NCBI GenBank assembly: GCA_965221955.1 | Contig: CBDCTA010000029.1 | Location: forward strand, 32,001-96,000 | Length of the DNA: 64,000 nt | Source: Gammaproteobacteria bacterium | Lineage (GTDB): Bacteria; Pseudomonadota; Gammaproteobacteria; UBA4575 | Direction of reading: 5' to 3' | In this document: piece after piece, positions 1 through 64,000 of the stretch | Numbering within the stretch: position 1 is the first letter of the stretch | Layout of the letters: every line of letters begins with the position of its first letter | The notes under the pieces: generated by a model | Seen by the model: the letters and a program-made list of their open reading frames with translations, nothing else | Told to the model about the DNA's origin: nothing | Database searches by the model: none | Program-made: the position numbers and the translations under genes

Positions 1-247
1 TTTCCTCGAGCTGAACTTTATATAATTCTAAATTGGCAGCTTTTTCGGCCTTGTTTTCAAAAGTAGTTTTAAGCTCAATTTCTTTTGCTTGAACTCTTTT
101 TAGGTCTTCTAATTGGTTCTTATGATGCAACCAATAGCCAGCAAACAGGATGGCAATACAAACCAAACCTATTAGTAACACCTTTACCCATAAAGGCGAG
201 GTCCCAATATTGGTTAGATTAACATTCTTTAGTTCTGCAAAATCCAT
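1..247 (-). CDS. pilO: Type IV pilus inner-membrane protein PilO (N-terminal part, runs off window)
   Basis: ATG at 247 directly after the pilN stop. Reads MDFAELKNVNLTNIGTSPLWVKGVLLIGLVCIAILFAGYW...ELKTTFENKAEKAANLELYK; pilMNO order. Confidence 0.9.
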   Translation of the reverse strand, partial: MDFAELKNVNLTNIGTSPLWVKVLLIGLVCIAILFAGYWLHHKNQLEDLKRVQAKEIELKTTFENKAEKAANLELYKVQLEE

Positions 248-811
248 CTATTCTTCTTGCTCTTCAATGTTTGGGTTGATCTGCTGAGCAGTCATATTGA
301 ATCTACTAATGCGTGCAAGCTCTGTTTCCTTAGTTTCGATCACACCTAAGCTTGGTTTAGCCAACCATTCAGAGTCTTCGATTTTGCGCATATAAGATGA
401 CACACGCGCATTGGACTCAGCTTGTCCTGATAATTGCAAGTTATTGCCAGACTGTTTAAGACTAGAAAGATGCAAGCCTTCAGGCAATGTTTTCACTAGC
501 TCATCAAACAAATGCACTACACCAGGACGTGCAGCTTGTAGATTTTGAATTACATCCATACGCTCAATCAGTGCTTGTCTTGTAGAATCTAATTTTTTGA
601 TTTCTGCAATTTGCCCATCTAATACTTTAATTTCATTGGTAATGAATTGGTTGCGTTTTTCTTGATGTGAAATTCTGCCATTGATTTCAAAATGTGTGAG
701 CAAAACCACAGCAGCACAAAGTGCACCTGCTAAACCCATTAGAGTAAAAAATTCTTTTTGTTGCTCTCGTCTGCGCGTTTCTCGCCAAGGTAATAAATTA
801 ATTCTAGCCAT
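248..811 (-). CDS. pilN: Type IV pilus assembly protein PilN
   Basis: MARINLLPWRE motif, single TM helix, coiled coil; downstream of pilM. Confidence 0.95.
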   Translation of the reverse strand: MARINLLPWRETRRREQQKEFFTLMGLAGALCAAVVLLTHFEINGRISHQEKRNQFITNEIKVLDGQIAEIKKLDSTRQALIERMDVIQNLQAARPGVVHLFDELVKTLPEGLHLSSLKQSGNNLQLSGQAESNARVSSYMRKIEDSEWLAKPSLGVIETKETELARISRFNMTAQQINPNIEEQEE

Positions 812-825
812 TACGTTTTATCCCC

Positions 826-1887
826 TTAATCAAACGCTCTAAGAGCTAGGCCACATGCGATTAACATCGAAGCGGCATCACTACCTAATGATTGCGGATT
901 AATTTTGGAGCCAAGTGAAAGATGACTAAAAGGATTTGCGACAGTGGTTTTTATACCAGTTTCGTTAGCAATTTTTTCATCTAATCCAGGAATCGCAGCG
1001 CAGCCCCCCGCCAGTAGCAAATGATCCACGGTTACATGTTGGCTGGCTGAATAATAAAATTGTAAAAAACGGTTCGCTTGTTGTGCTGCAGTATTTTTAA
1101 ATGGCTCAAGTAAATCTGACACATAGTTTTCTGGTAAACCACCTTCTTTCTTGGCCAAGCCTGCTTCTTCAAATGTCAGACCATATTGATGCATAATTTC
1201 TTCGGTGAGCTGTTTACCTCCAAAAGGTTGCTCACGGGTGTACACCATTTTATGGTCATCTAATACATTTAGACTTGTCATGGTGGCACCAATGTCAAGT
1301 ATCGCAACAGTTTTGTCGCGACCGCGATCTTCAATGCCTTCGGTTAAGATGGGGAATACATTTTCTATTGCATAGGCCTCAACGTCCACAACGATAGGCG
1401 TGAGACCGGCTGCTTCTGCTGCTGCTACACGCATATCGACATTTTCACTACGAGATGCAGCAAGTAATACGTCAATTGTTTCTGGATTGTCTTCAGTAGG
1501 ACCTAAGATATCAAAATCTAGGTTGACCTCTTCTAAGGCATAGGGAATATATTGATCAGCCTCTAATTGAATTTGGCCTTCAAGATCTTCTTCGCCTAAA
1601 TTAGCGGGCATAGTAATGACTTTGGTAATTACAGCGGATCCTGCTACTGCTAAACAGCAGTTTTTTGCTTTGGAACTAGACTTCTTCATCACCTGTCTAA
1701 TGCTTTCACCGACGGCATCTACATCTGAGATGACTTTTTCAGTAACCGCATTTGACGGCAGGGGTTCTACGCCATAATGATCTACTCGATAGCCATTACT
1801 CGTCTGAGAAAATTCCATCGCCTTAACCGATGATGAACTAATATCTAGTCCAACAACAGGGCCTTTATTTCTATTGAAAAACAACAC
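826..1887 (-). CDS. pilM: Type IV pilus assembly protein PilM
   Basis: Actin-like motifs GLDISSSSVK, DIGATMT, LAGGCA; C-terminal GLALRAFD; divergent from mrcA. Confidence 0.96.
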   Translation of the reverse strand: MLFFNRNKGPVVGLDISSSSVKAMEFSQTSNGYRVDHYGVEPLPSNAVTEKVISDVDAVGESIRQVMKKSSSKAKNCCLAVAGSAVITKVITMPANLGEEDLEGQIQLEADQYIPYALEEVNLDFDILGPTEDNPETIDVLLAASRSENVDMRVAAAEAAGLTPIVVDVEAYAIENVFPILTEGIEDRGRDKTVAILDIGATMTSLNVLDDHKMVYTREQPFGGKQLTEEIMHQYGLTFEEAGLAKKEGGLPENYVSDLLEPFKNTAAQQANRFLQFYYSASQHVTVDHLLLAGGCAAIPGLDEKIANETGIKTTVANPFSHLSLGSKINPQSLGSDAASMLIACGLALRAFD

Positions 1888-2070
1888 TTTGCTAATAAAT
1901 TATTTAAAAATTGCGATGCTTATAGTTGGCTTATGCATATGTATGTTAGAAACTGTTCGTAACTCTATATCAAATAGAGGGTTTAGCAAAATACTTGCTG
2001 AACCGTCCAATTTAGGTTCTGATACCCAGCTCGTAAGATAACTCACTACAACAGTGTTAATTGTAAGCTT

Positions 2071-4594
2071 ATGCCATTGTTTTTAAAGCTATTCCGCCTA
2101 GTATTCATCGGAATTTTCGGGATTTCCGTCGCAGCGAGCATCGTTATACTTGGTGCGTACCTCTATTTCGCGCCGGGTTTTGCCAAGCGTAGATACCTTA
2201 AAAGATGTCGAATTACAGGTACCTCTCAAGGTCTATAGTCGTGATAGCAAGCTTATCGCGGTTTATGGTGAAAAGCGCCGACAGCCTCTCAATATCGAAG
2301 ATTTCCCAACCCCTGTCATCCAGGCCTTTTTGGCTGCTGAAGATGATCGTTTTTATGAACACCCTGGCGTGGATTATCAGGGTTTGCTGCGTGCCGCTGC
2401 TGAATTCATAAAACACAGGGAAATCAGATCCGGTGGCAGTACCATTACTATGCAATTAGCACGCAATTTTTTTCTAGGTAGTGAAAAAAAACTCGTGCGA
2501 AAAATTCGCGAAATATTCCTCGCGCTTGAAATCGAGCATGTTTTAAAACTCAGTAAAGATGAAATCCTGGAGTTGTATTTAAATAAAATTTATTTAGGGA
2601 ATCGGTCTTATGGAGTGGCAGCTGCGGCAGATGTGTATTACGGCCTAAGTGTTGATGAACTAAATTATGCACAGGTGGCGATGATTGCGGGTTTGCCAAA
2701 GGCCCCTTCGAAATTTAATCCCATAATTAATCCAAGCCGTGCATTGGAACGTCGTGCTTATGTGTTGAAAAGAATGTATAAGCTAAAGTTCATTGATCAA
2801 GAAACTTTTGAGAATTCTAATGCTGCACCCGTAACTGCATCCCGACACTATCCTAAAGTTGAAGTGGATGCACCTTACATTGGTGAAATGGTACGTGCGC
2901 ATATTGTCGATAAATACGGGACTACGGACGCTTATAATAAAGGCTTTCGTGTCTATACTACTATCGACACGCGCCTACAGGCAGCCGCAAGAACAGCATT
3001 GGTAAATGGTTTGCGTGCCTATGATCAGCGCCATGGTTATCGTGGCGCCGAGGCCAGGCTTGATACCATTACGACTGAAGTGGATGAAATTGACGTTGAA
3101 AAACTTGATGAAACGTTAAGTGAAATGTTGGAAGTGGGCGGCTTGATTCCGGGTGTCATTACTTCCGTTACCAAAGACGTAATTCATGTCTATATTGGCG
3201 CAGAACAAACAATCGAAATTACATTGAGCAATGCACTCTGGGCGCGGCCATATTTGAATGAAAATGCAGTTGGCGAGGAGCCAAAAGATTTTACAAAATT
3301 ATTTTCGCAAGGAGATGTTATTCGTGTTGCCACAGAAGATTCAAAACAGTGGCACTTGGCCCAACTTCCAAATGTATCAGGTGCATTGGTTTCGGTGGAC
3401 CCACATGACGGTGGAATTATAGCTTTAGTGGGAGGCTTTGATTATTACTACAGCAAATTCAATCGTGCTATCCAAGCGAGACGTCAACCCGGATCGAGTT
3501 TTAAGCCTTTTATTTATTCGGCCGCGCTTGATTCAGGATATACGCCGGCGAGTATTATTAATGATGCGCCTGTAGTGTTTGAAGATGTTGCATTAGAAGA
3601 TACTTGGCGCCCGCAAAACTACAGTGGAAAGTTTTTTGGGCCAACTCGTTTAAGAGTTGCATTATTCAAGTCGCGCAATATGGTTTCGATTCGCTTATTA
3701 AATGATATGGGTCGACGCCATGCGATGCAGCATGTAACCAAATTTGGGTTTGATCGAGAACGTTTGCCTTACGATTTAACACTGGCATTGGGTTCGGGTG
3801 TGGTGACACCATTGGAATTAGCAACCGGGTATACCGTATTTGCAAATGGTGGTTATTTTATCGAGCCTTACTTAATTGAGCGCATCGAAAGTGACAAAGG
3901 TGAAATTTTATATCAGTCAAGCGAACTCTCTTTTTGTGAGTCTGGTTGCGAAACCTTGCAAAATAATTTAGACGAAGAATTCAGTAAAGTAAGTGATATT
4001 CAAATAACAGATAAACAAGTTAACACTACAACAAAAAGCATTGAGCCATCAGAAGAAGACATAAGTGAAGAACGTGTCGCGATGCGGGTGTTAAAAGAAG
4101 AAAATGCTTACCAAATGGTGAGTATGATGAAAGACGTTATTAAACGAGGAACAGGTACAAAAGCGCGTGAATTAGGAAGGGACGATTTAGCTGGCAAAAC
4201 GGGTACTACTAACGAGCAACATGATGCTTGGTTTAGCGGTTTTAATGGCGATGTAGTGGCTACGGCTTGGGTAGGTTTTGATCAAGATCGGCCTTTAGGT
4301 AAACGCGAAGTCGGTGGCACCGCAGCATTACCGATTTGGATGGAGTATATGCGTGTGGCATTGGAGGGTAGGGTTGAAAATACTTTACAAACTCCGCAAG
4401 GAATTGTAACCATGCGTATTGATCCAAAAACGGGCTTGTTGGTAGATCAAGATAGTAACCGCGGTATAGAGGAAACGTTTCGTGTGCAATTTGTACCCAC
4501 GACAAGTGTTGAAATGGATACTCAAATTACTTTCCAGCACGATAATGACGAACCGAGTGGTGATGTAATAGAGATTCCTGAACAATTATTCTAA
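2071..4594 (+). CDS. mrcA: Penicillin-binding protein 1A (apparent +1 frameshift at T run 2178-2181)
   Basis: Transglycosylase EDDRFYEH and GGSTITMQ; transpeptidase SSFK, SRN, KTG. The N-terminal TM anchor (MPLFLKLFRLVFIGIFGISVAASIVILGAYLYFAPG) starts at ATG 2071 in a different frame from the ORF 2150-4594. Confidence 0.93.
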
Positions 4595-4633
4595 CTATAA
4601 AATCTTAGAAAGCTTTTATCTTTATAGTAAAAA

Positions 4634-5248
4634 GTGAAAGTCGATAAAAAAACCAATCGTTTTAAAGTTGACCGCTTGAGACAAGCGCTTGCAAATGAAA
4701 CTGCAAAAATTATCACGCTTGAAGGGGTTAAAGATTTTCACCGCGCAAAGATAAAAGCCAGTGAGCGTTTAGGGAATTCTCAATACGGTTCACTGCCAAG
4801 CAATTTCGAAATTGGACAAGCCATTACTTCATTTCAAAATACTTTCCTACCTGAATTCCAAGAAATAATTACGAGCCAACGCCATGTTGCCTTAAAGGTA
4901 ATGCAATGGTTACAAAGTTATACGCCTTTTTTAGTGGGGTCAGTTTTAGAGGGTAATTCTGGTGTGAGTAATCCTGTTAGCCTCCATGTTTCAAGTGACA
5001 CGGTAGAGTGTGTTATAGATACTCTTCAGGATAAAGATGTAAATATAGAAATTACTCAGCGAAGATTAAAATTAAATAATGACTTTGTATTCATACCAAC
5101 GATAAATTTTGAATATCAAAATTTTGAAATAGAAGTGTTGGTGTTTTCTTTGCGTCAACAACATCAACATCCAAAAAGTAAAAGTCAGAATGGTGGTATG
5201 AAAAGGATAAATATAAAGGGCTTGGAGCAATTGCTTGCAGAAAATTAA
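4634..5248 (+). CDS. Conserved hypothetical protein, nucleotidyltransferase-like fold
   Basis: 204-aa ORF with an LVGSVLEG motif resembling the GS motif of polbeta-type nucleotidyltransferases. Confidence 0.65.
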   Translation: MKVDKKTNRFKVDRLRQALANETAKIITLEGVKDFHRAKIKASERLGNSQYGSLPSNFEIGQAITSFQNTFLPEFQEIITSQRHVALKVMQWLQSYTPFLVGSVLEGNSGVSNPVSLHVSSDTVECVIDTLQDKDVNIEITQRRLKLNNDFVFIPTINFEYQNFEIEVLVFSLRQQHQHPKSKSQNGGMKRINIKGLEQLLAEN

Positions 5249-5259
5249 ATTAGAACGCT

Positions 5260-6322
5260 TTAATGATAGGCGGGACTAAATTCCTTCACGGCTTCAACCA
5301 AAACGGTGACTTTTTCTGGATCTACATATTGTTGAATACCATGACCTAGGTTTAATACATGACCATTTCCCTTGCCAAATTTATTCAGCACCTTTTTAAC
5401 CTCATCACGAATTACGGCATCACTACCGTATAACACACAAGGATCTAAGTTACCTTGTAAGGCTACTTGGTTGCCGACTTGCGCACGAGCGAGATCAATT
5501 TCCGTAGTCCAATCCAACCCTAGTGCATCACAACCTGTGGCGGCCATTTCATTTAGCCAATTACCTCCACCTTTAGTAAATAAAACAATCGGTATATTTT
5601 TTGCTGAAGACTTGGCTTTAAGTTCTTGCACAATTTTCTGCATTGGAGCAAGGGAATACTGAAGATATTTTTCTTTTGATAGCACTCCACCCCAAGTATC
5701 AAAGATCATTACCGCTTGTGCGCCAGCATCAATTTGCGCTGCTAAATAATTTGTCACCGAATCACTTAATACATTTAATAACTTTTCTAAGGTTTCGGAT
5801 TCTTGGTACAGCATACCTTTTACTTTATGAAATTCTTTGCTGCCTTTACCTCTCGACCATATAAGTTGCTAATGTCCAGGGGCTACCTGAAAAACCAATC
5901 AATGGCACACGGCCATCAAGCTCTTTACGGATTAAGCGGACTGCATCCATCACATAACTCAATTCATTAACAGGAGTTAGAGTGCTTATGCGTTCTACAT
6001 CAGACATGCAAGTGATAGGCGTTTTAAAGCTTGGTCCTTCACCTTCACTAAACTGCAAACCTAAACCTAAAGCATCCGGAATCGTTAGGATATCTGAAAA
6101 TAAAATTGCCGCATCTAATTCATAACGGTCAATCGGTTGCATAGTGACCTCACACGCCAACTCTGGAGTTTTGCATAAAGCTAAAAAATCACCAGCGCGT
6201 TTTCGTGTGGCACGATATTCAGGTAGATAGCGGCCTGCCTGGCGCATGATCCACATAGGTGTTCGTTCTACAGGTTTGCGTAGCAATGCACGTAGAAAGA
6301 GGTCATTTTTTAAATCTGACAT
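5260..6322 (-). CDS. hemE: Uroporphyrinogen decarboxylase (apparent 1-nt insertion near 5851 splits it into two ORFs)
   Basis: [13 protein letters not shown] and [14 protein letters not shown] in ORF 5846-6322; IFDTWGG and NLGHGI in ORF 5260-5814. Removing one base gives continuous [18 protein letters not shown]. Confidence 0.93.
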
Positions 6323-6398
6323 GATTAAGAGATTAGAAGCTTAGCCCTGAAATTGTAAGGGCTACTATATCAATGTTGATGAATAAATTAGAGCTTGC

Positions 6399-6845
6399 TT
6401 AGGATAAGGCAGATTTGATCTTGGCACTAACGGCACCCATATCTGCTCGTCCGGCTAATTTGGGCTTCAATAAACCCATCACTTTACCCATATCTTTAAT
6501 GCTTGTAGCACCTGATTCCGATAGTGCATCCGCAATCAAACTATTAATTTCGGTAGTACTAAGTGCTTCAGGTAAATATTCGCTGATTACTTCTAGTTCC
6601 TGATTTTCTTTATCGACTAAATCTTGTCGACCGGCTTTTTCAAATTGACTAATGGATTCGCGACGTTGTTTTTGCATTTTTGTGAGTGATGCAATGACGT
6701 CATCATCTGTTTGTTCTTTGCGCGTATCTACTTCTTGTTGCTTAATCGCAGAAAGAATAAGGCGGATGGTTTGTAAGCGTGATTTATCACCATTGCGCAT
6801 AGCGGATTTCATGTCTTCGGTAAGTTTGGCCTTGAGACTAGACAT
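6399..6845 (-). CDS. yqeY: GatB/YqeY domain protein
   Basis: KQRRESISQF and KDMGKVMG motifs; downstream of rpsU. Confidence 0.92.
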   Translation of the reverse strand: MSSLKAKLTEDMKSAMRNGDKSRLQTIRLILSAIKQQEVDTRKEQTDDDVIASLTKMQKQRRESISQFEKAGRQDLVDKENQELEVISEYLPEALSTTEINSLIADALSESGATSIKDMGKVMGLLKPKLAGRADMGAVSAKIKSALS

Positions 6846-6883
6846 GCTGGGATAGGCACCTGGTGGTGCTAAAAAGTTTTGCT

Positions 6884-7099
6884 CTAGTAAAGACGGCGCC
6901 GGCGTAAGCTAGTACGTGCTACGCGCTTAAGATTACGCTTTACCGCAGCAGCAGCTTTACGCTTACGGATTTCAGTAGGTTTTTCATAGGCTTCACGGCG
7001 ACGTACTTCGGTCACTGTACCTGCTTTTTCACAAGAACGACGAAAGCGTCGTAGTGCGAAATCAAAAGGTTCGTTCTCTTTTACGCGAATACCAGGCAT
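6884..7099 (-). CDS. rpsU: 30S ribosomal protein S21
   Basis: [27 protein letters not shown]...YEKPT; start at ATG 7099. Confidence 0.97.
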
Positions 7100-7269
7100 A
7101 TGAATAACTGTTCTGCTCAATTAAAAAATGAGCCGCGATTATACAGACGGTACCCCCAATATCAAATTACACCTAAGAGTATGGGCTTGATTATCCAATT
7201 TGGCCCTATAGATAGGTATAAATGCGTTAAATATATGCCAAATTTCTTAATTAACGTGATAATGGCTTA

Positions 7270-8295
7270 ATGCATGTACTAGGAATTGAAACTTCATGTG
7301 ACGAGACGGCAGCAGCCATCCTCAGTGATACGAAGGGACTGCTCGCCAATCAACTCTATTCGCAAACAGCCCTACACAGCCCATATGGTGGGGTGGTGCC
7401 AGAGCTCGCATCGCGTGACCACATTCGCAAATTAGGCCCACTAGTAGAAGAAACACTGTATTCAGCAGGGCTGCAATTGAACCAAGATATTGATGCGATT
7501 GCGTACACCTCGGGTCCAGGCTTAATGGGGGCTTTAATGGTGGGGGCTGGATTTGCGCGCAGTTTAGCTTGGTCAATTGGGAAACCCGCTGTTGCCATTC
7601 ACCATATGGAAGCACATCTTTTGGCACCGCTGATTGAAAATATTGCACCGCAGTTTCCATATGTGGCCTTGTTGGTTTCGGGTGGGCATACATTATTAGT
7701 ACAAATTAATGCCATCGGTAATTATAAGATTTTGGGTGAGAGTATTGATGATGCCGTGGGTGAAGCCTTTGATAAGGCAGCACAAATGCTGGGGCTACCT
7801 TATCCAGGTGGTCCGGAGATTGCGCGCCTAGCTTTGCAAGGAGATCCACAACGGTTTTCATTTCCTAGACCGATGACGGATCGACCAGGATTAGATTTCA
7901 GTTTTAGTGGAATAAAAACGCATGTATTAAATACACTAAAACAACTTCCTAAAGTAGATGAACAAACACGTGCAGATGTGGCTTGTGCATTTGAAGACGC
8001 TATCGTTGATACATTGAGAATTAAATCTTTAAGAGCGCTAGAACAAAGCCAAGCTAAGACATTAGTGGTTGCGGGAGGTGTAGGTGCGAATAAAAAATTG
8101 CGGCAACAATTAAAGTTAAAACTTAAACAAAAAGGTTTAGAAGTTTTTTATCCCGCACCTGAATTTTGTACGGATAACGCTGCGATGGTAGCGCAACTAG
8201 GATTGCTTAGGTTAGATAAAATTCGTTCAGAGACTAGTTCTTTATCAGAACTAGCAATCCATGTTCACCCACGCTGGTCCTTAGAAAATATATAA
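7270..8295 (+). CDS. tsaD: tRNA threonylcarbamoyltransferase TsaD
   Basis: [39 protein letters not shown]; divergent from rpsU. Confidence 0.97.
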
Positions 8296-8321
8296 AAAAT
8301 AGTTTCAAAACTCTATCGCTG

Positions 8322-8942
8322 TTATTTTTTTGCCCCAATTCGTGATTCATTTCCGGATAATAAATTTTTAATATTTTCACGGTGTCGCCAAAATACAAAT
8401 ACAGTAATAACCGCAATTGCAGCAACAATTAAAAAATTATTTTCACGATAAGCTGTCCAGCTCTCCATTGTGAACCAACTTGTTCCCAGTGTTATCAGAG
8501 TGGCTACGAGTGCCGCAAGAGAAGAGTATCGAAACAGCAGAGCAACGAATAACCAAAGTGAGATCCAAATGATTGCTAAAAACCAATCGAATCCAAATAA
8601 CACGCCCAAAGTCGTTGCTACACCTTTGCCGCCTTGAAATCGGTAATACAATGGGTACATATGTCCGAGTAATGCAGCGATTCCAGTTGCGGCTACAAGC
8701 ATTGTGTTTGCTGTTAATAGCTCAACCAGCAACACGGGTAGCAAGCCTTTGAGTAAATCACCCATTAAAGTAATCGCAGCAGCTAATTTATTGCCGGTGC
8801 GTAACACATTGGTTGCTCCAGGATTACCCGAGCCTAAACTTCGCGGGTCAGGTAAACTAAACACTTTGCTGACAATGATGGCGCTATTAATCGAACCTAA
8901 TAAATAAGCGCCTAAAACATATAAAATTTGTAAGCTGTCCAT
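8322..8942 (-). CDS. plsY: Glycerol-3-phosphate acyltransferase PlsY
   Basis: GSGNPGATNVLR, GHMYP, FQGGKGVAT, RHRENI. Confidence 0.96.
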   Translation of the reverse strand: MDSLQILYVLGAYLLGSINSAIIVSKVFSLPDPRSLGSGNPGATNVLRTGNKLAAAITLMGDLLKGLLPVLLVELLTANTMLVAATGIAALLGHMYPLYYRFQGGKGVATTLGVLFGFDWFLAIIWISLWLFVALLFRYSSLAALVATLITLGTSWFTMESWTAYRENNFLIVAAIAVITVFVFWRHRENIKNLLSGNESRIGAKK

Positions 8943-8948
8943 AACACC

Positions 8949-9719
8949 ATGTCTACGTTACATGTTTCAAAGTTTGTCGAATCTGAGCGTGCACCTATTT
9001 TAGTATTGTTACATGGATGGGGCTCTAATTCTAAAATTTGGCACTCTTGTATTGCTACGTTAAGCAAAGAATTCCAAATATGGTGTATAGATCTGCCAGG
9101 ACATGGAAAATCACAGTCTCTATCTTGGGATGCTAGTATCGATCAAGGCTTGGACTTATTATCTAATGCTTTGCCTAAAGAGAGTTCTATAGTGGGCTGG
9201 TCTCTTGGCGGCTTATTTGCACAATTGTTTTTAAAACATTATCCGCAACGTGTGCAAAACTTGATGTTAATTGCGAGCACACCTAAATTTGTTGCGAGCA
9301 AGAATTGGTTGCATGGCATGCCTACAAAAACATTTGAGAAATTTTCTCAAAGCTATACGACTTCACCTCAGAAAACTTTAAAAAAGTTTCACGCATTGCA
9401 AGCCTTACATGGTTTGAATGCCAGGCAAGTTATGCAACAGCTTAATCAATCATTGGAAACTCAATCAATGCTAGAAATTGCTTGGGGCTTGCAATGGTTA
9501 GCTCAAGTAGATTTGCGTGAAAGTAATCTTGCAGAAAATATTATTGTTCATATGCTACAAGGAGAGAATGATCAGGTTGTATCTGTAGACGCTGCAAAAG
9601 ATGCGGCATGCCTATGGGATAATATTACATTGCATAAAATTGCTGGCGCTGGACACGTGCCCTTTTTGTCGCACCCAAAAACTTTTATCGAGAAAGTGCA
9701 GTTGATGATGCAAGCCTAA
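8949..9719 (+). CDS. bioH: Pimeloyl-ACP methyl ester carboxylesterase BioH
   Basis: LLHGWG, DLPGHG, GWSLGG, GHVPFLSHP; upstream of bioC. Confidence 0.88.
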   Translation: MSTLHVSKFVESERAPILVLLHGWGSNSKIWHSCIATLSKEFQIWCIDLPGHGKSQSLSWDASIDQGLDLLSNALPKESSIVGWSLGGLFAQLFLKHYPQRVQNLMLIASTPKFVASKNWLHGMPTKTFEKFSQSYTTSPQKTLKKFHALQALHGLNARQVMQQLNQSLETQSMLEIAWGLQWLAQVDLRESNLAENIIVHMLQGENDQVVSVDAAKDAACLWDNITLHKIAGAGHVPFLSHPKTFIEKVQLMMQA

Positions 9720-9729
9720 TATACTTATA

Positions 9730-10572
9730 TTGATGTCGATGTTGAGTAAAAAACGTATACGCGAAGATTTTTCTAAGGCTGCAAATACTTATGATGCAGC
9801 AGCAGTGGTGCAAGAAGAAATTTGCGATCGGGCCCTAGAGCGCTTGCAAATGCTAAAGCTACAACCCAAGACCATATTAGATGTAGGCAGTGGGACTGGT
9901 AGGAGTGTTAGTGGCCTACAAAAATTATTTCCACACAGCAAGGTCATTGCATGTGATCTTGCTTTACCCATGTTGTTGCAAAATCAAACTGCATTATCAG
10001 TTTGTGGGGATGCAGAGCATCTTGCGATAAAAAAATCATCAGTTGATTTAATTTTCTCAACCTCAACGTTTCAGTGGTGTGAAGATTTGGCACAAGTGTT
10101 TAGCGAGTGTTTTCGAGTGTTAAAAAAACAAGGCGCAATGGTTTTTTCCACTTTTGGACCTGATACCCTGGTTGAGTTGCGCCAAAGCTGGATGCAAGTT
10201 GATCAAAGTCATCATGTACATAGCTTTATCGATATGCACCATATTGGCGATATATTGTTGGCAAATCGCTTTATGGATCCAGTAGTGGATAGAGAAACGA
10301 TCATCATTGAATATCAGAAATTTCGTCAACTGCTCGCAGATTTAAAAGACACAGGCAGTCGAGGCAAGTTCTCTACAAGAGAGGATAACTTCTCAGCAGG
10401 GCTTACTGGCAAGGCAAAATTTCATCAGCTACAAACTGCGTACGAAACCTTTCGTCAAAAAAACGGCTTGTTGCCGGCTAGTTACGAAGTCATTTACGGC
10501 TATGCGTGTAAACCAAATGTACAAGCATCAGCAAGTGGAGAAATAAGAATCTCGGTCGATAACATTCAATAG
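9730..10572 (+). CDS. bioC: Malonyl-ACP O-methyltransferase BioC
   Basis: FSKAANTYD, LDVGSGTG, FSTFGPDTLVEL, FIDMHHIGD, YEVIYG. Confidence 0.93.
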   Translation: MMSMLSKKRIREDFSKAANTYDAAAVVQEEICDRALERLQMLKLQPKTILDVGSGTGRSVSGLQKLFPHSKVIACDLALPMLLQNQTALSVCGDAEHLAIKKSSVDLIFSTSTFQWCEDLAQVFSECFRVLKKQGAMVFSTFGPDTLVELRQSWMQVDQSHHVHSFIDMHHIGDILLANRFMDPVVDRETIIIEYQKFRQLLADLKDTGSRGKFSTREDNFSAGLTGKAKFHQLQTAYETFRQKNGLLPASYEVIYGYACKPNVQASASGEIRISVDNIQ

Positions 10573-10793
10573 CTTTACGAGGCTATAGAATAGTATCCAG
10601 GCTTATAACTGACATTAATGGCAATATTAATGATCGGTAGAACTATCTCTATTGCCCTGGGGTGCTAGGCATGACTTTTTCTGATTGAGAGATACAATTG
10701 TAGCGCGGGAAATTGTTAGATTTATCATCGCTCAAAGATTTAAATCGAGCTGTATTTTTTGGAAAAGGAATTTACAACTAAGGGAATTATGAT

Positions 10794-11285
10794 TTGGCCA
10801 CAGCTACTGATATAGATCATGAACTTGAAGGTCCAAAACAGTTTATAGTTCGGCACAATCAGTCCCTTTCGTGGCACGGTAATAAAATTTTCATACTCTA
10901 TATCGGTATTTTGTCGCTCGGTATCGCAGGTATATTTGCTTTACAAGGATTATGGCTGGTTCTACCCTTCGCAGGGCTAGAAATAATCGCGTTAACTATT
11001 GGTTTGTATATATGTTGTTTGCGAAATCGCCGTCAAGAAGTTATCACTATTGATGAAAGAGCCCTTACTGTAGAGAAAGGAGCGCAACAGCCTCAAGAAG
11101 TTTGGAAATTTGATCGAGCATGGGTCAACTTGGAGCTACAAAATGCAAAGTTTCAAGGTCATCCGAGCAAGTTATTAATACGCTCAAAAGGTAAACAAAT
11201 TGAAATTGGTGAATATTTAACGAATAAAGAGAGAAAAAGTTTAGCGATCTCCTTAGGCAAAGCTTTAAACACTACACTTAATTAA
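10794..11285 (+). CDS. DUF2244 family membrane protein
   Basis: GLWLVLPFAGLE and IEIGEYL motifs; usual neighbour upstream of coxB. Start uncertain. Confidence 0.85.
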   Translation: MATATDIDHELEGPKQFIVRHNQSLSWHGNKIFILYIGILSLGIAGIFALQGLWLVLPFAGLEIIALTIGLYICCLRNRRQEVITIDERALTVEKGAQQPQEVWKFDRAWVNLELQNAKFQGHPSKLLIRSKGKQIEIGEYLTNKERKSLAISLGKALNTTLN

Positions 11286-11317
11286 AAGTTAACGATTTTC
11301 ATAATAGGAAGTAATAA

Positions 11318-12181
11318 ATGAAACAAAATACTCTGAAACACTCATTCCGCTACATATTGCTGGGCAGTTTGATTGGAGTTTTTTCGCAAAATGCCTGGGC
11401 CGAGATTCAGCCTTATAACCTCACACAAGGCGTAACAGATACCAGCAAGGATATATACGATTTGCACATGATCATTTATTACATCTGTTGCGCAATTGGA
11501 GTGGTGGTGTTTGCAGCCATGGCAATTTCACTATTTAGAGATCGAAAATCAAGAGGTGTAACCCCTGCAAAGTTTCATGAAAGCACTTTCTTAGAGTTCA
11601 TCTGGACTGCAATACCTTTTGTAATTCTTATAGCTATAGCAATACCTTCAGCAAATGTGTTAATTCACTCAAAGGATATTAACGATGCAGAAATGACTAT
11701 TAAAGTAACCGGTTACCAGTGGTTATGGCGCTATGAATATATTGATCATGATATCGATTTTTATAGTGTACTGAGCACGCCTCGTGCTGAAATCTATGAT
11801 CAAGAATCCAAGGACGAAAATTATTTATTAGAAGTAGACAATGAACTCGTTCTTCCTACTAATCGTAAGGTCAGATTTTTAATAACTTCAAATGATGTAA
11901 TTCATTCATGGTGGGTACCTGAACTTGCTGTGAAAAGAGATGCAGTGCCAGGCTTTATTAATGAGGCATGGACAAAAATTAATAAGGCGGGTGTCTATCG
12001 TGGCCAGTGTGCTGAACTGTGTGGGCGTGATCATGGTTTCATGCCAGTCGTTGTGCGCGCATTACCACCGGAAGAATTCGACACTTGGGTACTACAGCAG
12101 AGTAATAATAATGTGGCAAATTCTGAAAGAAGTTCGACTTCTGTAGAGCAAAATAGTCCAAATAAAGTAGCTGCCTATTAA
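11318..12181 (+). CDS. coxB: Cytochrome c oxidase subunit II
   Basis: CuA ligands DVIHSW and CAELCGRDHGFM; no fused cytochrome c domain. Confidence 0.96.
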   Translation: MKQNTLKHSFRYILLGSLIGVFSQNAWAEIQPYNLTQGVTDTSKDIYDLHMIIYYICCAIGVVVFAAMAISLFRDRKSRGVTPAKFHESTFLEFIWTAIPFVILIAIAIPSANVLIHSKDINDAEMTIKVTGYQWLWRYEYIDHDIDFYSVLSTPRAEIYDQESKDENYLLEVDNELVLPTNRKVRFLITSNDVIHSWWVPELAVKRDAVPGFINEAWTKINKAGVYRGQCAELCGRDHGFMPVVVRALPPEEFDTWVLQQSNNNVANSERSSTSVEQNSPNKVAAY

Positions 12182-12250
12182 CACGAATGCAGTGAATTAA
12201 GCCCAAAAAGATTTTTTAAAAAATTTAGAAAAATATTCGGAGTAATAAAT

Positions 12251-13879
12251 ATGTCAACGACGACAGCTGGCGATCATCACGAAGAACATCCATCTGGCAT
12301 CATGCGTTGGATTACAACGACCAATCATAAAGATATTGGTACATTATATTTGTGGTTTGCACTCATTATGTTTTTTGTGGGTGGTTTTATGGCATTGATC
12401 ATTCGTGCTGAATTGTTTCAGCCTGGAATGCAGTTTGTCGATCCGCAATTTTTCAATTCTATGACCACAATGCATGCGCTTATTATGGTGTTTGGTGTAG
12501 TGATGCCTGCCTTCACTGGATTTGCAAATTGGATGATACCTTTGATGATTGGTGGTACCGATATGGCGTTGCCACGAATGAACAACTGGAGTTTTTGGAT
12601 TTTACCATTTGCATTTGCAATGATGGGTTCCACCTTATTTATGGATGGTGGTGGTCCAGCAGGTGGTTGGACATTGTACCCACCACTTACTTTGCAAACA
12701 GGTGATGCGTTACCTTTTGTTGTGTTCTCTATTCATTTTATGGGGATGTCTTCAATTATGGGTGCAATTAATGTGATCGCAACGATTTTGAATATGCGTG
12801 CACCTGGTATGACTTTAATGCGTATGCCATTGTTTGTTTGGACTTGGTTAATCACTGCATATCTATTAATTGCTGTTATGCCTGTCTTTGCAGGTGCGGT
12901 TACGATGCTACTTACAGATAAGTTTTTTGGTACTAGTTTCTTTAATGCTGCTGGTGGTGGTGACCCGGTTTTATTTCAGCATATTTTCTGGTTTTTTGGA
13001 CATCCTGAAGTATACATATTGATTCTGCCTTCATTTGGTGTGATTTCTACTATTATTCCAACATTTGCCCGTAAACCATTATTTGGTTATTCATCAATGG
13101 TATATGCAACTGCATCCATTGCTTTCTTATCTTTTATTGTTTGGGCCCACCATATGTTTACTGCAGGTATGCCTCTTGCTGGAGAGTTGTACTTCATGTT
13201 TGCCACGATGTTGATTGCGGTTCCAACTGGTGTAAAAGTATTTAATTGGATTTCCACTATGTGGCGTGGAGCAATGACGTTTGAAACACCTATGTTATTT
13301 TCTATTGCCTTTATTGTTTTATTTACGATAGGTGGTTTTTCTGGCCTTATGATGTCCATTGCACCTGTAGATTTTCAATACCATGATACGTATTTTATTG
13401 TGGCACATTTTCACTATGTGCTAGTACCTGGCGCAATTTTTGCGATTATAGCAGCAACATATTACTGGTTGCCGAAATGGACTGGGAATATGTATAGCGA
13501 GACGTGGGGTAAAATTCATTTCTGGACATCTACAATTTTTGTCAACATTACTTTTTTCCCAATGCACTTTTTAGGTCTGGCTGGAATGCCGCGCCGTATC
13601 CCTGATTACGCACTGCAATTCTCAGATTACAATATGATAGCTTCTATTGGCGCATTTGGTTTTGGTTTTGCTCAGATCATTTTCTTAGGAATTATAATTG
13701 CTACGATACGTGGTGGCGCAAAAGCAACTGACCGTGTATGGGAAGGTGCACATGGGTTAGAGTGGACTTTAAGTTCTCCACCTCCATACCATAGCTTTAC
13801 TACTCCACCAAATGTTGAAAATGAATGGAACTGGTTCACTCGTGTAGTAAATGAAGATGCAATCAAAACGCGCAGCTAA
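12251..13879 (+). CDS. coxA: Cytochrome c oxidase subunit I (A1-type)
   Basis: HKDIGTLY, WFFGHPEVY, WAHHMF, HFHY. Confidence 0.97.
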   Translation: MSTTTAGDHHEEHPSGIMRWITTTNHKDIGTLYLWFALIMFFVGGFMALIIRAELFQPGMQFVDPQFFNSMTTMHALIMVFGVVMPAFTGFANWMIPLMIGGTDMALPRMNNWSFWILPFAFAMMGSTLFMDGGGPAGGWTLYPPLTLQTGDALPFVVFSIHFMGMSSIMGAINVIATILNMRAPGMTLMRMPLFVWTWLITAYLLIAVMPVFAGAVTMLLTDKFFGTSFFNAAGGGDPVLFQHIFWFFGHPEVYILILPSFGVISTIIPTFARKPLFGYSSMVYATASIAFLSFIVWAHHMFTAGMPLAGELYFMFATMLIAVPTGVKVFNWISTMWRGAMTFETPMLFSIAFIVLFTIGGFSGLMMSIAPVDFQYHDTYFIVAHFHYVLVPGAIFAIIAATYYWLPKWTGNMYSETWGKIHFWTSTIFVNITFFPMHFLGLAGMPRRIPDYALQFSDYNMIASIGAFGFGFAQIIFLGIIIATIRGGAKATDRVWEGAHGLEWTLSSPPPYHSFTTPPNVENEWNWFTRVVNEDAIKTRS

Positions 13880-13955
13880 GCGAACAGCAATCATCTTGGG
13901 CCTTGTTGCACTGATAATTTATATCGGCTTTTATTTCCTGATGAATGCTAAATAA
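13851..13955 (+). CDS. Small single-TM protein, putative cytochrome oxidase small assembly protein (34 aa)
   Basis: MKMQSKRAAKRTAIILGLVALIIYIGFYFLMNAK: basic N-terminus plus one TM helix, between coxA and ctaG. Confidence 0.7.
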   Translation: MKMQSKRAAKRTAIILGLVALIIYIGFYFLMNAK

Positions 13956-13967
13956 GAGAATAGATGA

Positions 13968-14525
13968 ATGAGTTCGGTCAATAGTAAAAGTGCATTTAAA
14001 CTTTGTTTGGTTGCGGCTGCCATGTTTGGTTTTGGGTATGCACTCGTTCCTCTCTATGATGTCATATGCGATATCACTGGTTTGAATGGCAAATCTGATT
14101 CAGTTACACAGCAGCAAGAAGCAAATTTTGATGTAGATGAATCACGAACCATTACTGTAGAGTTTATCGCTAATTTAAACCAAAGTATGGCTTGGGACTT
14201 TAAGCCTGAGGTTGCAAAAATGGTGGTACATCCAGGTAAATCTTATCAAACCAGTTTCTTTGTCAATAACAAAACTGAACATTCGATGATCGGACAAGCC
14301 ATTCCCAGCGTTGCGCCTCCAGATGCTGCTAGTAAATTTATTAAAACAGAATGTTTTTGTTTTACTAGTCAATTATTAGAAGCAGGGCAATCGATGGAGA
14401 TGCCACTAGTATTTGTGATTAGTCCAACACTACCAGACCATATAAAAACGGTTTCCCTTTCTTATACTTATTTTGATGTCAGCAATCGAGTGGATAGCTT
14501 ACAAAATAATACAGATAACACTTAA
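13968..14525 (+). CDS. ctaG: Cytochrome c oxidase assembly protein CtaG/Cox11
   Basis: FGFGYALVPLYDVIC and ECFCF copper motif. Confidence 0.95.
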   Translation: MSSVNSKSAFKLCLVAAAMFGFGYALVPLYDVICDITGLNGKSDSVTQQQEANFDVDESRTITVEFIANLNQSMAWDFKPEVAKMVVHPGKSYQTSFFVNNKTEHSMIGQAIPSVAPPDAASKFIKTECFCFTSQLLEAGQSMEMPLVFVISPTLPDHIKTVSLSYTYFDVSNRVDSLQNNTDNT

Positions 14526-14541
14526 ACACTAAGAGAAAATT

Positions 14542-15414
14542 ATGGCACAAGCAGAAAGTAACTATTTCATTCCCCACGGCAGTCACTGGCCATTTGTAGG
14601 ATCGATAGCAGTTTGCAGTTTAATGGTGGGATTCTCAAATCTCTTGAATGGGGCAGACTGGGGCAAATATGTGATGATGTTTGGTGGCATTGTATTGCTA
14701 GTCATGCTGTTTGGTTGGTTTGGGGCAGTGATAAGAGAAAGTGAATCGGGTACTTATAACCAACAAGTAGATACTTCATTTCGATGGGGGATGTTTTGGT
14801 TCATTTTTTCAGAAGTCATGTTCTTTGCAGTTTTCTTTGGTTCTTTGTTTTATATAAGGACTTATTCACTACCTTGGCTTGGGGGTGATGGTTCTGGTGT
14901 ATCTACGAATGCTTATTTATGGCCAGGTTTTGAAGCCATTTGGCCGCAAACCGGTAATGGACCGGGACAAGTTGGTGGTGAATTTAAGGCCATGGCATGG
15001 AATGGTTTGCCATTGATCAACACAATTTTATTGCTCACCAGTGGTGTGACCTTAACTTGGGCACATCACGCTCTTAAAGCCAATCACCGTACACAACTCA
15101 TCATCGGGCTGTTTTTAACCGTATTGCTAGGCGCAATCTTCATGGTTTGCCAAGGAATCGAATACTACGAAGCCTATGAACATCTTGGTTTAACCTTAGG
15201 CTCTGGGGTATATGGATCTACCTTCTTTATGTTAACCGGTTTTCACGGCATGCATGTCACCATAGGGGCGATTATTCTATTTGTGATTTTAATCAGATGT
15301 ATCAAAGGGCACTTTAAACCAGAAAGTCATTTTGGTTTTGAGGCAGCTGCTTGGTATTGGCACTTTGTGGATGTGGTGTGGTTAGGCTTATTTATATTTG
15401 TTTATATTTTGTAG
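14542..15414 (+). CDS. coxC: Cytochrome c oxidase subunit III
   Basis: FIFSEVMFF, TGFHGMHV, WYWHFVDVVW. Confidence 0.96.
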   Translation: MAQAESNYFIPHGSHWPFVGSIAVCSLMVGFSNLLNGADWGKYVMMFGGIVLLVMLFGWFGAVIRESESGTYNQQVDTSFRWGMFWFIFSEVMFFAVFFGSLFYIRTYSLPWLGGDGSGVSTNAYLWPGFEAIWPQTGNGPGQVGGEFKAMAWNGLPLINTILLLTSGVTLTWAHHALKANHRTQLIIGLFLTVLLGAIFMVCQGIEYYEAYEHLGLTLGSGVYGSTFFMLTGFHGMHVTIGAIILFVILIRCIKGHFKPESHFGFEAAAWYWHFVDVVWLGLFIFVYIL

Positions 15415-15430
15415 CACAAATTCTCGACTG

Positions 15431-15461
15431 TAAAAAAACGCCGCGATTGCGGCGTTTTTTA
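15431..15461. terminator. Bidirectional intrinsic terminator
   Basis: AAAAAAACGCCGC-GATT-GCGGCGTTTTTT between convergent coxC and the DUF2909 gene. Confidence 0.9.
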
Positions 15462-15502
15462 TTTCCAGATCTAATTTTTTTAATATTGGAGAAAGAGTTT
15501 AG

Positions 15503-15712
15503 TTAACCACCAAGACCATGTGGTTGAATCAAACCCGTATAATAACCGAGTATTAATAATAAAATTATCGAAATAGAAACCGCGATTCGTATAGTTAATG
15601 CATTAACTGTACGTTTAGTCTTTCCTTTATCTTCGATTAAATAATATAGCGCTGCACCTAGACTAATTAGGATAATTAGAAATAATACAATAATGATAAT
15701 CTTAATGGTCAT
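15503..15712 (-). CDS. Twin transmembrane helix small protein (DUF2909)
   Basis: MTIKIIIIVLFLIILISLGAALYYLIEDKG...ALTIRI...GLIQPHG; typical position divergent from SURF1. Confidence 0.88.
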   Translation of the reverse strand: MTIKIIIIVLFLIILISLGAALYYLIEDKGKTKRTVNALTIRIAVSISIILLLILGYYTGLIQPHGLGG

Positions 15713-15734
15713 AAACTCAGCTGTGGAAGTATAA

Positions 15735-16457
15735 ATGTATTGGCACAAACCTTCATGGTTGATTTTGATTGTGACAGCAGTCGGAGTATTTTGTCTTAGC
15801 TCATTAGGTGTTTGGCAACTGCAGCGTGCAGAAGAAAAAAAACAAATTCTGCGTGATAGCAAAGCGCAAAACAACAATACTCCGCAATCTATCCGTTTAC
15901 CAGTCGTAGAACCAGAGAAACTACGCTATCAACGAATAGAGCTACAGGGGAGTTATATTTCAAGCAAACAGTTTGTGCTGGACAATCAAATACAAGATCA
16001 TAAAGTTGGCTACAATATTCTCACACCGTTTCGAGTTAGCAATACAGATTTTGTAGTATTAGTGGATCGTGGGTGGGTAGCGCTTGAAAATTCGCGTCAA
16101 CAATTGCCGGAAGTGAACGTATCTGAAGAACTACGTACGATAACAGGAACCGTTTACGCACTATTTGGCAAACCCTATACACTGGGAGAAATTGATAATG
16201 GTAATACTAACTGGCCAAGGTTAGTTCAGTATTTAGACTTTGATGTTTTAGGGAATCGCTTGGGAAAAACACTACAGCCTTTCACCTTACGACTAGATGG
16301 TGACCAACAAGATGGCTATTTGAGAGAGTGGCAGATTTTTGCATTTTCACCAAACCGAAATTTAGCCTATGCGGTACAGTGGTTTGCTTTAGCGTTAGCC
16401 TTGCTGGTGATCTTTGTCGTGCTACATATATCTAAATCAAAAAAACCAAATGGATAA
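15735..16457 (+). CDS. SURF1 family cytochrome oxidase assembly protein
   Basis: LGVWQLQRAEEK, VLVDRGWV, YAVQWF. Confidence 0.93.
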   Translation: MYWHKPSWLILIVTAVGVFCLSSLGVWQLQRAEEKKQILRDSKAQNNNTPQSIRLPVVEPEKLRYQRIELQGSYISSKQFVLDNQIQDHKVGYNILTPFRVSNTDFVVLVDRGWVALENSRQQLPEVNVSEELRTITGTVYALFGKPYTLGEIDNGNTNWPRLVQYLDFDVLGNRLGKTLQPFTLRLDGDQQDGYLREWQIFAFSPNRNLAYAVQWFALALALLVIFVVLHISKSKKPNG

Positions 16458-17040
16458 AAAAACACAAAGTAGAAGCTATTTAGTTGGCTTATTTATCGTA
16501 TTTTTTGGCCCACTATTTTTTGCCATGTGGCTATTTTATGTACCCAATAGTTGGCTAAGTTCAAACACACAAAATCATGGCACCTTAATTCAACCGGCAA
16601 AACCGTTGGATGATTTGAGTTTAACCACATTAGATGGTGATAATTGGGATAAACAACAATTTATGGGGAAATGGACACTGTTATATATAGGCGATGAAGA
16701 TTGTGACCTGTATTGCGAGGCAAGTTTGTTTAAAATGCGCCAAGTGCGATTGACGTTAGGCCGCGATAGCCAAAGAGTACAACGTAAATATTTAGGGATT
16801 GACCATGATAAAAATAAGAAACAGATCAATGCTGTTTTAGAACGCTATCCTAAAATGCAAATCAGCTGGTTTAATTTTGATAAAGTAAGCAATGCGTTAT
16901 CTTTATATGACTTGCAAAAGTATTCTATTTATTTAATTGACCCACTGGGAAATATAATGATGCAATATTCAAAAGATGCTACCTCAAAAGGCGTGAAGAA
17001 AGATCTGAAACGTTTGTTAAAGGTCTCCAAAATTGGTTAA
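16450..17040 (+). CDS. SCO-like/thioredoxin-fold cytochrome oxidase assembly protein
   Basis: N-terminal TM, CDLYC (CxxxC), YLIDPLGNIMMQY, KDLKRLLK. Confidence 0.8.
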   Translation: MDKKTQSRSYLVGLFIVFFGPLFFAMWLFYVPNSWLSSNTQNHGTLIQPAKPLDDLSLTTLDGDNWDKQQFMGKWTLLYIGDEDCDLYCEASLFKMRQVRLTLGRDSQRVQRKYLGIDHDKNKKQINAVLERYPKMQISWFNFDKVSNALSLYDLQKYSIYLIDPLGNIMMQYSKDATSKGVKKDLKRLLKVSKIG

Positions 17041-17083
17041 ACAAATCCCTATTTATCTAAATTAATTAGTAAAATAAAAACAA

Positions 17084-18067
17084 ATGTTTAGAAAGATTGC
17101 ACTCCTTTCCACATTATTAGCCCTAATAGTGGTGGTAATGGGCGCTTATACGCGGTTATCTGATGCAGGTTTAGGCTGTCCGGATTGGCCAGGTTGTTAT
17201 GGGCATTTACTGGGCGTTCCCGAAACCAATGCTGAAATTGATCGTGCCAATCAAGCATTTCCTGAGCGTGCGGTTGAATCTGCTAAAGCCTGGAAAGAAA
17301 TGATACACCGCTACTTAGCTGAAGGCTTGGGGTTGTTGATATTGATCTTAGCTATTGTGGCAATCAAGAATCGAAAAGATGAGAACCAAGCTTTGTGGTT
17401 ACCTCTAGCTTTAGTAGCTTTGGTGATCTTTCAAGGTTTGTTAGGTATGTGGACGGTCACGTTATTATTAAAACCCGTTATTGTGATGCTGCATTTGTTA
17501 GGTGGCTTATGTATTTTAGCTTTGCTCTGGTGGCTCGTGTTACAGAGTTCGCCACAGCAAACTTTAGGCACACAAAATTCTTTAACATCAATTTTAGTAG
17601 TCGGTTTGATACTTTTAGTTGTACAAATATTGTTGGGGGGTTGGACTAGTGCGAATTATGCTGCCTTAGCGTGTCCAGATTTTCCAACTTGTCAGGGTGT
17701 GTGGTGGCCAGCGACAGATTTCAAAGAAGGCTTTGTTTTTTGGCGAGGGCTTGGGCAGAACTACGAATTTGGAGTGTTAGATAGTCCTGCACGTACCGCG
17801 ATCCATCTTAGCCATCGCATGTTTGCTATTGTTGTTGCTGTTTTTTGGTTAGCGATGTTATTGCGCATCATGGTAGGTCATAAGTCGTCATCGAATATGC
17901 GCCAAATAGCGACCATTACGCTGGTTTTTTTGATCGCTCAAATTGCTTTAGGCATTTCTAACGTAGTGATGAAATTGCCGATCAGTGTAGCTGTGATGCA
18001 TAATGGTGGCGCAGCGTTACTACTCTTGAGTGTAGTCACGCTAATTTTCTACGCTAGACGAGAATAG
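17084..18067 (+). CDS. ctaA: Heme A synthase (COX15/CtaA)
   Basis: AGLGCPDWPGC, EMIHRY, ACPDFPTC; multiple TM helices. Confidence 0.93.
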   Translation: MFRKIALLSTLLALIVVVMGAYTRLSDAGLGCPDWPGCYGHLLGVPETNAEIDRANQAFPERAVESAKAWKEMIHRYLAEGLGLLILILAIVAIKNRKDENQALWLPLALVALVIFQGLLGMWTVTLLLKPVIVMLHLLGGLCILALLWWLVLQSSPQQTLGTQNSLTSILVVGLILLVVQILLGGWTSANYAALACPDFPTCQGVWWPATDFKEGFVFWRGLGQNYEFGVLDSPARTAIHLSHRMFAIVVAVFWLAMLLRIMVGHKSSSNMRQIATITLVFLIAQIALGISNVVMKLPISVAVMHNGGAALLLLSVVTLIFYARRE

Positions 18068-18075
18068 ACTTATAT

Positions 18076-18942
18076 TTAAGCAGCAATTGCTGACTTTAGC
18101 TTTTTAATCGCGTTATTTTCTAATTGGCGCACACGCTCTGCAGATACCTGATATTTTTCTGCTAAGTCTTGCAAAGTAGTTTTCTTTTCAGTTAGCCAGC
18201 GCTTCGCAATAATATCTCGACTACGTTCATCTAATTCCTGTAGAGCAATTTGTAGTTGTTGGGTTTGGTGAGCTTGCCAGTCATTTTGTTCAAGTTGCTC
18301 AGCAGGTGAAGCACTTTGATCCGTTAAATACGCAGCAGGAGAGAAGCTGCTTGCACCCTCTTCATCATCTGCATGGTCAGGCAAGTCAAAGCCTAAGTCA
18401 GGGCTAGATAAGCGTTTTTCCATTTCTAACACTTCAGCAGGTTTGACGCCCAATTCTTTAGCTACATTTTCAACTTCTTGTTGATTTAACCAAGCTAGTC
18501 TTTTTTTACTACTACGTAAATTAAAAAACAATTTACGTTGCGCTTTAGTCGTAGCAATTTTAACAATACGCCAATTGCGTAATACAAACTCATGAATTTC
18601 TGCGCGTACCCAATGCACTGCAAAGGAAACTAGGCGTACCCCTTTGTGCGGATCAAATTTTTTAACCGCTTTCATTAAACCTACATTACCTTCCTGAATT
18701 AAATCAGCTAGAGGTAGTCCATAACCGCTATAACCGCGTGCAACCTGCACAACGAAACGCAAGTGGTGAACAATGAGCGTACGAGCTGCGTCTAAGTCAT
18801 CTTTTTCATATAGACGTAAGGCAAGCTCATGCTCTTGCTCAGCATCTAATACGGGTATTTGATAGGCAGACGCAATATAGCTGTCTACATTTGCAGTAGA
18901 CACCGATAAATTGCCCTGTGTTAGCATCATTGACTTTGACAT
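18076..18942 (-). CDS. rpoH: RNA polymerase sigma-32 factor RpoH
   Basis: RpoH box [20 protein letters not shown]; downstream of ftsYEX. Confidence 0.97.
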
Positions 18943-18991
18943 GATTTTTAATTTCCCCTTATCGGATCATTAACTGTTCTCGAGTATAATT

Positions 18992-19018
18992 TTAGCACTC
19001 TTGGTCTTAGAGTGCTAA
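18992..19018. promoter_or_regulatory. CIRCE element (HrcA operator) upstream of rpoH
   Basis: Exact TTAGCACTC-N9-GAGTGCTAA about 50 nt upstream of the rpoH start. Confidence 0.95.
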
Positions 19019-19033
19019 CCAGCCAAAACGTTC
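19007..19033 (-). promoter_or_regulatory. Candidate sigmaE (RpoE/AlgU) promoter for rpoH
   Basis: Minus strand GAACGT-N16-TCTAA versus consensus GAACTT-N16-TCTRA; the -10 lies inside the CIRCE. Confidence 0.6.
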
Positions 19034-19500
19034 AATTTTGACCCCTTATTGGCTAAATTTAAGTCCTAGAACCGCACTATATGCTCTATTTTTAGGGCTC
19101 TATCCCCCTCACAAGATCTCGAGTAGAGGAGATCAATAGTATTGATACAGTGAACTGAGTAAGCTCATGAACAGCTTCAATTTTTGGGCTTTCTAAGCGT
19201 TGAAAAGTATGTTTTGAGGCTAGGCAAAATGGCCCTATATCTCGATTGGTTATTACGTCGCTCTGTCAGGGCGCTTCACCCGGAAGCGTGTTGTTTCAAA
19301 TTTCTGAAACCGTATCGTTAACACGTATACAGGCGTTGAGTAGTTTTCAATACAGGAAGTATTTAGAGAACCGTTTACTAAAATACAGGATTGGAGTTGC
19401 TGCCCTTTTATCGGTCTATATTTGGACTCTGTCTTTTACAAATACGCCTAAAAATATATATCCATACAATTTTAAAGATTACGTTTCTAAATATAAATAC

Positions 19501-19734
19501 ATGCCTGGCGTACAAGTAAGTAAATCTGATCTCGCGCATATTTTTGGTGTAGATCAACCCACTATTGATCATTGGATACAACGAGGCTTGCCCTACATTC
19601 GTAAACGATTAGCTGTGTCAGGTGGAGACACCATGGTAAGCCCAAACAATACAATGGAACGAGAGCTTATTTTTGATACTGCTGATGCAATTAATTGGCG
19701 ATTGTCAGTATCTAATCTAGAACACGAATGGTGA
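19501..19734 (+). CDS. Stand-alone terminase-small-subunit (lambda Nu1-like) winged-HTH domain protein, 77 aa
   Basis: VSKSDLAHIFGVDQPTIDHWIQRGLP...LIFDTADAINW parallels the Nu1 N-domain (VNKKQLADIFGASIRTIQNWQEQGMP...YDSAAVIKW). ATG 19501 preferred over the TTG at 19246. Confidence 0.7.
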   Translation: MPGVQVSKSDLAHIFGVDQPTIDHWIQRGLPYIRKRLAVSGGDTMVSPNNTMERELIFDTADAINWRLSVSNLEHEW

Positions 19735-19784
19735 CTTGACAAACACAATATTTGAATTTCAACCCTCGGCAAGTAAACTCAAGG

Positions 19785-19997
19785 ATGAGTACACACATCA
19801 AACCCGCTTTATCTTCTCAATCTACTTACTATGTGATGAACATGAAAAATGATCACTGGGTAAAAATCAGTGATGTTTATTTTGATTTAGAAGAAGCAAA
19901 TAATGTTTACCTCAAATTATTACGAAGACACCCTTTCGCACGTCTTGGCGGTAGTAAGCACTTAGCCGTCAAACATAGCGTTCATACTAAGCAGTAG
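19785..19997 (+). CDS. Small hypothetical protein (about 70 aa)
   Basis: ORF co-oriented with the Nu1-like gene, filling the gap to ftsX. Start uncertain (TTG 19752 or ATG 19785). Confidence 0.55.
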   Translation: MSTHIKPALSSQSTYYVMNMKNDHWVKISDVYFDLEEANNVYLKLLRRHPFARLGGSKHLAVKHSVHTKQ

Positions 19998-20012
19998 AAA
20001 AATAGAGCGCTT

Positions 20013-20981
20013 TTAACTTGGTTGTATTTTACTGATGCGGCGATTGACCGCCAGCCAAGATCCAAACAGTCCTAGAAAAATACTTGCAAATACCAAAGTT
20101 AAACTCTGTGCGAAGCTTGGTAACATAAGTTTGAAGTTGCTGTTGTAAAGGCTAACTAAGTTTTGAGCAGGTTGGCGAATCACCAATAAGACGATGAAAA
20201 CCAATAGCAGTGCTAATACGCCTCCCAATAATCCATACCACATGCCACCATACAAAAAAGGCCTACGGATAAAGCGGTCACTTGCGCCAATTAATTTAGT
20301 CACTTCAATTTCGTCACGACGATTTTCAATATCGAGGCGTATACTATTACCTACAACGAGTAAAACAGATAGGCCTAGCATTATGCCAATCGCTAATATT
20401 GCACGTTGAATTATATTGGTAATCGCTTGTAAGCGTTGTAACCACTGCATGTCCATTTGCACTTGCTCAACCTGTGTAATGTTTTCAAACTCATTCTTGA
20501 GCTTATTTAGGCTCGTGCTTTGTTTGGCGTGTGTAATCGGGGTTACGACTAAAGAAGGAGGTAGCGGGTTAGAAACTAAACCTTCTAACAAATCGCTAAA
20601 TTCACTTCGCTGTTTAAATTCACTCAATGCTGTGTCCGCAGGAATATAGCTGACATTTTCTACTTGGGAATTTTTTTCAAGTTGCTGTTGAATTTTTTTG
20701 ATTTGTTGTTCAGAGGTGTTGGTATGCAAAAATAAGGTTATCTGCCCAGCGTCATCCCATTTTTGTGTAACATTTTGTAGGTTATTAAGTAATACATAAA
20801 GGCAGGTAGGTAAAGCTAATGCTACGGCAATCATCAAAATGGTCATGATGGTAGCAAAAGGTGTGCGGTATAGTTTGCCTAGGCTGAACAACAATACCCG
20901 TATATGATCACGCACGTAGGCACGCAAACGTGTTTTGAGTTTTGGTCTGGCTAAGGGTTGTGGGGATCTTGTTTTGGCCAT
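20013..20981 (-). CDS. ftsX: Cell division permease FtsX
   Basis: NPLPPS, RRDEIEVTKLIGASDRFIRRPFLY. Confidence 0.96.
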   Translation of the reverse strand: MAKTRSPQPLARPKLKTRLRAYVRDHIRVLLFSLGKLYRTPFATIMTILMIAVALALPTCLYVLLNNLQNVTQKWDDAGQITLFLHTNTSEQQIKKIQQQLEKNSQVENVSYIPADTALSEFKQRSEFSDLLEGLVSNPLPPSLVVTPITHAKQSTSLNKLKNEFENITQVEQVQMDMQWLQRLQAITNIIQRAILAIGIMLGLSVLLVVGNSIRLDIENRRDEIEVTKLIGASDRFIRRPFLYGGMWYGLLGGVLALLLVFIVLLVIRQPAQNLVSLYNSNFKLMLPSFAQSLTLVFASIFLGLFGSWLAVNRRISKIQPS

Positions 20982-20984
20982 GGG

Positions 20985-21680
20985 TTAATTAATCATTTCA
21001 TAATCTTGTATGGCTTGGACACTTTGAGAATCGATGCATTCACCCGCGCGCAAACGGATGATACGTTTTTGCAAACGCGTGATCAGGTCAAGATCGTGAC
21101 TTGCAATCAATACCGTTACACCAACTTGATTAAAGTCGCAAAATAATTGCATGATTTCTGCTGAAAGCTCAGGATCTAAATTTCCTGTAGGCTCGTCGGC
21201 CAATAAGATTGCAGGCTTATGTACCACGGCGCGTGCAATGCCTACACGCTGCTGTTCACCGCCTGACAAGGTAATAGGCATCATCTGTTCTTTATCTAAC
21301 AAATCCACTTTGTCTAATGCAGCACGCACGCGACGGTTAATATCGACTTGTGCAAAGCCTGCAATTTGTAGCGGTAACGATACATTGTCAAAGACATTGC
21401 GGTCATATAATAAGTGGTGATCTTGAAATACGACTCCCATGTGTCTACGTAGTGCAGGTATTTTGCGTTTCGGAATATGAGTAATATTTTTGCGATTAAT
21501 AAAAACTTGTCCGCGTGTAGGTTTCTCAATTGCCGCTATGAGTTTTAATAAGGTGCTTTTGCCAGCTCCTGATGGCCCAGTTAAAAATGCCATCTCACCT
21601 TGTTCAATGGTTAAATTAAGATGAGTGAGCGCCTCGCGATTGCCCGGATAACGCTTAGTAACATTTTGTAATTCGATCAT
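20985..21680 (-). CDS. ftsE: Cell division ATP-binding protein FtsE
   Basis: GPSGAGKST, LSGGEQQRVGIARA, LADEPTGNLD; between ftsY and ftsX. Confidence 0.96.
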   Translation of the reverse strand: MIELQNVTKRYPGNREALTHLNLTIEQGEMAFLTGPSGAGKSTLLKLIAAIEKPTRGQVFINRKNITHIPKRKIPALRRHMGVVFQDHHLLYDRNVFDNVSLPLQIAGFAQVDINRRVRAALDKVDLLDKEQMMPITLSGGEQQRVGIARAVVHKPAILLADEPTGNLDPELSAEIMQLFCDFNQVGVTVLIASHDLDLITRLQKRIIRLRAGECIDSQSVQAIQDYEMIN

Positions 21681-21684
21681 ACTA

Positions 21685-22632
21685 TTAAGTAATTTCAGCA
21701 GTGATCGGTTCGCGTCCTAGTAAAGCGCCTGCATATTGTTGTGCATTAAATACGCGTAAATCTTCTACAGCTTCGCCTACGCCAATATAACGGATTGGTA
21801 GCTTTAGTTTATCTGCAATCGCTAGCACGATACCGCCTTTGGCACTACCGTCTAATTTAGTAATCGCGATACCAGTAACCCCTATGGCTTGATGAAATTC
21901 TATTGCTTGGTTGATTGCATTTTGTCCGGTGCCACCTTCTAGCACTAACAGCGTTTCATGTGGTGCATCAGGGTCTATTTTTTGCATCGCACGTTTAATC
22001 TTTTGTAGCTCTTGCATTAAATTTTGCTGTGTATGTAAACGTCCAGCAGTATCGGCAATGAGTACATTCACATTACGCGCTTTTGCTGACTGAAAAGCAT
22101 CGAATACGACTGCAGCACTATCAGCACCACTTTTTTGTGCAATGACAGGAGCATTAATACGCTTACCCCATTCTTGTAATTGCTCTACTGCTGCAGCCCG
22201 AAAGGTATCGCCCGCGGCTAGCATCACGGACTGTCGATATTCAACTAAGCGTTGTGCAATTTTTCCTATGGTAGTGGTTTTGCCTGCACCGTTTACTCCC
22301 ACGACTAAAATTGCAAATGGCCGAATTTTTTGCATGATTAAAGGCTTATTACAAGGTAAGAGAATTTCCGCGATGCTTTCTTGTAGGGCGTCATAAAGTA
22401 CATCAACATCCGTCAGCTGTGTGCGGCTCACTCTATCCGTCAAATCAGTAATGATTTTGTTTGTGGTTTCGATCCCTACGTCGGCCATCACCAAACGATC
22501 TTCGATTTCAGTGATTAAATCATCATCCAGCTCTTTTTTGCCTAATACTGCAGTAGCTAAACCCTCAGTGAGTGCATCGCTGGTTTTAGACAAACCTTTG
22601 CGCAAGCGTTGGAAAACTCCTACATCGGTCAT
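21685..22632 (-). CDS. ftsY: SRP receptor FtsY (NG domain only, no acidic A-domain)
   Basis: GVNGAGKTTT, DTFRAAA, DTAGR, TKLDGSAKGG. Confidence 0.96.
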   Translation of the reverse strand: MTDVGVFQRLRKGLSKTSDALTEGLATAVLGKKELDDDLITEIEDRLVMADVGIETTNKIITDLTDRVSRTQLTDVDVLYDALQESIAEILLPCNKPLIMQKIRPFAILVVGVNGAGKTTTIGKIAQRLVEYRQSVMLAAGDTFRAAAVEQLQEWGKRINAPVIAQKSGADSAAVVFDAFQSAKARNVNVLIADTAGRLHTQQNLMQELQKIKRAMQKIDPDAPHETLLVLEGGTGQNAINQAIEFHQAIGVTGIAITKLDGSAKGGIVLAIADKLKLPIRYIGVGEAVEDLRVFNAQQYAGALLGREPITAEIT

Positions 22633-22773
22633 AAAACCAACCCAAGAAATATTAACTGTGGCAGTGTGAATTTAGGCATAGATTTGGAACAAAAGTTTAT
22701 AGTATGGTCTAAACAATAATGCTGTACATAAAACGGCGCTAATCCTAACATCAAGTAGATTCACACGTAACAA

Positions 22774-24186
22774 ATGAAGTTAATAAAATTTTTGCCACTT
22801 TGGCTGTTGGTCTTAGTTGGCTGCGCCAATATTTCTTCTGATTCTTCTGAGCAGAATCCGAGCTCAGTTGAGACCGCTATCATCAGTGATACTGCGTTAA
22901 AGGTCCACGAAAAAACTTTTGCTAATGGTATGAAGGTGATCATTAAAGAAGATCATCGTGCACCTGTGGTGATCTCCCAAGTTTGGTATCAAGTCGGTTC
23001 GGCGCAAGAGCACAGTGGCATTACTGGCGTGTCTCATGTGTTAGAGCATATGATGTTTAAAGGCACTGAAAAATATCCTTCGGGTGCTTTTTCATCCATG
23101 GTTGCTGAAATTGGTGCACGTGATAATGCATTTACCGGTCGTGACTATACGGCTTATTATCAACTGATGGGTAAGCAGCATTTAGAACTTAGTTTTGAGC
23201 TCGAAGCAGATCGCATGTTGAATTTAATTCTTGCAGAAGAAGACTTTAATAGTGAAGTAGAAGTGGTCAAAGAAGAGAGGAGACTGCGAACCGACGACAA
23301 TCCTAACGCTCGTGTGTATGAGCAACTCTATTCGACTGCATTTATTAACAACCCTTACCATCATCCTATCATTGGTTGGATGAATGATTTAGATAATCTT
23401 GAAATTGCCGACTTAGCAGACTGGTACCAGCGTTGGTATACCCCAAATAATGCTACTTTAGTCGTGGTGGGCGATGTGGAGCCTATGCAAGTATTTAGTT
23501 TGGCAGAAAAATATTTTGCTAGCCTACCGAGTCGTGAAGTTAAAGCCAGTAAACCGCGTCTTGAGCACCCACAAACAGGTACACGCAGAGTAACTGTCAA
23601 AGCGGTTGCAAAGTTGCCTTACATCATGCTGGGCTACAAAGTGCCTTCTCTCGCGACTGCACAAGAAGATTGGGAGCCGTATGCATTGTCAGTGCTAGGT
23701 GGAGTGCTCGATGGTGGTCGCAGTGCTCGCTTGAGTAAACGTTTAGTGCGAGAAAAAGAATTAGTTTCTGGAGCAGGTGCTGGTTATAACTTATTTGCGC
23801 GATACTCAACATTATTTTTATTTGATGCAACCCCAACAGAAAAGCACAACATTGAAGAGGTAGAGCAAGCCCTATATGGGGAAATTAAAGATCTACAGCA
23901 AAACTTAGTGAGTGATCAAGAACTAAATCGTGTTAAAGCACAAGTAATTGCTAGTGAGGTTTATCAACAAGATTCTATTCAACGTCAAGCGACCGTGATC
24001 GGTAGTTTGGAAACTGTGGGCTTGGGTTGGCAATTAATGGGCGAATATAGACAACGCATTAATTCGATAACGGCTGAACAAGTGCGTGAAGTCGCACGCA
24101 AATACTTAGTTGAAGAGGGTCTTACCGTTGCGTTATTACAACCAATCGAGCGTGTGGCGGAAAATAAATCGCCCAGTCATAAATAA
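22774..24186 (+). CDS. M16B zinc peptidase, catalytic subunit (probable lipoprotein)
   Basis: HVLEH inverted zinc motif; lipobox LVGC. Confidence 0.93.
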   Translation: MKLIKFLPLWLLVLVGCANISSDSSEQNPSSVETAIISDTALKVHEKTFANGMKVIIKEDHRAPVVISQVWYQVGSAQEHSGITGVSHVLEHMMFKGTEKYPSGAFSSMVAEIGARDNAFTGRDYTAYYQLMGKQHLELSFELEADRMLNLILAEEDFNSEVEVVKEERRLRTDDNPNARVYEQLYSTAFINNPYHHPIIGWMNDLDNLEIADLADWYQRWYTPNNATLVVVGDVEPMQVFSLAEKYFASLPSREVKASKPRLEHPQTGTRRVTVKAVAKLPYIMLGYKVPSLATAQEDWEPYALSVLGGVLDGGRSARLSKRLVREKELVSGAGAGYNLFARYSTLFLFDATPTEKHNIEEVEQALYGEIKDLQQNLVSDQELNRVKAQVIASEVYQQDSIQRQATVIGSLETVGLGWQLMGEYRQRINSITAEQVREVARKYLVEEGLTVALLQPIERVAENKSPSHK

Positions 24187-24210
24187 GCCATAAATAAAAA
24201 TCTAAATCTT

Positions 24211-25539
24211 ATGAAATTCAAAATTTTCTTATTGAGTCTGGTCGGGATTAGTTTAATTCAGCCGGTCATTGCCGCACCTCAAATCGAACAATGGCAAACC
24301 TCCAACGGAGTTAAAACTTTATTTGTTGCAGCACCTGAATTACCAATGTTGGATATTGCGATCACGCTTGATGCGGGCAGTGGTCGTGACGGTGAACTTG
24401 CAGGACTTTCGCAGTTAACACATAGCATGTTGAATGCAGGTGCAGGCGATCTCAATGCTGACGATGTTGCGGAAAAATTTGAACAACTAGGCGCACAATT
24501 TGGAGCCAGTGCAAGCCTGGATCGTTCCAGCGTTACATTACGAAGTCTTACCGATGCAGAATTATTTACGCCAGCCTTAGAAACATTTATCGCAATCGTA
24601 ACTCAGCCAAGCCTTCCTAAAAAAGATTTTAAGCGTTTAAAAAATCAGGCACTAATCGCGATTAAAGATTCCTCGCAACGACCTGGCGACATGGCAAGTC
24701 GAGCTTTCTATAAAGCGATCTATAAGGATCATCCCTATGCTCATCCAGCGTTGGGGTATAAGCAAACGATTGAAGCGATTCGTTTGCAAGACATAAAAAG
24801 CTTCCATCAACAATACTTTGTAGCTGAAAATGCTTTAATTGCTATGGTCGGCGGCATTGATGTTGCGCAAGCAAAAGAAATTGCTGAAAAAATATCAAGC
24901 AGTTTCAAACAAGGTACTAAGCCAATTCCTCTTCAGGCGCCACAAATTACTGAAGAAGTAGCAGATATTTACATTCCTTTCCCATCACAACAGGCGCATG
25001 TGTATTTAGGGAAATTAGGCATACCACGTGGTCATTCTGACTACTTTTCATTATATGTTGGGAATCATGTATTGGGTGGCGGAGGGTTTACTTCACGTCT
25101 AGTAAAGGAAGTGCGAGTAGAACGAGGACTCTCTTACAGTGTATATAGTTATTTTTTTCCACTATATGAAGCAGGGCCGTTTACCTTGGGCTTGCAAACG
25201 CGCACCGATCAAGCTCAACAAGCCGCAGAAGTTTCATCGCAAACCATTAGTCAATTTGTGAGTGAAGGCCCAACAGACAAAGAACTTAGTTTAGCAAAGA
25301 ATAATATTGTCGGCGGATTTCCATTACGTATCGACAGTAACCGCGATATTTTAGGTTACTTGTCTTTGATTGGGTATTATCAGTTGCCTCTCGACTATTT
25401 AGAAACGTTTACTCAAAACATTTCGAATGTGACGCAAGAGCAAATACGTGATGCGTTTACTAAGCACTTAGATACTAAAAGACTCGTCAAAATTATTGTT
25501 GGCGGACCAGAAATTGAATCAAATCCTGGTGGCGAATAA
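24211..25539 (+). CDS. M16B peptidase, non-catalytic partner subunit
   Basis: Lacks HxxEH; carries the R/Y motif VRVERGLSYSV; signal peptide. Confidence 0.9.
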   Translation: MKFKIFLLSLVGISLIQPVIAAPQIEQWQTSNGVKTLFVAAPELPMLDIAITLDAGSGRDGELAGLSQLTHSMLNAGAGDLNADDVAEKFEQLGAQFGASASLDRSSVTLRSLTDAELFTPALETFIAIVTQPSLPKKDFKRLKNQALIAIKDSSQRPGDMASRAFYKAIYKDHPYAHPALGYKQTIEAIRLQDIKSFHQQYFVAENALIAMVGGIDVAQAKEIAEKISSSFKQGTKPIPLQAPQITEEVADIYIPFPSQQAHVYLGKLGIPRGHSDYFSLYVGNHVLGGGGFTSRLVKEVRVERGLSYSVYSYFFPLYEAGPFTLGLQTRTDQAQQAAEVSSQTISQFVSEGPTDKELSLAKNNIVGGFPLRIDSNRDILGYLSLIGYYQLPLDYLETFTQNISNVTQEQIRDAFTKHLDTKRLVKIIVGGPEIESNPGGE

Positions 25540-26089
25540 AAATAGTCTGCGTATTATCGGCGGTAAATGGCGTAGTCGTCGCATTCAATTTATCAACTCA
25601 GAAAAGATTCGTCCCACTCCTGACCGTGTGCGTGAAACGGTTTTTAATTGGTTAACTGGGTATATTAATGGTGCGAATTGTTTAGATTTGTTTGCTGGCA
25701 GTGGCGCACTCGCTTTTGAAGCCATTTCGCGCGGAGCACAACACGCAGTACTGGTTGAAGACGATGTAAAAATTGTCACGCAACTAAAGCAACAAAAAGA
25801 ACTACTACAAGCAGATACAGTTGAAATTAAACAGCAGAATGCACTGAGTTATGTGCGAGAGCTTAATCAGCAATACGATGTTATATTTCTTGATCCTCCC
25901 TTTAATACTGATTTTCTAGATAAGGTGATCCCCGTGATTTTGAAAAAACAATTAATTTCGCCTAGCGGTTTATTGTATGTAGAATCATCTTCTAGTAAGC
26001 CAGCTTGCAAAGACTTAAATTCATTAAATTGTGTGCGTGAAAAAGTCACTGGTGAAGTACGCTATGCGCTTTATTCATTACAACATTGA
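25529..26089 (+). CDS. rsmD: 16S rRNA m2G966 methyltransferase RsmD
   Basis: LRIIGGKWR, RPTPDRVRETVFNWL, DLFAGSG, DPPF; GTG 25529 likely start. Confidence 0.95.
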   Translation: MANKNSLRIIGGKWRSRRIQFINSEKIRPTPDRVRETVFNWLTGYINGANCLDLFAGSGALAFEAISRGAQHAVLVEDDVKIVTQLKQQKELLQADTVEIKQQNALSYVRELNQQYDVIFLDPPFNTDFLDKVIPVILKKQLISPSGLLYVESSSSKPACKDLNSLNCVREKVTGEVRYALYSLQH

Positions 26090-26127
26090 TTGCAAAGTAC
26101 AAAATTAATTGTCCTTCTGGTGGGTAA

Positions 26128-26631
<504 letters not shown>

Positions 26632-26647
26632 TCTTATTTGCTTTTTC

Positions 26648-28408
26648 ATGAGCAACGTTAGGCAGTGTGTATTAGATAAGTTATTTTATTTAATACTTTT
26701 TATATCGTTGTCGTTTACGGCTTGTGACAAGTCTTCTCAGACACCTTCAACGTCATCTGAAAACCAGACACAAAAAGAATTCGCTGTGGCAAGCGCACAC
26801 CCATTAGCCACTCAAGCTGGGATCGAGATCTTGCAACAAGGAGGTAACGCCTTCGATGCTGCGGTTGCAGTTACGGCTGTGTTAGCAGTGGTTGAGCCCT
26901 ATGCTTCTGGATTAGGTGGTGGTGGTTTTTGGTTATTGCATTTTTCTGATGAAGGTCATGATGTAATGATTGATGGCCGCGAAGTGGCGCCATTGGCAGC
27001 TACGCGTGATATGTACATTGGTGCGGATGGCAAACCTACAAAACAGTCGATAACCGGGCCTTTGGCAGCCGGTATACCAGGCACTCCTGCAGCGATTGTG
27101 CATGTTGCAGAAAATTATGGTCGTTTACCTTTAACACAAAGTCTCGCGCCAGCCATTCAGTTAGCACGTGACGGATTTGAACTCTCTGACTTCTATGCAA
27201 AGCGTGCCAAAGTAGTATTCGAACGCTTACAAAGTTTTCCACAAACTACAGAAATTTTTTTACCGCAAGGTGAAATACCACAAGCCGGAACTATTTTGCA
27301 GCAAACAGACCTTGCAAATGTATTAGCACAAATTGCAAAACAAGGCACTGATGGATTTTATCGTGGTGAGGTTGCAGAAACTTTGGTTGCAAGTGTGCAG
27401 CGAGCTGGAGGTATATGGCAATTAGAAGATTTAGATAATTATCAAGTTGTAGAGAGGCAACCAATAGTAGGCAAATATAAAAATTTAGAACTTGTGAGTG
27501 CGGCCTTGCCTTCTTCAGGCGGCATTGTGATGTTACAGATTTTAAATATGTTGTCACAGCTTGATTTACAAGCGATGAATGATGTGCAGCGCAAACACAC
27601 TATTATTGAAGCTATGCGACGTGCATATCATGATCGTGCGCAATTTTTAGGTGATCAAGATTTTATTGATGTGCAAGTAGATGAGTTGCTCTCAATGCCC
27701 CACGCAAAAAAACGTTGGACTGACTTTAGTGCAAAACATGCAACTGAGAGTGAAAGTTATTTGCAACATAAACCGGTTGAACTTCCCTCACTTAAACCTT
27801 CATCAATTAAAGAAGAAGCGCAGAACACTACGCATTTTTCCATATTGGATCAGCATGGTAACCGTGTTGCTGCTACGCTCTCGATTAACTATTACTTCGG
27901 TTCTGGATTTGTCGCGGAAGGCACTGGTGTGTTACTGAATAATGAAATGGATGATTTTTCCATTCAACCAGGGCATGCTAACTTATGGGGTTTAGTGGGA
28001 ACTGAAGCCAATGCCATAGAACCAGGCAAGCGTATGTTATCTAGTATGTCGCCAACCTTTTTAAGTGACGGTCAACGCGTTGCAATTTTAGGCACACCTG
28101 GCGGCAGTCGGATTATTAGTATGGTGTTGTTATCTTCGCTTGCCTTTATTGAAGGCGCTACAGTTGAACAGATGGTGAATTTGCCACGCTATCATCATCA
28201 GTTTCTACCAGATGAAATTCAATATGAAAGTGGTGCGTTGCCGAATAACTTGATTCGCGAGTTGCAGTCTATGGGGCATCGCTTGAAAGATCTTGGACGT
28301 AGTTATGGAAATATGCACGCGATTGTGTGGGATGCAAAAACCAAACAAGTTACAGCTGCTAGCGACCCTAGAGGCATAGGCACAGCAATCGTTGGATCAA
28401 ATCCGTAA
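26648..28408 (+). CDS. ggt: Gamma-glutamyltransferase
   Basis: GGNAFDAAVA, TTHFS nucleophile, LNNEMDDF, SSMSPT, GTPGGSRI, DPR. Confidence 0.95.
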   Translation: MSNVRQCVLDKLFYLILFISLSFTACDKSSQTPSTSSENQTQKEFAVASAHPLATQAGIEILQQGGNAFDAAVAVTAVLAVVEPYASGLGGGGFWLLHFSDEGHDVMIDGREVAPLAATRDMYIGADGKPTKQSITGPLAAGIPGTPAAIVHVAENYGRLPLTQSLAPAIQLARDGFELSDFYAKRAKVVFERLQSFPQTTEIFLPQGEIPQAGTILQQTDLANVLAQIAKQGTDGFYRGEVAETLVASVQRAGGIWQLEDLDNYQVVERQPIVGKYKNLELVSAALPSSGGIVMLQILNMLSQLDLQAMNDVQRKHTIIEAMRRAYHDRAQFLGDQDFIDVQVDELLSMPHAKKRWTDFSAKHATESESYLQHKPVELPSLKPSSIKEEAQNTTHFSILDQHGNRVAATLSINYYFGSGFVAEGTGVLLNNEMDDFSIQPGHANLWGLVGTEANAIEPGKRMLSSMSPTFLSDGQRVAILGTPGGSRIISMVLLSSLAFIEGATVEQMVNLPRYHHQFLPDEIQYESGALPNNLIRELQSMGHRLKDLGRSYGNMHAIVWDAKTKQVTAASDPRGIGTAIVGSNP

Positions 28409-29028
28409 TGCAGCTGGTTTATTTCGCAAGCCCGATGTGTTCCTGGTGTTGGGGGTTCTCGCCAGTGATACAACAATTAGAGGCTAGTTATGGCATGGAT
28501 AAAATTCGTTTGGTGTTAACGCCTTTTCGAGTCGATACTACCGAACCTATGGACGATGCATTACGGAATTATGTATTGGGACAATGGCATAAGGTACATC
28601 AAGCAACAGGACAAGCTTTCGATTTTCGTTTTGCGATGCCGGATGATTTTATCTATAACACTACTTTAGTGTGTTTGAGTATTAAGGCTTTTTGTAAGCA
28701 ACTTCCTGCGCAGGAATTAGAATATATGCGCGTGTTGCAGCAGGCGTACTATACTGAAAACCAAAACCTGACTAGCAAAGCCGTATTGTTACAAATTGTG
28801 CAAGGGTTTGATTTAGATATCAAATCGTTTAAGCAAGACTTGTTTGGCCAGCAAGTAAAGCTCGAGCTCAACGAAGATTTTTCTTTATGCCAACAACTTG
28901 CAGTGCAAAGTTATCCCACGCTTATGCTGCATCAGCAAGATGACTATCATCTGATCGCTAACGGTTATTTGCCGTTTGAGCAAGTAAATCAGAAGCTTGA
29001 ATATTTGCTTACTAAGCAGATGTGCTAA
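28408..29028 (+). CDS. DsbA-family (DSBA-like thioredoxin) protein
   Basis: PMCSWCWGFSP and SYPTL cis-Pro loop. Confidence 0.9.
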   Translation: MQLVYFASPMCSWCWGFSPVIQQLEASYGMDKIRLVLTPFRVDTTEPMDDALRNYVLGQWHKVHQATGQAFDFRFAMPDDFIYNTTLVCLSIKAFCKQLPAQELEYMRVLQQAYYTENQNLTSKAVLLQIVQGFDLDIKSFKQDLFGQQVKLELNEDFSLCQQLAVQSYPTLMLHQQDDYHLIANGYLPFEQVNQKLEYLLTKQMC

Positions 29029-29049
29029 CCAAATGAGGCGAATGTGGGT

Positions 29050-29220
29050 TTATTTGTTATCTGTAACAGAACTATTTTTCGTGGACTCGGTTTCATTATC
29101 TTTGTAGGAGTTACGCAGAATTTCGATCTGCCAAGTTTGTAAAGTATCTGCATCTGTGAGCACAAAGGTGTCCTCACCAACTTTGCTAATTGAATAGCGC
29201 TCTTTATCCGAAAGATCCAT
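29050..29220 (-). CDS. Small hypothetical protein (56 aa), below the ORF-track cutoff
   Basis: MDLSDKERYSISKVGEDTFVLTDADTLQTWQIEILRNSYKDNETESTKNSSVTDNK; protein-like composition, fills an otherwise empty gap. Confidence 0.5.
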   Translation of the reverse strand: MDLSDKERYSISKVGEDTFVLTDADTLQTWQIEILRNSYKDNETESTKNSSVTDNK

Positions 29221-29385
29221 GAAAGTTTAAATATATTTAACACAAGTGATTCAGCTCATTATTTTGAAGGCTTTCACAAAATTTCACTCGCGGAGAATGA
29301 TGCGTGGCAGCATCCCAGCAACGAATGACCATGCCATATGACAGCCGGTCATAATTAAGATTCCAATGGGTGGGCAATGATGTAA

Positions 29386-30255
29386 CTATTTCTTTTTTAG
29401 AAAGGTTTTGATCTTTTCGCACACAGGATTTGCGGCCAAAATACGAAAGTGCCCTTTATGCTGGGTAGTAAATAATTCTGCATTGATGCTTTGAGCCACA
29501 GTTTGCGCTTCAGCAAAGGGTACGATGCGGTCTTGCTTGTCATGAATCACCAAGCTTGAGCCAGAGAATTTCTGCATAAACGCAACTGCAGACATCGTTT
29601 CGATGTCTCGATTAGCCATTTTTTTCAGTCTTCGACGAAAGATTTTAAGCACGCTTGTAGGTAATCGCATAGCTTGTATGAATGAAGCAAATATATCACT
29701 CAGCTCGTTTGGGCCAGCAATAAGCACCATTTTCTCAATCATTTGCGCTTGCGATGTTCTTGTTAAGTGCTCAAATGTATAGGCATTTGCCAGGGTGCCA
29801 AACGAATGACCTATGAATGCAGAAACGGGTGGGCAACTTTCCAGCACAGTTAATAATGCCTTGGTATTACACAACAAATTAGTTTGTTTACCAGAAGAAT
29901 TTCCATGTGCAGGGCTATCATGTGCCACTACATCAAAGCCATTATTAATTAAATGTGAAATGATAGGTGCAAAGTTCAGCGCATGACCTCCCCAGCCGTG
30001 CGTAAATAATACGGTTTTTGCGTTATTTAAGTTATCTGTATTTTTCCAGCGATACACTGCAATTTTATATTCATCGCTGTGAACAAAAAATTGTTCGGCA
30101 TTGTGGAGCAACTTCGTTTCAATTTCACTGAGAGGTTTTTTGCGTATTCTAGGCCTACAAAAAAAAGACCAAGCTAGTTTAGCGGCTAACTTGGGAGAAA
30201 ATATCGCAACCGTTCTAAGAAAGCTGCTTAAAATTATTTTTAGTATGTTTTCCAA
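29386..30255 (-). CDS. Alpha/beta hydrolase
   Basis: HGWGG, PAHGNS, GHSFG nucleophile elbow, HDKQD, GHFRIL. Confidence 0.9.
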   Translation of the reverse strand: MENILKIILSSFLRTVAIFSPKLAAKLAWSFFCRPRIRKKPLSEIETKLLHNAEQFFVHSDEYKIAVYRWKNTDNLNNAKTVLFTHGWGGHALNFAPIISHLINNGFDVVAHDSPAHGNSSGKQTNLLCNTKALLTVLESCPPVSAFIGHSFGTLANAYTFEHLTRTSQAQMIEKMVLIAGPNELSDIFASFIQAMRLPTSVLKIFRRRLKKMANRDIETMSAVAFMQKFSGSSLVIHDKQDRIVPFAEAQTVAQSINAELFTTQHKGHFRILAANPVCEKIKTFLKKK

Positions 30256-30273
30256 AAAAGGAGGTTGTTGTGA

Positions 30274-31086
30274 TTAGTGTTGACACTGTACACAAAAGAA
30301 GCTGCTGCGTTGACCGATTGTGCGTACTTTTATTGGATTTTTACATACTGGGCAAGGTTTTCCGGTTTGGTTATATACATTTAATTGGTTGGCAAAGTAA
30401 CCGGGCTTACCGTCTTCACGTACAAAGTCGCGCAAAGTAGTGCCCCCTAATTTAATAGCATTAGCGAGGACTGTTTTAATATTATTTGCAAGAACATTGT
30501 AGCGTGCCAAAGAGATTCTACCTGCTGCACGTTGCGGATGTATGCCACTTAAAAATAGAGATTCACTAGCATAAATATTACCTACCCCGACGACAATATG
30601 GCTATTCATAATAAAATTTTTAACACTTACTTTTTTAGCCCGGGCAAGACGATGCAAGTGTGTACCATTAAAATCTTCGCTCAACGGTTCAGGGCCTAGC
30701 TTTAGTAACAATTTATGTTGCAATGGATCTTTATTTGTCCATAAAACCGCACCAAAACGCCTAGGGTCATGAAAGCGTAATGTTTTTTTATCAAATACTA
30801 TATCGACGTGGTCATGTTTGCGTGGTTCGGTTTGTGGTTTAATCATGCGCAAACTACCTGACATACCCAAGTGAAGAATTAAGTGTCCTGTTTCAGTTGC
30901 AAACAATAAATATTTCGCACGGCGCTTAATATCTAAAATTTTTTGGTGTTTAAGTTTTTGTTTGAGGTTGCGGGGCACAGGCCAACGCAAATTGGTTTGA
31001 CGGACAACTACATTTTCAATTTTTTTGTTTTTTACATACGGTGTGATACCGCGACGAGTTGTCTCTACTTCGGGTAATTCGGGCAT
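30274..31086 (-). CDS. mutM: Formamidopyrimidine-DNA glycosylase
   Basis: MPELPEVET, HLGMSG, GVGNIYASE, C-terminal zinc finger. Confidence 0.97.
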   Translation of the reverse strand: MPELPEVETTRRGITPYVKNKKIENVVVRQTNLRWPVPRNLKQKLKHQKILDIKRRAKYLLFATETGHLILHLGMSGSLRMIKPQTEPRKHDHVDIVFDKKTLRFHDPRRFGAVLWTNKDPLQHKLLLKLGPEPLSEDFNGTHLHRLARAKKVSVKNFIMNSHIVVGVGNIYASESLFLSGIHPQRAAGRISLARYNVLANNIKTVLANAIKLGGTTLRDFVREDGKPGYFANQLNVYNQTGKPCPVCKNPIKVRTIGQRSSFFCVQCQH

Positions 31087-31109
31087 TTAGGATAAATCAA
31101 AGTTTCCTG

Positions 31110-32156
31110 TCAGGCTTGGTAAAAGGCTTCAATTTCAACTAGTAGATTCTCTCGACACATATCACCGAGTAATAGTGCGCGTGGTGTAGTATTAGAGAGC
31201 CTCGCGGCTAACACTTGCTTAATCTGCTCTACGTCTTCACGGTGACGGATGTAGACCTTCATATATAACAGATCATCTTGTGCATTCAGTTTGGTTTGAA
31301 ATTTATCGTTCGCATGCGCCACTAAAGTTTCGACATTGTTAATAGCCTCATTTAATTGCGCACAAACATCATCAATATGTAAAGTTTCATGTCCAACAAT
31401 GCTTGCCGTGCCTGACACATAAAAATGTGTGCGTGGGCCCCAGGTTTTAATCAAGCCGCGGGAAAATAATGGTTGTGTATGGCGATCTTCTACTGGGTAA
31501 TCATATGCGCTGGTTTGGCGTGGGTTCTCAACCGCTGTACCTGGAGTGTCGCTGGCTAAAAAATAAATCTGAAATTTATCTTCATGATTACCGATTACAG
31601 TTGCTGCCGGATAGATCTTGGTTTTAACGCCGCAGGCTTGCATCGCTTGCAGTCTGCCACGACAAAAGGTTTCATAGCGATTTAGTTCGGGTTGTTGTCT
31701 ATCTACAATGGTGATGCCTGGAAAGAAATTCCATGTGCGCAGTAAATGTTTACAAGTCGTATTCTTTAGGCATTGATAAATTTCACTATAGGCTTGCTCA
31801 GTCAAGGTTTGTAAATCTGCATCCGCAGAACATGCTAGTTCGATAAAGCCAAACAACATTTGTGGAGTACAGGCATAACGAATATTTTTATAGCTATCTT
31901 GGGCAACACGCTGATCAGTGAACCAATATTGCGCAAAAAGATTGGCGCCTAGCAGCTCTAATTCGGTTTGAATCGATAAGCAATTTTGCTGCTGGCTGGC
32001 AATATTGCCGAAATAAAGATGTGTCAGTAAGGGTTGTTGAATGGGCAGCCTGTCCACATCTTCGCTGACCACGATGTCTAATGCAGCGGGGTCGTTCTTG
32101 TCCAAATCTAAGCTCATGAAACTACTGTAGCGTGCTAGCTGATGTCTCGCTAGCAA
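31110..32156 (-). CDS. FkbO/Hyg5/XanB2-like chorismatase ('pteridine-dependent deoxygenase-like')
   Basis: LLRTWNF, PAATVIG, ENPRQTSAYDYP, FSRG, VSGTASIVGHET, CRENLLVEIEA. Confidence 0.82.
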   Translation of the reverse strand: MLARHQLARYSSFMSLDLDKNDPAALDIVVSEDVDRLPIQQPLLTHLYFGNIASQQQNCLSIQTELELLGANLFAQYWFTDQRVAQDSYKNIRYACTPQMLFGFIELACSADADLQTLTEQAYSEIYQCLKNTTCKHLLRTWNFFPGITIVDRQQPELNRYETFCRGRLQAMQACGVKTKIYPAATVIGNHEDKFQIYFLASDTPGTAVENPRQTSAYDYPVEDRHTQPLFSRGLIKTWGPRTHFYVSGTASIVGHETLHIDDVCAQLNEAINNVETLVAHANDKFQTKLNAQDDLLYMKVYIRHREDVEQIKQVLAARLSNTTPRALLLGDMCRENLLVEIEAFYQA

Positions 32157-32212
32157 GCAAAATTGATTTTAAGATTAATTTAACCGATTACTTGAAATGT
32201 GCGTTAAGCATA

Positions 32213-33572
32213 TTATGTTCGGCGGCGGCGATGAATGCCAATAAATATCCCTGCTAGCAACACTGTAAGAGGCACGATCAGTAAATACGTGGCAGCAAGG
32301 GTTGCGATGGCAGTATTGCTGAACTGAATTGAAACATCAGGCGGTCGATAGGGTAGTAGCGAGATGCGCTGGTCATCGTGGGTGAGCCACTGCAATACAC
32401 TTACGATTAGTGTCAGATTTTCACCATGACCGATATAGGCATTGGCAGCAAAATCACTATCACCCATTAGCACCACACGTTGTTGAGTTTTTTTATCTAC
32501 AACACGGCTGAGGCTTGCTGCGATAAGTAAAGGGCCTTCTGTATCACCTGTAGTACTGTCAAAAACGACGTTTTCACCGCTAAGAGCATTGGTCTCAGAC
32601 CATGCACGAGGTAGCGAATAAAATAATGGCTTTGCTTGCCAGTTTTCGGGAGTGGAAATTGCAATGCCGCTAGCAAATGGAAATAAGGTTTGGTTTTTTA
32701 AGTTAGCGGTGATGGTGTGTTGTTGATATTCGACCACGGGCACCACGGCTGGATGTTTAATTCCTAGAATAGAACGTAATTCTTGGTTAGCATCAATGAT
32801 GGTGCCTTTCACCCAACTGAGGCCAAATGTGTTTGCTAATGAAGGGAGTGGTGAATTTTCATTAATCGGGTCAGATAACCACAGTAAATTTCCACCGGCT
32901 TCTACATAATCTAAAATTAATTTTTCTTCACCTTCTAGCAACGCTGCTTGTGGTGCTGCAATCACTAATACAGCAACGTTGTCTGGTATTACTGTAGTTT
33001 GCAATAGATTTAAATCTTGAACTTCTACACCGCTAGATTCTAAAGTTTGTTTAAGCGTGCTATAGCCTTGGTTGTTTTCTTCGAAAGGGGTCACGTTCTC
33101 CATGACCGCTTAAAAAAGCCACCCAAGGTTTTTTCTGCCGGGTTAAGCGTTGCAAAGCGTTGGTAATTTCACTTTCAGAGATTACGTCTACGATTTCAAA
33201 ACGTCCTTTATAGTCGATACGTAGTTGATTGGGGTTATTTAGGTGTAGTTCTTTTGCTAGCTCAATTTGGGCATCAAGATCTAAAAACTTAAAATCAATT
33301 TCAGACTTAAATTTAAAATATTTATCAATTTGTCTCTTTATTGCCTGTCGCTCACTTGCTGCATTACGTGCTAGCACAGTCATTAATAAAGTGTCATCGA
33401 CTTGTTGTAAAATAGTGCGGCTGGTTTCTGTAAGTGTGTTGCGATTATCCCGCGTCCAATCAAATACGAAGTGATATTTTTGTGTTAACCATGCACAGAC
33501 ACTTATTATGGCAAATAAAAATAACAATTCAGTCCAGTTGCGGAAATACTTGTGTAATTTTTTAGCTGGCAT
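32213..33572 (-). CDS. GldG-like ABC auxiliary component (apparent 1-nt insertion at about 33084-33090)
   Basis: N-part DWTRDNRNTLT...FLSGHGERDP and C-part VLVIAAP...GGNLL...VVLMGDSDF...N join if one base is removed from CCCCTTT. Confidence 0.85.
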
Positions 33573-34314
33573 TATTTAGTCTTAATCGTCTGATGCACAA
33601 GATTAAAAACAAAATGGTAAATAAAACAAAATATGCAATATGTTGAGTATCCACCGATCCAGTCAGTAGATTGGTTAAATGTGGAAAGTTAGATAAATAA
33701 AGAAATAGCTCACTGCTGCTGGCAGTAGCCGAGCCAGATAAATACAACATGACGAGTATTAATTGCAGACCAATAATGGCGGCGGTAGCAATAATTGGAA
33801 TACGTGTGAGATTTGCTATGAATAAAGCGGCTGCACTAAATGAACTGATAAATAAAAATACTGCTAAGCACGTTGCGGCTGTTTTGCCATAATCAATTTG
33901 TGTGAAGTAGCCAAGTATTAATGCGTAAGCACTACAAATGACTGTAAACGTTAGCGCTAGTAACACTAGCGCGAGGTATTTGCCTAATACGGTTTGCATT
34001 GCACTAATAGGCGCGCTGCTTAAAAGTAAATGACTACCAAAATAACGTTCTTCTGTGCTGCTACGTACTGCAAATAAGGGTACGAGTAAAATTCCCACTA
34101 CAGCCACCCAAAACATATAGGGCACAATGACTAAGTCAGTTAATCCAGGTGCGCGCTTTAAGCCAACAAGCTTTGCTTGTACTTCACTATAAAAATTATT
34201 CAACAAGATCAATAACAGCAAGCCTAATACGAACAAGGCAACTGCAAATAAAATCCACGCAATAGGAGTAAACCAAATACGTCTCAATTCATTTTGTGTA
34301 ATTGCCCAGGTCAT
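33562..34314 (-). CDS. ABC-2 permease (GldF-like)
   Basis: Six TM helices, TPIAW, EERYFG...LLSSAP...VLGKY. Confidence 0.87.
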   Translation of the reverse strand: MTWAITQNELRRIWFTPIAWILFAVALFVLGLLLLILLNNFYSEVQAKLVGLKRAPGLTDLVIVPYMFWVAVVGILLVPLFAVRSSTEERYFGSHLLLSSAPISAMQTVLGKYLALVLLALTFTVICSAYALILGYFTQIDYGKTAATCLAVFLFISSFSAAALFIANLTRIPIIATAAIIGLQLILVMLYLSGSATASSSELFLYLSNFPHLTNLLTGSVDTQHIAYFVLFTILFLILCIRRLRLNNAS

Positions 34315-35252
34315 ACTGAATCACGCATCACTAGATCAAGAAATACTTGTTCGAGTGAACCACCAATAGTGCCTATTTCATATAATTGCCAATCATTTTC
34401 TAGTGAACGCGCTTGTACTTTTTGAATAAATTCCATGTCATTATAACGACAAATATATTTTCCATATTGTGTACAACTTACTGACTCACATCCAGGGATC
34501 GCATTGAGATCTTCAATCGAAGGTTGGCCATTGAAACGAAGTTTTACACGCTTAGTTTGTTTATTGGTACTAGAGCTTTGGTTTAATTTTTCTAATGATT
34601 GGTCGAGTAATAATGAGCCTTGATCAATGATCAATACACGATCACAGGTGGTCTCAGCTTCGTTAAGTAAGTGTGTAGATAGCAATACACTGTGGTTTTT
34701 TGATAATTCACTTAACAGTTCACGAATATCTTGCATTTGCACAGGGTCTAAACCCACTGTAGGTTCGTCTAAAATGACCAAAGCGGGTTCGTGAATGATT
34801 GCTTGAGCAATGCCAACGCGTTGTTTATAGCCTTTAGATAAATGTGCAATCAGTTTTTTTTCTACTGATTCTAATGCACATATTTCTACTACCTGTTTAA
34901 TCCTGTTTTTAATTTCACTTTTGTTAACTTCATGTATGCGCGCAGCGAACTGCAAGTATTCATAAACTGTAAGTTCTCTATACAGAGGCGGCGTGTCAGG
35001 TAAGTAACCCAAATTGCGTTTTGCAAGCTTCGGGTGTTTAAAAATATTCTCACCACAAATACCCACATCGCCTGAATTCGGAATTAAATTACCCGTAATG
35101 ATATTCAAGGTTGTCGATTTACCTGCACCATTAGGCCCTAGTAGTGCGACGACTTCACCGCGGCAGATTTCAAAGCTGATATTTCCAATCGCTTTGTGAC
35201 CATCAAAATTACGCGATAAGTTTTGCACCGACAACAATGTTTCTTGTGTCAT
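34311..35252 (-). CDS. ABC transporter ATP-binding protein (GldA-like)
   Basis: GPNGAGKST, LSKGYKQRVGIAQA, LDEPTVGLDP. Confidence 0.92.
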   Translation of the reverse strand: MTQETLLSVQNLSRNFDGHKAIGNISFEICRGEVVALLGPNGAGKSTTLNIITGNLIPNSGDVGICGENIFKHPKLAKRNLGYLPDTPPLYRELTVYEYLQFAARIHEVNKSEIKNRIKQVVEICALESVEKKLIAHLSKGYKQRVGIAQAIIHEPALVILDEPTVGLDPVQMQDIRELLSELSKNHSVLLSTHLLNEAETTCDRVLIIDQGSLLLDQSLEKLNQSSSTNKQTKRVKLRFNGQPSIEDLNAIPGCESVSCTQYGKYICRYNDMEFIQKVQARSLENDWQLYEIGTIGGSLEQVFLDLVMRDSV

Positions 35253-35367
35253 ATAGCGGTTCTACAATAGAGGCTAAGCAAGCGATAGGTGGTTATAAAT
35301 AAACCTATTGATAGGTCGTTACAATAGTGCTGGGTATTACGCATATTTGGCAGAATGATTACTGGAT

Positions 35368-35385
35368 TATACAAACATTTGTATA
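35368..35385. promoter_or_regulatory. Palindromic candidate operator
   Basis: TATACAAA-CA-TTTGTATA in the divergent ABC/desaturase intergenic region. Confidence 0.4.
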
Positions 35386-35713
35386 TTGTGATGGTTTAGT
35401 TGCTGTTCGCAGTTGTAAATCAGCATACTTATATAGATCTAAATGTGAGCATGTCGATCATTATATAAGCTGAATAACTGATCAGCTGATGAATAATCAG
35501 CAACTTACAGAACCTGCTCTTGTGATTAGAAAAAATGCCACAATATAGCGATAAAGCCATTTGTTTATTTATGGCGGTCAGATATCAATAGTGCTACACC
35601 AATGATCATATGCTGCTTGCCCAAGAGGAATCTCAAGACGTATGATTTGCTTGTTGATAGGAAGCACAACTTGGAACACATAATAATAACAATAATTAAC
35701 TAGAGTCAATCAT

Positions 35714-36892
35714 ATGCTTAATGGACTAATTACTTTACCTTGGTGGGGCTACATTGTAGTCACACTAGTTCTTACTCACATCACCATTGTCTCTGTCACG
35801 CTATATCTGCATCGTTGCCAAGCTCATTGTGCACTAGACCTACATCCTCTGGTATCACACTTTTTTCGTTTTTGGTTGTGGGCGACTACAGGTATGGTAA
35901 CTAAAGAATGGGTGGCAATTCATCGCAAACATCACGCGAAAACAGAAACTGAGGATGATCCGCATAGCCCGCATACAAAAGGTATTGCAAAAGTTTTTTG
36001 GCAAGGCGCAGAGCTTTATCAAGAAGAAGCCAAAAATATGGAGACTATACAGAAATATGGTCACGGTACTCCAGATGATTGGCTAGAACGAAATTTATAT
36101 TCACGTTATAGCTTTATTGGTCTTAGTATTAGCTTTGTTTTAAATGTCATTTTATTTGGGCCTATTGGTTTGACTATTTGGGCAGTCCAAATGATTTGGA
36201 TACCATTATTTGCGGCAGGAGTGATTAATGGAATTGGTCATTACTGGGGCTATCGGAATTTTGAAACCGAAGATGGTTCAACCAATGTTATTAATCTTGG
36301 ATTTATTATTGGCGGAGAAGAGTTACACAACAATCATCATGCTTATCCAAGTTCTGCAAAGTTTTCGAGCAAATGGTGGGAAATTGATCTAGGCTGGTTT
36401 TATATTCAATTATTAAGTTTATTTGGTTTAGCAAAAGTTCGCAGACGTGCACCAAAGCCAATGCGCTTAATAAATAAAGACATTATTGATTTAGAAACTG
36501 CGAAAGCAATGGTGTCTAGTCAATTACATGTGATGGCCGAGTATGCACAAAAAGTTACTTTGCCGACTTTTCATGCCGAGCTACCCAATTTTGAAGATCG
36601 ATATAAAAAACTGGTGAGCCAAATGCGCACTGCATTAATACGTGAAGATAGCCGTATGAAGCCTTTGCATCGTGAACACTTGCAAGAACTATTACAAAAT
36701 AGTGAAGCATTGCATACTGTTTATGAATTTCGTCGTAAGCTACAAGCGCTTTGGAAAGAGACCCATGCCAGTCATGAACGCATGATTCAGGCCATTATCG
36801 AGTGGTGTAAAGAAGCCGAGGCGACCGGAATTAAAGTGCTAGAGGACTTTGCGCAGAGCTTACGAGGGTACGCATTACAGTCAGCGGTTTGA
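35714..36892 (+). CDS. desA: Delta-9 fatty acid desaturase (DesA-like)
   Basis: His boxes HRCQAH, HRKHH, HNNHH; helical C-terminal extension typical of proteobacterial DesA. Confidence 0.9.
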   Translation: MLNGLITLPWWGYIVVTLVLTHITIVSVTLYLHRCQAHCALDLHPLVSHFFRFWLWATTGMVTKEWVAIHRKHHAKTETEDDPHSPHTKGIAKVFWQGAELYQEEAKNMETIQKYGHGTPDDWLERNLYSRYSFIGLSISFVLNVILFGPIGLTIWAVQMIWIPLFAAGVINGIGHYWGYRNFETEDGSTNVINLGFIIGGEELHNNHHAYPSSAKFSSKWWEIDLGWFYIQLLSLFGLAKVRRRAPKPMRLINKDIIDLETAKAMVSSQLHVMAEYAQKVTLPTFHAELPNFEDRYKKLVSQMRTALIREDSRMKPLHREHLQELLQNSEALHTVYEFRRKLQALWKETHASHERMIQAIIEWCKEAEATGIKVLEDFAQSLRGYALQSAV

Positions 36893-36956
36893 ATCTTTTT
36901 TATTTCTGGCAAGAAGTGAACGTTCAATTCACTAAATCATAGTCATCAAGTTAGTT

Positions 36957-37200
36957 GTTCGTTTTCTTTGCTTGTTCAAAGAAAACGAACCAAAAGAAAA
37001 GTGTTCTTGTAAGATTTAAAATATCAACATTAATACATTAATTACACGTCGTTCCCACCAACTTGCTCTTCGAGTACGTTCGTAATATCTAACAACCTTG
37101 GTTGGCATGATGATGTCATCCAGGCACAACATGCCTAAATCAACCATCCTTGGCTGATTTACCTGCAGTTGTTTCGAGTTTACTCACCAAGTTGAACGGG
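36957..37200 (-). repeat. Structured non-coding element (left flank of cassette array)
   Basis: Perfect 14-bp hairpin 36957-36990; long-range stem 37054-37065/37188-37200; internal hairpins with GGA loops on the minus strand. Confidence 0.65.
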
Positions 37201-37217
37201 ATTCAGAAGTGCTTTGA

Positions 37218-37245
37218 ATGCCTGCTTTCGGCCAATAGCGGACAT
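37218..37245 (+). repeat. 28-bp palindromic site R1
   Basis: ATGCCTGCTTT-CGGCCA-ATAGCGGACAT. Confidence 0.8.
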
Positions 37246-37253
37246 TTAAAACT

Positions 37254-37712
37254 TTAAGAGAATAAAGCCGCAATTGATTGAAGCAATACATCAAAAGCCA
37301 CAATTGCACCGACATCCCTCCTCATCCCATCACTTTGCTTTATTTGATAGTCTCTAGAAGAATATGGCTTTTGCAAATTTGGCATTACATAATTTAATTC
37401 ACCTTTGTCGAAATAAACCCCACAACAGAATTCACAAAAATCTAATTCAATTCCACTAACCATTACAATATTTAGAGGTTTTGTATCACATAGTGGGCAA
37501 TTTCTAGTATCAGACAGATTTTGATTATCTTTAGAATATTGAACTAATTCGTCAATTTTGATTTTACTTTTCTGTGTTTCAATAAGCCTGGAAACACTAA
37601 CGCCACTAAGCCAAACTCCTTTACAGTTCTTGCATTCCTTAATAATTGTTGTATCTACTGGATAGCTAACTGATTTTGTATCCATATTGAATTTACAACT
37701 TGGACAATTCAT
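37254..37712 (-). CDS. Tandem zf-TFIIB zinc-ribbon protein (cassette 1)
   Basis: CPSC...CKNCKGVWL and CPLC...LDFCEFCCGVYFDKGEL. Confidence 0.82.
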   Translation of the reverse strand: MNCPSCKFNMDTKSVSYPVDTTIIKECKNCKGVWLSGVSVSRLIETQKSKIKIDELVQYSKDNQNLSDTRNCPLCDTKPLNIVMVSGIELDFCEFCCGVYFDKGELNYVMPNLQKPYSSRDYQIKQSDGMRRDVGAIVAFDVLLQSIAALFS

Positions 37713-37736
37713 CTTATCAATATTACTTATCTGTTA

Positions 37737-37764
37737 ATGTCCGCTTTGGGTCGTTAGCGTCCGT
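37737..37764 (+). repeat. 28-bp palindromic site R2
   Basis: ATGTCCGCTTT-GGGTCG-TTAGCGTCCGT. Confidence 0.8.
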
Positions 37765-37783
37765 TAAATTTTATGAAGTCGCT

Positions 37784-38019
37784 TCATTGTGTATTGTTCC
37801 CACTAAGTCTCCTTCCTATACGGATCAGAATAAAGCCAATTACAAACCCAATCCCACCAATCGTTACAATAGTTACTAGTTCTCCAACTCCCTCACGACC
37901 ACCCGTACCCTGATTGCACCCATTAAATATATCGCTCCAAAACCAAGTCCAATAGTGCCTACAGCAAATACTAACAATGCACCACTACCAATAAAGATAA
38001 TGCAAAATAGCTTTTTCAT
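37784..38019 (-). pseudogene. Small two-TM membrane protein (cassette 2), frameshifted near 37914
   Basis: MKKLFCIIFIGSGALLVFAVGTIGLGFGAIYLMGA then, after a one-base shift, NQGTGGREGVGELVTIVTIGGIGFVIGFILIRIGRRLSGNNTQ*. Confidence 0.6.
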
Positions 38020-38044
38020 GATTAGTGTAAATTTTTACTATCTA

Positions 38045-38061
38045 ATATGCGCTTTGGGACA
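38045..38061 (+). repeat. Left half-site R3 (degenerate)
   Basis: ATATGCGCTTT-GGGACA versus ATGTCCGCTTT-GGGTCG; right arm absent. Confidence 0.55.
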
Positions 38062-38164
38062 TTTGATTGGCATAATTAATCCTTATTACTTTGATTAATT
38101 GCAATATCTTGAAGACCGCTATATGAGTTGATAGTGTAACTATTAACAGGGAGCCATAAATAAG

Positions 38165-38199
38165 AAGGCCGGTTGCTTAGTGGGTGATTGGCCTTTTTA
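38165..38199 (+). terminator. Terminator-like hairpin inside the array
   Basis: AAGGCCGGTTGC...GTGATTGGCCTT followed by a T run. Confidence 0.45.
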
Positions 38200-38220
38200 T
38201 ATATAAACAATTAATTATCA

Positions 38221-38239
38221 TTCGGCCAATAGCGGTCAT
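38221..38239 (+). repeat. Right half-site R4
   Basis: TT-CGGCCA-ATAGCGGTCAT, matching R1 at 18 of these 19 nt; left arm absent. Confidence 0.75.
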
Positions 38240-38242
38240 AAA

Positions 38243-38681
38243 CTAATTAAGTTTCATCATATCTAAAAAGCCAAGCTGCTTCATTGAAGTATAGTTGTCC
38301 CACTCTACCCATACCTCTACTATAATCCCGTCTTCAATTCGATACATGGCTAAATATTCAAAATCCACATCTTTATGTGAAATTGGATAAGGCCCCATTT
38401 CACCAAGTTGGGTTCCTTTAAATCTATGGCGTTGCAGCAACTTTATTTCCTTCTGCAATTAAATCTAAAATTTGATCTTTAAATTTTGGAAAAATTTTAT
38501 GTTGCGTACGCAAAAACTGAATTAAATCACCTCGGCACCTAACAACAGGTTCGCCAGCAGCAAAGCTATGTCGAATGAATCCATCAGATAAAAGATTATC
38601 AAGCCGGTCCCAGTTGTACGAGTTGATAACATCAGTATATTCGCGAACTAATGCCTTGTTATGCTCGATGTTGTTATCCAT
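38243..38681 (-). pseudogene. SnoaL-like ester cyclase (cassette 3), 1-nt insertion near 38432
   Basis: NKALVREY...DLIAEGNKVAA joins RHRFKGTQLGEMG...YRIEDGIIVEVWVEWD if one A is removed. Confidence 0.8.
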
Positions 38682-38724
38682 ATTTAAAAACTAGCAAATA
38701 AGCTTGAATTTTAGCGAAGCCTTC

Positions 38725-38752
38725 ATGTCCGCTTTGGGTCGAAAGCGGACAT
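38725..38752 (+). repeat. 28-bp palindromic site R5 (perfect arms)
   Basis: ATGTCCGCTTT-GGGTCG-AAAGCGGACAT. Confidence 0.85.
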
Positions 38753-38779
38753 TATAAACCAAATCATCTATCTCTTAAT

Positions 38780-39005
38780 CGGGCATTACATCACGCTGAG
38801 AAGCGCAAGGTATTTTCAGACCAAGGCGAGCGCTGCTTGAGCGTAGCGAGTTTGCGAAGCCGTTGAAAATATCGAGCATTCGAGGTTCGAATAGCAAGTA
38901 AATGATGCTTCACAATCTGCTCAGTTATTTGCGATCTCGTGATGTTGAGCGCAATGATTTTGGGTACTTTTGGCGAAACAAAAGTACCTTGCTCTCTAAG
39001 AGCAA
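38780..39005 (+). repeat. Structured non-coding element (right flank of cassette array)
   Basis: Closing stem ACATCACG 38788-38795 / CGTGATGT 38938-38945; internal CTGCTTGAGCGTAGCGAGTT; terminal hairpin TTTTG-GGTACTTTTG-GCGAAA-CAAAAGTACC. Confidence 0.65.
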
Positions 39006-39078
39006 GTGTTGAATAAAAGAATAGGAACTTATGGAGAGAGCGAAAAAGTACTCAGTGGTACTTATGGATACAAAATAA

Positions 39079-39246
39079 TTACTTAATTTTTGCTTCTTTA
39101 TACATGACATGTTTCCTTACAACTGGATCATATTTTTTGATCTCAAGTTTTTCGGTCATGGTGCGTTTGTTTTTGCTAGTGGTGTAGTAATGTCCTGTAC
39201 CTGCACTTGATACAAGTTTGATTTTTTCGCGAACTGATTTTGCCAT
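39079..39246 (-). CDS. rpmG: 50S ribosomal protein L33 (55 aa, not in the ORF track)
   Basis: [55 protein letters not shown], downstream of rpmB. Confidence 0.97.
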
Positions 39247-39259
39247 GAGTTAAATTCCC

Positions 39260-39496
39260 TTATACTTTGATACCGCGTTTGCGTACATCCGCAAGTACTT
39301 CATCAATGCCTTTTTTGTCGATAATGCGCATACCTTTTGAAGACACACGTAGTTTTACCCACTTGTTTTCACTTTCCACCCAGAAACGGTGTGACTGAAT
39401 ATTAGGCATAAAGCGACGGCGTGTTTTATTATGGGCATGGGAAACGTTATTACCTGCCTTGGGTCGTTTTCCAGTAACCTGACATACACGAGACAT
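39260..39496 (-). CDS. rpmB: 50S ribosomal protein L28
   Basis: [29 protein letters not shown]. Confidence 0.98.
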
Positions 39497-39634
39497 AATA
39501 TTTACTCAAAATCCATTCAAATAGGGCGCGTGAAGATAACAGAATCACCATATTGGCTCAAGCCAAGACAGTCTAGAATGGGTTAGAAAAGCAGGTTCTA
39601 CCTACAAAAACCCAAAAACACGTATAGTTAGCTA

Positions 39635-39991
39635 ATGGACACAATATTTCTGCGGGATTTAGAGATTGATGCCACTATCGGTATCTTTGAATGGGAGAAG
39701 CGCATCAAGCAAAAGGTGCGTATTGACCTGGAAATGGCCTCAGATATTGCCAAGGCGGCGGCAAGCGACTCCATAGACGACACCTTGGATTATAAGGCGA
39801 TATCTAAGCGTATCATCCAGTTCGTTGAAGACAGCCAGTATGAGCTGATCGAGACATTGATTGAGAAGGTAGCTGAAATACTGCTGAATGAATTCAACAT
39901 TCCTTGGGTGAGAGTTACCATCAGCAAGCCTGGAGCCGTACGAGGCTCACGCGATGTTGGCATCATTATCGAACGTGGTGAGCGAAACTAG
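39635..39991 (+). CDS. folB: Dihydroneopterin aldolase
   Basis: IGIFEWEK, LDYKAI, LIETL, KPGAV. Confidence 0.95.
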   Translation: MDTIFLRDLEIDATIGIFEWEKRIKQKVRIDLEMASDIAKAAASDSIDDTLDYKAISKRIIQFVEDSQYELIETLIEKVAEILLNEFNIPWVRVTISKPGAVRGSRDVGIIIERGERN

Positions 39992-40515
39992 TGGCTCGCG
40001 TCTATGTCAGCATCGGTAGCAATATCGACACCCAAAATTAGAAAAAAATATTCTTTCATCGGTAGTAATATGAAAAAAATATTCTTTCATCTGTAAAAGC
40101 TCTGCAAGAACATTATGGTGAGTTGGAGATTTCCAATGTCTATGAAACCCAAGCGGTAGGATTTGAAGGCGATGATTTTCATAACTTAGTGGTGAGTTTT
40201 GATACCGATGAATCGCCTTTAGAAATTGCCCAAGTATTAAAACAAATCGAAGCTGATCATGACCGCACACGCGGCAAAGAAAAGTTTGAATCCCGCACTT
40301 TAGATTTAGATCAATTGTTATATGGTGATTTAGTCATGCAAATGGAGGGCGTGAATGTACCGCATCCGGATATTTTGCGTTACAACTTTGTGCTTAAACC
40401 ACTCGCCGATTTGGCTGGTGATGTAGAACATCCTGAAGAAGAAAAAAGCTGTAATGAACTTTGGAATGAATTTGGAGAAAAGGGTGGAATGAAAGTAGTG
40501 GAGTATGATTTTTAA
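39991..40515 (+). pseudogene. folK: HPPK FolK with scrambled/duplicated 5' segment (in-frame stops 40039-40068)
   Basis: GTG 39991 reads MARVYVSIGSNID, then a duplicated 20-mer, then EKNILSSVKALQEHYG...SRTLDLDQL...PHP...FVLKPL. Confidence 0.88.
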
Positions 40516-40606
40516 TCTCAATCTTCGACTAATTTTGGTGAGCGCAAAGATACGCTAATAAGAGGCACGTCATGTAAGATGCGGACAGATAATTCTGTAT
40601 TAATAA

Positions 40607-40634
40607 ATGCCCGCTAACGGCCATTCAGGAAAAC
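40607..40634 (+). repeat. Degenerate 28-bp site (second locus)
   Basis: ATGCCCGCTAA-CGGCCA-TTCAGGAAACT: left arm and spacer match the R1/R4 type. Confidence 0.5.
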
Positions 40635-40674
40635 TATTATTCTAAAGCTAAGACTAAGTAGTTATTTTTTAGAC

Positions 40675-41286
40675 TTAACTATCCCCAAATATCTCAGAAT
40701 AGTCTTCAATAGCAGCTGTTATTACAGACACAGCATGTGCATGATCATAAGGCTCACCGACGTGGACACTTTGCTCTTCACCAGAAAGAACCTTGTATGT
40801 AGTGAAATAATGTCTTAGGCGATCTATCATCGAAGCAGGTAACTCGGATAGTTCTCGAATTTCATTCCACATGCCGTCGTTATCAAGTATGGCAATAATT
40901 TTATCGTCCGCTTCGCCACCATCTAACATTGGAAGTCCACCAACAACACGTGCATTAAGAAGAACTTCTGAGCGCGTTATTGGACGTTCACTTATTACAC
41001 ATATGTCCAAAGGGTCTGAATCACCAGTTTTAGCATTGTCCATAAGTGCTCGTACGCGTTCACCACAATAGGTTCTGGGTATAAAACCATAGAGAGTTGG
41101 TGGAAGAGATGATGTGCGATGTGGTCGGTCTACTCGCAGGTATCCTGTATCTTTATCTATTTCATATTTCATCAAGTCAAAAGGTGTAATTTCGATATAA
41201 GCATAGACCAATGAGGGTGGGTTCGGTCCAACTTCAAGTCCATGCCATGGGTGTGGTCGCCACTGGTTAAATGTTGTTTTTTTCAT
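40675..41286 (-). CDS. ppa: Family I inorganic pyrophosphatase
   Basis: [37 protein letters not shown]. Confidence 0.93.
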
Positions 41287-41301
41287 TGCGCTTGGTTACA
41301 G

Positions 41302-41340
41302 GAAAATAGTAATTAATCATTTTGATTAATTACTATTTTC
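41302..41340. other. Perfect 18-bp inverted repeat
   Basis: GAAAATAGTAATTAATCA-TTT-TGATTAATTACTATTTTC just upstream of ppa. Confidence 0.8.
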
Positions 41341-41405
41341 AGTTAATTGAGAATGTTTGCTTGGGATCGTTAATAGGCAATAGTTTTTCTATTCTTTTTA
41401 AGTAG

Positions 41406-41915
41406 TTACCCACCATAAAATACTTTCTCGCCCAAGTCTCCTAATACGAGAGTCTCTTCATCCGCACGACCTGATATTTCACGATTTAAACTTGCTTCAA
41501 TAACTTCTCCAATAAAAAGTGAATGATCACCTCGCTCGATAGAATCCACAAATTTACATTCAAGACATGCTGCAGCGTTATCAAAGATTGGCGCTCCAGA
41601 TGTGCCAATGGTAAATGGCTCACCGCCAATTGAGTTACCTTCACGCTCTAAAGTCTTAAAAAAAGTATATGCAAGATCTTGTTGTCCTTTGCCAAGAATA
41701 TTTAATGCAAATGTTTTAGTCTCTTTAACTATTTCATGAGCACCTGAATCAGTTTTAACACCAAGTGCAACTAATGGTGGTTCAAATGAAGCTTGAGTTA
41801 CCCAATTGATTGTTGCAGCCGCAATTTGGCCATCCTTTGATTCACTTGTAAGGATATATAATCCATATGGAATCATTCGTAGTGTGGTTTTCTTGATTTG
41901 TGCATCCATATTCAA
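41406..41915 (-). CDS. Flavin reductase-like FMN-binding protein
   Basis: PYGLYILT, WVTQASFEPP, GDHSLFIGEV, YGG end. Confidence 0.9.
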   Translation of the reverse strand: MNMDAQIKKTTLRMIPYGLYILTSESKDGQIAAATINWVTQASFEPPLVALGVKTDSGAHEIVKETKTFALNILGKGQQDLAYTFFKTLEREGNSIGGEPFTIGTSGAPIFDNAAACLECKFVDSIERGDHSLFIGEVIEASLNREISGRADEETLVLGDLGEKVFYGG

Positions 41916-42154
41916 TTACCTCTTATATTTTTATACAAACTTTATAAATTTTTTATAGAAACATTATTTGATTGATGTATCGAACTAGTTTAATCGAATT
42001 ATCAAATGAATATTTACTTTGGTTTATTTGTAGCCATTATGAATTTTTAAAACTGAAATTACCAATTGCTCTTCATAATTATTATAACAAGCTTAGCTTT
42101 AAACTATTCGAGCTATTCTTGACGCGATTCATATTCGCACGTTAAGCAGTCATC

Positions 42155-42892
42155 TTAATTACTCAATGTCCTGCCACCATCCACTGCGATAATTTGTCCA
42201 GTGATGTAGCCCGCTTTTTCAATTAAAAATAATGCGGTTTCTGCAATGTCTTTAGGGTGGCCTTCACGTTTTAAAGCCGTGCGTTCGATAATCGCTTGGT
42301 GCATGCCTTCATAATGTTGTTCTTCGGGCCACATGATGGCGCCGGGCGCGATACCATTTACACGAATTTCAGGTGCTAATTCACGTGCCATGGATTTAGT
42401 AAACATAATTAAACCCGCTTTGGCGATGCTGTAAACTGAATAATTTTTTAAAGGTCGATCACCGTGGATATCGACGATGTTAATAATGCAGCCTTTGTGT
42501 TGTTTTAAGTGTTCTGCTAAGGCCTGAGTTAGATATAAAGGGGCTTTGAGATTTACACCGACAAGGTCTTCCCAAATTTCTTCGCTTACATCTTTTAGAT
42601 CGTTTGGATAAAAAGAAGAGGCATTGTTAATCAGTACGTCGATGTGACCAAATGATGTGATGGCATCATTCATTAATCTAGGAATAGCGGAATAATCTTT
42701 TAAGTCTCCTTTAAGTAACTTAACGGAATCCGCACGTTTTGCGTTCAGTTGATCTGCAAGGGAGGTAGCATCTTGGCTGGAGCTGCGATAGTGTAGAACG
42801 ATATTCATGCCTGCTTGATGCAGGTGTCGAACCATTTCAGCACCTACGCGCCGTGCAGCACCGGTGATCAGGACTACTTTAGGTTTGCTCAT
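42155..42892 (-). CDS. folM: Pteridine reductase (FolM/PTR1-like SDR)
   Basis: TGAARRVG, LINNASSF, YSIAK, RVNGIAPG, VDGGR. Confidence 0.88.
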   Translation of the reverse strand: MSKPKVVLITGAARRVGAEMVRHLHQAGMNIVLHYRSSSQDATSLADQLNAKRADSVKLLKGDLKDYSAIPRLMNDAITSFGHIDVLINNASSFYPNDLKDVSEEIWEDLVGVNLKAPLYLTQALAEHLKQHKGCIINIVDIHGDRPLKNYSVYSIAKAGLIMFTKSMARELAPEIRVNGIAPGAIMWPEEQHYEGMHQAIIERTALKREGHPKDIAETALFLIEKAGYITGQIIAVDGGRTLSN

Positions 42893-42953
42893 TTATTTAT
42901 TGTCTCACCATAATATTTCTAAACTTTAACATACCTTTTTTAGTAGCAGCCCC

Positions 42954-44129
42954 ATGTCTAGTTCACAGCTCTCAAATTCAAATAATAATGCACAACAGCT
43001 TGCAACTCAGCGCTGTGCGCAAAGAATAAAAGAGGTCATTCAAAAGAAAGGTGATATCGGCTTTGATGAGTATATGTACATTGCGCTGTATGACCCGGAA
43101 GTAGGTTACTACCAACAGCAAGATGAGATATTTGGTAGTGAAGGCGACTTTACCACGGTGCCAGAGACCTCTGTGCATTTGGCTTATTGCTTAGCACACG
43201 CATGCGCAAAACTCATTCATGATGATGCAGAGCGAATAATATTAGAAGTGGGCGCAGGCAGTGGCAAGCTTGCGGTGGATATTTTGCACTATTTAGCAGC
43301 ATGGCAAATTTTGCCTCAGCGATATTACATTTATGAACCAAGTGCCACATTACGTGCAAAACAAATCAAGCAAGTAGAACAAGCGCTTCCCGATTACATG
43401 GAAAATGTTGTGTGGTTATCGGATCTATCCATTGAGCTTGATACCGTTATTATCATTGCTAATGAAGTATTGGATGCGCTGCCAGTTAAATGTTTTGAAG
43501 TACAGTCACAGAATATTAATGAAAGACGTGTAGGGCTAAATGACCAAGGTGGTTTTAGTTGGAGCTTAAAAAAACCATCTGAAACGCTGGATGCTGCATT
43601 TGATTATATTACCGTAATGCTGGATGAACCTCTGGCTGAAGGTTATCAAAGCGAGATCAATCTACAATATGAATCTACCTTGAAAGCTTGGGCGGATGCT
43701 TGTCAGCAGTGTGTAATGTTTTTAATTGATTATGGTTACCCTAGGCATGAGTACTATCACCCACAACGCAATATGGGCACCCTACGTAGTTATTTTAAAC
43801 ACCAAGTATCGGAAGATGTGTTGTGCAATCCAGGTATACAAGATATCACTGCAGATGTGGACTTTTCTGCGGTTGCAAAGATTGCGAGCTATTTGCAGCT
43901 AGGATTATTAGCTTTTAGCTCACAACGAAATTTCATGTTGGCAAATCATTTGCTCGAATGGCGGCCCAATGCAGATGATGAAGTGGAACGCCTGGCGCAG
44001 ATTGCACAGCTCAAACAGCTTACACTGGGCTCAGCAATAAGTGAACGTTTTCAAGTCATGGTGTTGGGTAAAGGTATCGACTATGGGGCAGACAAATTTA
44101 CGGTCCGGGACATGCGCGCACGACTATAA
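42954..44129 (+). CDS. MidA/NDUFAF7-family SAM-dependent methyltransferase
   Basis: GDFTTVPE, EVGAGSG, ANEVLDALP, IDYGY, QDITADVDF. Confidence 0.9.
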   Translation: MSSSQLSNSNNNAQQLATQRCAQRIKEVIQKKGDIGFDEYMYIALYDPEVGYYQQQDEIFGSEGDFTTVPETSVHLAYCLAHACAKLIHDDAERIILEVGAGSGKLAVDILHYLAAWQILPQRYYIYEPSATLRAKQIKQVEQALPDYMENVVWLSDLSIELDTVIIIANEVLDALPVKCFEVQSQNINERRVGLNDQGGFSWSLKKPSETLDAAFDYITVMLDEPLAEGYQSEINLQYESTLKAWADACQQCVMFLIDYGYPRHEYYHPQRNMGTLRSYFKHQVSEDVLCNPGIQDITADVDFSAVAKIASYLQLGLLAFSSQRNFMLANHLLEWRPNADDEVERLAQIAQLKQLTLGSAISERFQVMVLGKGIDYGADKFTVRDMRARL

Positions 44130-44162
44130 CGAATAAAAAGAGATTTCATATATTTAAACATT

Positions 44163-44960
44163 ATGGATGCACTGCACGCATTTTTACTCGCTGTTATTCA
44201 GGGATTGACTGAGTTTTTGCCTATTTCAAGTTCAGCCCATCTGGTGTTATTGCCGATCATCATGCAATGGCAAGATCAAGGCGTGGTGGTGGATATTGCT
44301 GCTCATTTAGGAAGTTTGTTTGCAGTAGTATTTTATTTTCGTCACGATTTAAAGAGACTATTAAATAGTTGGCTACAGTCTGTTAGCTCAGGACATGAAA
44401 CTGATGATAGTAATTTAATTTGGTTGTTAGTTTGGGCAAGCTTGCCAATTTTTATTGTGGCATTAATTGTACAAGCTTATTTATTACCTTATATTCGTGA
44501 CGCAGTGGTTATAGGAATAGCCTCAATCGTATTCGCAATTTTACTTTGGTTTGCAGATAAGTACGGCAGTCAAACACGTGCCGATAAAGACCTAAAAGTC
44601 ATTGATGCAATTTTAATTGGTGTAGCTCAAGCGTTTGCCCTAATACCTGGTGCATCTCGTTCAGGTGTTACGATTACAGCGGGCTTGTGGTTAGGACTTA
44701 CACGTGTCGAAGCTGCACGGTTTTCTTTTTTATTAGCTATTCCCGCCATATTCGCAGCTTCTTTATATGGAGCTTATAGAGCTATGCAGCATGATTTTGT
44801 GATTCATTGGGCACTCACAATTGGCGTCATCGCATGTTCTGCAATTGTGGCCTTCTTATGCATAGACTGGTTTTTAAAAATGGTTGGTAAGATCGGCATG
44901 CTGCCCTTTGTGGTATACCGTATCTTGCTTGGAAGTGTGCTGTTAATTTTCTATTTATAA
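44163..44960 (+). CDS. uppP: Undecaprenyl-diphosphate phosphatase
   Basis: QGLTEFLPISSSAH, PGASRSGVT, ARFSFLL. Confidence 0.96.
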   Translation: MDALHAFLLAVIQGLTEFLPISSSAHLVLLPIIMQWQDQGVVVDIAAHLGSLFAVVFYFRHDLKRLLNSWLQSVSSGHETDDSNLIWLLVWASLPIFIVALIVQAYLLPYIRDAVVIGIASIVFAILLWFADKYGSQTRADKDLKVIDAILIGVAQAFALIPGASRSGVTITAGLWLGLTRVEAARFSFLLAIPAIFAASLYGAYRAMQHDFVIHWALTIGVIACSAIVAFLCIDWFLKMVGKIGMLPFVVYRILLGSVLLIFYL

Positions 44961-44962
44961 AT

Positions 44963-46117
44963 TCATTTTCTGTTTTTTATTAATTTATTAAGCATATCAA
45001 GCTGTGCTTGTTGAATGTTGTGTGTTAGTTCTTCCGCGCTTACCTTTTCACGAATCCAGGTATCGATGCTTACATTCTCAACCTCCATCGCAATTGTTTG
45101 CAACCATTTTTTTTGCTCATATGATGTATTATTTTTTGCGCATGTATAAATGGTTTCGCAAATATCTAATAAAACGATAAAGCGCTCTGGGTTTCTTCGT
45201 GCATCTAATCTGCGTATTAGTTGCAGTAATTCTTCAGCATTTAATTGCAAAGCATTATGGCAGTCATGCTGTAAAGAAATGAGAAGTGTAATGAGTTTCT
45301 TACATATGTTCGGGAGTGGAAACTCAGTTGTGAAATTTTTAATGTTTTCATGGTTATTGTGGTCGTGAAAATGTAAGCCGCCAATAAAGCTTGCAAAACG
45401 AATATTTGCGTCAGAGTATTTTTTTGTTATGGCTGCTAACACTGTATGCCCAAGAGAACTGCTTTTGGGTGTCGAGAGTGGGGGATAAATTTGTGGAAAT
45501 ACCTGAGCTAATGCGCTTGTCTCTTTTAATACTAGAAAAAATTCTCCTGGAGAATCAGTTTCTAAAGCTTTAGTCGTTTCTTGCCATACTCGTTCTAGAG
45601 AAAGTTCTTTGAGTTCATTGGACGCTACGATTTGACGCATCAGAGACGAAGTCTCTTTATGAACAGTAAAACCTAATGAATGATATTTTGCGGCAAAGCG
45701 TGCTACACGCAATACCCGTAATGGGTCTTCAGAAAACGCATTGGAAACATGGCGTAGTATTTTTTTCTCTAAATCTTGTTGACCGCCATAAGGGTCTATA
45801 ATTTCACCACTTTCATTTTGTGCGATTGCATTAATGGTTAAATCACGACGTAATAAATCTTCTTCCAAGGTGACATCAGGAGACGTGTAAAAGTTAAAAC
45901 CTTGGTGCCCGCGTCCTTGCTTTTTTTCAGTCCGGGCGAGTGCGTACTCTTCTTTACTTTGTGGATGTAAAAAAACAGGAAAATCTTTCCCCACCGCTTT
46001 GAAGCCTTGAGATTGCATTTCTTCAGGGCTAGCACCCACCACTACCCAATCACGTTCGGTTACGGGCAGACCTAAAAGTTCATCGCGGACTGCACCACCG
46101 ACTAGATAAACTTCCAT
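44963..46117 (-). CDS. cca: tRNA nucleotidyltransferase (CCA-adding), no clear HD motif
   Basis: VGGAVRD, DLLRRDLTINA, EDPLRVLRVARF. Confidence 0.93.
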   Translation of the reverse strand: MEVYLVGGAVRDELLGLPVTERDWVVVGASPEEMQSQGFKAVGKDFPVFLHPQSKEEYALARTEKKQGRGHQGFNFYTSPDVTLEEDLLRRDLTINAIAQNESGEIIDPYGGQQDLEKKILRHVSNAFSEDPLRVLRVARFAAKYHSLGFTVHKETSSLMRQIVASNELKELSLERVWQETTKALETDSPGEFFLVLKETSALAQVFPQIYPPLSTPKSSSLGHTVLAAITKKYSDANIRFASFIGGLHFHDHNNHENIKNFTTEFPLPNICKKLITLLISLQHDCHNALQLNAEELLQLIRRLDARRNPERFIVLLDICETIYTCAKNNTSYEQKKWLQTIAMEVENVSIDTWIREKVSAEELTHNIQQAQLDMLNKLIKNRK

Positions 46118-46150
46118 TGCTAGAACTGATGAGTGTGATAACGTAAAAAC

Positions 46151-47209
46151 ATGCTAGGAATTATAGGTCGATTATTTGTGCTTGGATGGCTTTTAATCAG
46201 CTTTTCAGGTTGTACTACAGTTGGTTATTACCATCAGTCTATTTTTGGGCATCTTAAACTAATCTCAAAACGTGAACCTATAATTGATATCGTAAACGAT
46301 TCAACGCGTGACGAGAAATTAATTGCACAGTTGCGCTTAGCACAAGAATTGCGATTATTTGCAACGCATGAGCTAAAGCTACCTGAGAATGACAGTTACC
46401 GCAGTTACGTTCAGTTAGATCATCCATATGTTACGTGGAATGTGTTTGCGGCACCCGAGTTTTCAACCGCATTACAGCAGTGGTGTTTTTTAGTGGTTGG
46501 TTGTGTGCCTTATCGTGGCTATTTTGATCAGGCAGATGCACACCATTATGCAGATCGGTTATCTAAGCGAGGTTTGGACGTCTATGTTGCAGGAGTGCCT
46601 GCATATTCCACTCTTGGTTGGTTTGATGATCCATTATTAAGCAGCATGATAGATCGTGGTGAGATTGTTACGGCTGCGTATATATTTCATGAATTAGCAC
46701 ATCAACAATATTATCTCAAAGGAGACGGTGCATTTAATGAGGCTTTTGCAACCGCAGTGGAAGAAATCGGTGTGTTGCGATGGCTAGAGCAGCAAAATCG
46801 TAGAGATGATGCAGAGAATTATGAGGATTGGTTAGCACAAAAAACACTCTTTTCAGCTTTTATTAAAAGCAGTCGAGATGAATTTGATGCTTTATATCAA
46901 CAAGAACATTCTCTTGAAAAAATGCAAGTTGAAAAGCAAATACTGATCGCTGAAATGCGAAGAAAGTTTGAAGATTTGAGTCTAGAAAATAAACATATTG
47001 CTAGATATTCAAAATGGATGTCTGGGCCATTAAATAATGCTCAACTCGGTGCTATTTCTTTATATCGTGAATTAGTGCCTGCTTTTCGAAATATATTTAT
47101 TTCATGTGGAAACGATTTTGAAAAATTTTATGCACGTGTACAAAATATTGCAAAAATGTCGGAGGAGAAACGAGTCGAGATACTTCAATCTGAAGATAAA
47201 TGTGCTTGA
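46151..47209 (+). CDS. Putative zinc aminopeptidase lipoprotein
   Basis: Lipobox FSGC, GCVPYRGYF, AYSTLGWFDDP, HELAH...NEAFA. Confidence 0.88.
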   Translation: MLGIIGRLFVLGWLLISFSGCTTVGYYHQSIFGHLKLISKREPIIDIVNDSTRDEKLIAQLRLAQELRLFATHELKLPENDSYRSYVQLDHPYVTWNVFAAPEFSTALQQWCFLVVGCVPYRGYFDQADAHHYADRLSKRGLDVYVAGVPAYSTLGWFDDPLLSSMIDRGEIVTAAYIFHELAHQQYYLKGDGAFNEAFATAVEEIGVLRWLEQQNRRDDAENYEDWLAQKTLFSAFIKSSRDEFDALYQQEHSLEKMQVEKQILIAEMRRKFEDLSLENKHIARYSKWMSGPLNNAQLGAISLYRELVPAFRNIFISCGNDFEKFYARVQNIAKMSEEKRVEILQSEDKCA

Positions 47210-47230
47210 TTCGCCGCTATTGGTTTGTAT

Positions 47231-48172
47231 CTAACGTTTGGCGCGAAAATGCTCCATGTGTTTATAATGAGGATTACTAGTTAAATAATTTGGAACAACT
47301 GCTTCTAAACGGGTGGTGCAGTTTTCATTTTCGTTACTACATATGCTGTCTTGTTGCAGTGAAAGATAATTATCAATTGAAAAAGGTTTGCCAGGTACGA
47401 ATTCGAAAATATTGGCTTGCAACTTAGATGCCCAATTCGGCAGACTAATAATAATTCGATGGTGGCCACTCATAGTCGCTACATATTGGACCAGTTGTTT
47501 AAGGCTGTATTGCTTAGGTCCACATAAATTAATTCTTTGGTCGAAACTGTTGGGGTCATTCAGACTATTCACCATGACTTGAACGACATCACCGACAAAT
47601 ACCGGTGCAAATTTTGTTTTCGCGCAAGCAAGGGGTAGAAAACCTGGTGTAAATTTTAGCACTGAAGCGAAGCGATTTATGAATGAATCTTCAGGACCAA
47701 AAATCACCGAAGGCCTAAAACTGGTTACGGCAATCTTATTGGCTGCAAAAGTGTGTACATAATTCTCGGCTTCACCCTTAGTGCGAAGATAAAAGCTTTT
47801 TACATCGGGGCTGGCATTTAACGCACTCATGTGCAGCAATCTATTCACTTTACAGCTGGAACACATGGTAATGACTTTGCGAGCTAGCTCTACATGCGCA
47901 ATATGAAAGCCACTGCCATCATGGCCTTTCTCATTCAGAATGCCTACGAGGTTGATCACCGCGTCGCAATCTTGAAAATGCCGCTTAAGTTGAGCTTCGT
48001 TATGAATATCTGCTTGGATGAGTTGCAAGCTTGGCAACACTAATAAGTTACGATGTTTTTCACGCTGCCGAGTAAGTACTTTTATTTGGTACCCACGCTC
48101 AACCAATTCGGCACATAGATGGCTTCCTACAAAACCGGTGCCACCGAGTACACATATTGTTAGTTTCTTCAT
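47231..48172 (-). CDS. NDUFA9-like NAD(P)-binding atypical SDR
   Basis: GGTGFVG, INLVGIL, YLRTKGEAE, RPSVIFG. Confidence 0.9.
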   Translation of the reverse strand: MKKLTICVLGGTGFVGSHLCAELVERGYQIKVLTRQREKHRNLLVLPSLQLIQADIHNEAQLKRHFQDCDAVINLVGILNEKGHDGSGFHIAHVELARKVITMCSSCKVNRLLHMSALNASPDVKSFYLRTKGEAENYVHTFAANKIAVTSFRPSVIFGPEDSFINRFASVLKFTPGFLPLACAKTKFAPVFVGDVVQVMVNSLNDPNSFDQRINLCGPKQYSLKQLVQYVATMSGHHRIIISLPNWASKLQANIFEFVPGKPFSIDNYLSLQQDSICSNENENCTTRLEAVVPNYLTSNPHYKHMEHFRAKR

Positions 48173-48523
48173 CAGCAGGAATTAATTAGCTTATTCGCGT
48201 GAATTATGAATAAGCTACCAGGCTTTTGATAGCCTAATCTCTAAGGTGTCAAAAATTTGCCTGAGATAGGAGTGGCACCAAATCGGAAAGGAATTCACGC
48301 TGAAATATAGGCTAAAAAATCACCAATTATGGTGACGTCATTATTCAAATTACTACATTTATCGGCAAATTTAGCCATATTTAGCCTGTTAGCCAGTAAA
48401 TACTTGTAATCATATAAAGAATGCATAAAAATACAGCTATCTACTTTTGATCCCCTTGAGAGCATCATTTCAGGTGTTCGATTTCAAAAACAACACTTTA
48501 TTTATCGATTGGAGTTTTAATAA

Positions 48524-48850
48524 GTGAGCGAAAGTATTTGTCACGTTACTGATGACAGTTTTGAAGAAGAAGTATTAAATAGCGAGCAACCTGTATTAGT
48601 TGATTATTGGGCAGAATGGTGTGGCCCATGCAAAATGATAGCTCCGCTTTTGGATGAAATTGCTGGTGACTATGAAGGTAAGTTAAAAATCACCAAGCTG
48701 AATATCGATGAAAATCCAAACACACCACCTAAGTATGGTATTCGTGGAATACCCACACTCATGATTTTCAAAAATGGTAATGCCGAAGCGACAAAAGTCG
48801 GGGCGTTATCTAAATCGCAATTAACGGCTTTTATTGATCAAAGTATTTAA
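48524..48850 (+). CDS. trxA: Thioredoxin
   Basis: WCGPC, IRGIPTL; upstream of rho. Confidence 0.97.
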
Positions 48851-49093
48851 CAAGAAACCAACCTTTATATCCACATTTACTAATTACATAAATAAATAAT
48901 TTTACCGACCGCATCTAAAAATAATTCAGATTTTAACTAGAAATTAGCCCAGAAATTATTCTGGCAACTGCTAGATAATTAACCAGCTATTTTTTAATTA
49001 TAAATAACGCTTCACGCGTTGATCTTACATGCTTTGCAGGACTGCACTGCAGTAAAACACATATATCTTTTGTTTATTTAACTAAAACATTTT

Positions 49094-50356
49094 ATGGCTA
49101 TGAATTTAACAGAACTAAAGAAAAAACCGGCATCAGAGTTAATTGATATTGCTGCGGACATGAAGATAGACAATCTATCTCGTTCACGTAAGCAAGATAT
49201 CATCTTTGCAATTCTTAAGGCGCATGCAAAAAATGGCGAAGACATCCTAGGTGATGGGGTATTAGAAATTCTGCAAGATGGGTTTGGTTTTTTACGTTCT
49301 TCAGATTGTTCATACCTTGCCGGACCTGATGATATTTATGTATCACCAAGTCAAATTCGTCGCTTTGGTTTACGTACAGGAGATACCGTTTCGGGGAAAA
49401 TACGTCCACCAAAAGATAGTGAACGTTACTTTGCCATGCTCAAAGTTGACAAGATTAACTTTGATAAACCTGAAAACGCTAAACGTAAAATCCTATTTGA
49501 AAATTTAACACCTTTGCATCCAGATGAGCGTCTAAAGCTTGAGCGAGGTAATGGTAGTACTGAAGATATTACGGCACGTATTATTGACATCTGCGCTCCA
49601 ATTGGAAAGGGGCAGCGTGGTTTGATCGTATCACCTCCCAAAGCCGGTAAAACACTAATGCTGCAAAACATTGCGCAAAGCATCACTTCCAATCAGCCAG
49701 AGTGTTTTTTAATTGTATTGTTAATTGATGAAAGACCAGAAGAAGTCACAGAGATGTCGCGCATGGTGCAAGGTGAGGTGGTTTCCAGTACTTTTGATGA
49801 GCCTGCCAGCCGTCATGTCCAAGTCGCGGAAATGGTGATCGAAAAAGCCAAACGTCTTGTTGAACATAAAAAAGATGTTGTAATTTTATTAGATTCGATT
49901 ACGCGCTTAGCGCGTGCTTATAACACCGTAGTACCTGCTTCGGGCAAAGTCTTAACCGGTGGTGTGGATGCCAATGCTTTACAACGACCTAAACGCTTCT
50001 TTGGTGCAGCACGTAATGTTGAAGAAGGTGGCAGTCTTACCATAATTGCAACCGCACTGGTTGAAACTGGATCCAAGATGGACGAAGTCATTTACGAAGA
50101 ATTTAAAGGTACTGGTAATATGGAAATCCATATGGACCGTCGTATTGCTGAAAAACGTGTATTCCCTGCAATAAATATCAATCGTTCTGGAACACGTAGG
50201 GAAGAATTAATTACGGATCAAGAAGAACTTGCAAAGATTTGGGTGCTGCGTAAGTTTTTGCACCCAATGGATGAAATAGAGGCCATGGATTTCATGTTGG
50301 GGCGTATGCAAACTACAAAAACTAATGATGAGTTTTTTGATGCAATGAAAAGATAG
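49094..50356 (+). CDS. rho: Transcription termination factor Rho
   Basis: [31 protein letters not shown]. Confidence 0.98.
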
Positions 50357-50408
50357 TTAAGCTGGTTAGAAAAACATATAGGATCTAACTAACTTTAAAA
50401 AACTTAGC

Positions 50409-50999
50409 TTAATTTTTATTTTCTAATACTTGAAATACTCGATCGATTGAATCGTTAATCGTATTTTTACTGGATTGTAGTTGCGCCAATACTCGATGAC
50501 CAAAAAGCAGCGTCATCAAAAAGCGCGCTAATTGAACGGGATCTTCATCGCAAACAATTTCATTATTTTCCTGAGCTTTCACCAGCAATATATACATCTG
50601 CGATTCAATTTCTTGCAGTTTTAACTGGATATAATAGCGCAGCTCTTTTTCTTCAGCTGGAATTTCAAATACCCCGTAGATTAAAAGACAATGCGCATCG
50701 AGACTTCGATTTGTAATTGCATTTCCTACTAATGTAAAAAAGTCTTTTAATGCAGCTAAGCTGGAGTCGTTTTGTTTTGCACATTCATCTAACACACTAA
50801 TCTGGCGTTTAGTGTAATGTTCTATAACTTCGGTATACAGCCCCGTCTTATTTGAAAACGCAGAATAAATACTTCCAGGTTGTAATCCAGTTGCTTTAGT
50901 AATGTCTTTAATTGTTGTGCGTTGAAACCCATTGCGCAAAAAAACTTCTGAAGCTTTGTCTAACACATCACTTCTTTCGAATGCAGGTTGCCTCCCCAT
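50409..50999 (-). CDS. TetR/AcrR family transcriptional regulator
   Basis: MGRQPAF...GFQRTTIKDITKATGLQPGSIYSAFSNK. Confidence 0.92.
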   Translation of the reverse strand: MGRQPAFERSDVLDKASEVFLRNGFQRTTIKDITKATGLQPGSIYSAFSNKTGLYTEVIEHYTKRQISVLDECAKQNDSSLAALKDFFTLVGNAITNRSLDAHCLLIYGVFEIPAEEKELRYYIQLKLQEIESQMYILLVKAQENNEIVCDEDPVQLARFLMTLLFGHRVLAQLQSSKNTINDSIDRVFQVLENKN

Positions 51000-51324
51000 A
51001 GCAAAATGTCCTTAAGTTATTATTACATTCTTAAAAACTTGTTTTGTTCATTAAAAAATTAATGAGCGTACAATCAATTATTAAGCGAAATATGTGTATA
51101 TGTAGATATTGTTAATCTTAATATAAGTTATTTCCTCTTACTGTCAATCGAAATAAAGTTTGATTTCAATAAACTCGTGAAATACATACGAATTAAAATC
51201 TAAGAACTGAAAAAACAAGTAGATAAATACAACAAATTTGAATTCAAGAATTTGTTTTACAAAAATTTACATTAATTATGGATAAGAATCTTTAATGATG
51301 TGTATGAAAATTGAGTAAATATAC

Positions 51325-51340
51325 TTGAGCGATTGTTCAA
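51325..51340. promoter_or_regulatory. Candidate TetR operator
   Basis: Imperfect palindrome TTGAGCGATTGTTCAA upstream of the TetR gene. Confidence 0.35.
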
Positions 51341-51346
51341 ATATTT

Positions 51347-52618
51347 TTAAATTGCTTTGGATCCTATATCTTTACGATAAAACATATTGGGCCAAGATAT
51401 ATGTTTTACTAAATCGTATGCAGAATGTTGAGCACTTACAATGTCATGGCCTAGAGCGGTTGCACATAACACCCGTCCACCATTTGTTACAATGTTACCG
51501 TCCACTATTTTTGTCCCCGCATGAAAAACTTTTTGTGTATCAGTGTCAATTTTTTCTAAGCCTTGTATCACTAGACCTTTCTCGTAGCTTTCAGGATAAC
51601 CGCCTGCAGCTATTACTACGCCAACTGCAACACGTGGATCCCACTCAATAAAATGTTGGTTTAATTGTTTATTTGCGCCCGCTAAACATAATTCAGCCAA
51701 ATCAGATTGCATGCGCATTAAAATAGGTTGTGTTTCAGGATCGCCAAAGCGGCAATTAAATTCCAACACATAAGGATTGTTATTTTTATCAATCATTATG
51801 CCCGCATATAAAAAACCAACAAAAGGTGTGCCTTGATTTGCAAAACCTTTCACGACGGGATGGATCACTTGCTGAAGAATTTTTTCATGCATAGTTTCGT
51901 TAACAATTGGCGCAGGTGAGTAAGCACCCATGCCACCCGTATTGGGTCCAGTATCGCCTTCATCACGTGCTTTGTGATCTTGTGAACTAGCCAAAGCTAA
52001 GATGTGTTCTCCATCCACCATACAGATAAAACTCGCTTCTTCACCTTGAATGAATTCTTCTACGACTATGCGGTGACCGGCATCTCCAAAACTTGATCCA
52101 CTCAGCATGTGTTTGGCGCATTGCAGAGCGTCTTGTTTGTGTTTAGCAATGACAACACCTTTACCTGCTGCTAAGCCATCTGCCTTGATTACAATTGGAA
52201 ACGATTGGGATGAAATATAATTTTCAGCTTCTGAATAATCGGTAAATACTGCATAGTCGCCAGTAGGAATACTTTGTTGCTGCATAAATTTTTTGGCGAA
52301 AGCTTTCGAGCCTTCTAATTGAGCCGTTGTTGCAGACGGTCCAAATATTGTCAGTGAGTCTTTTTGAAACTCATCAACGATACCTGCAACTAAGGGTGCT
52401 TCAGGTCCAACAATGGTTAAATCAATATTTTCTTGCAGGGCAAAGTTTTTTAGAGCTGCAATATCTTCAGCATCTATTGCGATATTTTCTGTTTTTGGTT
52501 CAGTAGCTGTACCTGCATTCCCAGGGGCGACAAATACTTTTGATACTTTGTTGGATTGTGCAATCTTCCATGCAAGTGCGTGTTCGCGGCCACCACCGCC
52601 GACAATTAATACTTTCAT
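51347..52618 (-). CDS. purD: Phosphoribosylamine-glycine ligase
   Basis: GGGGREHA, KADGLAAGKGV, GPNTGGMGAY, RFGDPETQ. Confidence 0.97.
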   Translation of the reverse strand: MKVLIVGGGGREHALAWKIAQSNKVSKVFVAPGNAGTATEPKTENIAIDAEDIAALKNFALQENIDLTIVGPEAPLVAGIVDEFQKDSLTIFGPSATTAQLEGSKAFAKKFMQQQSIPTGDYAVFTDYSEAENYISSQSFPIVIKADGLAAGKGVVIAKHKQDALQCAKHMLSGSSFGDAGHRIVVEEFIQGEEASFICMVDGEHILALASSQDHKARDEGDTGPNTGGMGAYSPAPIVNETMHEKILQQVIHPVVKGFANQGTPFVGFLYAGIMIDKNNNPYVLEFNCRFGDPETQPILMRMQSDLAELCLAGANKQLNQHFIEWDPRVAVGVVIAAGGYPESYEKGLVIQGLEKIDTDTQKVFHAGTKIVDGNIVTNGGRVLCATALGHDIVSAQHSAYDLVKHISWPNMFYRKDIGSKAI

Positions 52619-52622
52619 TTTA

Positions 52623-53513
52623 TTATGTGTAACGAGTAAGAACGTATGCGAGTGCTAAAGGTAAAGTAATCATAGCGAATAAATTACCTAGTAACACGAT
52701 CGATGCAACTGACTTGGGTTGCTGATTAAATCTTTCTGCAAATAAAAAATTCATTACTGCAGGAGGAAGTGCGCCAAATAATAATAAAGAACCTGCTTGT
52801 ATCGCACTAAATTCAAATAACATTACTAAAAAGAAGGCAATTGCAAAACCGATTAGAGGAGTCAGCACAGCAAATAACAATCCCATTTTCCATTCTTGAA
52901 AATCGACACTAGCGATGCGCACACCTAAAGAAAATAACATCAGGGGAATAGCAATTTGGCCTAACATAGTAATGGGTAACATTACATTGCTAGGTATGAT
53001 GATGGGTGAAACATTGAAGATTAGAGCAAATGCCGCTGCCCAGAGCACGGCTTGGCGCAACAATATTTTAATGCCTTGTCCTGCACTCAATATATATGTG
53101 CCTAATCCATAATGTGTGATGTTGCCGACTAAAAATAGCACCAAGCCTGTAACTAAACCGGGTTTACCAAAAGCCAAGCTCATAATCGGCAAGCCAACAT
53201 TGCCTGCGTTATGAAACATCAGCGGTGGTGCGATGGTACGAAAGGCATAATGAGTCGTTTTTGAAATAATAAATGCCAGTATCCCTGCTCCCAAAACGAT
53301 CGCTAAACCTGCCAGTGCTAGAGAGACATGAGGCGCTAAATCAAAAGCTTTATCACTCAAGGAGGAAAACACTAATGCGGGAACAAACACATCTAGATTC
53401 AAACGATTGGCGGTATCCATATTCAAATTTGAAATACGGCCCATTACTGTACCGACTGCCACTATCGCTACAATGGGAAACATGATGCTGAGAATTTGAA
53501 TGACGAGTGTCAT
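52623..53513 (-). CDS. AEC family transporter
   Basis: About 10 TM helices; NAGNVGLP, IPLMLFSLG, LPPAVMN. Confidence 0.88.
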   Translation of the reverse strand: MTLVIQILSIMFPIVAIVAVGTVMGRISNLNMDTANRLNLDVFVPALVFSSLSDKAFDLAPHVSLALAGLAIVLGAGILAFIISKTTHYAFRTIAPPLMFHNAGNVGLPIMSLAFGKPGLVTGLVLFLVGNITHYGLGTYILSAGQGIKILLRQAVLWAAAFALIFNVSPIIIPSNVMLPITMLGQIAIPLMLFSLGVRIASVDFQEWKMGLLFAVLTPLIGFAIAFFLVMLFEFSAIQAGSLLLFGALPPAVMNFLFAERFNQQPKSVASIVLLGNLFAMITLPLALAYVLTRYT

Positions 53514-53545
53514 ATTGATTTAGGTTTTAGGTGCTTTAAATAATC

Positions 53546-53654
53546 GTAGATTTTGGTTTTAGATGAGGCGCAGTTCTTTCGAGAAGCAGAATTTACATGA
53601 AAATAAATAAGCATCGCAGAAAGCACTGCAACGAAATATCAAACCAAAAGATAC
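53546..53654. repeat. About 105-bp imperfect palindromic (REP-like) element
   Basis: TTTTGGTTT...AAACCAAAA outer stem and GCAGT-CTTTC...GAAAG-ACTGC inner stem, with AGGCG/CAACG bulge. Confidence 0.6.
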
Positions 53655-53669
53655 ATTAATAAAAAGTGC

Positions 53670-55244
53670 CTAATGGCGGAAGTGTCGCATAGATGTTAAC
53701 ACCATGGCCATCCCATACTCATCCACTGCTTCTATCACATCTTTATCATTCATCGAGCCACCCGGCTGAATGATCGCAGTAATACCATTTTCATGTGCGG
53801 CATCAATCGCATCACGAAATGGGAAAAATGCATCAGACGCCATGACTGAACCTGCTACTTCCAAATTTTCGTCTTGCGCTTTAATAGCAGCAATGCGCGC
53901 AGAGTACACACGACTCATCTGACCTGCACCCACACCAATAGTTTGTTGTTTGCGTGCATACACAATGGCATTGGACTTAACAAATTTTACAACCTTCCAA
54001 GCAAATAATAAGTCATGAATTTCTTGCTCATTGGGTTGGCGTTTAGAAACAATTTTTAAATTGTCTTGATGGATTACGCCTAAATCACGGTCTTGCACAA
54101 GCAATCCACCCAGTACACGTTTGTAATCAAAGGCTTCAAATGTGCCATCCCAGGTGCCACACTCAAGTACACGAATATTTTTCTTCTCTGCTAAAACTTT
54201 GCGTGTGTCTTCTGGAACGGTTGGTGCAATGAGTACTTCAACAAACTGCCGATCAATAATCGTTTTTGCTGTATCTGCATCTAGCGTTTGATTAAAAGCG
54301 ATGATACCTCCAAAGGCTGAAGTTGGATCGGTTTGGTAAGCTAATTCATAGGCTTGTAAAATATTATCTGCAACAGCTACACCACAAGGGTTAGCATGTT
54401 TTACAATTACACATGCCGACTCAGAAAATTGTCGCACGCATTCTAATGCGGCATCTGTATCCGCAACATTATTATAAGACAGTTCTTTTCCTTGAATGAC
54501 TTTAGAGCCTGCAACACTTGGTTCTAAAACACCCTCTTCTATATAAAATGCACCACGTTGATGTGGGTTTTCGCCATAACGCAATACTAAGGATTGTTGA
54601 AACTGTAAATTTAATGTGCGTGGGAAAGTGGCATCGCTATCGGGTAGCTTAGTGCCTAAGTAATTCGCAATCATGCCGTCATATTGTGAAGTATGCTCAA
54701 AGGTTTTTACTGCAAGATCAAAACGCAGTTCTTCATCCAGTGCACAATTATTGTTGTTTAGCTTGTCGAGTATAGTTGCATAATCGCTGGGATTGACTAC
54801 CACAGCAACATAGCGATGATTTTTCGCCGCCGCACGCAGCATCGTTGGTCCACCAATATCGATGTTCTCTATTGCATTTTCTAATGTGCAATCTGGTTTA
54901 GCCACGGTCGCAGCGAATGGGTATAGGTTAATCACGACTAAATCGATAGGCGCAATTCCGTGTTCTTGCATTACCTCGTCGTCAGTACCACGACGTCCTA
55001 AAATACCGCCATGTATTTTTGGATGTAGTGTTTTAACACGTCCATCCATCATTTCTGGGAAACCGGTGTAGTCTGAAACCTCTGTAACGTCTAAACCATT
55101 TTCACTTAATAGCTTGGCAGTACCACCTGTAGAGAGTAACTCGATATTGAGTTTGCTGAGTTCACGTACAAATTCAACGACTCCGGTCTTATCGGAGACG
55201 CTGATTAAGGCACGACGAATAATTTGTGGCTCGGATTTAGCCAA
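53670..55244 (-). CDS. purH: Bifunctional AICAR transformylase/IMP cyclohydrolase
   Basis: [37 protein letters not shown]. Confidence 0.98.
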
Positions 55245-55298
55245 CTACTGAACCACCAATGATGTTGTTAGGAAAGCGCTTGAGATTCGCTTTAAGTA

Positions 55299-55580
55299 TT
55301 AGTTTAGGCCGTAGATTTTTAGTTTTTTACGCAATGTGCCGCGGTTAAGACCTAAGCATCTAGCCGCTTTGGTTTGATTGCCATTGCAATATTGCATTAC
55401 AGACTCGAGAAGAGGGCGTTCTACTTCTTCGATGAACATTTTGTACAGCTCTTCAGGTTCATGTCCACTTAATGAGTTTAAGTAAAGTCTTAAAGAGTTT
55501 TTAACATTATCACGCAAAGGTTGTTTGCGACGCTCTTGATGTAAGTTTGTTACTTGTGCTGTAGAAAATGATGCATTCAT
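55299..55580 (-). CDS. fis: DNA-binding protein Fis
   Basis: GNQTKAARCLGLNRGTLRKKLK; downstream of dusB. Confidence 0.95.
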   Translation of the reverse strand: MNASFSTAQVTNLHQERRKQPLRDNVKNSLRLYLNSLSGHEPEELYKMFIEEVERPLLESVMQYCNGNQTKAARCLGLNRGTLRKKLKIYGLN

Positions 55581-56602
55581 GCGGCTAACTCCGTTATGTT
55601 TGTACGCTGATATCTAAAGAATTCTTTCAAATATTTTTGTTGCTGTTGCGGACAATCCGTTTTTAACAACAAGTCTTTAAATATCGCATAGCCTTTATAA
55701 TTTTTTAAGTACCAAGTGATATGTTTTCGAGCAACACGTACACCCACTTTATTTCCATAATGCGAATATAACCCATGGGTATGAGTTATTACTACGCTTT
55801 CGATTTCTTCCAATGAGGGTGTGGGCAGCGTCTTTTTATTTTTTAGCAGGTAATTAACTTGTTTAAATATCCAAGGATTACCTTGCGCTGCTCTTCCTAT
55901 CATAATCGCATTTGCTCCAGTAAAAGCCAAGACCTTTTTTGCAGTTTGTGGAGAATTAATATCACCATTTGCAATTACAGGAATTGCCACCATATTTTTT
56001 ACAGATTTTATTGTTTCGTATTCTGCATTTCCTTTATACATGCATTGACGTGTGCGTCCATGTATGGCAAGCGATTGCACACCTGTGGATTCAGCAATTT
56101 TTGCAATGTTTATTGCATTTCTATTTTGTGGATCTATTCCGGTACGCATCTTTAGCGTAACTGGTGCATGCACTGCATTAACTACTGCTTCTAAGATGCG
56201 TGCTACATTTTTTTCATCTGCTAATAATGCGGAACCTGCATGACTACGACAAACTCTTTTCGCTGGACATCCCATATTGATATCAACAATTTGTGCGCCT
56301 TTATCTACACAAAGTTTTGCTGCGGTGGCCATCATTGCAGGTTTCGTTCCTGAAATTTGCACGATTCGCGGTTCAGGATCTGTAGGTTTGATAATACGTT
56401 GTGAGCTTTTATTACTTTTCCAATGTGCAATGTCTGAAGTAAGCATTTCAGAAACGGTTGCAGAGGCACCCGTTTGCATGCATATGGCACGATAAACACT
56501 ATCTGTAATCCCTGCCATAGGCGCCAAAAGTGTATGGCCCGACAATGTATAGGGGCCAATTTTTAAAGGCTTCAGTGCTGGGTTAAAGGAATTCGAATTC
56601 AT
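55577..56602 (-). CDS. dusB: tRNA dihydrouridine synthase DusB
   Basis: LAPMAG, DINMGCP, HGRTR, IANGDI, ARKH. Confidence 0.95.
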   Translation of the reverse strand: MNSNSFNPALKPLKIGPYTLSGHTLLAPMAGITDSVYRAICMQTGASATVSEMLTSDIAHWKSNKSSQRIIKPTDPEPRIVQISGTKPAMMATAAKLCVDKGAQIVDINMGCPAKRVCRSHAGSALLADEKNVARILEAVVNAVHAPVTLKMRTGIDPQNRNAINIAKIAESTGVQSLAIHGRTRQCMYKGNAEYETIKSVKNMVAIPVIANGDINSPQTAKKVLAFTGANAIMIGRAAQGNPWIFKQVNYLLKNKKTLPTPSLEEIESVVITHTHGLYSHYGNKVGVRVARKHITWYLKNYKGYAIFKDLLLKTDCPQQQQKYLKEFFRYQRTNITELAA

Positions 56603-57380
56603 ATGCGATCACAATATTGCCAGGGTCCAATACTTCTAAACGTGCGCCTACCGGTTGATTGGGGGACATAAGTGTATCCGCAAGTGATTTATTCACAAGA
56701 TAGTCTTTTGGGCTAAAACGACGGATGGCAACAATTTGTCCTTGAGTATTCAATAAGGAGATTTGTAACCAAGGGTAAAGTTGCGCGGATTGAGATTGAT
56801 TTACAATCGATGCAGTGATCATGAGTGCATTTTTTGCATTTGGATGTGTGTAAACATTGCGATTCAAAATTTTTATCGCAGTTAAGTCACGTTTATTATG
56901 ATCACCACAAGCAAAAGGTTTGCAAAAACTATTTATCCAAGTGCGTGGTAATACGTCAACGTTTTGCCAATAACTAATTTGCCCAAGAAAAAATATGGCT
57001 AAAGCAATCGCGCCTATGGTGAAAACAACAATTTGAATAGGGCTATTGGTTTTAGTAAGAACGTTGCCGCCAAAGTCATCACGAATCACCGTAGGGACGA
57101 CATCTGCATCGATCAATTCGTCTTCATCACTTTGTTCTATAACTTCTTCAGCTTCTTCCCAATCCTGATGGTCAAAACTTTGATCAGAATCCGATTCAAA
57201 TGATTCTTCAAGATGTTGATACTCTTCGACTTGTGCTTCTGGGTTATGGTCTTCATCGATATGCTCTCGGCCATTGAACACCGTATCGCAAATTCCACAG
57301 CGCACTAAACCATCTGCAATATTGAGTTGCTCTGTGGTAACGCGAAAGATGGCGTTGCATTCGGGGCATTTAGTGAACAT
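56583..57380 (-). CDS. Zinc-ribbon and DUF3426 domain protein
   Basis: CPEC...VRCGIC N-terminal ribbon, acidic linker, TM helix; between prmA and dusB. Confidence 0.88.
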   Translation of the reverse strand: MFTKCPECNAIFRVTTEQLNIADGLVRCGICDTVFNGREHIDEDHNPEAQVEEYQHLEESFESDSDQSFDHQDWEEAEEVIEQSDEDELIDADVVPTVIRDDFGGNVLTKTNSPIQIVVFTIGAIALAIFFLGQISYWQNVDVLPRTWINSFCKPFACGDHNKRDLTAIKILNRNVYTHPNAKNALMITASIVNQSQSAQLYPWLQISLLNTQGQIVAIRRFSPKDYLVNKSLADTLMSPNQPVGARLEVLDPGNIVIAYEFEFL

Positions 57381-57403
57381 AGAACTAAAAACTCTGACTC
57401 AAG

Positions 57404-58273
57404 TTAAGTCAACGAGGCTTCAACCAATAACCATTCATTTTTCGAGTACACTGCATCAAACTTAAAGTGGGTTTGGTATGCAGTTTCTAGCTGTGTAAGC
57501 TGTTGTTCTAGTATACCGGATAAAATTAATTTGCTTGAAGGTGAGAGGCTTTCTGCAAAATATGAGCTTAGCTCAATTAATGGTTGCAGTAACACGTTTG
57601 CAATAACGATTTCGCAGCTTTCTTGTATTGGTGTACTCGCCAAATCAATTTGTAAGATGGTTTCATCTACTTGGTTGTTTTTAGCATTCAATTGTGTAGC
57701 TTGGATCGCTTGTGGGTCATGATCGATGGCATAGATTTTTTCTGCACCTAAGAAATATGCAGCAATCGCCAAAATGCCTGAGCCACAACCAAAATCCATT
57801 ACTGTTTTACCTGACAGTGAATGACTGCTCAGCCATTCTAAGCATAAAGAAGTGGTAGCGTGACTGCCGGTGCCAAAAGCGAGTCCAGGATCCAATCTAA
57901 TATTGATGGCAAAAGGGTCGGGATACGTCGCCCAAGTAGGACAAACCCATAGACGCTCTCCAAACTGTAGCGGCTGAAAATTTTGCATAGATTTTTTTTG
58001 CCAATCTTGTTCTTGTATCTCTCGCTTATGTATTTCTATCGATGCGCTAAGGATCTGTTCAAGGCGTTGTTGCAAATCACGGATATCCAGATCCTGAGTA
58101 AAAAGAGCGGTGAGGGTGATGTATTGCCAAAGTGGGGTGCTTCCCACTTCTTCTACAAACACAGGATGATTTTCTGCATCTTCAAGACTGATGGAGGTCG
58201 CGCCTAAATCTTCAAGCAAGATTTCAGTGGCCAGAAATTGTGAGCGATTCAGGCGTACACTAATTTCGAACAC
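57404..58273 (-). CDS. prmA: Ribosomal protein L11 methyltransferase
   Basis: LDPGLAFGTGSHATT, DFGCGSGILA, LSGIL. Confidence 0.96.
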   Translation of the reverse strand: MFEISVRLNRSQFLATEILLEDLGATSISLEDAENHPVFVEEVGSTPLWQYITLTALFTQDLDIRDLQQRLEQILSASIEIHKREIQEQDWQKKSMQNFQPLQFGERLWVCPTWATYPDPFAINIRLDPGLAFGTGSHATTSLCLEWLSSHSLSGKTVMDFGCGSGILAIAAYFLGAEKIYAIDHDPQAIQATQLNAKNNQVDETILQIDLASTPIQESCEIVIANVLLQPLIELSSYFAESLSPSSKLILSGILEQQLTQLETAYQTHFKFDAVYSKNEWLLVEASLT

Positions 58274-58307
58274 GATGTAGAGTGTTTTAAAAACTTAAGA
58301 ACAAAGC

Positions 58308-59648
58308 TTAGGAGGAAAGTTTAGTTTCGAGATAGTGGATATTATGTTTTGCGGCTACGAATGTTTCATCTACCATTAAATCTTGTAGTAGAGGAATATT
58401 GGTGGTAATACCATCTATGACGATTTCATGCAAAGCACCACGCATGCGCGTCAATGCGCCTTCGCGACTATGACCTACGGCAAGTAGCTTGCCAATCATA
58501 GAGTCATAGTAAGGGGGTACGTTATAGCCATTGTATAAATGCGTATCTACACGAATACCAGGGCCACCGGGACAATGAAAATGGCTGACCTTTCCAGGGC
58601 AAGGAATAAATTTATAAGGGTCTTCAGCATTGATACGACATTCGATAGCATGCCCACGAATCTTGATATCGTCTTGTGTGAAAGTCAGTTCCTCACCGGC
58701 AGCGATAAGCAGCTGTTGTTTCACAATATCAATACCTGTAATCATTTCGGTTACCGGATGCTCTACTTGCACACGGGTATTCATTTCAATGAAGTAGAAT
58801 TCCCCATTGGCGTATAAAAATTCAAACGTTCCTGCGCCTCGATAATTTATTTGACGACAAGCTTCGGTAATTCTTGCGCCAATTTTCTCGCGTTGTTCTG
58901 CAGTAATGCCGAATGCAGGTGCCTCTTCAATCACTTTTTGGTTACGACGTTGCATGGAGCAGTCGCGCTCACATAAATGAATCGCATTGCCATGTGTATC
59001 CGCCAAAACTTGAAACTCTACATGACGCGGCTTTTCTAGAAACTTTTCCATAAACAAGCGATCGTCATTAAACGCAGCACCTGCTTCACTGCGGGTGAGA
59101 GAAATTGCTTCGGGTAGTTCATCTTCTCGATGTACGACACGCATGCCACGTCCACCGCCGCCACCGGCAGCTTTAACCATTACCGGATAGCCAATTTCTT
59201 GTGCAATTTCTTTGGCACGATTCATATCATCGCTAATGGGTTCAATAGTGCCTGGGACGCAAGGTACACCAGCCTTTTCCATTGCTGCCTTGGCTGCAAT
59301 TTTATCGCCCATCATACGAATCGTTTCAGATTTTGGGCCTATAAAAACAAAACCACTGGACTCTACAACTTCAGCAAACTCTGCATTTTCAGACAGAAAC
59401 CCATAGCCAGGGTGAATTCCAGTAGCATCCGTTACTTCAGCTGCACTAATAATTGCAGGAATGTTTAAGTAGCTATCAAGAGAAGATGCAGGGCCAATAC
59501 AAACCGATTCATCTGCCATGCCCACATGCATTAAGTCGCGGTCGGCTTCTGAATGTACAGCTACTGTTTTGATTCCCATGTCGCGGCAAGCACGCAGAAT
59601 ACGTAATGCAATTTCACCACGGTTGGCTATTACAACTTTTTCGAGCAT
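58308..59648 (-). CDS. accC: Acetyl-CoA carboxylase biotin carboxylase
   Basis: [34 protein letters not shown]. Confidence 0.97.
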
Positions 59649-59672
59649 AAGAAATTTTTTTAACTATTATTT

Positions 59673-60131
59673 TTATTCGATGATGAAGAGTGACTGCCCA
59701 AATTCTACAGGCTGAGCATTTTCTACTAACTTAGCTTTAATCACGCCTGCTTTATCGGCTTCAATTTGATTAAGCATTTTCATTGCTTCGATAATACACA
59801 GTGTGTCACCAACATTTACAGATTGGCCTACTTCAACAAATGCCGCTTGGCCAGGTGCTGGTGATTCATAGAATGTGCCCACCATAGGTGAGTCTACGCT
59901 ATGCCCGCTAGGCACATCAGGAGCCGCTTCTTGGCTTGCAGGTGTTTCCACAGCAGCAGTTGGTGCAACGGGGGCAGCAGCCACTGGTGGTGGTAACATA
60001 ACCTGACTCTGAGCCGAGCTTGTTACACCGCGACTGATACGAACTGATTCTTCGCCTTCTTTAATTTCTATTTCGGCGATACCTGATTCTTCAAGTAACT
60101 CGATGAGTTTTTTAACTTTACGTATGTCCAT
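59673..60131 (-). CDS. accB: Biotin carboxyl carrier protein
   Basis: [13 protein letters not shown]. Confidence 0.97.
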
Positions 60132-60195
60132 GATTATCTCTTGTTATAGTTTAAGACTTATAATTTGAGGTTTAATACATCATTCAAGTAAAAAT

Positions 60196-60636
60196 TTATT
60201 TTGTTAACTTATCGTGTGCAGCTTCAACCGCGAGTTCATAACCTTTAGCACCCATACCTGAAATTACGCCTACCGCAATACCAGACAAAAAAGAGTGCTG
60301 TCGAAATTCTTCGCGTGCAAATACATTTGACAAATGTAATTCAATGAATGGAATGTTCACGCCTAACAATGCGTCACGCAGTGCGATACTGGTATGGGTA
60401 AATGCGCCAGGATTAAAAATAATCATATCCACCCCATCTTCTTTAGCTTGATGAATGCGATTGACTAATTCGTGTTCGGCATTACTTTGAAAATCTTCAA
60501 AGGTGTGTCCAAAAGACTTTGCTTTGGTTTGAGCACGTTCTACAACATCCGCTAAGGTGTCATGGCCATAGACTTCGGGCTCTCTTTGACCCAGTAAATT
60601 TAAGTTTGGCCCATTTAATAATAAGAGTTTGTGCAT
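60196..60636 (-). CDS. aroQ: Type II 3-dehydroquinate dehydratase
   Basis: [31 protein letters not shown]. Confidence 0.97.
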
Positions 60637-60805
60637 AATTTGGCGCTATCTTGATGCGAAATGCTGCTAAAATGCAAAATTATTGTCGTTATTAGGCAGT
60701 GTACACGAAATTGAATATGAATCTAGTTGATTTATCATGAAATTGTACATTTTCAGAAGTTCCTAGAAGTTATGCGTAAGTTCCTTGCAAGTTAGTGAAA
60801 TTTCT

Positions 60806-60832
60806 GAACCGCTGTCTTATTTGCGGGTCTAA
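60806..60832 (+). promoter_or_regulatory. Candidate ECF/sigmaE-type promoter for msrA
   Basis: GAACCG-N16-TCTAA upstream of msrA. Confidence 0.4.
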
Positions 60833-60852
60833 ACAGATTATAAGTCCTTGAA

Positions 60853-61581
60853 TTGATTGTGATTCCTAGATTTATGTCCATGAACCAAATAAATATGCTG
60901 CAAATAAAATTTCTACTCAAAAAATTTCGATGGACGCTGCTCACGTTGGTGTTAGTGATTGTTGTGAGTTGGTTATTTTCTGCAGATATGCGGGTTTTTG
61001 CAGAACCAAAACCAACCACTATGACTGCAGTATTTGCGGGTGGATGTTTTTGGTGTATGGAACCACCCTACGATAAATTGGATGGTGTGATCGCAACTAT
61101 TTCAGGCTACACCGGTGGTCATACGGAAAATCCTACTTATAAACAAGTGTCTACAGATTCGACCGGACATTTTGAAGCGGTAGAAATTACTTACGACTCA
61201 AACAAGATTGACTATCAAACTTTATTAAACGTTTTTTGGCACAATGTTGATCCATTAGATCAGCACGGACAATTTTGCGATAAGGGAAAAAGTTATCGCA
61301 CAGCAATTTTTTATCAGAATGAAACACAAAAACAATTGGCAAATGCGTCGTTGGCGGAACTAGTAGCGTCAAGCTATTTTGAAGTACTGATTGTTACTGA
61401 GATTTTGCCAGCAAAAACGTTTTATCCTGCAGAAGAATATCATCAGGATTACTATAAAAAAAATCCTTTACGATATAAATATTATCGCTTCGCTTGTGGT
61501 AGGGATAATAGACTTAAAGAGCTGTGGAAAGACTCGGCAGGCAAGGGAGGGTCACTGATTCCAGTAACTCTGAGTAATTAA
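60853..61581 (+). CDS. msrA: Exported peptide-methionine (S)-S-oxide reductase
   Basis: GGCFWC, FYPAEEYHQDYY; N-terminal signal/TM. True start probably one of the ATGs at 60874-60895. Confidence 0.94.
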   Translation: MIVIPRFMSMNQINMLQIKFLLKKFRWTLLTLVLVIVVSWLFSADMRVFAEPKPTTMTAVFAGGCFWCMEPPYDKLDGVIATISGYTGGHTENPTYKQVSTDSTGHFEAVEITYDSNKIDYQTLLNVFWHNVDPLDQHGQFCDKGKSYRTAIFYQNETQKQLANASLAELVASSYFEVLIVTEILPAKTFYPAEEYHQDYYKKNPLRYKYYRFACGRDNRLKELWKDSAGKGGSLIPVTLSN

Positions 61582-61587
61582 CTTGGA

Positions 61588-62106
61588 TTAATATAGAGTA
61601 ATAACTTTATCATTCACGAAAGTATAACGAGGTTGTTTATACCAACCATAAAGTAATGCTTTGCGTGGCTCTTTATGAATTTTTTCTTTGTAAATTTTTA
61701 GTTCCCCATTCACTGGGCTCATCCAAAAATCTAAGTCATAAAGTTTTTTACGTTCACCTACAACGTGAAAATCAGTGCAGGCAAAGTAGGTGCTGCTATT
61801 AATAACACGTACTGGATCGTGAATTTTTACAAATTTAAGTTCTAGTATTTCACCGGTTTGGTTATCAAGCATGCGAAAAATTCCATTTTCATCGACGCGT
61901 TCCGCTAGGTGAATCTCCATGGCTTTTTTAATATCTTCAACATAAAATTTAGCCGGGTTTTTATCCGTACTTGCCGGTGGATCACTATGATCAATATTGT
62001 ACTGTTCGCCTATGTTTTCATCGGTTGCATGAAGGTTAAATACGAACCCTAGTAGTAACCAAGTTAGGATTGAGATGACTAAATAGTTTACTACTCGAGT
62101 TCGCAT
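61588..62106 (-). CDS. Exported hypothetical protein
   Basis: Signal peptide; IHDPVR, YFACTDF and YDLDFW segments. Confidence 0.75.
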   Translation of the reverse strand: MRTRVVNYLVISILTWLLLGFVFNLHATDENIGEQYNIDHSDPPASTDKNPAKFYVEDIKKAMEIHLAERVDENGIFRMLDNQTGEILELKFVKIHDPVRVINSSTYFACTDFHVVGERKKLYDLDFWMSPVNGELKIYKEKIHKEPRKALLYGWYKQPRYTFVNDKVITLY

Positions 62107-62124
62107 TCTTTTATTTCCTTGTTG

Positions 62125-62367
62125 TTATTCCTTGTTTTCAGCGGCATCACCTGCATGTTCTGCTTTTTTGCCTGCATGTTCTTTCTTTTCTTCAGCAGCT
62201 TCGCCTGCATGTTCTGCTTTTTTGCCTGCATGTTCTTTCTTTTCTTCAGCAGCTTCGCCTGCATGTTCTTTCTGCTCTTCTGCAGATTTTCCAGCGTGCT
62301 CGCCAGCGTATGCGACCATTAAAAACGCAGATAGAAACAAAGCGGTTAATAATTTAATAAATTTCAT
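62125..62367 (-). CDS. Small exported EHAG-repeat protein
   Basis: Signal peptide ending AYA, then six EHAG motifs in an E/K/A-rich chain; GGAG RBS upstream. Confidence 0.8.
   Translation of the reverse strand: MKFIKLLTALFLSAFLMVAYAGEHAGKSAEEQKEHAGEAAEEKKEHAGKKAEHAGEAAEEKKEHAGKKAEHAGDAAENKE
62150..62269. repeat. Perfect 54-bp tandem repeat (2 copies plus partial) within the EHAG gene
   Basis: Unit CCTGCATGTTCTGCTTTTTTGCCTGCATGTTCTTTCTTTTCTTCAGCAGCTTCG at 62150 and 62204. Confidence 0.92.
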
Positions 62368-62430
62368 ATTAGTACTCCTGGTTAGTTCATCTAAATGGTA
62401 ATAGTTGGTTCAAGGTTAGCCCAGTTTTTA

Positions 62431-63288
62431 TCAACTAGGCCCTGTTTTTTTACGTGTTATTTGGACAACACGTTCAGTAGCGAGGTTCAGGTTGCGAGAA
62501 CGGAAGGGCTCTAGCAGCCACGCGATTGGTGAAAAACATAATTCACGTGCTTCAGGCAAGCCTAAAGCATCTATCGGTTTGGTGGTTGCACCGTCTTCTT
62601 CTGGCTGAGAGTACGTACCAAACAGGCGATCCCAAATACTTAAAATAGTTGAAAAGTTAGCATCACCATAGCGTCTGTCTACCGCATGGTGAGAGGCATG
62701 AAATCTAGGTGTCACAATAATCCACGATAGCCAGCGTTCAACCCAGTTGGGGAAATCGATATTGCTGTGATGAAATTGAGCACACAAGCTAATGAGTGCT
62801 TCAAATAAAAACCAGGCCACAACAGTGGGTCCCCAAATGACAACCCAAGTGGCTTTAACAAAACCAGAGACGATTAACTCGGTTGGGTGAAAACGCAGTG
62901 CTGTAGTTACATCCATTGCGGTGTCTGAATGGTGAGCTTTATGGAAGCGCCATAAAATTGGAACACGATGGTTCGCACGGTGCCAAATGTAGTCAAAGAA
63001 ATCGAGTACTACGATGGATAAAATGATTTCTGTCCAACCATAAATTTCCAACCAACGTGAAATGCCCCAACCTTCTTCTTCTACATATACTACCCAAAGC
63101 AAAAAAGGCACGTAGATCAGAATGCGAATAATCACGGTGTTTAAGGCTGCAATACTGCCATGAAATGCAATTCGCTTAAGGCGTGAATCCTGCCATTCAC
63201 GTGTAGGAAATAATGTTTCGACAAGCAGAAATAAAAATAGTCCTCCAAGGAAGACGATGAGTTTGCCAGTGTCTAAATTGATCTCCAT
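62431..63288 (-). CDS. Sterol desaturase/fatty acid hydroxylase family protein
   Basis: His boxes HRANH, HKAHH, FHHSN, HASHH; NFSTILSIWDRLFGT. Confidence 0.9.
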   Translation of the reverse strand: MEINLDTGKLIVFLGGLFLFLLVETLFPTREWQDSRLKRIAFHGSIAALNTVIIRILIYVPFLLWVVYVEEEGWGISRWLEIYGWTEIILSIVVLDFFDYIWHRANHRVPILWRFHKAHHSDTAMDVTTALRFHPTELIVSGFVKATWVVIWGPTVVAWFLFEALISLCAQFHHSNIDFPNWVERWLSWIIVTPRFHASHHAVDRRYGDANFSTILSIWDRLFGTYSQPEEDGATTKPIDALGLPEARELCFSPIAWLLEPFRSRNLNLATERVVQITRKKTGPS

Positions 63289-63442
63289 GCGATAACTATA
63301 TGCTAAAAACTATGATTCAGAAATTGAATACTAGATCGCAAAACTAAACGAATAGTTTGGCCCTCTACATGAGACCGGAGAGCTTGAATTATGCTTACAA
63401 AAATTTTGACCACAATTTTACTGTGGCTAAGAAGTATACGAT

Positions 63443-64000
63443 TTAGTCGTTTAAAGCAATCGTTCCTGATTGTTTAAAGTTTTCGATATGCGCTGAAAAT
63501 TTTCCAGCATCCATAAAACCTACTACACGGAAGTTGCGTAGCTCATTTCCAGAAGGTTCATAGAATAAAATTGCTGGTGGGCCAAATAAACCTAATTCTT
63601 TTAATAAAGCTTTGTCTTGTTCATCATTCTTTGTTACATCCGCTTGCAACATTACGAAATTATTTAATGACTTTTGCACGCCACCATCACTAAAGGTAAA
63701 AGCTTCCATTTCTTTGCAGGATATACACCAATCCGCATAAAAATCTAACATTACGGGCCGGCCTTCTTTCGCTGCTTGGTTTAATGCTGTTTGCAGACCC
63801 TCTATACCTTTGATTTGTTGGAACGGAAGCGCATGTTCTGAGCCTGAACTAGAATGTGCGGCATCGTTATTCGCCAATTGTGTAGAACCCGCAATCCCTT
63901 GTAGTGGTTGTAACAAACTATGGCTTCCACCTGCCGCACCAATTACAAGAATGGCACCATATACAAGTGAAATAAGACCGAAACCTTTCCATAATTTAGA
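63443..64000 (-). CDS. dsbD: Thiol:disulfide interchange protein DsbD (C-terminal part)
   Basis: Last TM helix plus thioredoxin domain LDFYADWCISCKEME, ADVT, GPPAILF; frame is open to the window edge. Confidence 0.93.
   Translation of the reverse strand, partial: SKLWKGFGLISLVYGAILVIGAAGGSHSLLQPLQGIAGSTQLANNDAAHSSSGSEHALPFQQIKGIEGLQTALNQAAKEGRPVMLDFYADWCISCKEMEAFTFSDGGVQKSLNNFVMLQADVTKNDEQDKALLKELGLFGPPAILFYEPSGNELRNFRVVGFMDAGKFSAHIENFKQSGTIALND

Follow-up and report, generated by a model that had tools for sequence, protein, structure and literature searches.

Paired 28-bp palindromic sites as putative borders of small mobile gene modules in Proteobacteria

Two palindromic site types bracket small genes across the genome

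Small accessory genes at some 45 places in a 2.7-Mb genome (G000) are bracketed by two types of 28-bp palindrome, and gene content turns over at these sites. We tentatively read the 28-mers as the borders of small mobile gene modules, moved by strand exchange between like centres through an enzyme acting in trans; our confidence in this complete reading falls a little short of even, while the more general view of the sites as cassette borders is supported.

Both site types have common arms (ATGTCCGCTTT and its complement), which are 80–100% conserved, around an asymmetric 6-bp centre that reads GGGTCG in type A and CGGCCA in type B. The genome contains about 160 sites, with 159 scored (84 A and 75 B), and these fall into 45 clusters (loci). 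Coding sequence makes up 89% of the genome, yet only 16 of the 159 sites fall within ORFs; 143 are extragenic. In site orientation, a minus-strand gene comes after the B site in 56 of 67 cases (median 14 nt from its stop) and before the A site in 62 of 76 (median 31.5 nt from its start). Among the 26 clusters with at least two sites, 19 start with B and finish with A; transitions between neighbouring sites are gene-sized from B to A (50), adjacent from A to B (26) or gene-sized from A to B (6).

Read in gene direction, a module consists of a leader (~35–60 bp) carrying a promoter-like −35/−10 pair, an A site that overlaps the −10, ~30 nt containing a ribosome-binding site, one ORF (sometimes two or three), ~14 nt and a B site. 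Modules occur singly at many intergenic places or head to tail, the largest array having 23 sites, and in arrays the B site of one module and the next A site are 59–83 bp apart, with discrete linker lengths of 83, 73 and 59 bp. The cargo of arrays comprises small accessory genes, encoding for instance GNAT, OsmC, globin and DUF proteins. The initial annotation, made from one locus, had described a single integron-like array and proposed that the sites might bracket co-oriented ORFs elsewhere: the orientation and transition counts bear out such bracketing throughout G000, and the single array is replaced by about 45 dispersed loci of A/B-bounded modules.

A partly decayed array in the desA–rpmG spacer

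The window, i.e. the whole 64 000-nucleotide stretch that was analysed, holds one array, between desA and rpmG. Its upstream end is the A-type site R5 (38725..38752, plus strand; ATGTCCGCTTTGGGTCGAAAGCGGACAT), an exact match and a perfect 11-6-11 palindrome located 43 nt from the start of ORF3, which as single-stranded DNA folds at −11.1 kcal/mol (z −6.65). The downstream end, also the 3′ border of cassette 1, is the B-type site R1 (37218..37245, plus strand; ATGCCTGCTTTCGGCCAATAGCGGACAT), with centre CGGCCA and one mismatch to the B 24-mer. Between them R2 (37737..37764, plus strand; ATGTCCGCTTTGGGTCGTTAGCGTCCGT), A-type with centre GGGTCG and three mismatches in the 24-mer scan, lies 24 nt upstream of the ORF1 start and has no B partner after it. 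A degenerate arm pattern allowing up to three mismatches matches the 64-kb window exactly three times, at R1, R2 and R5; shuffled windows gave a mean of 0.10 matches and none of 100 shuffles reached three. These three full 28-mers in common orientation, with their sequences, stand as first annotated. Two further sites, R3 and R4, had been taken for half sites, and partial arms and centres are indeed present, but only as decayed remnants: R3 (38045..38066, plus strand), read directly from the sequence, is an A site that kept its left arm and GGG, the rest being deleted, and R4 (38221..38244, plus strand) is a B site with its CGGCCA centre and right arm, a degenerate left arm, and the stop of gene 3 abutting it. 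Neither was recovered by a 24-mer scan allowing up to five mismatches. Together they resemble the remains of an A-linker-B unit, broken and extended to 176 bp, against an intact spacing of 59–83 bp.

All three small genes originally reported between the sites were found, on the minus strand, but genes 2 and 3 are frameshifted. Cassette gene 1 (37254..37712, minus strand) encodes a 152-amino-acid protein with two zinc-ribbon motifs (Zn_ribbon_TFIIB, PF13453, E 1.5e-13); homologues occur in only 3 of 56 family genomes, the one in genome G010 lying inside a different array, between A sites. Cassette gene 2 (37780..38019, minus strand) encodes a small two-helix membrane-like protein with no Pfam family match; we call it frameshifted because the second hydrophobic helix sits in another frame, the annotated ORF being 37876–38019 (47 amino acids). 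Cassette gene 3 (38243..38681, minus strand) is SnoaL-like, and one frameshift splits it into ORFs 38424–38681 and 38243–38458, which match PF07366 at profile positions 2–73 (E 1.5e-7) and 71–126 (E 4.8e-13) respectively. Stops had been placed 3–19 nt from a site; the ORF1 stop lies 8 nt from R1, the shifted ORF2 frame ends about 19 nt from R2, and the ORF3 stop abuts R4. The stretch had also been called AT-rich: its GC content is lower (0.357 for 37217–38753 vs 0.40 for the window), but the AT bias is only mild.

Several other elements surround the array. A ~100-bp intergenic repeat (36896..36999), unrelated to the sites, lies just after the desA stop; it has blastn copies in its own genome at C5:51965-52067 (89%) and C18:126370-126455 (87%) and is part of a 2.19-kb stretch without counterpart in relatives. 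Directly outside R1 is a two-hairpin element (37046..37208, minus strand), whose match to Rfam TwoAYGGAY (cmscan 31.3 bits, E 0.022) is below the gathering score of 43 bits and serves as a lead only. At the other end a promoter-like element (38751..38778, minus strand; TTAAGA, 16 nt, TATAAT; 10/12) is directed into R5 and gene 3, and the second of its hexamers overlaps the outer AT of R5. Between R5 and the rpmG terminator lies a ‘leader’ repeat (38760..39048) with blastn copies at C29:464094-464306, C2:219980-220205, C17:56071-56167 and C18:29348-29441, which adjoins an A site in two other places (C29:464315 and C2:220228). A terminator-like hairpin (38988..39006, minus strand) follows rpmG, so the cassettes are probably not transcribed by simple read-through of the rpmBG operon.

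Gene content changes at the sites

No site was found between desA and rpmG in 14 relatives, 13 of which have spacers of 14–210 bp and one an unrelated 4.3-kb insert. Window positions 36893–39078 have no counterpart in 10 aligned relatives, with homology ending at ~36861–36901. Gene content at this place differs from all 14 relatives examined, a variation that the initial annotation had suggested as a check. Gain and loss at a second locus, xerD...lptG, breaks at sites too. Contigs C14 and C23 have flanks that are 99% identical and differ in cassette content inside them (one extra B-to-B cassette; 3 cassettes vs ~17), and all four breakpoints fall within a few nucleotides of an A or B site; these two contigs are putative haplotypes, co-assembled in a draft assembly with 4.3% contamination. 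Similarly, C5:775-1509 and C26:69668-70382 share 86% identity from B site to A site between unrelated flanks, and in 15 of 30 other family genomes matches to cassettes of the C23 array are found at scattered loci. Homologous recombination also leaves breakpoints at direct repeats, an observation that counts against the main reading.

Public reads contained parts of the stretch in three runs, all as short contigs, and neither an excised circle nor an alternative junction was seen in them. Read ‘joints’ among R1, R2 and R5 come from other copies, since their sides are only 21–29 letters long and lie on the repeat. A metagenome scan with the desA end gave no match.

As a mechanism we propose that a trans-acting enzyme, most likely a recombinase of the tyrosine type, would bind the conserved arms and exchange strands only between like centres, A with A and B with B. 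Such exchange would insert, delete and reshuffle modules, and the window array, comprising three modules of which two are decaying, may owe its assembly to such events, in a spacer found empty in relatives.

The same sites occur in distant classes

Exact 24–25-mers were also found in Sphingomonas, Lysobacter, Caulobacteraceae, Xanthobacteraceae and other high-GC genomes (60–69% GC), with identical sites in Alphaproteobacteria and Lysobacter. Centres vary by lineage, with GGGTCA and GTGCCA in alphaproteobacterial MAGs and GGGTGG in Sphingomonas. Cultured isolates with sites include Lysobacter dokdonensis DS-58 and Sphingomonas sp. ASV193. Our sample of the family comprised 56 genomes, 30 of them with sites, at counts from 0 to 183 (e.g. 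G004, 183; G019, 168; G002, 118; G015, 97; G010, 92). The full unit had no match in plasmid (72,556 records) or phage collections. Ten site sub-sequences were not found in print (supplements lay outside the search), nor was a description of the system, the keyword matches being integron, pdif and resistance papers only.

The recombinases shared by carriers are XerC and XerD

Integron integrases were searched for with TIGR02249 at a cut-off of 265 bits. None was detected in G000, where the best match was XerD at 83 bits, or in four closed carrier genomes (G010, G001, G014 and G019). IntI exceeded the cut-off in 5 of the 56 family genomes, in arrays not linked to A or B sites; these five include G013, the sole genome of its genus without a site, and 12 of the 13 site-bearing genomes of that genus lack IntI. 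In G015 the array next to IntI is built on different, heterogeneous sites, with neither A nor B among them.

The RAYT/Y1_Tnp domain (PF01797) was absent from G000 (96.6% complete), G010, G014, G019 and G043, with a positive E. coli control, and present in two copies in G001, the only positive among the six carriers tested. IS110 transposases were detected in 4 of 31 family genomes, and no site-rich genome is among these; in one of the relatives, G046, IS110 copies adjoin truncated B sites, and IS110 elements next to REP and attC targets are a known pattern. The Y2 transposase (PF04986, IS91/ISCR) gave no match in five genomes, the control genomes being likewise silent.

The recombinases of closed G010 are XerC, XerD and one phage-type integrase that is not orthologous to that of G000, and XerC and XerD are the only ones common to all closed carrier genomes. 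No recombinase recurs beside arrays, either in G000 or at 80 loci of other genomes. The absence of a recombinase encoded nearby, noted initially for the window, is thereby confirmed, and no dedicated enzyme was found in the four closed site-bearing genomes. Confirmed as well is that the sites are unlike dif: the dif site of G000 (C4:59807) is canonical, with four mismatches to the enterobacterial motif and arms unlike the A/B arms, and those of G019 and G010 are likewise canonical.

Three candidates were rejected. The xerD gene beside the largest array (C23/C14) sits in a conserved dsbC-xerD-RDD-lptG order, which holds no cassette in G001 and G019 and some in G010 and G014; this locus is a shared cassette hot spot and gives no enzyme linkage. 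We also discarded a third tyrosine integrase, the extra integrases of G000, G010, G001, G014 and G019 not forming one orthologous group. A large serine recombinase, present in G000, G010 and G019 and site-flanked in alphaproteobacterial viral contigs, belongs to a prophage-like block that includes a terminase. Its presence in the family (9 of 56 genomes) bears no relation to site counts, and G002, G004 and G015 are without it.

The enzyme is neither IntI nor RAYT. Since only XerC and XerD are common to the closed carriers, it would be either these two moonlighting or a protein unrecognised by the models used. Two observations on this point go against the main reading: the search yielded no dedicated enzyme, and XerCD binding lacks sequence support, as the dif arms differ.

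Promoter-like leaders, repeat mosaics and hairpins

At 50 of 68 A sites a promoter-like arrangement occurs at a fixed position, and at 30 of 68 the first hexamer is present too (controls 0–8). Modules therefore seem to carry their own promoter-like leader, a putative function deduced from motif and position. Because A overlaps the promoter-like −10, its conservation could be regulatory. The sites are moreover fused with other repeat modules, i.e. fixed-class linkers, an ‘X’ element and the leader repeats, and this mosaic looks like REP/BIME-type repeats, which need no cassette mechanism; that too speaks against the main reading.

These features underlie what we regard as a serious if rather unlikely alternative, in which the sites would be REP/BIME- or NIME-like repeats serving the host, bound by a conserved host protein and acting as operator or promoter at A and as roadblock or mRNA 3′ end at B, while passive RecA-dependent or slippage recombination plus transformation shifts genes with no dedicated recombinase. 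The fusion of a promoter-like motif to 50 of 68 A sites, the extragenic position of 143 of 159 sites, the alternation of two palindrome types with discrete linkers of 83, 73 and 59 bp, the further repeat families in the mosaic and the IS110 copies beside truncated B sites in G046 would all suit it, as would the lack of an enzyme and the direct repeats at all indel borders, which fit homologous deletion. On the other hand, RecA is poorly served by 24–28 bp of identity, modules lie in spacers that have no repeat in 14 relatives, and centres change by type and lineage while arms stay fixed; nor would passive repeats remain identical across classes, in genomes of 60–69% GC.

The X element (outer end TGTGAG...) is present in 38 copies, 21 of which have an A or B site 67–116 nt from the X start. 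Several single B...A modules are flanked by X elements in inverted orientation. Thirteen of the 38 copies come after a truncated site, three quarters long, whose break falls at a fixed position (after ...CCCAAAG or ...GGCCAAT), which looks like insertion of X into a site. No Rfam family matches the sites or X, and the idea that X is a TwoAYGGAY RNA, suggested by its two ATGGAT loops, found no Rfam support. X and the adjacent palindrome could together form the long terminal inverted repeats of non-autonomous transposon-like elements, mobilized by a putative DDE-type transposase in trans or since lost, with A and B as preferred targets or end parts. We consider this improbable: the copy number, the 21 sites at that distance, the inverted X pairs and the 13 fixed breaks would agree with it, but the window contains no X copy at up to seven mismatches, internal array junctions lack X, and no target duplication is defined.

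The A-linker-B units of arrays, ~100 bp long, are imperfect inverted repeats that as single strands give a long bulged hairpin; in units of 107–117 nt, A pairs with B on folding (z −3.5 to −5.0), with an attC-like topology of outer stem, partly unpaired centre, inner stem and variable loop. The sites had been judged too short for attC, which is true of a single 28-mer but not of these units, with their attC/REPIN topology. Base-pair covariation between the arms was not found, and A self-pairs at only 5.8 of 9 positions; the lack of arm covariation is easier to reconcile with recognition by a protein than with a signal made of the hairpin alone. REPINs are defined in the abstract of PMC3337134 as two inverted palindromes folding into one long hairpin. 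The units might accordingly be REPINs, or hairpin ends of the IS200/IS605 type, moved as single-stranded DNA by a Y1 HUH transposase (RAYT or TnpA), to which we assign very little probability. Inverted palindromes 59–83 bp apart do fold into one such hairpin, and site orientation in closed G019 tracks the replichores (for 96 listed of its 168 sites, the counts are 52 plus and 3 minus on the left, 27 minus and 14 plus on the right), but genes co-oriented with replication explain that pattern equally well, and PF01797 is missing from all carriers tested except G001. Least probable of all, and scarcely credible, is that the sites are divergent attC sites and the loci CALINs served by an integron integrase in trans or lost: unit topology, small accessory genes in arrays and the presence of IntI in some relatives would agree with this, but the canonical boxes, whose absence the initial annotation had already reported, occur in 0 of 27 units in either orientation (RYYYAAC...GTTRRRY and bare AAC...GTT alike), the IntI-adjacent array of G015 is free of A and B sites, IntI is missing from 12 of the 13 genomes of the genus that carry sites while G013 has IntI and no site, and four closed carriers are without it.

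Comparison with known systems

Returning to modules moved by like-centre exchange, the nearest comparison is with integrons, the textbook route of gene collection and reshuffling, defined by IntI and attC. Like integron arrays and CALINs, the loci described here are arrays of single, mostly co-oriented small accessory genes, with gain and loss at repeats and arrays without a neighbouring integrase, and their junctions are ~100-base imperfect inverted repeats built from two ‘simple sites’ (attC ranges from ~60 to 140 nt). Unlike integrons, they lack AAC/GTT core boxes (0 of 27 units), most carriers have no IntI, about 45 loci per genome replace one platform, and the borders of a single module are two half-units (B and A), not one whole site. 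Given the promoter-like element at junctions, these cassettes also do not look promoterless as integron cassettes are.

High-copy extragenic palindromes of two types, arranged as inverted doublets with fixed-class linkers and hairpin folding, recall REP, BIME and REPIN elements, as do the IS110-family elements beside truncated sites in one relative. In contrast to REPIN–RAYT systems, five of six carriers tested have no RAYT and the palindromes delimit exchangeable genes; REP families are lineage-specific, whereas here the same sequence is found across classes.

With its two 11-bp arms and 6-bp centre, the 28-bp site has the geometry of XerCD dif/pdif. In the pdif modules of Acinetobacter plasmids, bracketed genes move between contexts with the recombinase encoded elsewhere, and site-bracketed genes are likewise found here in changed contexts. 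The arms differ from host dif, and both arms are alike, as in a homodimer-type site. The sites of a pdif module are inverted, whereas here every site in an array has the same orientation; the sites are also chromosomal, the plasmid records giving no match. Among neisserial intergenic mosaic elements, dRS3 repeats flank RS units, and there too short palindromes form the joints of an intergenic repeat mosaic where gene content varies; sequence and host range differ, the joints here bracket promoter-equipped ORFs, and site-rich genomes have no IS110-type enzyme.

If an enzyme acts on the sites, either XerCD would have a further role or the recombinase would be new; each case would be of interest to mobile-element biology and could provide small orthogonal recombination sites. 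If none does, REP-like repeats would organize gene turnover at single-gene resolution. That the loci form a new class of gene cassette, with promoter-equipped modules, two 11-6-11 palindromes, a spread over Alpha- and Gammaproteobacteria, and XerC/XerD working on non-dif sites or an unrecognised recombinase family in place of IntI, is a possibility we advance with considerable doubt. Integron-finding software would miss such a system, so that counts of cassettes in marine and soil metagenomes may be too low. Overall the system looks like a parallel to integrons, alike in array anatomy and cargo but with other sites, no IntI, many platforms per genome, a built-in promoter-like element and hosts in distant classes.

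Sites and genes between desA and rpmG

The palindromic sites R1 (37218), R2 (37737) and R5 (38725) are each 28 bp long, with two inverted 11-bp arms flanking a 6-bp centre, and share one orientation. Direct reading confirmed them as initially annotated, and they were the sole matches to a degenerate arm pattern in the 64-kb window (shuffle mean 0.10). Five sites had been proposed to bound three genes, but R3 and R4 are remnants only, the former retaining a left arm and GGG and the latter a CGGCCA centre and right arm; together they look like a broken unit of paired sites stretched to 176 bp. Between them, at 38150–38195, is a GC-rich hairpin flanked on each side by T runs (GGCCGGTT...GATTGGCC), which looks like a two-way terminator inserted into this decayed unit; its loop was too long for the terminator scan, which did not list it. 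The three unrelated minus-strand genes are present, encoding a double zinc-ribbon protein, a small two-helix membrane protein and a SnoaL-like protein. The last two are frameshifted, so that either two of the three cassettes in the window are decaying or the assembly contains indel errors.

A genome-wide family of paired sites

The whole genome carrying the window (2.69 Mb in 29 contigs, 96.6% complete, 89% coding) contained 164 arm-pattern matches, sorted into 84 A sites (centre GGGTCG; consensus ATGTCCGCTTTGGGTCGTTAGCAGTCAT) and 75–81 B sites (centre CGGCCA; consensus ATGTCCGCTTTCGGCCAATAGCGGACAT), the range reflecting the assignment of sites that fit both templates. Only 16 of 159 sites lie inside ORFs, and the sites group into 45 clusters, the largest containing 23, 23, 10, 9 and 8. 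At 27 places an A site is followed by a B site after 59–83 bp (73 bp in 12 cases and 83 bp in eight), across a conserved linker containing TTGATTCCAACC; we refer to this junction as a unit.

Genes lie on the strand opposite to the site orientation. Read in site orientation, a gene stop follows B (median 14 nt; 56 of 67 sites) and a gene start precedes A (median 31.5 nt; 62 of 76), and 19 of the 26 clusters with at least two sites open with B and close with A; about ten clusters are simple B-gene-A pairs. Transitions between neighbours were mostly gene-sized from B to A (50) or adjacent from A to B (26), followed by A to A (15), B to B (11) and gene-sized A to B (6). This order gives, in gene direction, an A-ORF-B module, arrays being modules joined via the linker, and the expectation that sites consistently bracket co-oriented ORFs is thus borne out in this genome.

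In gene direction, the sequence immediately upstream of A contains a −10-like hexamer at a fixed place at 50 of 68 sites (TAAAAT, CAAAAT, TAATAT or TATAAT), preceded at 30 of the 68 by a −35-like hexamer 16–18 nt away, most commonly TTGGAA at 17 nt. Controls gave 1/68 in the other orientation and 0/61 and 8/61 for B in the two orientations. R5 has an equivalent arrangement (TTAAGA, 16 nt, TATAAT), and we infer that each junction holds a promoter for the following gene.

Turnover of cassettes

Cassette content between desA and rpmG had been predicted to vary among relatives, and none of the 14 family relatives in which both genes were found has sites there. In 13 the spacer is 14–210 bp long and site-free at up to five mismatches, and in the 10 relatives aligned to the window homology ends at the desA stop and restarts at the rpmG stop. 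The remaining relative holds an unrelated 4.3-kb insert without sites (G003 C51:7493–11802), whose ORFs, judged from their starts, encode a CobW-like GTPase and an amidase/nitrilase-like protein. The spacer is an insertion hot spot for more than one kind of insert.

The xerD-RDD...lptG locus occurs in two versions in the assembly, on contigs C14 and C23, with flanks 99% identical; because assembly contamination is 4.3%, we take these to be two co-assembled strains. C14 has one additional two-gene cassette between two B sites, and has three cassettes in place of about 17 in C23. All four breakpoints (C23 10824–10848, 12315 and 23272) fall within a few bases of a site. Cassettes on C5 (735 bp) and C26 are 86% identical from B site through A site in unrelated flanks, one of which is tRNA-like by our own reading. 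Individual C23 array cassettes have matches of 65–87% identity at scattered positions in 15 of 30 other family genomes, and the zinc-ribbon gene, present in three of 56 family genomes, lies in G010 in a different array, between A sites.

Eight members of the truncated-globin family (PF01152) lie in or beside seven different site clusters, and a small protein, which we take from its sequence start to be DsrC/TusE-like, recurs beside six.

Associated repeats

A second repeat family, X, has 38 copies in the genome (e.g. C23:23349, C14:4213, C29:132277, C29:609593 and C22:24050), beginning with TGTGAG and followed by two hairpins with ATGGAT loops and then CAGATTAAAGTTAGGTGA. In 21 of the 38 copies the repeat immediately adjoins the 5′ side of an A or B site, in 13 it follows a site of which only three quarters remain, truncated at a fixed position, and several single modules are flanked by X in inverted orientation. 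X had no Rfam match; it may be a small RNA or form the end of a non-autonomous transposon. Two further intergenic repeat families flank the array (36896–36999 and 38760–39048), with copies on C5, C18, C17, C2 and elsewhere on C29; the second occupies the sequence between R5 and rpmG and adjoins A sites at two other loci. Very high depth over 36964–37054 in one public read run suggests a repeat common in the sampled community. Just outside R1, a minus-strand element at 37046–37208 with two hairpins (AAGGAU and CUGGAU loops) gave a sub-threshold match to Rfam TwoAYGGAY (31.3 bits, gathering score 43, E 0.022). The mosaics that these repeats form with the sites resemble BIMEs and the mosaic elements of Neisseria, and would allow a transposon-like route for single modules.

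Distribution across bacteria

Sites were found in 30 of 56 family genomes (up to two mismatches), with counts ranging from 30 to 183 in 13 of 14 genus members and in three other genera; elsewhere counts are low or zero. An exact 25-mer also occurs in records named Sphingomonas sp. ASV193, Lysobacter dokdonensis DS-58, Caulobacteraceae, Xanthobacteraceae, Kordiimonadaceae, Nitrospirota and others, the non-family genomes having 54–69% GC. Seventeen high-GC loci gave B-gene-A 13 times versus A-gene-B six times, and all six adjacent pairs ran A then B. Centres differ: GGGTCA and GTGCCA in two alphaproteobacterial MAGs (160 and 111 arm-pattern matches), mostly GGGTGG in Sphingomonas, and a third, ACCCCC, in viral contigs.

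Two alphaproteobacterial viral contigs carry palindrome clusters, in inverted orientation, on both sides of a prophage-like block that is conserved in the present genome (C26:85304–90595), comprising a large serine recombinase, a small ORF and terminase-like and ParB-like proteins.

Folding and mechanism

The initial observation stands with corrections, R3 and R4 being remnants and the sites in arrays forming attC/REPIN-like units of about 100 bases, and the cassette interpretation is supported by comparative evidence. As single-stranded DNA, R5 alone folds well (z −6.65) and R1 and R2 poorly (z −1.05 and −0.35), while full units form a single long hairpin with bulges, A pairing with B (z −3.5 to −5.0), the topology of attC or REPIN. 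Across 67 distinct units there was no compensatory change between arms, and A self-pairs at only 5.8 of 9 positions. Constant arms with variable centres are what a recombinase core site would be expected to show; taken as a hairpin signal, the same pattern would imply a conserved stem that shows no covariation. A trans-acting enzyme that recombines like sites conservatively is tentatively favoured, at somewhat under an even chance. Of the recombinases, the closed carriers have only XerC and XerD in common, and the A and B sites gave no sequence support for their binding. The main rival, in which REP-like repeats shuffle genes via homologous recombination, appears rather unlikely.

Comparison with known systems

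As initially annotated, the sites are neither canonical attC, the core boxes being absent from all 27 units in either orientation, nor dif, a canonical copy of which lies elsewhere in the genome. Rfam, plasmid and phage collections gave no match, ten site sub-sequences were not found in the papers searched, and keyword literature searches returned no fitting system. IntI was absent from this genome and from four closed carriers, and exceeded the cut-off in five of 56 family genomes. G013 alone in the genus has no A/B sites, and it alone has an integron integrase above the cut-off (386.9 bits); this may be chance or may reflect one cassette system having replaced another. G013 also has IS110 copies. 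G015, the only site-rich genome with IntI, has an IntI-linked array with other, heterogeneous sites.

RAYT/Y1 was absent from five of six carriers tested, IS110 was absent from site-rich genomes, and an IS91 search gave no match, its controls being likewise silent. In G046, about 110 nt separate IS110-family transposase genes (C7:820172–820730 and C9:259573–260131) from truncated B sites in which other bases replace the last ones (…AGCAATG), an arrangement that looks like IS insertion into the palindrome. The site family is widespread, with no earlier description found, and differs in a defining feature from every known system compared.
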